Shown piece by piece: positions 1 through 64,000 of a DNA stretch of 64,000 nt. The position numbers and the translations under genes are program-made. Each line of letters starts with the position of its first letter. Position 1 is the first letter of the stretch. Location of the stretch: positions 1,984,001 through 2,048,000 of the forward strand of contig CM035361.1 of the NCBI GenBank assembly GCA_020137815.1, read 5' to 3'. The stretch is from Hormiphora californensis. Taxonomy: Eukaryota; Animalia; Ctenophora. A model generated the notes under the pieces. The model had not been told where the DNA came from. It saw only the letters and a program-made list of their open reading frames with translations, and searched no databases.

Positions 1-53
1 TTTAGTGGCAGGATTTTTTCCCCCGAGGATGCCACTAAATCGGGGTCCGACTG
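1..53. mobile_element. Terminal part of Tc1/mariner-type MITE (same family as 42067-42225)
   Basis: Ends tgccactaaatcggggtccgactg followed by TA, identical to the terminus of the complete copy at 42067-42225; cut by window start. Confidence 0.85.
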
Positions 54-222
54 TACAAACAAGTCATAATCCCTCTTTTCTTCCACTCTCAGGATGTAGA
101 ATCTCCTAAATCCTAATTAGACTCCTAAATCCTAACTAATCCCACTCTCAGAATGTACCAGTTGTTGTATCACTACCAGTTACATCTCCTAAATCCTAAT
201 TAATCCCTCTCTCAACTCTCAG

Positions 223-979
223 AATGTACCAGTTGTTGTACCACTACCAGTTACATCACCATTGTGAGGCCTTCCCTGGATCCGTAGTGGCTGCTCTGGC
301 CCACCAATGTGCCAGTATTTACGAATCTAAGGTATGAGAATACAGATGTAGACTTTTCTGTTACAGTTTTTAAACTTTTGAATAATCTAATGTGTGTAGC
401 TCTGCAATCAAAAACCCTATTATAATTCCCGTCCCTCGCAGATTCAATCTAATAATCATTTCTCTTTTTAGATTCCATCCCTGACCGTGGTGTTCCCATC
501 ATATTCCTATATCATCGAGATGGACCACCTGATCAGACTAACAGTTATCAAGATGGTCCTGGTGTTCTGTCCTGATGAGCTGCCCTGGGAGATGAAGAGC
601 AGTGAAGTGTGCTCCAGGTATTACCATATTTAGACATAACACCATATATGGGCATAACACCATATATGGGCATAATACCATATATATGCGGGTACATAAA
701 ACCAAAGAAAATTGTATACCTTGTTTAGGCATCATACCATCTCAACCCCATCTCAACAATTACAATTTAACCTTCATTTTCCATTTCAGAGTTCTCCAAG
801 AGATTCCCACATACTACGCCAGATTGGTGAAGTCACGTGCCCTTCGTGACATTATCCCTGCGGAGAGATCTACCACTCCAAATAACCGGTCCCTGCTTAT
901 GGAACAATCCCTCTTTTTCAACAACAACAACAACATCAGATGCCCTTCCCAACTAACGAACTTTCAACTGATGAAATAG
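223..979 (+). CDS. Uncharacterised protein, probably 5'-partial (3 exons visible)
   Basis: Exons 223-331, 472-617, 790-979 with AG/GT boundaries join in frame: MYQLLYHYQLHHHCEAFPGSVVAALAHQCASIYESK|IPSLTVVFPSYSYIIEMDHLIRLTVIKMVLVFCPDELPWEMKSSEVCS|RVLQEIPTYYARL...QLMK*. Family not recognised; 3' end uncertain. Confidence 0.6.
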
Positions 980-1551
980 ACAGTAAAGTTGGCCTTGTTG
1001 CCTCGACATCATCATCATCATCATCTTCATCATCATCATCATCATTATCTTCTTCGTTACCACATTCTTCAGAGGTATTCACGGAACACTGTGGCAGTCT
1101 GGTTCAGGAGATTGTGCAGATACTAAACACTCTCTCCGGGGTGAGGGGTAGAGTGAGTAAGAGCGAGGGTTATAGTATGGTATAGTGTGTACTACTTGTG
1201 TGGTGTTTTGATAAGGATGCATAATGTGTTGATAGCCATAATTTGAGGGTAAAAAGGGGAGTGGGTTTCACAGGGTGATATAACGATGTCGTATTATTGG
1301 TGATTTTTTCATAATACATAAAGTAAAACCGGGGTCGATTTGTTGTTTCACGAAACTAATTTTTTAACGTTTTTAACCATTGTAAACTCTTGAAAACAAC
1401 TTTATTTATTTTAAACTTGTTGTTTTTTTGTTTCCCAGAACACTTCCGATCCCCCAAACTTACCGGATTATCTAATCACCAATTATTAACCTCACTGTTC
1501 TAGTTAGTGTTACTAATCACACTGTTAATTATAGTTAGTGTTTGTTAAGTT

Positions 1552-4500
1552 ATGAACAAAGACGAATCAGACCGGTGTATAGCGATTGCGAGGCGTTGTA
1601 TTGACGCTGGGAACCTTGAAAAAGCTAGGAAGTTCCTCAACAAATCACTTACCCTACACGATAACGAACAAGCTAAGGGTAAGTTGTAGATAAATAATGC
1701 AACCTAAATTAGACCACAGGCTTGTGCTTTTCTCATGGTCATAGCTCCAATCCCTGATTGAAGTTCAACCGATCAACCCCGATTTATCCGCCAGATTGAA
1801 GAGTGGGAGAGAGAGTCTTCAATGAAGACCAATATCATGAATATCACACCCTTTTCCCAGGTCTCCTCGCGAAGTTATCAGAACCCTGTAACTCCAGTTC
1901 GAATGGCCCTAGCAGCAGCAGTAATGGTCCCAGTACCCCGACCACGTCATCAGATAGTGTTCCTAACGGGGGAGGGACGAGAAGGAGAAAACAGGAGGAC
2001 ACTGGGGGAGATAAGGGGAAGGAAGTGACGTCAGAAATGAGGGAGGCCGTCGGAAAGTGAGTGCTTGAGATTTTGGGGTTCATTTTATCTTTTGTAATAT
2101 AGTCGAATTTTTTAATCAAGGGACAGGGGCCGCGCATTTACAAAAGTCTTTTTGCGTGTGCTAAACGTTTTCGCTCATATCTCCCGTTCCTGATAAGATA
2201 AAGACTTGATCTTGGTTGCGTTGAAAAGGTCTTAAAATTATCTTTCCAACGCTTCCAAGTTCAAGTCTTAAGATTGCCAGGAACTTGATATCGATTATCA
2301 CGCGCAAATACAAAGCCGCGCGAACCCTCTGAATGCGCGGCCCCCTGTCCCTTGATTAAAAAATTCGACTTTAGCTGAAAGTTAACAATTTAGAAAATTG
2401 TTGTTTCGGTTTTGGGATCTAGGGAAATAGGAAAAAGAGGATTGAGTAGTTGTTTGTTATTTTACCAAATGATCTCATTCTGCAGGGTAAAAGGAAAGAA
2501 AGATTACTACGAAATATTGGGATCCACAAAAACAGCAACAGATAGTGAACTAAAGAAAGCTTATAGGAAACTAGCTCTTGCCCTTCATCCTGATAAGAAT
2601 TGTGCGCCTGGTGCTAATGAGGCATTTAAAGGTAATAATTGTACTTGATCTACCGACCCCTCACAGAGCACACTGAAATAAAATGCGGTGTGAGCCATAC
2701 AAGTTTGTACTTCTTAAAGTCATCCCATTATCATCGTGATTATTGAGTACCAAATCACCAAACATGGTCACATTAATTCGGAAGTCTTTCAGAGAGTTTT
2801 ACTGATTGTTCCCCTCTTTATCAGCGGTGGGTAATGCCTATGCAGTGTTATCTAACGAGGACAAGAGAGCAGCATATGATAGGTACGGCCCGGATGAGGA
2901 CAGTGGGGGGAGTGGGCATCACTATCATAGTAGCGGAGGGGGACGGAGACATCGGTATCACCATGAAGAAGGTGAGAGAGAATGAGATACTTTTGATACT
3001 TTCAAGAAGTTTTCCATTTATCAGAGCGTCATCCGTTCGTCGAACCACCATGGTAGAAAGAGGGAGAGGGGAGAGAGAGTTGACAACTTTTGTATAAAAC
3101 ATTAGCGTGATCTTTATTAGAAGACATATCTAACATGTTGACGTTGTATTTAACACGACTGTTCCTCTCCCCAGATATATCACCAGAGGATCTATTTAAC
3201 ATGTTCTTTGGTGGAATGCAGCCTAGTTATCGGGGAGGTCGAGGGGGTGGACGGCAGTTTTATTATCGAGATCAACGGACAGGCGGCACTTCGCAAAACA
3301 ACGAAACTGCTAATGTAAGTTGACACGGTTATCGATAAGTTCAATCTTTGGATGTAGTACTGTAACAGTGCTGCTTGTAGTCGTATTACCGTAATGGAAA
3401 TACAGTAATGAGACACGTACGTTGCATAACGCGCAGCAAAACGTGCATGTGTTCAGCACGTACTAGCACCCTGATTGGCCACGGTTGCGCGTCGTCTTAC
3501 TGTATCTCCGTTTTCCATTACCGTTTTCCCACTACAAGCGACCGTGTAACAGATGTGTTGAATTCATCACAAATCTAGTTATCTAATTAGCCGATAATCT
3601 AATTAGCTAATTACACCTTTATTCCAGCTCTAATCTAGTTATCTAATTAGCTAATTACTCCTTCAGTTGTTATCCTCACTGATCCAGATGTCCCCGTTAA
3701 TCCTCCTTATCGTTATGTCAATGCTCAGCTCATTTTTTAGTGAAGAACCACCCTACAACTTCCAAAGAAATGGGTGAGAAGGAATGGGGTTTTGTAATAT
3801 CCCGGGTTATGGGGAGGAAGGGCAGAGCAAGGGATGGGAGTATAATTTTTTCCCTGCCCGGGTGAATGCCGAAGGCATTCACCCGGATGCCTTTTTACTT
3901 TGTAAAAAGGCATAGCAGGGTTAGAATTCGAAAACGACATTTTGGTATACTAACTAATCGGTAGAGGGACACTTTCGTTGCGAGGGGCAACCTCGCGGTG
4001 CGCGCGATCTGACACTTGCGGAGTAAAATGCATGCGCGCAAACAATTGAAATTTAATGAGGGGCACACGGCTATAAACTGTAACGCGCGGCAAAATTTGT
4101 TTTATATCGGCCGCACGTTTTGATTGGGGAAAATGGAGAAATTGAAAAATCTGTTCTGCGTTTTGTTCAAAAATTCGAAAAACACAAATCCCCATTTTGC
4201 GGACAGCTTACTCGTTGGGCGAGTTGAATGGCAAATCGAAGAGGGCAGGGAAACGTAGCATTATGGATACATAATGCAAATAATTCTTGTTCATGTTCAT
4301 GTTATGGGCTGAGGGAGGGGAAACGGATTTTTACTTGAGTTTACCAACTGACGGACCCCTTTATCTTTAATTTATATTATTACTAAAAGCTAACCCGTAT
4401 CTTTGTCTCAGTAACTATAAAGTGGAGCGGCACACATCGTGGAATGATATCAAATATTACGTTACTGTAAGTGCAACGTTCTGTATTCTGTATTTAGTTT

Positions 4501-5928
4501 GTGTGTAGGGGTCACCACACACCAAAGTTAAAATTAAAATTAAAATTTGACGTTTTTGGTCATAACTCTCCCATTTCTTGGCAAAATTGCTTCATTTTGT
4601 GCTTTTTGGAAAGAGGGCATCGAGCCCGTTCTAAAGAGCTCAAGAAACTTAAAATCGGCGCAAAGTGCGCGGCGTTAAGGCGCATAATGCGCGTGTTAAA
4701 ATTTTAAAATTTTTTAACTTTGGTGTGTGGTGACCCTAGAGTGTTTAGTTAATGCTTAAACTATTGAAAGTCAACATAAGATTAAACGATCCTACTACTA
4801 AAAATACTACAGTCGGACGGACCCCGATTTAACGGTACCCTCGGGGGAAAGGGTTTTGTCCGTTAAATCGGGGTGTCCGCTAAATCGGGGTCAAAAACTG
4901 TTAATTTCCTATATCGGGGGGAAGATTATAACCTTGTTCCTTTTTTCAGAGTGATTTTACCAATAAGTACTCGGAACAAAAGATACTACACTTTGATTAT
5001 GATATTGAACGAGAATACAGGAACGACTTACAGATAAAGTGTATAAACAACAGCCGAAGAAGTAAGTGGTTCACCATCCCATTTTCCTATTTTTAGTGTC
5101 TCTGATCATTTCTATTCGTGATATGGTATTGTGCTGCTGAAGCTGTAGCCTTGCTGAGCCGTGACGGGTAGCAACCAGCTGTACACCTTTTTGTATTCTC
5201 GTCATATTTTACACTTCTCTCATCCCCATTCTTCTCTCTCTTCAACCAGCCGTCTTCTCTCGGTGTAGCGTTGCGCGCAAAACAAAGTAGCGCGCGCTGC
5301 CCTTCTTAAGACAAAAGTACACCATTTCAGCATTTAGCTTTCCTCCTTCCCTATGCGCGTTACTACTGAAATGTACACACACGACGTACATCCACTCATA
5401 TCGAGATTTTGTGTAAAGTCTGCATACCCATTTCCGTTATTATTAGCCTGGATTTTTACACACACGCTCCTCTCCTGTATTATTTGGTAGTTTACCAAAT
5501 AATATAGTTTGGGAAGAGCTGTGTCGCGAGACATGTCATCTGAGCTCTAGGAGCATGAATCACACTAAATTCATGAAAAGACTGGGAACATTTCGGGCAT
5601 GTTGAAGCATGGAGCGTGACTGTTCCCAATGAAGCATGAAGCATCTCTGCAGCAGCTGTGTATTCAACTTCGAAGAATCTGATTTTCAGCGTGACTACAT
5701 TTTCAGTGTTTTGTATGGATTCGTGTTTAAATGTTTTAACTGTTACGTGCTTTCACTTTTAAATAACTTTCAATATTTCATAATCCAATATTTTCAGAGG
5801 AGCAATTGATGTACCAGTTTAGGGTGACGGGAAACAGCAGATACAAAGATTACGCCGAGGCTATGGATTTAGCGCCATGTAACGATTATCGAAGTTTTAA
5901 ACTCCCAAAAACACTAAATCGGCCATAA
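1552..5928 (+). CDS. DNAJB12: DnaJ homolog subfamily B member 12/14 (ER-membrane J-protein), ~386 aa
   Basis: 9 phase-consistent exons: 1552-1678, 1861-2056, 2486-2631, 2825-2971, 3175-3314, 3667-3773, 4412-4466, 4950-5061, 5798-5928. N-term [25 protein letters not shown]; J-domain DYYEILG...[13 protein letters not shown]...[18 protein letters not shown]; [13 protein letters not shown]; TM helix [20 protein letters not shown]; DUF1977-type luminal tail. DNAJB12 vs DNAJB14 not resolvable. Confidence 0.95.
2101..2370. mobile_element. MITE in DNAJB12 intron 2
   Basis: ~38-bp terminal inverted repeats agtcgaattttttaatcaagggacaggggccgcgcatt / aatgcgcggccccctgtcccttgattaaaaaattcgact; non-coding interior; superfamily uncertain. 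Confidence 0.85.
3369..3544. mobile_element. Probable MITE in DNAJB12 intron 5
   Basis: Imperfect inverted arms (gcttgtagt..gtaatggaaa..tacagtaa / ttactgta..tttccattac..actacaagc); flanking direct repeat tgtaacag at 3361-3368 and 3545-3552. Confidence 0.55.
4509..4736. mobile_element. PIF/Harbinger-type (Tourist-like) MITE
   Basis: TIR gggtcaccacacaccaaagttaaaa / ttttaactttggtgtgtggtgaccc; 3-bp TSD TAG (4506-4508, 4737-4739); same TIRs as 41585-41861. Confidence 0.9.
4810..4925. mobile_element. Truncated Tc1/mariner-type MITE (family of 42067-42225)
   Basis: Starts ta|cagtcggac..ggaccccgattt, shares ctcgggggaaagggttttgtcc and taaatcgggg subrepeats; right TIR missing. Confidence 0.75.
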
Positions 5929-6922
5929 AAACTGACACTTCTGCTTTATTTATGAAAAAGATTAAGATTCATAATGTTTTGGAAGAATTTCAAGCGGGTG
6001 TTCTGATTCCAGCTACTGTTTTCTTGTGTAAAAAGTTTACGGGTGTGTGTGTACGAGTACGTTTGTGTGTATGTTTGTGTGTTTGTATGCGTGTGAGAGA
6101 GAAGGAGAGATATTTAGCACAAATTATGAGCGTGTAAGCTGGTGTGAAAGATCAAAATTAACTGGACCCTAATGAAACTGTCCCTGCATCATATTTCTGT
6201 ATGTGGGTATTGTGCTTTTTTTCTGAGAATTGTGTTTCTTGGTATGATGAAGAATATATATCATGAGAGTGTGTGGAATATTATATACAGTTGTAAATTT
6301 TACAAATCGAGTTTCCCCTCCCCCAAATAAATGCTGTTCTGGTCTCTCGACTCTCCTGTTTCCGGTTTAATACGTAGTTTGTTCACGGAAAACGCTTTCC
6401 CTGGTAAACGTCATTTTAATAGGAAGCTCTCTTGGGCGGAATTCTTTGTTTATCGGCACCCAGAGATGTGGTTGGCACAATTTAAACAACGTCTTTAAAA
6501 GTAGTGTACAAAACATTGTATTATAACAAAATATGGAAAACGGTAGAAATAATTCTTATAATACATTCGACGTTCTCAGATTTTCTTTTTTCTAATTTTT
6601 ACATCCATAAGGCTACTGCACTAGTTCTCTCATGTTTTACAGAACCAACCCATATTTATACTAAAGTTGGCCATTGAAATTTTAACTTGTAGAATCCCTT
6701 TCCTACTCGGAGTTGAGAGTTGAACTGAATACATCCAGTATTTCCTCTAACTTCCCATGCCATTGGACAGCTCTATTAGAACTTATAATCTTAGTAACTA
6801 CGTCATCATCATTCATCAACATCATCATATTCACACGTCATCATCACACTTCATCATCAACACTTCATCGAAATACTTCATCGTCATCATCATCATCATC
6901 AATAAAACACTATCTCACTATC

Positions 6923-8806
6923 TCAGTTCTCCTCTACTTTTAGGTCATCTAACTGTTCCTCTAGGTCAGCCACATCGGCACTCTCCAATCCAGCCACTGT
7001 ATCTGCCTCTCTGTCCTCGTCAAAGTACTCGCTCCCACTCTCAGCTCCTCCCATTCCCTCCAGATATGGCTCACACTCAGTATGCCAGAAGATCCCATCC
7101 TGGGTGAAGATCTCTTGGCCTTCTGTGAATGCTGCCTTGCATACGTGACATCGGAGACAGGCGTTGTGGTAACTCACTCCCCCCGCTTGGAGCACTCGTC
7201 CCACGATAAACTCGTTACAGATTTTACACTTTTGGCCGTAGAGGTTCAGGTAGTCTTTTTCGCAGTAGGGGTTTCCGTCTTTCACCATGTATTCTCCAGT
7301 AAGGGGCGCCTGGGAGGATCATGTTTTAATTGGGTGGGTTCTCTCAATAGAGATCACGTGTGGGTTCTCTGAATAAATCATGTGCAGTTTACATTGCAAA
7401 GAAGGGCTGGTCTGGCGTAAACCAGACGAGCTGCTAAATCGAAATCTTACAATGTTCCTACAAATTCTTACTTATTACTGGAGGTTTACTTCACCTCTAG
7501 GCTGAGGTACAACAAATTCTTAATACCTTGCAGTTGAAACAAGCGAAGCACTCCACATGCCAATCAAACTCCATAGCAACAACTGACCGCCCAGTAATCT
7601 CCTTCTGGCATCCCTTACAGGTGGTCCGTGTAGCGTTCACTGATTTGTTCCGGCATGTCTCACAGATCGGTCGACCCTCCTCGAATAACACTCTCGAGCC
7701 ACTACTGAAGTTTCCTGGATGGGATATTTGGCATAAAATGAAATGTTGGATTCATATCAGGTGTATCACCGACAAAATTCTGGATAAAATTTCTTCGTTG
7801 TTAGAAAAAGGGATGGAAGCCCTGTAATGCTTGCGAACAATATAACACATGACGTTATATGTAACTCAATTGTGATACATTTTTGCTTAACCTCAAAATT
7901 ATTTTCGTTGTTTATATGAATTTCAGATGGCCATATTGCCGCTAAAATTAGCTCTCTTCAGGTCTTGTTAGCTCCAACATAGCCTCAACATATATGTTCA
8001 TTTGATTATAGGAATGTCAGAATCGGCCAATAGTTTCGTTACATGTGGTATTTATAGAAAGGGCTGTTAGAGCTGCATGTGTCTTCCCCTCCTAAAAGTA
8101 GCCCTGGCTCAACAAAGAAAAAATTTTTACGATACGGGGGCATAGAAACAGGGTCGAACAAGACAAGAAGCTACATATATCCAGGAAAAAAATACTGTAT
8201 CTCACCGTGACAAACGGAGCACTTGAAGCAGGATGTATGGTAGCTTCGACCCTGAACTGTGAATCCTTCTCCTTCGATAAAGTTGCTGCACATCACACAC
8301 CGTGTCCCGAACAGTTCGTGGTAGTCCTCCGAGCAGTAGTAGTTGGATCCACGGGCGAAAAACCCTGCTGCCGCGAGTGGCGACTGAACGGGATTTATTT
8401 TGAGACTAATGACTTTTTGAAAGAAAGGTGTTCTATAAGTCATCGGCCCGATGTCATCAGGAGTTTAAAAAACGACTTAAAAAAGAACTGAAAGACCGAT
8501 GTCTTTCGTGAATATTTGTTGTCTCTCACCTCACATTTAGCACACTTGAAACAATCGACATGGAAATGATCCGACTCTCCAACTCTGATAACCTCGCCCA
8601 CCAACTTCTCGTTACACCCTGAAGCAATGAAAATACACTTGTTAGTTCATCAGGTTGATAAAATCAATGAACGCATTTGTTAATTCACCAGGTTGATGAA
8701 ATTGAAAAGATTCATTCTTAAATCTTAACTTGACAAAGTTTATTTGTTCATCGTATCATTTTAAAGATCTCTTACCTGCACAGAGGGCATTAGCAAGGTC
8801 TACCAT
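6923..8806 (-). CDS. abLIM/UNC-115-like protein with four LIM domains and acidic tail, no villin headpiece, ~290 aa
   Basis: Exons 8806-8776, 8618-8530, 8383-8206, 7714-7527, 7309-6923 in phase. LIM motifs CAGC..HVDCFKCAKC; CVMC..HTSCFKCSVC; CKGC..HVECFACFNC; CKIC..HNACLRCHVC..WHTEC. The segment LTGEYMVKDGNPYCEKDY...FIVGRVLQAGG.SYH..C..C..C...FTEGQE....G..WH.EC is abLIM-like. Confidence 0.9.
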
Positions 8807-9354
8807 TTTACATTAGCGGTTTTAGTAGTTGAGGGGGTTTCTCTCCCTCAGCTACCGTTCAAGCGTGGCACGTGGGTCGGAACACTCGCTAAAATTGATG
8901 GAAATTAAATAAGTAAAAGATTGCGAACATTAGTAAGTATTATGAATAATCCAATTTACCAGAAGAAATTCTAAAAATGAAAAACGAATTAGAAGATCCA
9001 GAATAGGAAGTACTGTTCATAGCAACAAGTGGTACAACAGCCGGTGCGACGTCCAAAAACGGAAACTATAAACAAGCAGACAAGCTGCCAAAACTAATCA
9101 AGCCAATTATCAATAGGAGATGAAGGGAACACATGTTATAATGAAGTTATAATGAACTAACCGTCAAATAGGAATACGTTTATAGATTTTTGTTCCGAAA
9201 ATTAGATCTTACATTTTCAACGAAAAAAATCGGCCAAGCTGTGAAAATTCATCATTTTAGCGCTATAAGAAAAATACACAGCTTTGTGTAATAGAAAATA
9301 AAAAAGGATACTGGCTATGTGTTCACTGTGCTGGCGTTATTGAAACCGGAAAGG

Positions 9355-9525
<171 letters not shown>

Positions 9526-9921
9526 CACACCTCCAATGGTCAATACGAAAAATGCACCATTACCTCTCACACAATTAACAGCAAATGTACACCATCAATG
9601 CATTTCAACTGTGATCGAATAGTAACTAAATTTCTTCAAAGTAGGTATACTCTTGTAAATCTCGTAAAAGTATTTGCTAAACGACAATCAATTATTCCTT
9701 ATAAAGCAAAAAAACCCTTCAACAGAATTGAAAAGAACGTCATTCAGATAATTCAGAGCTACTTCGATAAACCAGAGAATGATAGACCGTCTGGACAGCT
9801 CCATGATAGACGGTGACAAAAATGCAGTTGTGACGCAAATCGCGATAAAGAGAGAACTGGGAAGATGACACTATAGTTAGAGATGAACTTTGTACTTTTG
9901 TAGAAGTGAGAGATGGGGAGA

Positions 9922-9961
<40 letters not shown>

Positions 9962-11259
9962 TAGAGATGTAGAGAGAGAGAACAATCGAGTGAGGTTATA
10001 AGAGATGAGGTACCTGTCAACGCCAGCCACACGAAGCACTTACACGCACACACTGGACTCTCCTCCCTTGCTCTTATAAATCTCATGTCCACACTTATGA
10101 CTCTCACACTATCTCATCCACCACTCTCTTAGATCTCCCTATCTAGATAGAGATATATCTCTATATCCCTCCTTCTCTCTGCCTAATATCTATCTTCCTC
10201 CCTCTCTTTCGCTCTCACACTCGTCGCTCCCTTTTACTCCAAAGAGCCTGGCCCATGGGCCTTGTATATGTACATATCACTCAAGAATTCATGAACCCTT
10301 TGTCATCATATGCTAACACACACATATTATATGCTTTCCTCTCGCAGCTATATCACGATCTTCAAGATTCTATCCCTCTCTATCTCAATAATTGTTGACC
10401 TTTCAATGTTGACTTAAACAAGTAGTCGTATGAGGTCTGTGCCACTCCAGAATACGTCACATGAGGTTCGGATGCGGTAGTCAACACATTGACACGAGTA
10501 CCGTGTAGATCAGAAAGGCTAGCAAAACGTTATATAGGAACAGAACCAAAATATGTACACTCTCAAATTGGGAAACAAAAGAATTAGCCAAACCCTTGAA
10601 TGTGAGTTGGGCCCTTATTATCTGCCCTCACATTATAACACTGGTAGTTTAAGTGAAAACTAAATTGGTCTCCCTCTTAAAGAAAGTTGGCAGTGTCTAA
10701 ATAGCCGCCAAAAGTAGGTACATTTTACGAGCCTAATTAATAGAAAGCATGCGCTATATATGCGAGGTTTAATTTTCCGCATAAATTATGTCCTATTACG
10801 GGAGATTCTAAAATAACTTTGAACAAAAACCGGAACCGAATAGCAGAATAATGGAACTCGTAGTTTTTAGGCTTATGGAAATGTCAAAATCAAGTTCATT
10901 GATTATCGTCGTATCATCAGCTAATATATCAGATGTCTTGTTTGAAAAAAGGCTAGATTATCATGGTTTTACACAACAAATGGGCCACAACATGGCGATA
11001 TAGGGCGATAATTTGAGACATACGGTGGTGTGTTACTGCTTGTAGTGAGGAATGTGTTGTGTGGTTAACAAATATAGCTGTTTTCTATTTTCTCAATACC
11101 TCCCTACTATAATTATAGCTGCTGCACTCATGGCCTCTTTTTCCGTCCATACCTTTTCTTCCATAGTTTCCAATATTCTCACCAGTTCTACCTTTTCTCA
11201 CTAACTGCAACACTTCAATTTTCCAACACATAACAACGGGCTATTCACAATTCCGAAAA

Positions 11260-11324
<65 letters not shown>

Positions 11325-11333
11325 TCTCTCTCA

Positions 11334-11380
<47 letters not shown>

Positions 11381-11525
11381 ACTTAAGTTTGTCACATCGA
11401 CACATCACTATCATCACCGATTTATATTGAAACACCAGTAGGACAACACGCACTAATACACTGATTAGCTAGCGGAAATATTACATACATTCATGTTGTC
11501 GCGACGTGGCCATTGTGCACTTGTA

Positions 11526-11621
<96 letters not shown>

Positions 11622-11666
11622 TTCCCTCTCTTTCTCTCTCAAGTTATCTCTCCATCTCTCTCTCTT

Positions 11667-11728
<62 letters not shown>

Positions 11729-11760
11729 TCTCTATCTCTATCTCTCTCTTTCTCTCTCAA
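11260..11760. repeat. Two (CT)n microsatellite tracts
   Basis: CT runs at ~11260-11380 and ~11530-11760. Confidence 0.95.
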
Positions 11761-14127
11761 GTTATATCTCTCCTCATCTTCAAATGACCGTACCAGGTTT
11801 CCACTTTCCATGCATGGAATTTACAAAATAACTTTTACAGTTCGTCATTATGTAGTTGCATTAGACTGAAAGCCAGAAAAACGGTCTGGTTTAGGGTTTG
11901 GACAATGAAAATTAATATGCGATGACATAGAGGTCTGATGGCCAGCAATCCTATTCGTGGAATATCAAATATCAATTACTCAACTAGAGCAGGAAGTTTA
12001 GCCTATAAAATTCGGATTTTGTTTTTATCGGAATCTCAAAAACACAAAAAAGGTAGGCCAAAGTTTTCAATCGCCAGTCAATTCAATACAATTACACCGA
12101 AAGTCGTTGGTGTTACTGAACAAGATAACCAACATCAAATGGTGGGCTCTATCTACGAAGCATCCTTCTACCTAGCTGGACACTGTCAGAGAATTGGCCT
12201 GACCCTATTCTCATAGGAACTGTGGTCAGAGCATTGGCCTGGCAAGTTGAGCAAGTACTCAACAACTATTACTACATACTTATATAATGTTAAGTCAGCT
12301 ACAATTATAGTACCATATTACAATATATCCATCAATCCGGCCTGCCTCACGCACAATATAATAACTATTCATAATTATTATATGATGGTACACATCTCTC
12401 TCTTGTTCCAAATTCTCCTTTGAAACTCCTCTTACCGCTCTCATCACTATGATAATTATTATCGGTATATATTGAACATATATTGAATATTGATCATTTG
12501 CATTTCAAAGTTCCCACAGCCCTTCAGCTCTTCAGCTCTCCCTAATGAACATCTACTTCAACCAGTTCATTGCAATACTGTATATATTGCAGTGAATTAA
12601 ATAGAAAAAGAAATAATTGTGCAAGAAGTAAAATTCAAAAGAGAGAGATAACTATGTCAGTAAAAAAGAGGAATGTTATATTCACATAATATGAAGGGAT
12701 AATATAATATTGAGAAATTTGCGGATGTGCCATATGCACATATTATTATTACACAACTCTCTCCCTCGATCCTCCTGGAGGAAGATTCCTTCTGGTCATC
12801 GAGAATTCTACCAGGCTGCGGTTCAATGATCATTCTTAGCTTACAAATTGAAAGTTCTTAGGAACATAATTATTGGTTCGCTTGTTGTACTAGCGGATAA
12901 AAAGGGTAAGCATGAATGGACGATGCGACCATGTGGGCATGTGCGTGCGGACATGTATATAGAGCACAAGTCCAGCTGCATTATAGTAGAAGCTGCTACG
13001 GACCGAACGGCGAACAAACGAAGGAAGAAAGAGAGAGACTCTGGACAAACGGGAAGAAAGAGAGAGAGAGAGAGACTGGTGGTAAAATAATTTCTATAAA
13101 AAATACCACGTGACAGGGAGCTAGTGATAAGGGATATTTTGATTGGTCAAAATGGAGGTCACGTGACTCTGCACACTGTCACTACTAATTTCCCGTAACG
13201 AAGTTTAAAGGGAGAATGAAAGGGAGAGAGTGTGTGAGAGAAATAAAATGTGTATGTATTCTGGTCTGTAAGGACTGTCCCTATAGTATATATAATATAT
13301 ATATAATAAGTACCTAAAATTATCCTACAAAAAGAGAGACTATTAGAGAATGAAGGAAAGAGGAATAGTTGAACGAACCCTCCGCTGAATATAAGAAGAA
13401 GCATTTCTGAAGCATTCGGCGGAGGAATAAATTAGAGGAGCATTTGTTGAAGCTGCAAACTCCTCGCAGGAGAGAAAGAGAGCTATGCCAAAACACTAAA
13501 ACAGCGTAATTGTGGCTTGCAAAAACATGGCAACTGGAACAGTTCAGTATTCTCAAATCAAAAAGGCTGAAATGAAAAAAAATACTCAACGGACATTTCA
13601 CTTTTAGGAGAAAAAAATGCCGAAATGAGTCCTTGATAAAATGAACTTGCACTACGACGACAATGAGGTATCAGGAATAATATGTCGACAACTTAGCACT
13701 TTACTAATTCTTCGCTCTCCCTCTATCTTTCTCTCTCAGCTCTATATCTCTTTTTGCTGCAAAGTGCACTTGTGCAGGTTTCTCAAGTGCATTCCTTTGA
13801 CATTTTCCTTAACCCTGTACTATAGGGCAATCCTGAATATTACCAATCAATAAATATCACGAATGTCTGTAGCACGAGTAAGTAAGTAAGGGGTGACTCA
13901 ACGAGTATAATAATAGTATGGTCCCCTATTATAAAAGTGACGTTACACTAGCCAATATTATATTAACATCTCTGTTATTTTCTTACTTAAATTATATTTA
14001 CTCTGTCATGGTTTTATAATTTCAAATGTTATGACCTTTCGGAAAGGAATTGTGACCGAGAAATATTTTTACCACTTTCTGGCAAGTTCCAAATACAAGT
14101 TTCCCTCTCGGCCCTTTCTCTTGCTAT

Positions 14128-14405
<278 letters not shown>

Positions 14406-14811
14406 CAACCGCTCCATATATGACTCACGCAACGTCGCAACACGGACAGGAAGCTGGAAGAACAAAATATATGTGGTATGGCCTGACATGGATACGGCAT
14501 ATATATATTATGTTATGGAATTATTCGTTACGTCATTTATATATGACGAATTTCATTGAGCACGGAATGAAACAAGTAACCTGATTGCATCAACAGGCAC
14601 TTATAGTGATGTGGATTCATGTTTTAAAATCAAACAATTGTATGGTTTTAGAAACATGAGAAGAAACAGTATTCTTTTTACATTAAAATGGCAAATCATC
14701 ATATTGAAAGACCTCAAAATGAAACCCAAAGTCAAGTGCCAGACCCAAATTCTCCTGCAGTTCTCGGATAATGTATCACTTCCTCTTGATCTGAGAAGAG
14801 ATACTAGTTCG

Positions 14812-16522
14812 TCACTTCCTTGATGACCGCCTCCCTGAAGAAGGCTGATCCACCGCTGTCATTATCTTGACAAACTCCTTCAAATTTATCTTCCCATCTC
14901 CATCCAGGTCCGCCTGGGAAATGAGGGGAATATCAAGATCAGTCATCAGATATTGTACGGGCAAAGAAACAAGATCGATCACTGATCAGAAAAATGAATA
15001 AATTTTGAGATAAACTAGGGCTATCTTCTCTGGCGCGAGTGTGTATTTCTATCAGCTGAATTTTGTCCAATCGGCAAACCCCTTAGCAGTTCCGATTAAG
15101 ACAATCTGAATTCGTAAACAAGGTCCCTCCTTTCTAGAGCACCGTTGTCAAGCCCAGGCACTCAGAAGAAGGCACCCTGTTACCTGTTTAATCATGGCTC
15201 GAAGTTGTGTATCAGAGAGAGGCTGGCCGAGTGATAGCATTACATTCCTTAGTTCATCGTGAGTGATATAACCGCTCCTGTCCGTGTCAAAGAGGCGAAA
15301 CACTTCCGTGAGCTGTTGCTGGGGGTCCACACCCGGGTTACTGTGCCTGGAATGTGTGAAGAGTTAGAAGAAAGCATTTAAATTCTTCCTAAATCTTTCA
15401 TGAAGAGTTATAGGGAGGTATTCATGCATCATTCGACGATAGTAATTACACCGAAGGCATATCTTTTCGCTGATAGACTTTATCGAGTAAGTTAGAATGG
15501 GATATCAGAATTGGAACATATCAAAAAACAAACCTGGACATCATCTTTAGAAATTCACAAAAGTCTATAATCCCATCCCCGTTGCAATCTACTTCAGCTA
15601 TCATCTCCTGGAATCAGTGGAATCATTTATTGATTGAGACATTTAGGACTGGAATCAGTGGACATTTAGGAGTTCGAGATAACTTTAGTCTAGCAAAGCT
15701 GCCCATTACCCAATACTGATTCCATTGCATTTCCGATGAAGTCATTTTACTGTGCAATTATTTTGGTGATTTACTGGTTATCATGTCATATTTTAAAGTA
15801 GCATCACCTTTATCTCCCGTTGAGATGGTTTCAGTCCAATACTTCTCAACATGGCACCCAGTTCAGCTGTGGAAATTACCCCGTCCCCGTTTATATCAAA
15901 CTGCTTGAACGCACACTCGTACTCTTCCACCTGCAACATTGTGACAATGTGTCAACAATTATCAAACAAACCAGAAACTGTGTTGATATAAGGTAATTTC
16001 GGTGGCGTTGGAGTCTTCTCGAAATAAGGCTGATTCAGATAATCGCTCTGTGCATCATTTGGACCTAATTAATCAGAGTTTTACATACCTGTTCAACGGA
16101 AAGTGTAATAGGGGTCGGTTTACCGTTCCTCTTTCGAAACCCACCTGGAATGAAAGAGGGCTCTTTTTTCAGAAGCACATTAATAAACATGCATACGTAT
16201 CACTTATTAACTAATGTGCTCATCAAAAAGTCAGTAAATACAAGAATAATCTTACTATATAATGCAAAAACACCCGAAACTTGATCCCACCCATGCATGT
16301 TTCGTGGTCCCTAAATCGTCGTCATCAAGATCAGATCACGTAACAAGTAGCATGCTAGGAGCAACCCACGTGCATGATCAGATCACCCCACTGAGGATCA
16401 GATCCCCCCACCCAAGATCAGATCATCCCATAGAGGATCAGATCACCCCACCCATGATCAGATCACCCAAGTGAGAGAGAGAGAGAAGAGAGAGAGAGAG
16501 AGGAGGGAGAGAGAGAGGGAGA

Positions 16523-16553
<31 letters not shown>

Positions 16554-18848
16554 GGGGAGAGAGAGAGAGAGAGAGAGGGGGGGAGAGAGAGTACTAAGAG
16601 GAAACTGAGAAGTGAGAGATATGAAAAACGATCAGGTTTAAACCATCCGTAGGATGGTGTGGGTCCACTAGTACCCATTAATCCACAATAGATAACCATA
16701 AGAACCAGATCCCGTTTCAAAATATGCAAGCAAGTATTATGTGGAAGCAAGAAGTCTAACTAGAAAGTTCTAGTTAGATCTGGATCACAGGAGGAGCGGT
16801 TATTATTGCAGACTGAGAGGATTTTACAAGAGAAAAAATTAGACTCCTTTAATTCATGTAACAATTAGTATGAATCACAAATGAAGCGGACTGGTAGCTA
16901 AATAGTTGTAGCTAAATAGTTGTAGCTGCTTGATTTTATGCACATTCATAACGATTAGTATGATCATATTATAATGATAATAACTTTGCTTTATGATCCA
17001 TAAAGCGAAGTTTTTTATCTAGAAAGTACTAACTTCTTGCAGAATTTGAAAGAATGAAGTACTAACTGCCTGCTGAATTTGAAAGAATGAAGTACTAACT
17101 GCCTGCTGAATTTGAAAGAATGAAGTACTAACTGCCTGCTGAATTTGAAAGAATGAAGTACTAACTGCCTGCTGAATTTGAAAGAATGAAGTACTAACTG
17201 CCTGCTGAATTTGAAAGAATGAAGTACTAACTGCCTGCTGAATTTGAAAGAATGAAGTACTAACTGCCTGCTGAATTTGAAAGAATGAAGTACTAACTGC
17301 CTGCTGAATTTGAAAGAAAGTTTCCAATCTGTGCAACTGAAACCTCCCCATCGATTGTCAAGTTGGGAAGTTGCTCGCATCCTCCACCTCCTTCTTCACT
17401 ACTGAAAACACACCACAAGTTAAAAACGGACAAACATTTATGTATGGTACCACTCTAGTAGCTTACTGATTAAAAGACATTAATCACTGCTCAGAAGTAA
17501 AACAGAACATCTTTGTAATTTTCAAAACCTAAGTGCATTTATCATACCTTTTCCTCCGTCTACTAGTACCAATTGGTAGATGCACGGCATGTCGCTGATA
17601 GTTGTCAGCAGTACTACTACACCCTGCAGTAGCGCTGCTCAGCAGTTCCTCTGGTGTTGAGGGTAACTCTGACCGGGCTTGTCGGAGTTCTGATGCAGCC
17701 TGCAATATGTTAGAAAGGTGATACAGCCCGCAGGTGAATAAAGAGATAAAACTTGTTTTCACCTTGAAATGGGTAAGCTGAACCTAGCTATTGTGTGTTT
17801 GTGCTAGCTGTTGTTTAAATAATTGATTAAAACTCGCCTCATCTTCATGCTGAAGCTTTTTGGAAGCGGTGTTAAAAAGTTGAGCTAGCAGCTCAGAAGT
17901 GGAGCGACGGGGCTGTTGAGAGGAGGACACGATGATGATGAGATGAAGCACGGTAATGTAGAAAACATAAATATCATCCGATGAACGTGCCTCTTGCAAT
18001 GGGAACACACAATTATAATAGAATAAACAGACCTAAATATTTAATAATCGGTGTATGTTTAAATACTAAAGTATATATGCTAATATTAGTACTAAACTAA
18101 TTCAAAAAGACAAAACAGTAATCTGCTCTAATAGGAAGGATTGAAATATGGAAAGAGCTAGTGTGTAATTAGTTACTGAAGGAAGAAACTATAGCTAGTC
18201 GGTGTAGCTAGTCGGTACATTGAAATATTATCATGATGGTCTAATTAAGAAACCGAAGCAAGTGATTAACTATAATATATAATATTATAATGAAATTACT
18301 TCATTGAAATTAAGTAAGTGACTATCAATGAAATTAAAATAGTGTCATTGATAATATTTTAATTGCTCTAAATGTGTAGTAAAATAGACACAAGACACAC
18401 GGAACGAATATATATCGTTTGACGTATTATATCCAGTGAGGGCAATGAAGCAAAGTTATTTTATCGGCATTTTGCTGCATAGAGATTAAATCTTTCGAGA
18501 TAATTATAGTACGTGATTAACTTAATATACGGCAAAGAATTAAAACATGTAACACATCTATAAACAACGCCTAAAGGGAATGAATTCTACCTAAATACTA
18601 ATGGAAACAAATAAAACTTATGAAAGAGAGAGATCAAGCAATCAAAAATTGGATTCCTGTTTATGAGGTCTCGGTAAATCTGATACGACTATACAGGAAC
18701 CACATACCGGTTTCTGATGATGATGGTATCCGGCTGTGAGGGCTCTGTTACGGTGAGCTTGTTTGTGTCCATACTGCCGGTTAAATATCGCCTGAACCAA
18801 CTTTGGGGGTGCACTGGGGTACTCCGAAACAGTCCTTCTTCGAAGCAT
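14812..18848 (-). CDS. Calmodulin-like 4-EF-hand protein with ~183-aa N-terminal extension, ~336 aa
   Basis: EF-hand exons 15930-15808 (FDINGDGVISTAEL), 15607-15534 (VDCNGDGIIDFCEF), 15346-15184 (FDTDRSGYITHDEL), 14913-14812 (ADLDGDGKINLKEF) are secure. Upstream in-phase exons 18848-18708, 17912-17838, 17783-17763, 17699-17548, 17401-17298, 16144-16089 are less secure (need one GC-AG intron). Confidence 0.85.
16365..16590. repeat. Degenerate GATCAGATCACCCCA repeats followed by (AG)n
   Basis: About six gatcagatc(a)ccc units in 16365-16470, then AG run; intronic. Confidence 0.8.
17024..17318. repeat. 33-bp minisatellite, ~9 copies, each containing an exon end and GTTAGT donor (minus strand)
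   Basis: Unit gaatttgaaagaatgaagtactaactgcctgct; actaac at 17028 and every 33 bp to 17292. Confidence 0.95.
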
Positions 18849-20294
18849 GGCCTTTACAACTGTAGTCGGAGATCGATCGTTTGAGCAGGGATGTCGAATG
18901 GAATTGTTATAAGATTTGTTGAGTAACTCAACAAGATAAGATGTGAGATCTCACCTTATTTGACACTCAAAGGACGCTAGCTAGAGTTTAGAGTGTACGT
19001 GTCTTACAATAAAGACAGTGTCTTACAGGGTAAAGACAGCGTATGGGATTATATAAGTTAGATCCTTGCAACTTAAACCACGACTAATCACAGTACCTGA
19101 AACATTTAATACAAATCTTGGATGGTTGCCCTTGACGTAGTGAAAATATACTGACATGAATTAGGGATTTAGGAAAATGGAAAATAGAGGGTTATAATTG
19201 ACTTAACTTGACTGAGTGGAATTCTGGGACAATTTTCGACGTTTTCACCAGTCACAGACATCACCTCGTTTCATGGCATCATACCGATGGAAGTTCACGG
19301 AAGCTTTTCCTTTCTCACAGTCTAATTATTGGAGCTTCTAGCTTGCTAGTCATTATCCCATACGAAGCATTGTGTGTGACTGTGTTTGTTGTAAAGAGTG
19401 TGGAATGTGTAGTGGGGGGGGGGGGGGGGTCGGCGTGTGTGGTACTGGTAACCCAATCTCCCTGGAAGAGGTGATCTAACAGCTAGTTTGCAGCTGTTGT
19501 TATAGTTCCATTCCGCTATATATCGAGTATCGGAATTCCTTGTCCCTTGGTGTATCCTGTTCACACCGCAAAGGAAGTCACAAAAGACTTCCTAGATAGT
19601 ATATCGTTTATCACTGGTCTTTGAATGTTTCGGTACGACCCTTTCTCTTTTGCTCCATTTTGTTGTAGAGCTTTCACTCTTCAGCACCCTTCCCACTCTT
19701 TAGTTTTCACTCATTACCTACATTCCTTTCTCTCTTTTGTACAAACTGTGTTAGAAGCTGTGCCTCTATACACGGCCACACGTAACTACGCTCTGAACGC
19801 GTGATCTTACCACACACATAGTGTACAGTTACAATTCTGTAGTTGCGCTTCCTTCTATAGAGTAACCTCGTACATACCTACTCATAGCTCTTCCTACATT
19901 TATCTTCCCAATACTGTTTGTGTTGTGATCTTGGTTACCTAAGTATAATATTTGTATTGTGAGAGATTTTCAATTAGCTCACATCCCAGCTCTGAATACA
20001 TAATTTATGCAAATATCATATTTTGGCTGAATCCCAATATGGAACGTGAATCCCAATATTATGTACCCCACAAAATTCCACTCTATTATTCTCTAGTGTA
20101 AGTCGTCTCACGACTCATTTTATCTCAGTTATATAAACACTTTCTATCTTGTATGTGTGTGTGTGTATGTGAAGTTGAACTCATTTGTTTACCTAGCTTA
20201 CAGTCTTACACTGTAATATATCGTAATTGCTTCTATACAATCCCATTAGCTCTATCTTTGGCTTGTTGTGTGTGTATTTCTTCAGTAACGCGTC

Positions 20295-21868
20295 ATGGTA
20301 AGTAGAATTGTACATTTCATACTTTTACCTGTGTACAATTTGGTATACCATTTTAAATGTATACTACACGGTAAGGTTCTTGACACAGTTGTGTACCAAA
20401 TGGTATAGAAAACTATTCTTCAACATGCATTTCCTTACCGCATGGAACTGATATATACAGTTTGTTGAATACAGTTTCTTCACTTCAAATGGTGCCTTTT
20501 AATAATATTCCTCTCTTCCTCAGAGTGGTTACCCGCCACCCCACGGACAAGGAGGTTACCCTCCTAATGCTCCCCCGGGCGCCTACCCACCTCAGCAGGT
20601 ACAAACCTAGGATTAATGTTTCAACAAAAAAACTGTCAGGCCAATTATAATCTGACCTCTGTTTTCATACGCTCTAAGAATCAGGCCACCAGGGTTTTGA
20701 TGAATTATTTGGAAGGAAAGTTAACACTTGTCTGTGTCTTCAAGGGCCTAGAAATGATGCTTTCAATTCATTATCTGACTCTCCCCTACAGCCGGGTGCC
20801 TATCCTCCCCAGGCAGGATACCCACCCCAACCTGGTGCATACCCTGCCCAACCCGGATATCCCGCACAGCCTGGATATCCCGGTGCTCAACCGGGTTATC
20901 CTCCCGCTCAGCCTGGAGCTTACCCACCACAAGGTAAGAAACTATAAATAGTAACAAAATGATATTATATTTACCCGGCAGTTATGATTTCCAAACAACC
21001 GAAGTATTTAGTTCTTTTATATGTTTGTATATTTTCTATAATTCTGACGGTTCCTTCCTCTAACAGCAGGTTACCGGCCCCCAGCCGGTGGAGCTTATCC
21101 CCCTGGCAACCCTTACGCAGCTGCAGGACCCACTGCTCCACGTATGTTAAGCAATTTTTAAAACCACGTCTACTCATTTGTCCAGCCGGAAGGAGAAAAC
21201 AAAACTTCCTCACATTTTTTTATGTTACACCTGTTGCTCAATGTTTTAAATCAAAAGTCAACCATCCATCCGGATGTCATGCATACTTACTTTTATTTCG
21301 ATCATCAAGCATCATGAACGCTCTAATTTTCAGGTATGGCAGGGTATGACGGAGCTCGTGCCCCAGCAGGAGCTTACCCTCCCACCGCCGGGGGTTACCC
21401 ACCGTCAGCTGCCCATTACGGCGGTGCTAAAGGTTATAAAAAGAACAAAGGTACTGACCACAGACGATTATTGACTTGGACTATACTTACAAAATGCAAA
21501 CACCTTAATTAATTGTTATTTTGATAAATAAATTGGGAATATTTCAGCCCACAAGCCTGCAAAGTATGGTTCAGCGATGCCTGCCGGTTACATGGGTGCT
21601 GCTCATGTGCAGATGAAGATGGGCAAGAAAGGAAAAATGAGTAAGTGCATTTTAAAAAACCAAGCAATTCTTTCTCAACTAGCCACTGCCAACGTAATTA
21701 TATGTGTATTTGAATTTTTGGCGAAGGTTTTTAGTAGCTCTAACTTTCTTCTTTTTTTCAGAGAAAATGAAGCCAAAGAAGATGAAGAAGTTCAAGGGAA
21801 AGAAGCACGGTGGTGGTTCCTCCTCATCTTCATCATCTTCCTCATCTTCATCTTCCAGCAGTGATTAG
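20295..21868 (+). CDS. PRR13-like Pro/Gly/Tyr/Gln-rich protein with Lys/Met-rich segment and poly-Ser tail, ~203 aa
   Basis: Exons 20295-20297 (ATG only), 20524-20598, 20792-20933, 21067-21141, 21334-21450, 21548-21640, 21762-21868: M|SGYPPPHGQGGYPP...PGAYPPQ...KMGKKGKMKKMKPKKMKKFKGKKHGGGSSSSSSSSSSSSSSSD*. Architecture resembles vertebrate proline-rich protein 13; low complexity, orthology unproven. Confidence 0.85.
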
Positions 21869-23170
21869 CTGTGAAACACATGAATTTAGTTGGCTTCTGG
21901 TGATGGGCGATATTATGTAGAGTGAATGGGTTTAAAATACATCAACATACTTTTGATGCTATTTTAGAACTTTTAGACAATATATTGTGAGATTATGAAT
22001 GACAATACAGAATGAATTGTTATGCTACTTTTTGTCAAATCGAAATCTCACGTCAATGATTTGATTTACTAATTGGTAACATTTGCATTCATTTGTAGTT
22101 CTATTAAAAAATATGACTATAATGCTCTAAATTCGGCGTTCCTTCAGAAGTTTCTCAGCCGTTGCTAATTCGAATGGGGGAATCATAGAAACACTTGATA
22201 TTTGAAAGAAAATTTTAAAACTAACACTACTTCAAACTAGGTGGTTCATCTACGCAAAACTTATAATGTCTACTCTCACTCACTCACACAAAAGTCGCAC
22301 ACTGACGCTGCACAGTCGACGTTTTTATACAAAAATCTCTAAAACAGATCTAAAGATATGATTTTGTAATTAAAAAAGGTATTTAATTACTATATCTATT
22401 GATTCGTTGATTTTGGATTCTGTTCTAAAAATACTTGTTCAATTTGCTACTGATGACTTGACATAAATGTTCATATCTAGATTAGTTGAACTCGACTGTG
22501 CTTTATATTCAAAATATGTAACGATTGAGTAAGGAAACGATCACCTACAGATATTCCGTGGAGTCAAATGAATTATCAAATTAAAACTGATAATATCATT
22601 TGACTCCATAAATCGGTGTGCATATCTCAGGGACAAGAATTCCTCATCTCTCTTTGTTACAATTAAAGTTCCAAAAAATAAAGTCATTTAGTTAATTACG
22701 TTCGTATGCTGTACCGAGACTTTGTTCTGACTCTAGTTTCACTAACTGGTTTCTCTACGTATCATTTATTTGTTTGTTCAGTCAAAGTCCCGGCACAATA
22801 CAGCGACACAAACTCATAAATAACTTTGAAAACATTATGTAATTCTTTTCTTGGAACGTTATATGTGACTGGAATATATATTGCGTTTAAAATCCGCATA
22901 ACATAATTTAAATTCGGTGATAATTTATATAATTTTCACTTTAACCTCGACTAAGGAAATATTCGCTTACAACGTGTTAAGGTGTGTCTAATTTTAACTA
23001 TTACACACTGCTTCAGATTGTAATTCTGGGGATTTAACATCAAAATATTTTAAAAAAGAATTAAATTATCAGTCTAAAATTGGCGACATAATGTTCAGAC
23101 ACATGTGCCTGGCTCTAGCGAATTTCAGTACATTCATTGGGTTATATTGATATAGTCAAACTAGGACGTA

Positions 23171-23719
23171 TTACAGATTTTCAGGAATTTTCGTTGCTTC
23201 CTCCTCTGCAGCAGAATCCTGAAGATAAAACATGACTTTATATATAAAAATTAGAACCATGTAACAGATTCATACTAGATGTACAAATTATATGAGATTG
23301 ATATGATAAAAACAGGTCAGAGAGTAATTTAGAATTCGTTATTACCGTTATTCGATACATAAAATTGACGTCCACTTTCCGGGCCTTCCGGGTCATGGAT
23401 TCCTGTTCCTCGTGATTAGGACTTTGTGTCATATGGAAATTAAATTCAACATCCTGGACCATCATGAAGAAAGAAGGATCTGGAGTTTCTACTTCATCTG
23501 AACAAAGAACAAGTTAGATAATGATGCAGATGCGACATATTGAAAAGGATCAACCTAGAAATTAATAGAACATTCATCTAATTTAAGTCATGAACCTATG
23601 TCTAGAAAATCTTGATTTCTCCCAAACTTACCGACATCTGTAAAAGTGTAGATGGGTGCTGTGTTAACTATAGTGAAGCTCAGGGCCATTGTAAACGCGA
23701 CCCACGCACCAGTGGACAT
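23171..23719 (-). CDS. Small orphan protein with probable signal peptide, 95 aa
   Basis: Exons 23719-23632, 23497-23346, 23218-23171 with canonical sites, in phase: MSTGAWVAFTMALSFTIVNTAPIYTFTDVDEVETPDPSFFMMVQDVEFNFHMTQSPNHEEQESMTRKARKVDVNFMYRITDSAAEEEATKIPENL*. Confidence 0.7.
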
Positions 23720-24066
23720 GTCACTTAGTGGAGAGCTACAGGAATTTAAGGATCAGTTTGGAGAGCTAAACAAACCGGTAAAAGGATTTAAATTGTAAAA
23801 CAACACCCGATCAAATATCAATCGTATCATCATCGCTCTATAGCAATGGTTTTGTAATAAATAATAACAAAATAACGACGGCTGTTTTAAATTATTATAT
23901 ACTGATGTATGAAATTGAGACTACAGAAACTGATATTGAAGCTATTGAAGCTGTAGAGAGTTATGCAGCTCTGCAAGAGGTATTTCGTTTGTAGGGTGTC
24001 AAATCGAGACGCACCCCTGATGGTTGAAGCCCCGCCCTACAATCGGTAAACAGTAAAATTATAGAC

Positions 24067-24069
<3 letters not shown>

Positions 24070-24141
<72 letters not shown>

Positions 24142-24240
24142 CCTCTCTCTATCTATATATCTCTATCTATCTATCTATCTATCTGTATATCTCTCTATCT
24201 CTCTCTTCTCTCTATCTATCTATCTCTCTCTCTCTCTCTT
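24070..24240. repeat. (CT)n/(CTAT)n microsatellite
   Basis: CT run grading into CTAT units. Confidence 0.95.
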
Positions 24241-25560
24241 TTTGAGAGTGAATGAAACCATTTATACTCAGACAAAAATACACCTCCGAAAGGGTGAAAA
24301 GTAGACATTTTATCTGAGTGAGTGCTCCTTATCTCAAACCACTGCATTTCCTATGACGTCACGCATCTGCCAAAATTTTATAAAAAAATTGAATAAATGA
24401 ATAATATATGCTGTAGACTGCCTTTTCAAGGTTTTTTTTTGCAACAAAAACTGCTTTGGATAAGTACTAGCGTCTGCAGTAGTAGGGAGAATTCTAGGAC
24501 ACGTCTTGATAATGCAAGTAAGACTAAGATAGGAATTGAATTTTAGACAACAGACTTTATCAAGGAATCTATAAATATGTCAGGTAACTAAATCGCTACT
24601 AAAATAACACTCCCATACTGACATTAGGATATTAGAACCCTTAAAATTCCCCTTACATCTATCCATCTAACTCTATCTTTCTATATCTCTCTATCTATCT
24701 TTCTACCTATCTCTCTCGCTCTCTCTCTATCTCTCTCTCCCTCTCTCTCTATTCCATATTATTCTACTATAAAAGTTCCCCTTCCTTATCCCACCCATGA
24801 AATCATGAGAAACCCGGAGTCCGGACTCCGGGATGGAATGCCAACCCGGAAATACCAAACACTATTCAACCCTCGATAGTCGACATACCGTACTTCCTAA
24901 ATAATCACTCGTTACTCAACAAATAACCACAGTTTCGACAACTCTTATAGTTATAACAATATTATCATTTCTACACACGCTCAGACCCCGTAGAATATCA
25001 CGGAGCATATAAGATTTTAAGAGCGGAAAGTGATGATTGTCAATTTAAAGGTCTTATTTATAGTGCCACTGAGTGTCACAAAAATCTTCAGATTGGATGA
25101 TGTAATCTCCTTGACTAAAGACGTATCAAAGGTTGTCATATGTCGGGCACCGAAATTGGTATTTAGAAGTAGAAACTCACTGCTCAAAATAGAAGTTACA
25201 TCATCCATGGTATAACAAATTGAACCCCCATTGAACAGCAGATATCTAAGTATCTTTCATGGAATTGCTACTTGGAGAAAGAAGAGGGATGTCAAAGAAT
25301 AAATCAACTATTGGATTGACGTACTACCAATACAGAACAAAGAAAATCAAGTTTGCTTCAATTTAGTATTTGTACCTTACAAGCAGGAGCTACGAATTTT
25401 ATTTTATCCAGGATAAGTATCGGATAATTGTTTATGACCCGCATGATAATACCTAGTTTGTAGAGATGGTATCTCCTTTCGGCTTGATCAACAGGGACAA
25501 AATGAAATTACGGTGTTTTATTAAACGGAACAGTTTCGATGTCACAACATCTTCATCAGC

Positions 25561-25597
25561 CTCAAATTAATTTGTTTAAAGTAGTGTTGAAAAGTTT
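25561..25597 (-). other. Spliced-leader (SL) exon-like sequence not followed by a GT donor
   Basis: Minus strand reads AAACTTTTCAACACTACTTTAAACAAATTAATTTGAG|gctgatg; matches the 3' 37 nt of the Pleurobrachia/Hormiphora SL as I recall it; needs alignment to confirm. Confidence 0.75.
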
Positions 25598-26575
25598 TAT
25601 GTAGAAACACTAAGCTGAAAGATCATATATATTATATAATAAGTATGGGTGAGTAGCAAATACTGGTTCTTTGAATTTTGACTGAGTGAGGAACTATCAA
25701 GCTTGACAAAAATAATACGGCAAAGGAAAAAAGGGAAGGAACTGAATCATAGATCAATCATAAATTAATTTGCTAAGCAAGAGAGTATACAAGATTTAAT
25801 TACTTCCAAAGAGTTTCCTGCAGGATTCGAAAGAGTTCCTTCATTGCAGCTCTGCAGAATATAAAATCAAAGAATTTTTCAAGCACTGCCAACATGCAAC
25901 AAAAATGTCTTGATTCTAACACCGCAAGTCCTCTCTTCAGTTTTTTGGCAAGCCTCGCCCAACCGTGGTGTAAAGAATGGACAGTTCGCAACTCTTCTGC
26001 CAGCTAGGTCTCCCTCACTCTCACATGGTATCTTCATTAATGCTTTCTTCTTTCCCTCTCAGTTCTTTCCCAATTCTCATTTCTTTCCTTCTCTCCCTCT
26101 CCCAGTATCTTCCCTCTTCTTTTCACTGTCTCTCTTCAAAGTTTCCGGGTGGCTTATTAGCACTAGAGCCGCGTGATCTAGTCTGCAGCTAAAATAGGGC
26201 AACCCTAGAAAGAAAAAAGAGAGGGGAGCCACACAGAGAGAGAAAGAGAACAAATCATTCAAGGAGAACACTTGATAGTTATAACGGGGGCGATAATTAT
26301 CGCTATTTCAAATCAAATCGGAACTATGGCCCCTTAAATAATGTCGGAGACAGAGAAAAAACTCACAGACTCATGGGGTAGTCGAGATCCTAAAAAGGAA
26401 GCGAATATTAGTGAACAAAAAACTCTCTTCCGGTTGGATGGTTTTCCTGTTTTTACATCATTATCACTTATCAATTATCACCCCAGACACTCCTTGGCAT
26501 TTAACATGACAGTGGCTTTTGGTGTTGCCGTGGCAGTGGGAAAGCCGGAAGTGAAGTAACAGGACAAATGTCGAC

Positions 26576-26668
26576 CAGGAACCGACCGAAACAAGTAAAC
26601 AACCAATCAGAACTCGTTATTTAGGTCACGTGACTGGTTATCAGCCAATCAGGGACCAGTATTTCCTG
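26576..26668. mobile_element. 93-bp hAT-like miniature element
   Basis: Short TIR caggaa..ttcctg; 8-bp flanking repeat atgtcgac / ctgtcgac (7/8); interior has two ccaatcag and a gtcacgtgac palindrome. Confidence 0.75.
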
Positions 26669-27457
26669 CTGTCGACTAGTTCATATCAAAACGTATTGAT
26701 GAAACGCCCCACTTAAAGTGCCGAACAGACAGACTGTGTAGCATGGCCCCACAGCCCTTGGCATGTTCCTTGCCTGTCAGCTCTCACACCGGGCCGAAGG
26801 GCGAGGCGCTTAAAGTGCCGAACAGACAGACTGCGTAGCCTGTTATAAAGCGATGACCTATAATCCGCCACAGCACAGGCTGAAAATGGAAGACAATCGT
26901 TCCTGGACGGTGTTTCACAAAAGACTGCCCAGTGTACTCCCGAACCTCGTACTATACAGTCACGTAGTACGACAAAGCCGTCAGTACTCGTTATTTTGAC
27001 TGGGCAGAGCTGGACAGGGTGCCCGACCTTATCCTGCCATCCAAACCAGCTGGTTTTACCATAAGTCTTCCCTTTTTGAAGTCCTTTCATTGAATACAAT
27101 GAGGACGATATAAAGTAGGTAATGAATCCGAAACCAATACCCAAACTAGTAACTAGTTCACGCACAGCTAAACATATCTTCGACAAACACCCTGCACTTG
27201 GCTAATGACTGTAGTGGTGTGTGAGTTAAGGGTCTCCGCACTATAGTAATACAATAGAGTTCGACACACGCCACTGCTGATGCCACAAATTACCACACGT
27301 GATATATACCTGCACAGACACAAGTGATTTCAGGTATTTTAATTAATAATTTAAATTTCCATCTGACTGAGTTCTTGTTGCCAGATGTTGCCACAACTTG
27401 GAAAAATAGAGATAGAAAGAGAGAAAGAGGGAGAGATAGAGAGAAAGAGAGAGAGAT

Positions 27458-27505
<48 letters not shown>

Positions 27506-27691
27506 TTGAAATCTGGATTCTAGAACAATTGTAAGCAGGAAGCAAGATACAGCTGATAGGAAAATCGTCAAAAGCAAATTAGCGTGAGAGAAGGACTCAC
27601 GTCACAAGAACCTAATTGCCAGAACTCGGTTCCATGGTGTCCCCGCCCTAAAAATCGAGATATAACTGAAATAAAGACTCCCAGAGATGTT

Positions 27692-27767
27692 GTCTGGCGC
27701 CGTGGACCCCATCTGAGCGCACTGCCGCGCTCAATGATAATCAAATCGGGATCTGGACAGCAGAGAC
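27692..27767. repeat. Short dispersed palindromic element, gtctggcg(g)cgccagac family
   Basis: Shares gtctggcg / accccatctgag motifs with 39137-39219, 42260-42342, 43195-43270, 44258-44312, 60852-60918. Confidence 0.6.
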
Positions 27768-29096
27768 GGATGTGCCCGCCTCAACTTTCCGTGGACAAGT
27801 AACTAGCTTTGTCCATACCATAGTTTAGAGTCATCTAGTTGATAACAGTCAATGACTCAAGGAATATCAATAGAGTTAGGAAAATTTCGAGCTTTTGCAA
27901 AACCAATAGCAATGCCCCCAATACCACAACAACTAAAATGTACAAGGTGACATGTTATTAGTATGGTCAAGTAAGAATTAGTCAGCGTGTGACAACATGA
28001 ACAAGACAGTAGCTGCACGTGTGTAGAGGAAAATATAATTTTAGAAATTCAGGAAAAATTAGAGCCAACTTCACGATATGCCACGGCAGCTGCAACGTTT
28101 GCCCCCCGGCTCCTGCACATAGAGAGAGCTGCAAAGTGCAAGATGTCGGCGTTACAAAAGTTAGCTTTGGAGTTTGACCGTACCTACGTCCTACACATGT
28201 TGAAGCTTGAGTCTTGACCCAAATATTCAAATAAAATCTGCAAGTTAAGACCTAGGTTGTCGAACTTCATCAAGCAGTTATGTCTATCAAACAAATTAAA
28301 ATAGCGTAAACTAACATGAGTTACGTACTTACGGAGACTGGAGATTGAGTAAGATAGACTAATGATGTCTATGATTAGGTATACGGTTGCTAAGTAGGCG
28401 AGACAGTCATGGCGTGGCTTTGAAATCACAGACCACACATAAAACACGTTGTTACAACGCAGAAAAATATATGCTATGGTAGTCATAGTGAATTATTTTG
28501 AAATCAAATACTTGCCTTCATTGAATGTGAAATAATGAGTATGAAATATTTCAAAGCTTTTTAAAAACTAACTAAACGGCTTACAACAAGGTTGTCGTTG
28601 GATTATGTTGGATTATCATGTTGGATCGTGTTGGATTATGAAATCTTTTTAAAACTTTCTAAACTACATATATGTATTAAACAAGTTTGTTTAAAGAAAA
28701 TAAGGCAAATAAAATTGATAAATAAACAGAAGAATAAATAATGTAAATGCTACAATTTTCACTAACTTGAGCAACCTTTTCATTTTCACAAACCCGATTC
28801 TACCCCATTGTGCTGACGGTGGTAAAGTCCTACTAACAAAATTAAGAGTAATTACCGATGTTCTTTCACTCACACCTGTAGCACATAAAATATAGGTCAC
28901 GGTAAATACACACATTTTAATTTTGTACACTGAGTAGCACTTTATCATATTTACTCCAAGTTGACCTTTTTTCGGAACAAATCGGCAAAACGCTTGGGCT
29001 AACCAAGGATATGATAAGTAACAAAAACCATGGTTGTTAATGTTATGATATTTAAGATGCGTTCGTGTTTCTTTGTAACAGAAATGAAGTGTTCTC

Positions 29097-29122
29097 GTTG
29101 CTAAGCAACCGTTGCCTAGCAC
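29097..29122. promoter_or_regulatory. Two adjacent RFX X-box-like motifs
   Basis: GTTGCTAAGCAAC (29097-29109) and GTTGCCTAGCAC (29111-29122); target gene unknown. Confidence 0.4.
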
Positions 29123-29574
29123 AGTTTTTGCTAAAATCAATCTTAAATCACATTTGGTAGTGTCTTTTGGAGTTGTGGAAGATGATGGCGATGATGGAGG
29201 GATATCAGGGCCGTGATCCAGCCGGTGAAGAAGTTTTGAATTTGGGAGAAGTGATGATGATAGTTTCTTGTAGCCAGCAGCCCTGTCCTCCTCGTGTTGA
29301 TGTTGTTGTCCTCTACACAATCCTGACGTCTGAACTCTTCTTGTCAAAACTGAAAACGAGGATCGGTAATTAATTAGTCGATTAAGTTGTTATTAAGTTA
29401 ATTGAGTTAATAATTTTGTTGTTTTGCTAATACCCCACTATTATAATACCATGCAGTCTACTATAATTATTTACAATCTTGCAGTATTTAAAATTGGCTA
29501 AACATCTGCAAATTATGTACCCCTTTATTTATACTACTTCATGCATATCTCTAGCACTCTTACACCAAGATTGC

Positions 29575-31494
29575 TCAAGGAAGCAAGTAAGTTGTCATCA
29601 TGGTGGACGATGTAGTAAGCCCTGGAAATCTGGGGTTAGTTTCAATACACACCCTTACCTTTTGTTGTTACTCAACAACTTACCTTATAATTTTCAACGA
29701 TTTTTATGAGTTGAAGTATAATTTTATCGAGTTTTAGTAGGCTAAATCTCTACAAACTGTTTTTTGAACAACTTTATTCCTTTACCTTCTTTTGTCAAAA
29801 GTGTATCCAGTTCCCAATGATCTCTCCATGTCTTCAACGTCCTTGTAGTGCATTCGGTCAAAGTCAATCCTGTGAAGCTGCCTCTCAATCTCATTCTTGG
29901 ACATTCCTGGAAGGGAGAGAGATCGTTACTTTAACTAGGAGAGAGATCTGACGTATTATGAATGCTTGATCATTATTTTTTCAGCTGTTTGATGGATTTG
30001 ACGAAAAAGATGAAAGCTCGGGAGAGAAAGTGAAGTATGCAGTGAGTACACGTGATAAATGACCGCGGGTTGTTAACTATACACTATGATGTTATACCAA
30101 CACCTGCACACCTGTCCTAACCATCCTTCTTCTTCTTTTTCTTCTCTCTATCTCCCTATTTCTCTATATCTCCCTATCTTTCACTATCTCCCTATCTTTC
30201 TCCCCCCCTCTCTCTCTCTCACTCCCCGCTCCAGCTCACCGACCCCTAAGTTGCTCTGGCCTCTGAGTCATGGTCTGATGGTGCAGTGGTGCATTACATC
30301 ATACTTCTACATACTTACAAATACAAATTGACGATAAAACCCCATTGACAAACAAGAATGATTTGGAATGATAAAAAATTCAACAATTAAATATGAATGT
30401 GATTGCAAAAGTACGAGGTGGGTGGGACCAGGAAAGAGAAATGCCTTAAATTAATCATAATGAAGGGATAAATTTTATACCAAGTTCATATGCATGATCT
30501 GGGATAACTCGTTTGTACTGCTTTCGTAGCCTCTGCTTGGGCGTGATAACGACCGCTTTCCCCTTATCTGAAACAGAGTGAGCTGATTAATTATACAAAT
30601 CTGACTGAATTATTTCATTGATATTTTCATTTTGTATCTTTTTCGACGTCAGCTACTGTTGGAGCCATATATAATGCCAACTAATCATGTGAGAGGTTGA
30701 AGATGGTCCTGTCTCATAACAACAAGTCTCGATCTTTATATGTATAGACTTTGTTAGAGGTAATAAGACCAAGTGAGAGAGTGAGAGAGTGATAGTTAGA
30801 GATATAGAGATAGAAAGAGAGAGAGAGAAGGAAGAGTGAGAGATAGATATGATATTTAGAGCCTCCTGACGCACTACTGCAAGGTAACACAGGGGTGCTA
30901 ATTGTGGAACGTTGCCACAAGGGGGCTGGAAACAGTTGTAATTACAACAACATGTAAGCTACTACCACCACGTGCAGTGCAGTACCACCCCCTTACTCAG
31001 TACCACTATCATGGGGAGGATGATATCATTTATCGAATTATCGAAGTCCAGGGGCGACACTATAGTCATTAGTCGTTACAGAAGTGTGTATCCAAATACA
31101 GAGAAATAGAGATGCACCTGTTCCAGTGTACAGCTAACTATCCATTGAGGAGAATTACAGACATGAACAGGATCATAGACACCAACACTGACATGAAGTA
31201 GGGGCAATCCAAGAAGACTCGACAAACGAAGAATTCAATTAGTCATTGAATACCAAAGTACTTTGAGAAGTGTTGTGTCAGTGCATGTGGAGGGGTAATC
31301 CCTGTGGTGAACTCGCGTGGTTCAGAGTTAGATCAGGCATGGAAGACTCAAAAGTTGACAAAGTAAAAAACAGAATACGTACCATTTGAACTGGAGGTAT
31401 GGTTGACGGTGCCGATGATCTGCCAGTGGAAGGGATCATAAAGGGGGTTTGGAGGGACGATAACTCGCATAAAGGTCTGGGCTGCCATGTTCAT
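29575..31494 (-). CDS. Uncharacterised protein, ~124 aa (ends uncertain)
   Basis: Exons 31494-31383, 30567-30481, 29906-29786, 29629-29575 in phase: MNMAAQTFMRVIVPPNPLYDPFHWQIIG...|DKGKAVVITPKQRLRKQYKRVIPDHAYEL|GMSKNEIERQLHRIDFDRMHYKDVEDMERSLGTGYTFDKR|RFPGLTTSSTMMTTYLLP*. Acceptor at 31509-31510 implies upstream exons; an alternative longer 3' path exists. Confidence 0.6.
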
Positions 31495-32479
31495 GTAGTG
31501 TGTGTGTGCTGTAATTGGAAATATGTTAGTTGAAATTGAAGTAGTTGAAGTAGTTAGAATCTACAAGAATTGAAGTAGTTGAAGTAGTTAGAATCTACAA
31601 GTTGAAGCTAGTAGCTACAAAAGATAACAATGGTACTGGAAGGATGCCAAATCTGAGCTGTTTGTGAAACAGGTGCTTGCCAATCAACAAAGGAGAACCG
31701 CATATAATAGTGGTTGGGTCCAGACCACAACTATACACGAAAAGCTGGTCAAAGAAAAGTGGAAACAATAACAAGCAACTGTAAAATAAAACAATAAAAT
31801 GCTTTAAGTTTATTCTAAAGTGTGGAGTTTACATGTGCGATGAGGAGTTTTAGACAAAGAAATAAAAAATAATAATAAAAGTACTACGTCTAGTTTAATG
31901 GAACTCTATCTCTCTCTGTCCCATGATAGCGTAAACAAAACCATGTGGGAAGAGTTGTGTAAACGAAGCAGATGTTCACAGCAGCTAGAGAGAGCTAATG
32001 ACTACATATCACGATGTAGACCAACACCGTGGAGAGAGATAATGATAGAAAAGGAGTTGCTACATCTCAGGAAAGACGGGAGGGTATGTAATGATAAAAG
32101 CCTAAACACTATATTTCAGTCTACAGCTGGTGCAGCTTTTAGGTAGATTTGGGATAATGACTCAGTGCAGGTATTATACTGTTACTAGTATGAAGGTGAT
32201 TACAATAAGGCTATAGTCCTTACCCGAAAGAGAACCCTTTAGTTTTACATTTCCACTTAGTTTCCCCCTTAACCCACTGTATCAAAAGGATAAGATCACT
32301 AAACAAAGCACTCCCGTATATAATGGCCGCCATGTCTAGGTGGGAGCTCTCAAGCAGGGCATCAGAGTGTGTGTGATTGTGTGAAAGTCGCTTATGTGCA
32401 ATCACAATTATGTACACCACCACTAGCTCGCTGATCATTCTCAGTCCAAGTGTGTAAGGAGATCTCTGATTATTCTCAA

Positions 32480-35330
<2,851 letters not shown>

Positions 35331-37098
35331 AGGTGGATAATTAGGGTCACGTGACATTACCACACACCTGTCATTGACCTGAGTCACGTGACTTGATCCC
35401 ACATGACCCTGTATGTTGCCATGGTTACCAACCAACTCCGTTTGATTACATTTGACTATAGCATCTATCCCTCTCTCTCCCCCACGTGGTTATATCTCGA
35501 TTGTCACATGTTGATTACTTCACACACCTCTGCAGGACTCAATATGATATTCAAGTAGTAGTCACGTGTAGTGATACCCAGCAAGTGCAATCTGCAAATC
35601 ACCTGGTCATGCAGTGGCAGCTTGGAGATCAGAGACTCAGAGACCTCTCTCTGTTGCCATCAGCTTTGCGCTTTAGTAGCGGCTGCAGGATATATGTATG
35701 AGCTTTATGGAATTCATGAACTTCATGCAACTCGTTTTCTCTTAGGCAATTCTTTAAGAGAAAACGAGTCTTTGAGTTCTCTGTTGCTTAAAATTAAGCC
35801 CCCTCCCTCCCCCCGGATTATATGAATCATATTATGATGATGATGAGACGATCACATGTTCATTCCCTCACACTGTACAATCTTAGCAGGCTACTGACGA
35901 GTGCTACCAAATTATCCATCACTTATAATTTATAAATACATATAACACAGAACGAGCATCTGGTGCAAGGGTCTCTAAACAATAAACATATTGATCAATA
36001 TCAATGAGAAGAATAATGTTTAGAATAATGTTTAGTAATGCAGCAATATAAATACTACGATTAATAACTAGCATTCACAGGTTTCAAGACCAACGGACTG
36101 CACAATTCAACGATGATTACCATTATTCATTAATCGCTCTTCGGTTATGAATATCACTCCGCAGGAGGGAAAACTACTACTGTGTTCAAATTAATTACTT
36201 GATCAGTCAAGGTAATTAAGTAATTACTCGACTAAAAGGAAATCAAAGCAATAAGGATAACGCTTGTCATGCGTCACGATTCAAGAATCAAGCTCCAGGA
36301 GGCTGATTGGAAAAAGAAAAGTTATATGGCTTGAAAGAGTTGAAAGACATGTCATGGTTAATCGAAGACAGGGCCCTTTGAGAAAGCTCTGATAAGGGTG
36401 GTGAAAGTTTCTAAGAATGGAGGTTGCAACATTGTACCTCAATTGACTGTCAACTAGTCTCACACCTCGTTGAGTTAATGGCAGTGCAATTCAGCCAACA
36501 AGGCACGGAGTGAGTTGTGGCACGCGTTAAATAGTTAGTTGGTATCCTGTATATTATAGGGTGCTGAAAGGTGTATCGAGGATGGTTCAATCAGGACTTG
36601 AAACCGACATTACATCGGCCATCGGCGATAAAGCTGGACGATTTCCAACTTCTTCAGATTCTTATAAGAAACCCATGTGCACACAACAATCACATCCACA
36701 GAATTATAGTGGATCAGAAGAGTGGATCAAAAGTGAATTAGGACCACATTAATTCATGTGGTGGTCATTGGTGAGGTTTTATTTAAACTCAAGGGAATGT
36801 GAAAATGTGGTTGGCATATGAGGGTGTCGAACGGGATACGAGAATTGCCTTGACCCTCTTACAGTCTCTCACGTACCATCCCCCACACAATGTTAGTAAA
36901 GGAGGGTTAGGAATAGGTGGGTTATGAAGAAGATAAAGGACTGAGATGGTCCAATTTTCTTAGACGTAATCAAGCCTAGATTAAATATAGTGCTACTGCA
37001 GCTGACCTGTGGTGGGTTTAATGGTATTGTCTTGACAATGAAATATATGGTGAGGAGAGAAAGATGGGGAGAGAGAGAAAGATAGACAGAGAGAGAGC

Positions 37099-37154
<56 letters not shown>

Positions 37155-38124
37155 AGAGAGATAGAGAGAGAAAGACAGGGAAAGAAAATACAATAGGATC
37201 ACTGATCCAGGATAGTCTGCTATGACACGTGACCCTTTCACAGTGGGACGAGAAATGAAAGAGAGAGAGCTGAGACTCTGACTACCCCAAGATTTAATGA
37301 TATATGAAAGATATATGATGAATAGGGAATGGTATTCATTATTCAATGAAGTGGAACTGGATGAAGTGACAAATTTCTTGTTGGAGTCGGAGGGTGTTTG
37401 ACAAAGCAGCTGGAAACTATTCAGGATTATTCAGGCCAGTCTCACTAATGGATCAGTTTCCATTATGACAAAAGAAGGCAAACGAGGGATAATTCTAACG
37501 GAGCATGCGGCTATGCACTAAAATATACGAATAAAAGGATTTAGACTACATCCACTAAAACTAAATCATGGAAACTTTTAACTCAAGGGCGTAGTCTACA
37601 AACAACTCCCCGATTGTCCCATTCAACAACCAGTACCTGGGATGAAAGGGGGGAATACATTACATGCAAGGAACAAAGAATGACCAGCCAAATAAAGAGA
37701 GGACCAGCTGCACAGCTCCTCCTGAATACACCCAATCCCCAAACATAGCTCTCTTTTAATATAGAGTACCGGCCTCTCACACACGTACCCTGCTTAGATA
37801 GATAGAGAGAGAAATGGAGAGGGAGACAGATAGGATCAGAGAAAGAGAGAGAGAGAGATATATATCAAAAAGCAGAGCGACGAAGGTGGAGGAATAAAAG
37901 GAGGGGAGGATGATCAAGAGAACGGCTCTCCTGTAAACACACCAAGGAGACTGGGAAGGGGTGAGAGATGCCATGAAAGATCTGCATCTCAATAGAGAGG
38001 GGGTTGGAGGAGTATTCTCAGCTAGGCTGATGAATTGGACTTTCTTATACACACACAGAGAGCAGCTGTGCAGCTGCTTTCCCCCCTGATTTACACACAA
38101 CAGCTTCTTCTCCAATATCATTAT

Positions 38125-38660
38125 ATATCAACATGTGTTATTGGGCAGTTTGCTAAACAAAAGCTTTCCTGACGAGATAGTGGAAAACAAATAATAATAA
38201 AGACTGGCTGAATAGATTGCTGCCTGTTGGTCAAGGAAGGGGTTTCCACTTTCCCGGTTTCAAATTGAAGAATCCCAGCCCAAATTGTTGAGTTACTCAG
38301 CAAAGTCCAACAGTATACTTATAGTCCTGCCTAAATTACTGGTACTCCATATACTTCGCGAAGCTTCGCCTTAAATATATCAACTGGGGCTCAACATGTG
38401 TTATTGGACAGTTTGCTAAACAACAGCTTTCCTGAGTTTCTGACGAGATAGTGGAGTACAAATAATAAAGAAATGAGTGATCCTTTCGGTCAAGGATGGG
38501 GTTTATAAATATAATCGAACGGATGATGGATATGCCAATCTAAAGATTCCAAGCCCCCCCCCCCCCCCCCCCCCCCCTGTTGAGTAACTCAACAAAGTCC
38601 AACAGTATACTTCTATCTAAATTACTACTGCGTATACCATAAATATATCAACTGGGGCTC
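38125..38660. repeat. Diverged tandem duplication, two ~265-bp units
   Basis: caacatgtgttattgg..agtttgctaaacaa..ctgacgagatagtgga..caaagtccaacagtatactt..atatatcaactggggctc occurs twice in tandem. Confidence 0.85.
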
Positions 38661-39600
38661 TAACTAAAATGCCGTGACGTGCAGAAACTATCGGGGAATA
38701 TATTGTGTAACAACTACTCTCTCTGTGTCAAACAATTGACAAAAGGAGCTGGGGTACATGCAGTATGAGCTATACTTCATGTACAGCTCCTAGTCCTACC
38801 TCATGCAGTAGGTTACGACCCCCGCATAGACTACTATACAGGATGGTGTAATAACCTACTATAGTAAGCTTGGGAGTTGTGTGGAAACTGCAGTGGAAAC
38901 TGCAGCTATTGGAAATGGATCAGATATTAAACAAAAATAATGGTTTATATAGTGGCCAACGTTCATCAAACATAACAATAAAATGCCTGAGAGGGATTAG
39001 ATCACTAATTTTGATTCTGTTCGTTGAAAACTATTTAAAGTATGGATATTTCATGTTTCAAATAGCTTTCTATGACTCATCGATGATTTCATCTAGAAAG
39101 TTTGCATATACTTTGCATGTATCTCTAGGGATCACTGTCTGGCGGCACCAACCCGATCTAAGCACATTCTCTCCCACCCCTTACTCAACAAGTTAAAACG
39201 GGGTCTGGCGACGCCAGACAAAGGGATCACGAGTACCAAAAGAGATCAAAAGTGATCCATCTTGATATCAATGGTGTCACACTACCAGTACCACATCACG
39301 GTCACTACCACGTCACGGTCAGTGGTCACTACCATGATACTACCATGATACTACCACAACAACTTACCAAATTAGGCACTGCGTTGTATCTCACGAAAAG
39401 TATACTTCATGTACCTCCTAGTCCTACCTCATGCCATGCAGTAGGTTACGACCCCCGCATACCGTAGACTACTAATACAGGACTACTAATACAGGATGGT
39501 GTAATAACCTAATAGCAAGCTTGGAAGTTGTGTGGAAACTAAAGCTACTGGAAATGGAGATATTAAACAAAACGAATGGTTTATATAGTGTCATCAAATA

Positions 39601-39740
39601 CAAATTAAAAACGACAGAAGTTTTTAAGGTTGTTTTTAATTTGTATAAACTGCTCGCCGGCTAACCCCGTGCTAGAGCTCTCTGTTGATCTCGGACCAAG
39701 GGACAGGATATCTATCTTGTCATCAATCTACTAAACTCGC
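39601..39740. mobile_element. 140-bp insertion flanked by 17-bp direct repeat
   Basis: tatagtgtcatcaaata at 39584-39600 and 39741-39757; insert absent from duplicate copy 1; hairpin at left end. Confidence 0.7.
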
Positions 39741-40555
39741 TATAGTGTCATCAAATATAACAATAAAATGCGTGGGAGGGATTAGATCACTTGATTAGAT
39801 CACTTGATTAGATCACTTGATTAGATCACTTGATTAGATCACATTGATTAGATCACTTGATTCTTTTCGTATATTTATCGGATATTTATCCAACGGAGTG
39901 TAGTGGAACGGATGGTAAAACTCTTGGTGTTCTTTTGGATCATAATCTGACAATGGAGAGGCAGGTCAACAACGTTCGGAAACAGTGTGGCTTGGTGTTG
40001 AGGAATCTCTGGCAACTGAACAAATGTTTCGATGTTTCAACGAAGATTATGCTAGTGAAGCAGTTGGTGATATCTAAGATTGATTACAGTAACATACTGT
40101 ATTCAGTATTGTGGACTACCTAAAAAGATCTTGGATGGGCTCCAGAAAGTTCTCAATTCCTGTATTCGCTTCATCTATAACCTCCGTGGGCACCAGGAAG
40201 ACTACATGGATTTCTTCCGGCAGTGCCATATTCTTCCGATCACTCAAAGACTTACTTTCAAAGCTTGCTTAATAGCCTACAAGATAGTCAGCGGTACAGC
40301 ACCGGAATACCTTCAAGATTTGGTACCTCTTGATGATTGTTGGGGAGCATCTAGAACTACACGGATGACAGGAGTTCTTGATCCCTACAGGCTCAAACAC
40401 CCTAAGATGTCCAGTATCAATGCTAACTCAAAGCTAAGACGGAGGAGGATATCTGTGTTCCTGCCAACGGTATGGAATGACCTTCCCTTCCAACTAAGAT
40501 CTATTCCTAATGTGGACACCTTCAAATCTCGGTTAAAGACTCATCTGTTCACTGT

Positions 40556-41327
40556 GGGCGCGCACAGACTGTTCATGCGTGATCATGTCCATAAGTGGGC
40601 AAGATTTTGATCAAGTCACGCAGACTGTTCAAGCTTGATCATCTGATCAAGCTTGGACAGTAAAAACTGAAACCTATTCATATCAAAGCGAAAACCACTG
40701 TGATACCCGGCTAATTTTAATACTCTGAATCACGTAAGCTAGTTTTCAAATCCGTCAGAGGTCAGGAAAGTGTTCTAATTGGGCATAATTGGGTCTAATT
40801 GACCCCACATAAAACTTGTCACCTGGAAATAATAGACGCTTATGTGAGGGCACTTTTCCGACTAATTTTGATACGCTGAATCACATAAACAACTTATCCA
40901 CGCCCCCAGAGGTCGGGAAAGTGTCTTAATTGAGTATAATTGGATCTAATTGACCTTAATTGCTCAATTAGGGCATTTCCCGACCTCTGGGGGCTTGGAA
41001 AAGTTGCTTATGTGATTCAGCGTATCAAAATTAGTCGGAAAAGTGCCCTCGTGTCATTTCCAGGTGACAAGTTGCAATTGGGGTCAATTAGACCCAATTA
41101 TGCCCAATTAGGACACTTTCCCGACCTCCGAAGGATTTGAAAACTAGCTTACGTGATTCAGAGTATCAAAATTAGTCGGGTACAGTGGTTTTTGCTTTGA
41201 TATGAATAAGTTTCAGTTTTTACTGTCCAAGCTTGATCAGATGATCAAGCTTGAACAGTCTGCGTGACTTGATCAAAATCTTGCCCACTTATGGACATGA
41301 TCACGCATGAACAGTCTGTGCGCGCCC
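40556..41327. mobile_element. 772-bp palindromic non-autonomous DNA transposon (Harbinger-like) nested in the LINE
   Basis: Termini gggcgcgcacagactgttcatgcg / cgcatgaacagtctgtgcgcgccc; arms span nearly the whole element; 3-bp TSD TGT; excision restores ..HLFTVAFGEVPTVLV*. Confidence 0.92.
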
Positions 41328-41584
41328 TGTGGCATTCGGCGAGGTTCCCACGGTTCTGGTATAGGTACTTGGCCGTGGGCAATTGGTGTCGTCCCTTTTA
41401 TTTCATTTCGGCTTTCATTACCTAGTACCTTGTTTTCAAGCTGGTGTGAGTATAGAGTGTGTTAAATTTATATCGACAGGTTTATGAGACCCGATTATTT
41501 TCTCAGTTACCATTACATAGTCACCTGTATTAGTCTACTTCAAACGTTTTTTTTCTACCCAGTGTTGTTTGTGTGAGAGCATTA

Positions 41585-41861
41585 GGGTCACCACACACCA
41601 AAGTTAAAATTAAAATTAAAATTTTGATTTTAAACCCGCACACACCAGCGGCCGTTAAAATTTCTCTCCCCATTCTAAAAGTAACAATCTCACACACGAT
41701 TTTGACGGTCGCGTTGGATGATAAAATTTTAACACGCCGTTAAAATCGCGCGCGAGATTGTTACTTTTAGAATGGGGGAGAGAAATTTTAACGGCCGCTG
41801 GTGTGTGCGGGTTTAAAATCAAAATTTTAATTTTAATTTTAACTTTGGTGTGTGGTGACCC
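41585..41861. mobile_element. PIF/Harbinger-type MITE nested in LINE 3' UTR
   Basis: TIR gggtcaccacacaccaaagttaaaattaaaattaaaattttg, ~105-bp arms, TSD TTA (41582-41584, 41862-41864). Confidence 0.92.
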
Positions 41862-42066
41862 TTATATATTATCCCTAGGATATACCGCTCTGATGATTTG
41901 GCAGTTCAGTGTTAATTATATTACTCTGATACTGTTGAATATGGGCGGTATATAAGCTCCAGTTATTATTATTATTATTATTATTATTTCATGTTTTAAA
42001 TAGTTTTCTATAACTCATCGATAATTTCATCTAGAAAGTTAGCATATACTTTAAGCATGTTATGTA

Positions 42067-42225
42067 CAGTCGGACCCCGATTTAGTGGCATCGTCGGGGG
42101 AAAGGGTTTTGTCCACTAAATCGGGGTGTTCACTAAATCGGGGTCAAATTTACTGTTAATTTCCTATATCGGGGGAAATTTATCCTGCCACTAAATCGGG
42201 GTGCCACTAAATCGGGGTCCGACTG
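42067..42225. mobile_element. Tc1/mariner-type MITE, 159 bp
   Basis: TA|cagtcggaccccgatttagtggca...tgccactaaatcggggtccgactg|TA; absent from duplicate copy 1. Confidence 0.93.
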
Positions 42226-43636
42226 TATATATAACTATAAATCCCTAGGGATCACTCATGTCTGGCGGCACCGACCTGATCTAAGCACACTCTCTCTCAC
42301 CCCTTACTCAACAAGTTAAAACGGGGTCTGGCGACGCCAGACAAAGGGATTACGAGTACCAAAAGAGATCAAAAGTGATCCATCTTGATATCAATGGTGT
42401 CACACTACCAGTGGTAGTACCACGTCAGATCACAGTCACTACCATGTCACTACCATGATACTACCACAACAATTTACCAAATTAGGCACTGCTTTGTATC
42501 CCACGAAAAGAAAACACTAGAGCGCTGCAAGGTAAACTAGAGAGGTAAATGAGAAACGTACACAACCTAATTTTAAATGACGTCTCTAATTTTAGCTACA
42601 CTTAATTGAGTCATATGAGTCTGCCAGGGTATATTAAATTCTTTGAGACAACTTTAGCTGCAGCTTGAAGTTTTTTACAAAATGCATGGGTGACACAGTT
42701 GGTCGTTGAGAAAATCGGATGATGTGAAGATTTTGCATACAGCTCCAAAAATCATCCATGGACAAAGAGTGCAAAAAACGAAATCAAAAAAGATGATGAA
42801 CGATATTTTCAAGTTCATTCTATTTATTTAAACAATGTAAAGACCAACAACTAATTCGTGAATGGTTTATTAATATATTTAAAGCTGTGAACAACTCACA
42901 CCATGACACTAAAAAGCTTCAAAGGCTCATTTTCATTAGGGTGTTACAGTGTGAAAAGGCTTTCTTCGTTGGAAGTTGGGGAAAACCATCCATGCAGCAT
43001 ATTTTCGTCATATGTATGCGACTCACACATTGTGAGGGTGTGGGCCCCCGGCCCCGGCTACTTGGAGTTGCACTCAGGGACTACTATACAAATGCAATGT
43101 ATGGAGAATGAGATGCTAAACAGCTAAAATTTGATCTAGGATAGTCTGTGGTCCACAGCGGTCATGCCATCGTATCATGGAACGTTTGGGATCTGTCTGG
43201 CGGCTGCCAGATCTTTTTGACTTTTAGGTGTGACTAAACAAGGGGTGATTCAACAAGCCAGACCCCGTTTGATTGAAATGGAAAAAGCGTTCGCGTTTGA
43301 GATCGAAGAAAAAGCCGAAATAAATTAGATTGGCGTGAGTCGATGCTGTAAAATTGATACACCCGTGTATTGATATTGGGGAAATTCAGGAGCTACCGGC
43401 CGATAGACAAATTCATAATCTTAAGAACTAACGTCAAGACGATCGGTAGGCCAATTCTCTGACAGTTTGCTAATTTTGAATATTCTAATTTATAAATCAA
43501 AAAATGACAGTGTTTAGCAAGATATATATGTGCGTGTCTGTGGAACTGGAAAGGACAATTTGCCAGTGAAACATAGGTAGATAGCTTTCACTTGAACACT
43601 TGATTGCCTGAATGGTTCCTTTTCTCACTTAAAACC

Positions 43637-44020
<384 letters not shown>

Positions 44021-44544
44021 TGAGTCACAATAAAAGCTATATTTATTACCAACCACCAACATCAGAAACACCTTGGCGAATGCTGTGGAAAATGAAACAA
44101 CACTCACAAGTTGAGCCATATTATGGCTGGAATATTGTAGTAAACGTTGGTGATGAGATTCGCGCGGCCCTAGTGTAGGGGTGACCACTGACCGCGTCAC
44201 CAATAGTAAACGGTACCCTAGTCCACTGTTTGGTGACACCTGAGTGAGATGACTGCTGTCTGGCGGCGCCAGACCACAATTTGTGTGCTCAGATGGGGTC
44301 GCGGCGCCAGACAGGATGACTGAGATCGACGTCGCAACGGTACCCTAGTTAAGGAGATGCCAAAATATTTGACAACACCCACTTCTGAAACATCCTGCTT
44401 CTCCCCGGTGGTACTCTAATACTCTATCCCTTTATCTTGTCAAATTATAACTTCCATTTCATTGTTAAATTTGACATTTAAACCCCCAATAACCATAACG
44501 CGTTGATATATATATATATCCCTGGTCCCCGTCCTTCTACACGA

Positions 44545-45293
44545 CAGCACGTCGTCACGCTACACGCACTGGAGCACGTCACGTTACACGCACTGCAGCA
44601 CGTCACGTTACACGCACTGCAGCACGTCACGCTACACCCACTGCAGCACGTCGTCACGCACTGCAGCACGTCACGTTACACGCACTGCAGCACGTCACGT
44701 TACACGCACTGCAGCACGTCACGCTACACCCACTGCAGCACGTCGTCACGGCACGCTACACACACTGCAGCACGTCACGCACTGCAGCACGTCATGCTAC
44801 ACGCACTGCAGCACGTCACGTTACACGCACTGCAGCACGTCACGTTACACGCACTGCAGCACGTCACGTCGTCACGCTACACGCACTGCAGCACGTCACG
44901 CTACACGCACTGCACGCTACACGCACTACAGCACGTCACGCTACACGCACTGCACGCTACAAGCACTAAAGCACGTCACGCACTGCAGCACGTCACGCTA
45001 CACGCACTGCACGCTACAAGCACTACAGCACGTCACGCACTGCAGCACGTCACGCTACACGCACTGCAGCACGTCACGTTACACGCACTACAGCATGTCA
45101 CGCTACACGCACTGCAGCACGTCACGCTACACGCACGTCACGCTACAAGCACTACAGCACGTCACGCTACACGCACTACAGCATGTCACGCTACACGCAC
45201 TGCAGCACGTCACGCTACACGCACTGCAGCACGTCACGCTACACGCACTGCAGCACGTCACGCTACACGCACTACAGCACGTCACGCTACACG
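44545..45293. repeat. 24-bp minisatellite acgtcacgctacacgcactgcagc
   Basis: About 30 degenerate units; resumes at 47717-47740 after the foldback insertion. Confidence 0.95.
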
Positions 45294-47716
45294 GGGGGGT
45301 CTCATGTTGGTTTTGTTGTTTTTGTTGTTTTTGTTGGTACGCGAATTATGTACTAACAAACCACATATAGGTATACTACCAACAAACACCAACAAAACCA
45401 ACAAAACCAACAAAAGTTAGTTTTGTTAGTTTTGTTTGTTAGTTTTGTTGGTTTTGTTAGTACTAACAAAACTAACAAAATTAACAAAACTAACAAAACA
45501 TTTTGTTGGTTTTGTTTGTTAGTTTTGATGGTTCTGTTAGTACTAACAAAAACTAACAAAATTTTTTGTTAGTTTTGTTTGTTAGTTTTGTTTGTTAGTT
45601 TTGTTGAGATTTGTTAATGTTAAACTTAAAGTCTTGTTGACTCAACAAAACAACTAATCTCAACAAACTAACAAACCTCAACAAAACAACAAATCTCAAC
45701 AAACTAACAAATCTCGACACAACCAACAAATCTCAACAAAACAACAAATCTCAACAAACTAACAAATCTCAACTCAACCAAAAAATCTCAACAAAACAAC
45801 AAATCTTAACAAAACAACAAATCTCAACAAACTAACAAATCTCAACAAACCAACAAATCTCAACAAAACAACAAATCTCAACAAACTAACAAATCTCAAC
45901 AAACTAACAAACCTCAACAAAACAACAAATCTCAACAAATCTCAACAAACTAACAAATCTCAATACAACCAAAAAATCTCAACAAAACAACAAATCTTAA
46001 CAAAACAACAAATCTCAACAAACTAACAAATCTCAACTCAACCAAAAAATCTCAACAAAACAACAAATCTTAACATTGAGATTTGTTAGTTTGTTGAGAT
46101 TTGTTGTTTTGTTGAGGTTTGTTAGTTTGTTGAGATTTGTTAGTTTGTTGAGATTTGTTGTTTTGTTGAGATTTGTTGGTTTGTTGAGATTTGTTAGTTT
46201 GTTGAGATTTGTTGTTTTGTTAATAACAAAACAACAAATCTCAACAAACTAACAAATCTCAACAAACCAACAAATCTCAACAAAACAACAAATCTCAACA
46301 AACTAACAAATCTCAACAAACTAACAAACCTCAACAAAACAACAAATCTCAACAAACTAACAAATCTCAACACAACCAAAAAATCTCAACAAAACAACAA
46401 ATCTTAACAAAACAACAAATCTCAACAAACTAACAAATCTCAACAAACCAACAAATCTCAACAAAACAACAAATCTCAACAAACTAACAAATCTCAACAA
46501 ACTAACAAACCTCAACAAAACAACAAATCTCAACAAACTAACAAATCTCAACACAACCAAAAAATCTCAACAAAACAACAAATCTTAACAAAACAACAAA
46601 TCTCAACAAACTAACAAATCTCAACAAACCAACAAATCTCAACAAACTAACAAAACTCAATAAACTAACAAACCTCAACAAAACAACAAATTTCAACAAA
46701 CTAACAAATCTCGACACAACCAACAAATCTCAACAAAACAACCAATCTCAACAAACTTACAAATATCAACACAACCAACAAATCTCAACAAAACAAAAAT
46801 CTCAACAAAACCACAAATCTCAACAAAACAAATCTCAACAAACCAACAAATCACAACAAAACAACAAATCTCAAGAAAACAAAAAATCTCAACAAAACCA
46901 CAAATCTCTGTTGAGATTTGTTAGTTTGTTGAGATTTGTTGTTTTGTTGAGATTTGTTGGTTGTGTTGAGATTTGTTAGTTTGTTGAGATTTGTTGTTTT
47001 GTTGAGATTTGTTGTTTTGTTGAGATTTGTTAGTTTGTTGAGATTTGTTGTTTTGTTGAGATTTGTTAGTTTGTTGAGATTTGTTATTTTGTTGAGATTT
47101 GTTGTATTGTTGAGATTTGTTGTTTTGTTGAGATTTGCCGGTTGTGTTGAGATTTGTTAGTTTGTTGAGATTTGTTGTTTTGTTGAGATTTGTTGTTTTG
47201 TTGAGATTTGTTAGTTTGTTGAGATTTGTTGTTTTGTTGAGATTTGTTAGTTTGTTGAGATTTGTTATTTTGTTGAGATTTGTTGTATTGTTGAGATTTG
47301 TTGTTTTGTTGAGATTTGCTGGTTGTGTTGAGATTTGTTAGTTTGTTGAGATTTGTTGTTTTGTTGAGATTTGTTGGTTGAGTTGAGATTTGTTAGTTTG
47401 TTGAGATTTGTTAGTTGTGTTGAGATTTGTTGTTTTGTTGAGATTTGTTGGTTGTGTTGAGATTAGTTGGTTGTGTTGTGAAACAAAACCAAGAAACTAA
47501 CAAAACCAACAAAACCAACAAACAAAACCAACAAAATTAACAAACAAAACCAACAAACCCAACAAACAAAACCAACAAAATCAACAAACAAAACAAACAA
47601 AATCAACAAACAAACAAAACCAACAAACAAAAGTTTTGTTATGTTTGTTTTGTTTGTTGGTGCCAAAAAAACGTCCATACTACCAACAACCAACATGAGA
47701 CCCCCCCCCCCCCCCC
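45294..47716. mobile_element. Foldback/Mutator-like element with modular internal arrays, ~2.4 kb
   Basis: Termini (G)n-tctcatgttggtt / aaccaacatgaga-(C)n; 9-bp TSD cgctacacg (45285-45293, 47717-47725); arms built of 18-bp ctcaacaaa(ac/ct)aacaaat units in inverted orientation, switching near 46905; no transposase. Confidence 0.88.
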
Positions 47717-47976
47717 CGCTACACGCACTGCAGCACGTCGTGACCTCACGCAAACCACTTCCGGTGTTAAGAGGTACGGGGTTTTCTAAGGCGGACCCAA
47801 AAAATTTCTGGAGTATTTACCCCGTACCTCTTTTATGAAACAAAGTTGAAAACTCAGCAAATGACGATTGAAAAGTCTTAAAAAATAAATAAAACACACA
47901 AGAAGTTCAAGATGAAACTCTCAAATCACAGTCCCTCATCAACTGATGTTAATTAATTAATTAACTAACTAATTAA

Positions 47977-50176
47977 TTAGTAGATGTGATCCTTCTCAAA
48001 TGGTTTTCCCTGCCAGTCATCGAAATCACCAGCGACCCACTTCTGGAAGAGTGCACGGTTCTCGGGTTTAGACATGTCCAGCCTCTCAGTGTCGTAGTGG
48101 ACGATATCCGTGGTCCAGTTATCGTCCTCCTGAAATATAGGGAGATTGTTACTTTAACTAGTAGAGAGAGGGGTGAGATTGTTACTTTGACTAAGAGAAA
48201 GGGGATTGTTACTTTAAATAGGCAAAAGATCAGTTTGTAACTAGGAGACAGCATCTGGATTGATGAACTTCAGAGAACTGTATTATGTATAGTGTATATT
48301 ATACACTATACATAATACAGTGGGCTGAAAAATATATATTTCTAAAAAAGGTAGACTCTTACCATGAAGAACAGCTTGTCTCCTCGTCCCAGCCAGATTC
48401 CAGTGATGACCTGATCATTGGGCTCACCAAACACATACATCAGACCAAATGCATGCTTCTTCATGGTCTCGAGTCGCTGGTACATACCTGGGAGGGGGAG
48501 GGTGAAATAAAGGTCAGAAATAATAACGGCGGAGACGGATTCTATCATAACCGCCTGGTAAATTATCTGGCTATTTGTCATATTGAATCTTGAATTATAT
48601 GGATCTTTTAAATCACTAGCGCACCCACCGGGTGCGCCTCAAGTAAGGGGTTTCGACAACCCACCCGGCTTCACCGGGTGACCCTTTTTTGCCCATTTGA
48701 CACCATTTTACTGTTGCCATGGCAACTGTATCGGTACCCACTACCCATGAAGACTGAACCGCTAAAAGTTGTTTGAAAATAATCACAAACTCCCAAAAGT
48801 GTGAATAACAGCTTTACAGCTTTGGGCACATAAAGTGTTTTATGAAGGAGCAGTCTGTCGCGTAGAAACGCACTGAACGAACGGCCATCACGACGTTCAT
48901 CTCCAAATTATAATAGAGATTGAATACACGAACCTTTGTTATGTTCCAACCCTCCCTTTACATTTGTAAACACAGTCTAGCGAGGCAAACTAACCTTTGA
49001 CAAGATTGTTAGTCTTGTGGGTGACAGTCAACTCATCGTTGTATTTATAAGTTGCTGTCCAGACGCTCCATTCTCCATCAATAAAGTTCTCATCGAAGTA
49101 TTTCATGATGTCCACAGTTTCCTCGTTCCAGTACATTCTGGTGGAAAGGGAGGGGGTTTGGAGGGGTTTAGAGTGGTTTGCAGGGGGTTTAGAGTGGTTT
49201 GTAGGGGGTTTAGAGTGGTTTTTAGAGGAATGAAAGGGGTGGTTTTAGTTGGATGGGAATGGGAGCTAAAAGAAGTTATAATTGTGATGGAAGTCATGAA
49301 ATGAATCTGAAAGTTGTTATGGGTAATCTCATTATTCAACTCACCGTTTGAAGGTGTCCATGTCCATTTTTGGCTTGGGCAGATCACTGAAGGGCTTCTT
49401 GGTCTCTTTCTTGGGAGCAGCGGGCTGTTCAGCGACAGGGGCAGCAGCCTGAGGAAGAGAGGGGGAATGGTGAGTCTGAGGAAGAGAGGGAATGGTGAAC
49501 GGGGAGATAATATATATGGGTTTGAGGCAAAAAAACATGATTGCTTGATCAGTAACCACATAAACAAATGGCGAATAAAATGGTGTTGTTAATTAACTAA
49601 CCTTGGGCTTGGCTTCCTGTTTTGGTTTCTGATCTGGTTTGGCCTTCTCTTGTTTAGCGGGTTTAGGGTGGTTGGCTGCGAATGCCTTAGCTGAAAGAGA
49701 GGAAGTGTTAGTATAATGAAAAGGAAACCCTTAGATACACATCCAAAATCAAGGGTACAGTAGTGTTCAACCACTTTAGCATTTAGTAGTGAGTGGCTCA
49801 GATCTATGGTTTGAGTTATTTTTTAACACCCTGTACCTACCATCGAACTGAGCAGGTTTGGTGCAGAGAGCAGTAGTACCAACAACTCGTGTAACCTCAT
49901 CTTGGTTGATGATGGTGTTGAACCATCGGGTCACGTTGGTGTACTTAGATCGGGCAGACTCGTCAAGGATCTGTGGAGAGTAGTTGGGTGGTGAAAAGGG
50001 GAGGAAAGGAGAGAGAGAGCGGGTGATGCAGAAAGATCAATATGGTGAATGGGACAGAGGGAAAGAGAGTCTGACCGTTATTGAAAAGCAAACAGACAAG
50101 AATGTTCGAGAAGGGGTGGACGCTACATTAAAAGCCACGCACCTTACCGGAAAACCAAGTTCCTCCCGATATGAGC

Positions 50177-50239
<63 letters not shown>

Positions 50240-50449
50240 TGTTGGCACGTGGCGTGCATGTAGGTGCCGCGCCGCGCGCAAAGAAATGTTGGACTGCTAT
50301 GAACGGTGTGTGCTTTTCTTAGTGCTGAGATAGAAAGGCGATGTAGACCCCCACTGGTGGAGACTTGGTTGCGTGTGAAGAGATAACATGTCGAGATATG
50401 GGGAGCAAGATACGATATTATGTGAAACAGAGAGAGAGAGAGAGAGAGT

Positions 50450-50490
<41 letters not shown>

Positions 50491-52844
50491 TTTCATCAAG
50501 TTTCACCGAGTGAGCAAAGAGATAAGAAATACAGATAACTTACCATGTTGTACATGTCCCTAAGGTACATAGCGACAGTAAGATCAGCTAGTGTAACAGT
50601 CTCTCCAACTAGATAAGTCTTATCATTCAAGTAGCTCTCCAGAGAGGACATGTAGGAATCAAACTGAGCGTTGGCCTTAGCAACAACCTGAGGGGGGATA
50701 TTGGTTAGTTTCAACTTGGTAACAACCTGAGGGGGATATTTGGTTAGTTTCAACTTGGTAACAACCTGAGGGGGTTGATTGGTTAGTTTCAACTTGGTAA
50801 CAACCTGAGGGGGTTGATTGGTTAGTTTCAACTTGGCAACGAAGGTATCCCTACCTTGCCGTCGCCAAGTAATCGTCAATTTGTAATGAGGAGTCAGGGC
50901 AGGAGGATATCATTGGGTTCATAGATTGGTTTAGTTGACCTGATTCAGGTTCACAACATTACTGGTATCAAGTTAAACCCAAGCAATGTCCCAAACAATG
51001 TCCCAAGCAATAACTTTCCCAGTGCCCATATATGATCAGGGGATTGCAAAACCCAATTGACTATAACCGAGGGCTATTTTTCCTAATTAATTAATTGTCC
51101 CAGAAAGAGTGTGTTGTACATTGCAACTAGAAATTTGTTGCCCTTGGTTACACCACAAAACCAAATAACAAACATTTGAGATTGACCCAAAGAAAATAAC
51201 CCAAAAAATCTATGATCTACAAACTATTTCAAGTCTCTATCTCATCACTGGGTGGACTGTGGAGTAATGACCGTGGGAAATTTCACAAAGCCTTTTTAAT
51301 TTGGGTTTTACTTTAGTCTTTCCTTGATGAAGCCCAATGGAACTTGGGCAAAGATCTAAAATGAACACCATGTTTACAATCATACACTCACATTCTTGTT
51401 GTTGGGCATGAGTCCCCAGCAAGGGTAGAGGATCTGACAAGCAGCAGGGAAGAGAGATGTCTCTGCTGTGTTCATGAATTGGGTGATCTGACATCGTGTC
51501 ATCTCGTTCTCACCACGCAGGGCTGATCCACCAACTGAAGAGAGAGGGGAGGTTAGGACTACTAACTTAGGAGTTGGTTAGGAGGGAGGGGGTAGGGGTC
51601 GGAGACTGAGGGGAGGTGGTTAGGAGTTGGGTAGTGTTTGTCAGATTACGCGACCCTCCGGCCCGGTGCGAAGCGAGGGTTACGGAAGTAACAAGGTAGT
51701 GTTAGAAATGATGAGGGACTGAGGGGGGTCGGAGATAGAGGGGTTAGATGTGGTATTGTTGGGAGAGGGTTAGGAGTCGGGTAGTGGGAGGGGTTAGGAG
51801 AGGGAAACAGTTAACGTGGGGGGGGGGGCAGAAATTACTCCAATAGCCTGTCTCACATTGCAATTTGTTATGTTCTAACCCGGCCCTCCCATTACATTTG
51901 TAAAGGAAGGGGCGGGGCGTACGAAGCACAGTCTAGCTAGGCAAATTGCAATGTGAGGCCGGCCAAAATACGACACATCGTACAACAAAGAAGAAATTGT
52001 TCCCTTCATTACATTTATAAAAGAGGTGCCGTAAAACTGGGTCGAGCAAGGCAAGGAAGATATTGATAGATAGTCGAAATAAAGGATGAAATGACAATTG
52101 ATAAACTGGGGAGGGGGATGATAAACTAACCAAGGGATGCAATAGCAAAGGTATCGGCCAGGTTTCCGGCAGCACTCTCAAATGCAGGTACCTGAGGGAA
52201 GAGAGTTAGAACTCTTAATAAATACCAGTATAGGGTAATGTGGATTACACGTTCTTTCACTTCACTCTTCGACCGATTAATTTAGCGTCGAATAAATAAT
52301 ACCATTGTGGCAGCAACACGAACCTGCTTGAAGGGGAACTTGGCAAGGTACTCAGGGGTTGTGTTGGTAACTCCCATTGTGAAATCAGGGGACACTTTGA
52401 CCGAGCTGCCTCCATATTCAGCTGCAATCTGGATGAGCTGGGCACGCGGGTTGTTCGCGTATGTGTACAGGGTCTGAAGGGAAGTAGTGGGTTAGGAAGG
52501 GGACTGATCATAGGGATGTGGCCGGTGACGGGTAGGTACAATGTCCAATGAAGTGCTAACTGCTAAGGTGTCTGGAGAAGAGGAGTGGGTAACAGAAGTG
52601 TCCGAGCGGGAGAGATCGGCTGGTTTCAATGAGTGTTTTAGATTGTTTCGAGCCTGACTGCACGAGATTTTCGGATGGTGATAGGATAGCAGTCGATTGA
52701 GGAGTATTTCCTCGGGGTTTCAAAGGAATTGGTGCCCAAACAGAGCACTAAATGTAGTGGGGCATGTTTGTGCAGATATGCTTTGTGTTAACAGAGGTTA
52801 TTTATCGGTTTACTTACACCGCTAACTCCGTTGGGGGCTGGCAT
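47977..52844 (-). CDS. EEF1G: Eukaryotic translation elongation factor 1-gamma, ~422 aa
   Basis: 11 in-phase exons: 52844-52818, 52473-52324, 52191-52131, 51534-51392, 50687-50544, 49970-49841, 49690-49602, 49448-49345, 49137-48995, 48487-48363, 48129-47977. GST-like N-term (TLYTYANNPRA..KFPFKQVPAFE..TYLVGETVTLADL..NVTRWFNTIINQ), K/E/P linker, C-domain (MDMDTFKRMYWN..WSVW..YKYNDELT..NLVKGMYQRLE). Confidence 0.96.
48277..48321. repeat. Perfect 45-bp palindrome
   Basis: actgtattatgtatagtgtata-t-tatacactatacataatacagt (22-bp arms, 1-nt spacer) in last EEF1G intron. Confidence 0.95.
48616..48919 (-). mobile_element. Non-autonomous Helitron-like element, 304 bp
   Basis: Minus strand A|TCTCTATTATAA...GC hairpin gcgcaccc-ggt-gggtgcgc ending CTAG|T; A/T insertion site without TSD. 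Confidence 0.7.
50680..50840. repeat. 39-bp tandem repeat, 4 copies, each with branch point and splice acceptor of EEF1G exon 5
   Basis: Minus-strand unit ctaac..cccctcag|gttgtt; acceptors at 50688, 50727, 50766, 50805. Confidence 0.92.
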
Positions 52845-52865
52845 GACGTAAGTTTGTGGAACTTT

Positions 52866-52880
52866 CGAAAAAGAAAGAGC
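52866..52880 (-). promoter_or_regulatory. Pyrimidine tract upstream of EEF1G start (5'TOP-like or splice acceptor tract)
   Basis: Minus strand ctctttctttttcg ~25-35 nt before ATG, downstream of CpG-rich 52930-53045; EEF1G is a TOP mRNA in other animals. Confidence 0.5.
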
Positions 52881-53721
52881 TGGTCGAAAATTTTCATGTT
52901 GAAGATCTCAGATTTTAAAATCTGAAAGTTCGTACCGCGCCGCGCGAAACTCCATTCAAAAACATCTTTGCGCGTCCCAGAAAAAGGAGGGGCGGCGCGC
53001 GAAATGGGGTGCTTTGCATTGCAATCACCAGCTCGCGCGTCACGCTAAGTTGCAATCTTCCAAACTGAAGAGATGATGCGAGATCTGAGAGGTGGGATCA
53101 TTGTTCGTGCTTTGACCGTTGTGCTGTGTGATATTCGATAGTGTGAAGTTGGAATGTAAATCTCACACACACTATCTCTCTTCGATAGAAATATCATAAC
53201 GGTGTATTTATTGGAGATAATAAAGTTTAGCATAGCCGCATATTATGGGAGGACGGAAAATGAGAATGAGAGTGAGTTGAATCGCTGTGGGAAAAGAGCT
53301 CCAAGTAAAATTGAGACACGGAAAGAAAATGAGAGAGGTAGATTGAGAAGGGTGTTTAGAAGATATGAACGCACTGCAGATGACCTTTATCAACAAGTTT
53401 CAACAGTCTTCACACACAACTACAGTGCTCACACTACTACACCGACACACGTACAAACCAATACACAATGATACCACACAGAAGTGGGTACCTAGAATTT
53501 ACAACGTCATTGTTTCTGCAGAAGGGATCTGTGAATCAGTTTTTTGAATTCTCTAGGTTTTTTCCAACTTTATGCTTTACATGCGAGCCTGACAAAATGG
53601 GTGAGATAGTATGAGTGAGAAATAGCGAATAGGAATGTTTGCCATAGCGGAAGAATTGACTAATTGACGAGAGGCTACTTTTCTTTCCGGTCGCATATAA
53701 ACTTTCCACGTTCCTCCGAAG

Positions 53722-54593
<872 letters not shown>

Positions 54594-55497
54594 TAGATGA
54601 GAATTACAGTACGTACCAATACGGCATTGCTCCAGTTACCATGTGACATTTACCACGTGATCTCGTACACAAAATTCTACAATTTTTTCCAACACCAAGG
54701 GAAACAACAAATTAAAAAGAAATACCATCTGTCTCTATGTCTCCCTGTCATAGGCTATACTTTTCTCCCTTGAAGCTAGTTTCTTTCTCTCTTTCTATCT
54801 CTCTCTTTCTTTCCTAGCTCTCTATTTCTATATCTTCCCACCCCAGCGGCCGACCTAAATTACCTGGACATCAGTTCGAAACTATTTTATAAATTCCAAC
54901 AAAAATAGAAATAAACACGGACAGTGAATAGAACACGACAGGAGACATTTCGTTGGAAAGTGGAAACTTGGTGGACGGTGGTATGGTGAGAAAAAAGGTG
55001 ATTTTATTCTGCTGGGTGATCGTGAAAATGGAATATTAATCTTTACTTTAGTAAAAGTTCAAAACAAGAATATAATTTTTGGGGTAAACTAGTAAAAAGA
55101 TACAAGTAAACAACATTCTTATTCTCTCTCTCTCATACACACTTTATATGATGCATACCCTCTCTATTCCAATAATTCATCCAATATACATAATCAAAAG
55201 ACTCAAATCCAATGTGTAGAGAAATATCATAAAACAATCTCTCTCTCTCTTTCTCTCTCATCCAATCGTCCGATATATAAGTCCGAGAAGTGTCCCATGG
55301 GGGTGAGAGGGTGTCTTTGTGTCCTTCTTTTACCTGCAAAATATTGTTGTTCTGTGAGTGCTCGTATCGGAAGAGCAAGTAAAGTATAGAAATTGTAGAA
55401 AACCATATCGTACGGGGTGGTTTGATCTTGTCACCACGGTCCGAAGAATGCATGAAACGCCACCTCATTTAAATGTACCTGTAATCAGTGTCTCACT

Positions 55498-59330
<3,833 letters not shown>

Positions 59331-60030
59331 TTTCAAAGAGAGGGCAGCTAGAGATCATGGAATTGTGTTAGTTCGATTGTAATGTTAATTTACTGGCTTT
59401 TGACATCATTCACCCCAGCGTGTGCCGTGTGTCCGGGGTGCGTTTTGCCAAAATATTTGTAATTTCCGCTTTTAATTGTCAAATTGAAAGTTAATAGTAA
59501 GCGTGCCTTGACGTAGGGTCTCCCCAGAACGTCTGATACGAGATTGCGAAAGCAGGGAAGAGGCGGTTCAAGTGACAAAATATCACTTTCCGACCGATTT
59601 TTTCATTTTTGAGATTAAAAAAAAACCCTGCCGAGGCCTCGCGAGACGAGTTCAATTCAGATTGCGCGCGCGAGACACATCTAATAAGCGCCGCGCACAT
59701 TATTTAAAAATCCTTCGCGCCGTACATTCAGTGACGCTTCGCATTTCCCAACTAATCACAAAATTGCATTTTCCTGATACTAATATGGTTTAAGACTATA
59801 TTTCTGTGGTATAAAAACTCAAATTTCTACAAATATGGTACATATCACATTCCGAAAATGCAAATGAATAACTTTATCCTCTCAGTCTCTTATTGCATTC
59901 TGCCTCTCAGTCTCAGTCTAGTCTCTCATTTCAGTTTCTTTCTCTCATTTCACCATCCTTTGCTGTTGGTGTTGCGGTGAGCGGTGAGGGATCGATTGGT
60001 GACAAGATTACAGCTCCCTCAGCTCCCCTT

Positions 60031-63000
60031 TTAATTCGGGATCCCTGTTTCACTAACCACTCCTGGTGCCACCGTCATTGAATCAACCTGAGAGAAGTGT
60101 AGTTTTAGCAGGTGCACTGTGCAGACGCAGTGGGGATTTTTCTGGCAGTGGGGGTTTCCAGGCTGGTAGTTGTAACATACAAGGTGCCAATTATTGGTAA
60201 TACGTCCCAACCGTTGGCAGCCAACGGTTGGGACGTTGGTTTCTAATTTCGGGACTCGGGTGCCGGTGGGGAGACAAGCCCAATGAATAAGCTGAGTGTA
60301 AACACCAATAACCATGGTATACAGTATATTGTTTTGATTGTATAACTTACAAAGCTAGGCGGGACGGGGGTATGGTCGACACTGGTAGCTGGTTCAATCG
60401 TTCCACTTCTAGTAGCAATCTAAATGTAGAATAGAGATTTAGAGATATCATCTGATGTCCCCGTAAATATGGGATTAGGAAACTATTCAGTCAAGGCAGA
60501 AGGAGAAAACTAGAGAAAACTAGTGTACACAACAGGCCATCCCTTAGTGGGTCCACCTAATGAATTAAAAAAACAATACAATTATGAATTATCAGAGTCG
60601 TCAATCATTTTAAAAGAAAGAACTGAAAACAGTCGCTTACCGGTGGAATTGCCTTTAGAGGTTTCAACTTTCTGGATCTGAATGGTTGCTTAGCGACAAC
60701 TGGATCCATTATCTCAAACTTAGGGCTGACTCTGAAAACGAATCCTTATATCACATTGTACACACAAATATCACACGGGTACCAACACTAGGTTACTAGA
60801 CACAAACACTCATTTCTATGAGATGAGACTTCTGTATCCTCATTGTAACAACGGCGCCAGACCCCCCATTTGATTCCCAGACAGACGGTGCACTCAGATG
60901 GGGTCGGCGGCGCCAGACAGTGTTTTTATTACGTATACATTCTTGTTTTACCAGAAACGTATACAAATACTGCCCATTGCAGCCTAACAGCTGTGTGCTC
61001 CTAAGTTCCTACCCCCTCCCTATTCCTAACCTGTGTGAGGGTAGTTTGTTAATCTTCATGACTGAAACTACGTTCCCCCGTTCATCGTACTCAACTTCCT
61101 TTAGACCGGGTGGTCGACCGTGCTGTGCCTGAAATTAATGGGCATTTGTAATGATCATTCACCCAGAGGCCACCCATTTTGTTTGGGTCATGGCCAAGTT
61201 TAAGTTGGTGGGTTCAGGGTTTCTACACTCAATGAGAGTCAATAACAATACTCGTCCGAATGCAGAGTTTGTTTTCCCACGGTCTGTGTAACTGCGCGCA
61301 CTAACACTGCTGACAATATTACGCGCACAACTTTCACCAGGTTTCAGGCGCGCGTAACTATGGTAACACGAAGACCTTGTTGCTCAAAACAGGTACACAC
61401 ACAGCTTGCGTTTGGGCAGCAAATGAAGTATTTGGGCAGCAGCCAAGGAACTTACCTTGACCATAGCAGCAGATTGATGCGGCATCATGTTGTCTGGACT
61501 TGCTTCCGTTAGGGTAAAATCATGTTCTGGTATTATCTGTACCTGGGATGAGAAAGTGTGAATAATTTCAAATCGTTTTCCAAAATCTCACATCTAATAT
61601 TTATAAACTCACGACTTCAGGCTGTTGTATCTTTTTGACACGTTTCTTGGGCTTTGTAGGTCGTGCTGGAGAAGGTCGGGTAAATGTTGCACCTCCACCG
61701 TATATAACAGCCTCACACCACTGGTATAAAACTGATGCAGCCGCACTTTTAGATTCAACATCGTCACTTGTGTATCTGAAGAGAAATGATAAGTAATTAA
61801 CTGATAATTATAGAGAAAATAATTAATAATTAAATGATAATTAATTAACTAGTTATCTGTCACTGCTAAACAAATCGTTTCTGTGGTCTCCCTAAAACTT
61901 ACACCATATATTTCCGTTTCAGTTTTTTAACAAGGTTTTCAGGAACATCCTCCACCTTCAAACTCTCCATACGAGTCAAGAGGTCCCCGTTACCAAATAC
62001 CTTCTTAATTTGGCCATACTTAGTTCTGAAATGTTGATAAATTAATGATGAAATCTAGTGATAGATTAGTTTAACAATAATATTTGCACTAAGTATCCAA
62101 AAATTCAATAATTACTTCAATCAATATAAATTATGTTTTTCAGCAAACACACTTACAATAGTTCCCCCTTTATTAGTGAAGCCACCACTGTCATAACATC
62201 TTTAACACACTCGGGCGGGGCACTCAATGCTTTCATCTCTATCAGCACATACTTGATCATCTTGACATCAAACTCAGACTGATGGAAAGTAAGGGGTCAA
62301 AACTAAAAGTTCAACGCCGAAAAAGTTCCTAAAAAAGGTTACAAAGATACTCAAAGAGAGGAACTTATCCGTCTAGTAAACTGGGGGGTTCGACAGCTCT
62401 ACTACTTCACACACCTGTATCTCATCGCATGTAAGCTGGTAACAGTAAACCAGCTGGACCCACGTTGCCAATTTAGCAGCTGCTCCTCCCAATGTACCAC
62501 TAACATGGTCAGGATGCAGTTGGACATTATCAGCAAACCTGTACAGGGCGGGGTCAAAATAGTTGTACCATGTTGTGAAACTGTACAGGGCGGGGTCAAA
62601 ATAGTTGTACCATGTTGTAAAACTGTACAGGGTGGGGTCAGAATAGTTGCACCATGTTGTAAAACTGTACAGGGTGGGGTTAAAATAGTTGTACCAAGTT
62701 GTAAATCTGTACAGGCCACAGGGTAGGGTCAAAATATAGGTGTTGGGTTGGGGGCGGTACGTGGTCAGACATGGTTCATGAGACAAAGTACAAAGTAATT
62801 CAAGCACAAGGTTTTGTTTTGGGTCAAAGTAAAAGGTCTATCTCACATGAACTCACACTTAACACTTGTAAGCTACTGTATAGTAATATGAGCAGAGATA
62901 GAGGAGAAGTTTCAGTTGTTGAGGTCAGAACAGAACTCTAGAAGTCAGAAGAGAACTCTGCTATAGGGAGTTTTCACATCTCACTAACTAACGCGGTATA

Positions 63001-63239
63001 CTTATGTGACACGCTGCATCGCAGAGTGGCACAAAAATAGTTGTACCATGTTGTCGGCAGTAGCCAAGAACATAGAATTTGTGCGGTAAAATATTATTTG
63101 AATTCTAAAACGAAGGATTTCTTACGTTTTGAGACTCTCAGTACATGGTCTTGGTAGGATTTCAGCAGTTGAAGTATTGATCTGGTAGATAGTCTTTTCT
63201 AATTCCTCGAGAAACGTGTCATACCTATGTGGGTATAAA

Positions 63240-63318
<79 letters not shown>

Positions 63319-63342
63319 GAGAGAGAGATAGAGAGAGAGAAA

Positions 63343-63430
<88 letters not shown>

Positions 63431-64000
63431 AAGGGACTCACTTGTAGGTCTTATGATCCTGTTGCAGTGTCAACATGACCGCTTGGTAAAGGTAATTCTG
63501 CAGAGCTGGAGGTTCCTCGACACTCCGTAAACAGGCCACAACATCATTAGAAATACTGTACTGTTTGATACTGTCTCTTATCTGGTAAAGAGGGGATAGT
63601 TAGAAATACTGTAATGTTTGATACTGCCTGGTAAAGAGGGGGTAGTATTTACTCTTATACGAGGTACAATCAATAAAGTTGTCGGCAACTGATTTACTGC
63701 TAGAGGCAGAGGCCCAAAAATGGCTTTTCTACGGAATATTTAGTTACCTTATTTAGTTTGGTTATATTTGGTTTCTCAGTGAGAGGGTCAAAGATGGACA
63801 ATGCCTGATCTTCCTCCTGCTGCTGTTCAGTATTTTGGGTGTCATCCGGCCTAGGGAAACAAAATACAAATTAGTAATTAAGAAAATCAATCAATAATAT
63901 CAATTATTAAATCTATGTTTGTATTTCTCTCTCTCTCCAATCCAAAAACTTACAAATTCTCTTCATCCTCTTGAACCTCTCCCTCCTCCCTAATATCAAT
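60031..64000 (-). CDS. 5'-partial protein with two tandem dynein-MTBD-like domains and a C2orf81-like C-terminus
   Basis: 13 in-phase exons: >64000-63954, 63850-63748, 63581-63442, 63224-63126, 62538-62415, 62278-62157, 62025-61903, 61775-61613, 61542-61456, 61128-61031, 60731-60641, 60419-60351, 60087-60031. Exon structure is strong; domain calls are by eye. Confidence 0.8.
62539..62720. repeat. 42-bp tandem repeat, ~4.5 copies, each carrying a splice acceptor
   Basis: Minus-strand cctgtacag| at 62539, 62581, 62623, 62665, 62707. Confidence 0.92.
63245..63432. repeat. (AG)n microsatellite filling most of an intron
   Basis: AG run; as (CT)n on the coding strand it makes up most of intron 63225-63441. 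Confidence 0.95.

Follow-up and report, generated by a model that had tools for sequence, protein, structure and literature searches.

A probable stalk-less dynein-type microtubule-binding domain in a ctenophore member of the C2orf81 family

The microtubule-binding domain (MTBD) found at the tip of the dynein stalk is a six-helix domain. The question raised by a locus of the ctenophore Hormiphora californensis is whether such a domain, perhaps in two copies, can belong to a protein that carries no motor. The locus lies on the minus strand of a stretch of 64,000 nucleotides of contig CM035361.1 (GCA_020137815.1, positions 1,984,001 to 2,048,000; hereafter the window), in which an original prediction, made from the letters alone, had placed two back-to-back dynein-type MTBDs joined to a tail resembling C2orf81, a conserved motile-cilia protein that has hardly been studied. 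All the peptide strings quoted in that prediction were found on the minus strand, and its coordinates, 61613-63581, run exactly from the lower boundary of exon E12 to the upper boundary of exon E7 in the gene model described below. According to our reading, the gene probably encodes a C2orf81-family protein formed by an N-terminal helical region, an acidic linker, two duplicated three-exon modules of which the second is a stalk-less MTBD homologue, a basic proline-rich linker, and a proline-rich tail.

The gene comprises 17 exons (E1-E17) and 577 codons, finishes with a stop codon, and extends beyond the end of the window. All the introns are of the GT..AG type and the phase is kept throughout. 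Spliced contigs from four seawater metatranscriptomes confirm 10 of the 16 introns, and for an eleventh, that between E4 and E5, support comes from the Pleurobrachia protein P0004. The first four exons are located outside the window (L003:5186-5077, 4930-4863, 4617-4538 and 4262-4187), with RNA joints at 4261|4537, 4616|4862 and 4928|5075. In E5 (63954-64077, of which 63954-64000 is in the window; RNA joint 3849|3953) the DUF4639 N-terminal region finishes (DSWGRGSVP) and the acidic linker begins, the latter continuing in E6 (63748-63850) with a net charge of -5; both joints flanking E6 are present in RNA contigs. The N-terminal half of the protein has a net charge of about -27, and the two repeats occupy approximately residues 188-415, repeat 1 corresponding to residues 188-308 or so.

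The absence of a motor, which had been predicted, was borne out at the 5' end of the mRNA. RNA contigs reveal a spliced-leader acceptor at L003:5217, 31 nt upstream of the ATG of the 577-codon reading frame, and the loose contig tails at L003:5217 and 6035 are identical to the 3' end of the published Hormiphora leader (PMC8527503). Since the contigs carry the leader at this position, there are no upstream exons that could encode AAA domains; the next gene upstream encodes a small Dpy-30 protein. The Dpy-30 exons were considered as a possible N-terminus of the 577-codon protein and rejected, given that the Dpy-30 gene possesses a separate spliced leader and a stop codon of its own. Therefore, in contrast with the dynein heavy chain, where the MTBD lies inside an AAA+ motor polypeptide, the Hormiphora protein has no AAA+ ring.

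Judging from its N-terminal exons, this gene is a ctenophore member of the C2orf81/DUF4639 family. The assignment follows from P0004, which aligns colinearly with E1-E7 (about 97% identity; 96-100% for E1-E6) and matches the DUF4639 profile PF15479 (580 positions, gathering score 27 bits) with 100.2 bits and an E-value of 1.8e-28, residues 7-168 corresponding to profile positions 9-174; a second Pleurobrachia model, P0001, scored 37.4 bits. Likewise, the nearest ESM Atlas clusters to P0004 were exclusively DUF4639. The likeness to the family thus covers about 170 N-terminal residues, the overall length is similar, and a motile-cilia context is plausible. No C2orf81/DUF4639 member is present in the PDB, and an AlphaFold model of P0004 alone had a pLDDT of 43, too low to be used. 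A search of the whole genome with PF15479 did not include the locus among its matches.

The tail, on which the predicted resemblance to C2orf81 had been based, contributes nothing to this assignment: the family name stands by way of exons beyond the window, and the tail exons match no profile. The tail is encoded by E13 (61456-61542), E14 (61031-61128; QHGRPPGLKEVEYDERGNVVSVMK...), E15 (60641-60731; basic and proline-rich), E16 (60351-60419) and E17 (60031-60087, including the stop codon at 60031-60033), where the translation ends in ...VAPGVVSETGIPN. RNA joints lie on both sides of E13 and were also found for E14, E15 and E16, as well as at 85|349 for E17. Single-exon scans of E7-E17 against Pfam at E <= 10 gave zero matches, these exons being short, and positions 175-580 of PF15479 had no counterpart in the middle and tail exons. 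Given this lack of a match to the DUF4639 profile, vertebrate members of the family may not have the MTBD-like modules; no description of such modules in C2orf81/DUF4639 proteins was found in the literature.

Repeat 2 is the region in which the likeness to dynein is clearest. It is encoded by E10 (62157-62278), with an H1/H2-like segment (IEMKALSAPPECVKDVMTVV), E11 (61903-62025), corresponding to H3-H5 and with a net charge of +5, and E12 (61613-61775), with an H6-like helix (SKSAAASVLYQWCEAV) followed by GGG and a basic proline-rich linker. Single exons were compared using hhalign with eight aligned dynein stalks of the Hormiphora genome, and with a wider profile of the MTBD core that includes two stand-alone modules of the same genome. 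E10 aligned to columns 106-129 (score 25.2, P 5.5e-4; 2.5e-5 with the wider profile), E11 to columns 144-176 (score 26.7, P 2.8e-4; 1.7e-5) and E12 to columns 184-206 (score 19.6, P 0.012; 2.4e-5), that is, three exons on consecutive segments of the domain. These scores were equalled by 0, 0 and 2 of 150 shuffles of each exon, respectively, and by 0, 0 and 1 of 134 natural fragments of 40 residues, while each of the other 11 exons of the gene gave P > 0.15 against the dynein stalks. At the level of profiles, the proposal of a dynein-type MTBD is thus upheld for repeat 2, whose likeness, as far as sequence comparison goes, exceeds chance. The colinear H1-H6 pattern is present, with the motif order and spacing of the dynein domain (PF12777; PDB 3ERR, 6RZB and 6KIO): H1 retains its PP-V motif, H3 still opens with aromatic and basic residues, H4 and H5 preserve their hydrophobic pattern and H6 carries S-AA-L-W, and the P and V residues invariant in dynein H1 have counterparts in the Hormiphora protein.

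It could be argued that short amphipathic helices reached this likeness by chance or convergence, with no homology to dynein. The matches indeed span only 23-33 columns with 21-38% identity, and the conventional searches were silent: the Pfam MT profile (PF12777, threshold 24 bits) had no match in any single exon, the locus was missing from its 28 matches at E <= 10 in the whole genome, and neither in the PDB nor in the Hormiphora genome did phmmer retrieve a dynein with E7, E10 or E11. Nevertheless, three exons fall in order on three consecutive MTBD segments with scores above all or nearly all controls, and a profile combining E10 and E7 returned the H1 helix of dynein MTBDs as 9 of its 12 weak matches in the PDB; the profile of E12 and E9 (A3) returned no dynein from the same database. 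A different fold, MA3 (PF02847), suggested by a 12.8-bit phmmer match of E7 to PDCD4, was rejected when hhalign comparisons with three MA3 domains of the genome gave P >= 0.12 for every exon. We consider chance or convergence highly improbable, and homology of repeat 2 to the dynein MTBD the better account.

The status of repeat 1 is different. It is encoded by E7 (63442-63581; acceptor joint 3581|3748 in RNA), which starts with an H1-like helix (LRSVEEPP...), E8 (63126-63224), a divergent exon and the best of the canonical GT..AG candidates that fit the phase, and E9 (62415-62538), with an H6-like helix (GGAAAKLATWV). E7 aligned to the dynein H1 segment with P 0.062, its score being attained by 12 of 150 shuffles, and with P 0.008 under the wider profile, E9 to columns 180-209 with P 0.027-0.028 (3 of 150 shuffles), and E8 gave no match to the MTBD (P 0.28). 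BLASTP detected zero similarity between the exons of repeat 1 and those of repeat 2, and repeat 1 has a net charge of -7. These values could indicate that the protein has a single MTBD-like module, formed by E10-E12, and that E7-E9 are an unrelated helical segment, in which case the protein would be monovalent and "two MTBDs" an overstatement. On the other hand, E7 and E9 fall on exactly the segments matched by E10 and E12, and the combined profiles score higher against dynein, from 25.2 to 27.2 when E7 is added to E10 and from 19.6 to 26.6 when E9 is added to E12; the addition of E8 to E11 lowers the score. Furthermore, both repeats are bordered by phase-0 introns, and the two internal introns of each, which leave 2 nt of the split codon upstream, are placed at equivalent profile columns. 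Repeat 1 also keeps the dynein H1 residues P and V and, in H6, the AA-L-W motif, although this copy, unlike that of dynein, is acidic. From these data a single module is rather unlikely, and the tandem duplication is preferred. The original claim of two back-to-back MTBDs holds for repeat 2, and weakly for repeat 1, through E7 and E9 and not E8; bivalent binding, which had also been proposed, is doubtful because repeat 1 is weakly MTBD-like and negatively charged.

Another aspect to be considered is whether the gene model is correct in its central part. The five introns from E7|E8 to E11|E12 lack RNA support in the four metatranscriptomes; within this gap contigs cover only the bodies of E11 (1903-2025) and E12, the latter being connected to E13 by the joint 1540|1611, and E8-E10 with their junctions have zero contigs. 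The region 62040-63440 is devoid of contigs in any of the four RNA runs, and both Pleurobrachia models, P0001 and P0004, end within E7. This could mean that E8-E10 lie outside the main mRNA, for example if E7 is spliced in frame to E11, or that the N- and C-terminal parts belong to separate transcripts. However, contigs are sparse everywhere, so that a gap in coverage proves nothing; the RNA contigs show neither a spliced-leader tail nor a poly(A) end inside the gene, and the phases close only with E8-E10 or by skipping a whole unit. Moreover, E9 and E10 are probably coding, given the specific MTBD signal that both carry. An error of this kind seems very unlikely, and the continuous 17-exon gene is retained.

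Homologues of the middle region were not found outside Pleurobrachiidae in database and metagenome searches. A phmmer search of 1.84 billion proteins with E7 retrieved only the Pleurobrachia P0001 fragment and two junk repeat proteins; a search for homologous proteins, whose length window excludes full-length relatives, gave two Pleurobrachia fragments or nothing; the ESM Atlas had no usable match to E10; and metagenome scans with E12 and P0004 were blank. Protein searches of the Hormiphora genome with E7, E10 and E11 gave self matches only, and therefore there is no retrocopy or paralogue.

As had been predicted, no coiled-coil stalk was found beside either repeat, and no exon aligns to the coiled-coil columns of alignment A1. 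The repeats abut, H1 of repeat 2 following H6 of repeat 1 within about 20 residues, and after H6 of repeat 2 come the GGG and the linker, with no CC2. This is in contrast with the dynein MTBD, which sits between two antiparallel coiled coils, CC1 and CC2; in dynein the registry of the stalk regulates binding, and the Hormiphora modules cannot be regulated in this way.

Previous work on dynein indicated that the high-affinity, microtubule-bound state is maintained by helices H1, H3 and H6 (PMC6629372). Repeat 2 has kept basic residues at the positions of these three helices, and the linker that comes after it has a net charge of about +7. In mouse ependymal cilia, GFP-C2ORF81 colocalises with HYDIN and is SPEF1-like by STED (PMC12979858). 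It is conceivable that the MTBD-like modules are real and bind no microtubules, forming instead protein-protein bundles in the central apparatus or elsewhere, given that the stalk that would set H1 in its high-affinity position is missing and that repeat 1 and the N-terminal half are acidic. The basic residues and the linker of repeat 2 argue against this possibility, as does the mammalian family member, which follows central-pair microtubules, and we regard it as unlikely. Microtubule binding by repeat 2 is the reading followed here. The comb-plate cross-linker of the original prediction was not supported: nothing in the analysis points there, and because mouse C2ORF81 is found on central-pair microtubules (PMC12979858), by analogy a static central-pair binder is the more likely of the two.

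A possible mechanism can be outlined. The mRNA, trans-spliced to the leader, would yield a protein of 577 residues whose tandem modules would derive from a single duplication, module 1 keeping only the H1-like and H6-like ends and being acidic. Module 2 and the basic linker would jointly grip the microtubule lattice in the manner of the dynein tip, and binding would be constitutive because the CC1/CC2 registry switch and the ATPase are missing. The protein may be anchored on central-pair microtubules, as its mouse counterpart is, with module 1 and the N-terminal region holding partners other than tubulin. A 2025 paper places C2orf81 on central-pair microtubules without explaining how; if the present reading is true, a stalk-less and motor-less head of the dynein type would provide a concrete binding element that can be mutated. 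Such a head would also count among the rare MTBDs outside the dynein heavy chains, with a bearing on the origin of the dynein stalk tip and on the recognition of the tubulin lattice by static axonemal proteins.

Three further stalk-less MTBD-like loci were found in the genome, C11:5879430-5879747, C1:6900335-6900646 and C2:275293-275424. Like the C2orf81 gene, these are non-motor genes with a dynein-MTBD-like core; however, their core is contained in one exon and in a single copy, whereas the C2orf81 gene has a tandem pair distributed over six exons. Their contexts are a putative membrane anchor, a long charged coiled coil, and a proline-rich repeat protein. As a tentative suggestion, which we hold to be somewhat improbable, the dynein head might be a free-standing family present in several non-motor proteins, encoded by at least four genes of this ctenophore, which in the C2orf81 family targets central-pair microtubules. 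If so, stalk-less relatives could tell whether dynein gained its tip when a microtubule binder that already existed was inserted into a coiled coil, or whether the tip was copied out of dynein at a later time. E10 and E12 score against the stand-alone modules at least as high as against the dyneins, and the H6 motif reads ASVLYKW in L012 and ASVLYQW in E12.

The gene carrying the two modules lies on the minus strand and comprises 17 exons, E1 to E17 (E1 to E4 beyond the window end), with a 577-codon ORF that closes with a stop at 60031–60033. Its introns are GT..AG throughout, with all phases consistent, and it was followed beyond the window in the locus stretch L003 (window position minus 60000), which adds 6 kb; searches of the species' own genome covered the 110.7-Mb assembly of 45 contigs, in which the window is C12:1984001-2048000. 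Spliced RNA contigs from four oligo-dT seawater metatranscriptomes confirmed 10 of the 16 introns, and contigs from the same four also cover E11 and E12. The only database relatives are two fragmentary Pleurobrachia bachei proteins, P0001 and P0004, with approx. 97% identity; P0004 confirmed the exon order E1-E2-E3-E4-E5-E6-E7, and thereby added the E4|E5 junction. The interval 61613–63581 named in the original prediction corresponds exactly to E12 to E7, and all the peptides quoted are present there. In the four metatranscriptome runs no RNA contig was found over E8, E9, E10 or the E7-to-E12 junctions; these exons and joins are predicted from their splice sites, the reading phase and the protein-level signal that the exons carry. 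The stretch 62040–63440 was contig-free in all four runs, with the flanking exons covered on both sides, and a direct E7-to-E11 join would be in frame and would yield a single hybrid module.

Several minor features of this region were observed. The intron before E9 contains a 42-bp tandem repeat (62535–62715, 4.3 copies, 92% identity), whose units each end in the E9 acceptor sequence, ...CTGTACAG; use of one upstream copy, with its acceptor at 62580, would extend the protein by 14 in-frame residues. The intron between E7 and E8 carries a 190-bp (GA)n microsatellite (63241–63430), and further introns at this locus also contain similar GA/CT tracts (L003:4628-4790). The last ~45 nt of the intron preceding E7 (63585–63640) nearly duplicate the first ~40 nt of E7 (63540–63581), and the C-terminus of P0004 (…SISNYPLPNTR) resembles the translation of this intronic near-copy. 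In P0001, E2 is joined straight to E5, skipping E3 and E4 (L003:4187-4617; 156 nt, in frame), with the loss of 52 residues of the DUF4639 core, and a GT inside E7 is used (63478–63479, the last exon base being 63480, just upstream). The differences between P0001 and P0004 may reflect alternative splicing or an assembly artefact.

The start of the mRNA could be placed from the RNA contigs at the locus, whose loose 5' tails, in the minus-strand reading, correspond to the 3' end of the published H. californensis spliced leader, ...CTACTTTAAACAAATTAATTTGAG (PMC8527503). Together with the Pleurobrachia relatives, the leader marks the genome as that of a pleurobrachiid ctenophore, in keeping with H. 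californensis. L003:5217 bears one such tail, with the ATG (MSKGKGTRSS...) following 31 nt later; an identical tail at L003:6035 belongs to another gene, farther upstream on that strand. This neighbour is a small gene of three exons (L003:5390-6035, window-equivalent 65390–66035, minus strand; stop at L003:5502-5500), the first of which encodes a Dpy-30 motif (PF05186, E 6e-14). Farther upstream lies a non-LTR retrotransposon ORF (L003:7184-10000, minus strand; at least 939 aa free of stops, the frame continuing past the end of L003) with a reverse transcriptase (RVT_1, 96 bits) and an endonuclease/exonuclease/phosphatase domain. There is no AAA exon, and upstream AAA domains, named in the original prediction as a refutation, are thereby excluded. 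The protein is therefore motor-less, as had been claimed: the leader acceptor precedes the ATG by 31 nt and the next gene upstream is the Dpy-30 gene. The Dpy-30-motif protein also has a charged coiled coil, and its RNA cover stops within 173 nt of its same-strand neighbour's spliced-leader acceptor, on the upstream side. These two genes, both likely ciliary, form an operon-like pair; one idea is that a Dpy-30 dimer could dock on the amphipathic N-terminal helix of the neighbouring product.

Family membership comes from the N-terminal exons. P0001 matched Pfam DUF4639 (PF15479) with 37 bits, and P0004, which includes E3 and E4, with 100.2 bits (E 1.8e-28; residues 7–168 on profile positions 9–174 of 580); ESM Atlas likewise led to DUF4639 clusters. 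Because of these matches the gene is assigned, by sequence, to the C2orf81 family. The assignment had been proposed from the tail; the family stands, through exons beyond the window, but the tail exons have no Pfam match at exon level. To our knowledge, little is known about C2orf81. No PDB chain of this family was found, nor any domain analysis of DUF4639 in open-access papers and preprints. In mouse ependymal cilia, GFP-C2ORF81 colocalises with HYDIN and is SPEF1-like by STED, a 'typical CP-MT-associated protein' (PMC12979858), and in the human fallopian tube C2orf81 staining is found in motile cilia (bioRxiv 10.64898/2026.03.14.711768).

The resemblance of the modules to the dynein microtubule-binding domain (MTBD) was evaluated exon by exon. 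Pfam MT (PF12777) matched no exon and the locus was absent from its own-genome matches; likewise, phmmer with single exons found no dynein in PDB or the Hormiphora genome. Nevertheless, hhalign against an alignment of the stalk regions of eight own-genome dynein heavy chains placed E10 (columns 106–129, P 5.5e-4), E11 (144–176, P 2.8e-4) and E12 (184–206, P 0.012), the exons of repeat 2, in order on H1/H2, H3–H5 and H6. In repeat 1, E7 aligned at columns 106–131 (P 0.062) and E9 at 180–209 (P 0.028), with no relevant match for E8 (P 0.28); the remaining 11 exons gave P > 0.15 each. Shuffled sequences reached the exon score in 0/150 cases for E10 and E11, 2/150 for E12, 3/150 for E9 and 12/150 for E7, and none of 134 natural 40-residue fragments reached that of E10 or E11 (top score 20.7). 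With an MTBD-core profile that includes two stand-alone modules of the same genome, P was 2.5e-5 for E10 (columns 20–46), 1.7e-5 for E11 (60–94), 2.4e-5 for E12 (101–123) and 0.008 for E7. A two-row profile of E10 and E7 gave 12 weak matches in PDB, nine of them dynein MTBDs aligned at H1. Both repeats retain the invariant P and V of H1 and the S-AA-L-W motif of H6, and in H3/H4, where dynein has W, F and L, repeat 2 has Y, L and M. At the profile level, repeat 2 is thus dynein-MTBD-like. An MA3 reading, from a 12.8-bit match of E7 to PDCD4, failed against the genome's own MA3 domains.

In dynein heavy chains the MTBD is flanked by the stalk coiled coils, whereas no coiled coil flanks either module here: H6 of repeat 1 and H1 of repeat 2 lie approx. 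20 residues apart, and H6 of repeat 2 is followed by GGG and a Pro-rich basic stretch. BLASTP detected no similarity between the repeats. The dynein score rose when E7 was added to E10 (25.2 to 27.2) and E9 to E12 (19.6 to 26.6), and fell when E8 was added to E11. Each repeat consists of three exons between phase-0 introns and is split by two introns, at equivalent profile columns (~51–54 and ~95–101), that leave 2 nt of the split codon on the upstream exon. These data fit an old tandem duplication followed by decay of the middle of the first copy. Net charge is −7 for repeat 1, +5 for the middle exon of repeat 2 and approx. +7 for the linker after it.

The gene's architecture, its place in the C2orf81 family and the resemblance of module 2 to the dynein MTBD at profile level are shown. 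The original prediction is correct at its core (motor-less, MTBD-like, C2orf81 family), and what was proposed of its function needs trimming. Module 2 and the basic linker would attach to the tubulin lattice; the dynein helices H1, H3 and H6 keep the high-affinity, microtubule-bound state (PMC6629372). Since there is no stalk, there would be no registry switch, and binding would therefore be static; if the protein behaves like mouse C2ORF81, the central pair would be its target. Bivalent microtubule binding is doubtful because the first module is acidic and half-decayed, and in this respect the original prediction overreached; a role as comb-plate cross-linker likewise found no support in the analysis. 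No description of a non-motor protein with a dynein-type MTBD was found in open-access papers and preprints, and we provisionally class the gene as a new arrangement of a known domain that is clearly of interest for cilia and dynein researchers.

When the genome was searched with the MTBD-core profile, three non-dynein loci emerged: C11:5879430-5879747 (L012:2890-3348, plus strand, E 1.1e-6), C1:6900335-6900646 (L013:2791-3363, plus strand, E 1.9e-4) and C2:275293-275424 (L014:2992-3138, minus strand, E 0.07). One core lies in the last exon of a gene with a membrane-anchor-like hydrophobic stretch, one comes after long E/K/R-rich coiled-coil exons, and one, a partial core (H1–H3), belongs to a repeat protein rich in Pro. 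The C11 and C1 modules matched Pfam MT below threshold and, in PDB, dynein MTBDs only. The AlphaFold model of the C11 module (pLDDT 84.7) had dynein MTBD and stalk structures as its best Foldseek matches (TMq 0.52–0.58), a result that is partly circular because its alignment contained dyneins; the model also matched a radial spoke 1 chain, 7jtk_C (TMq 0.53).
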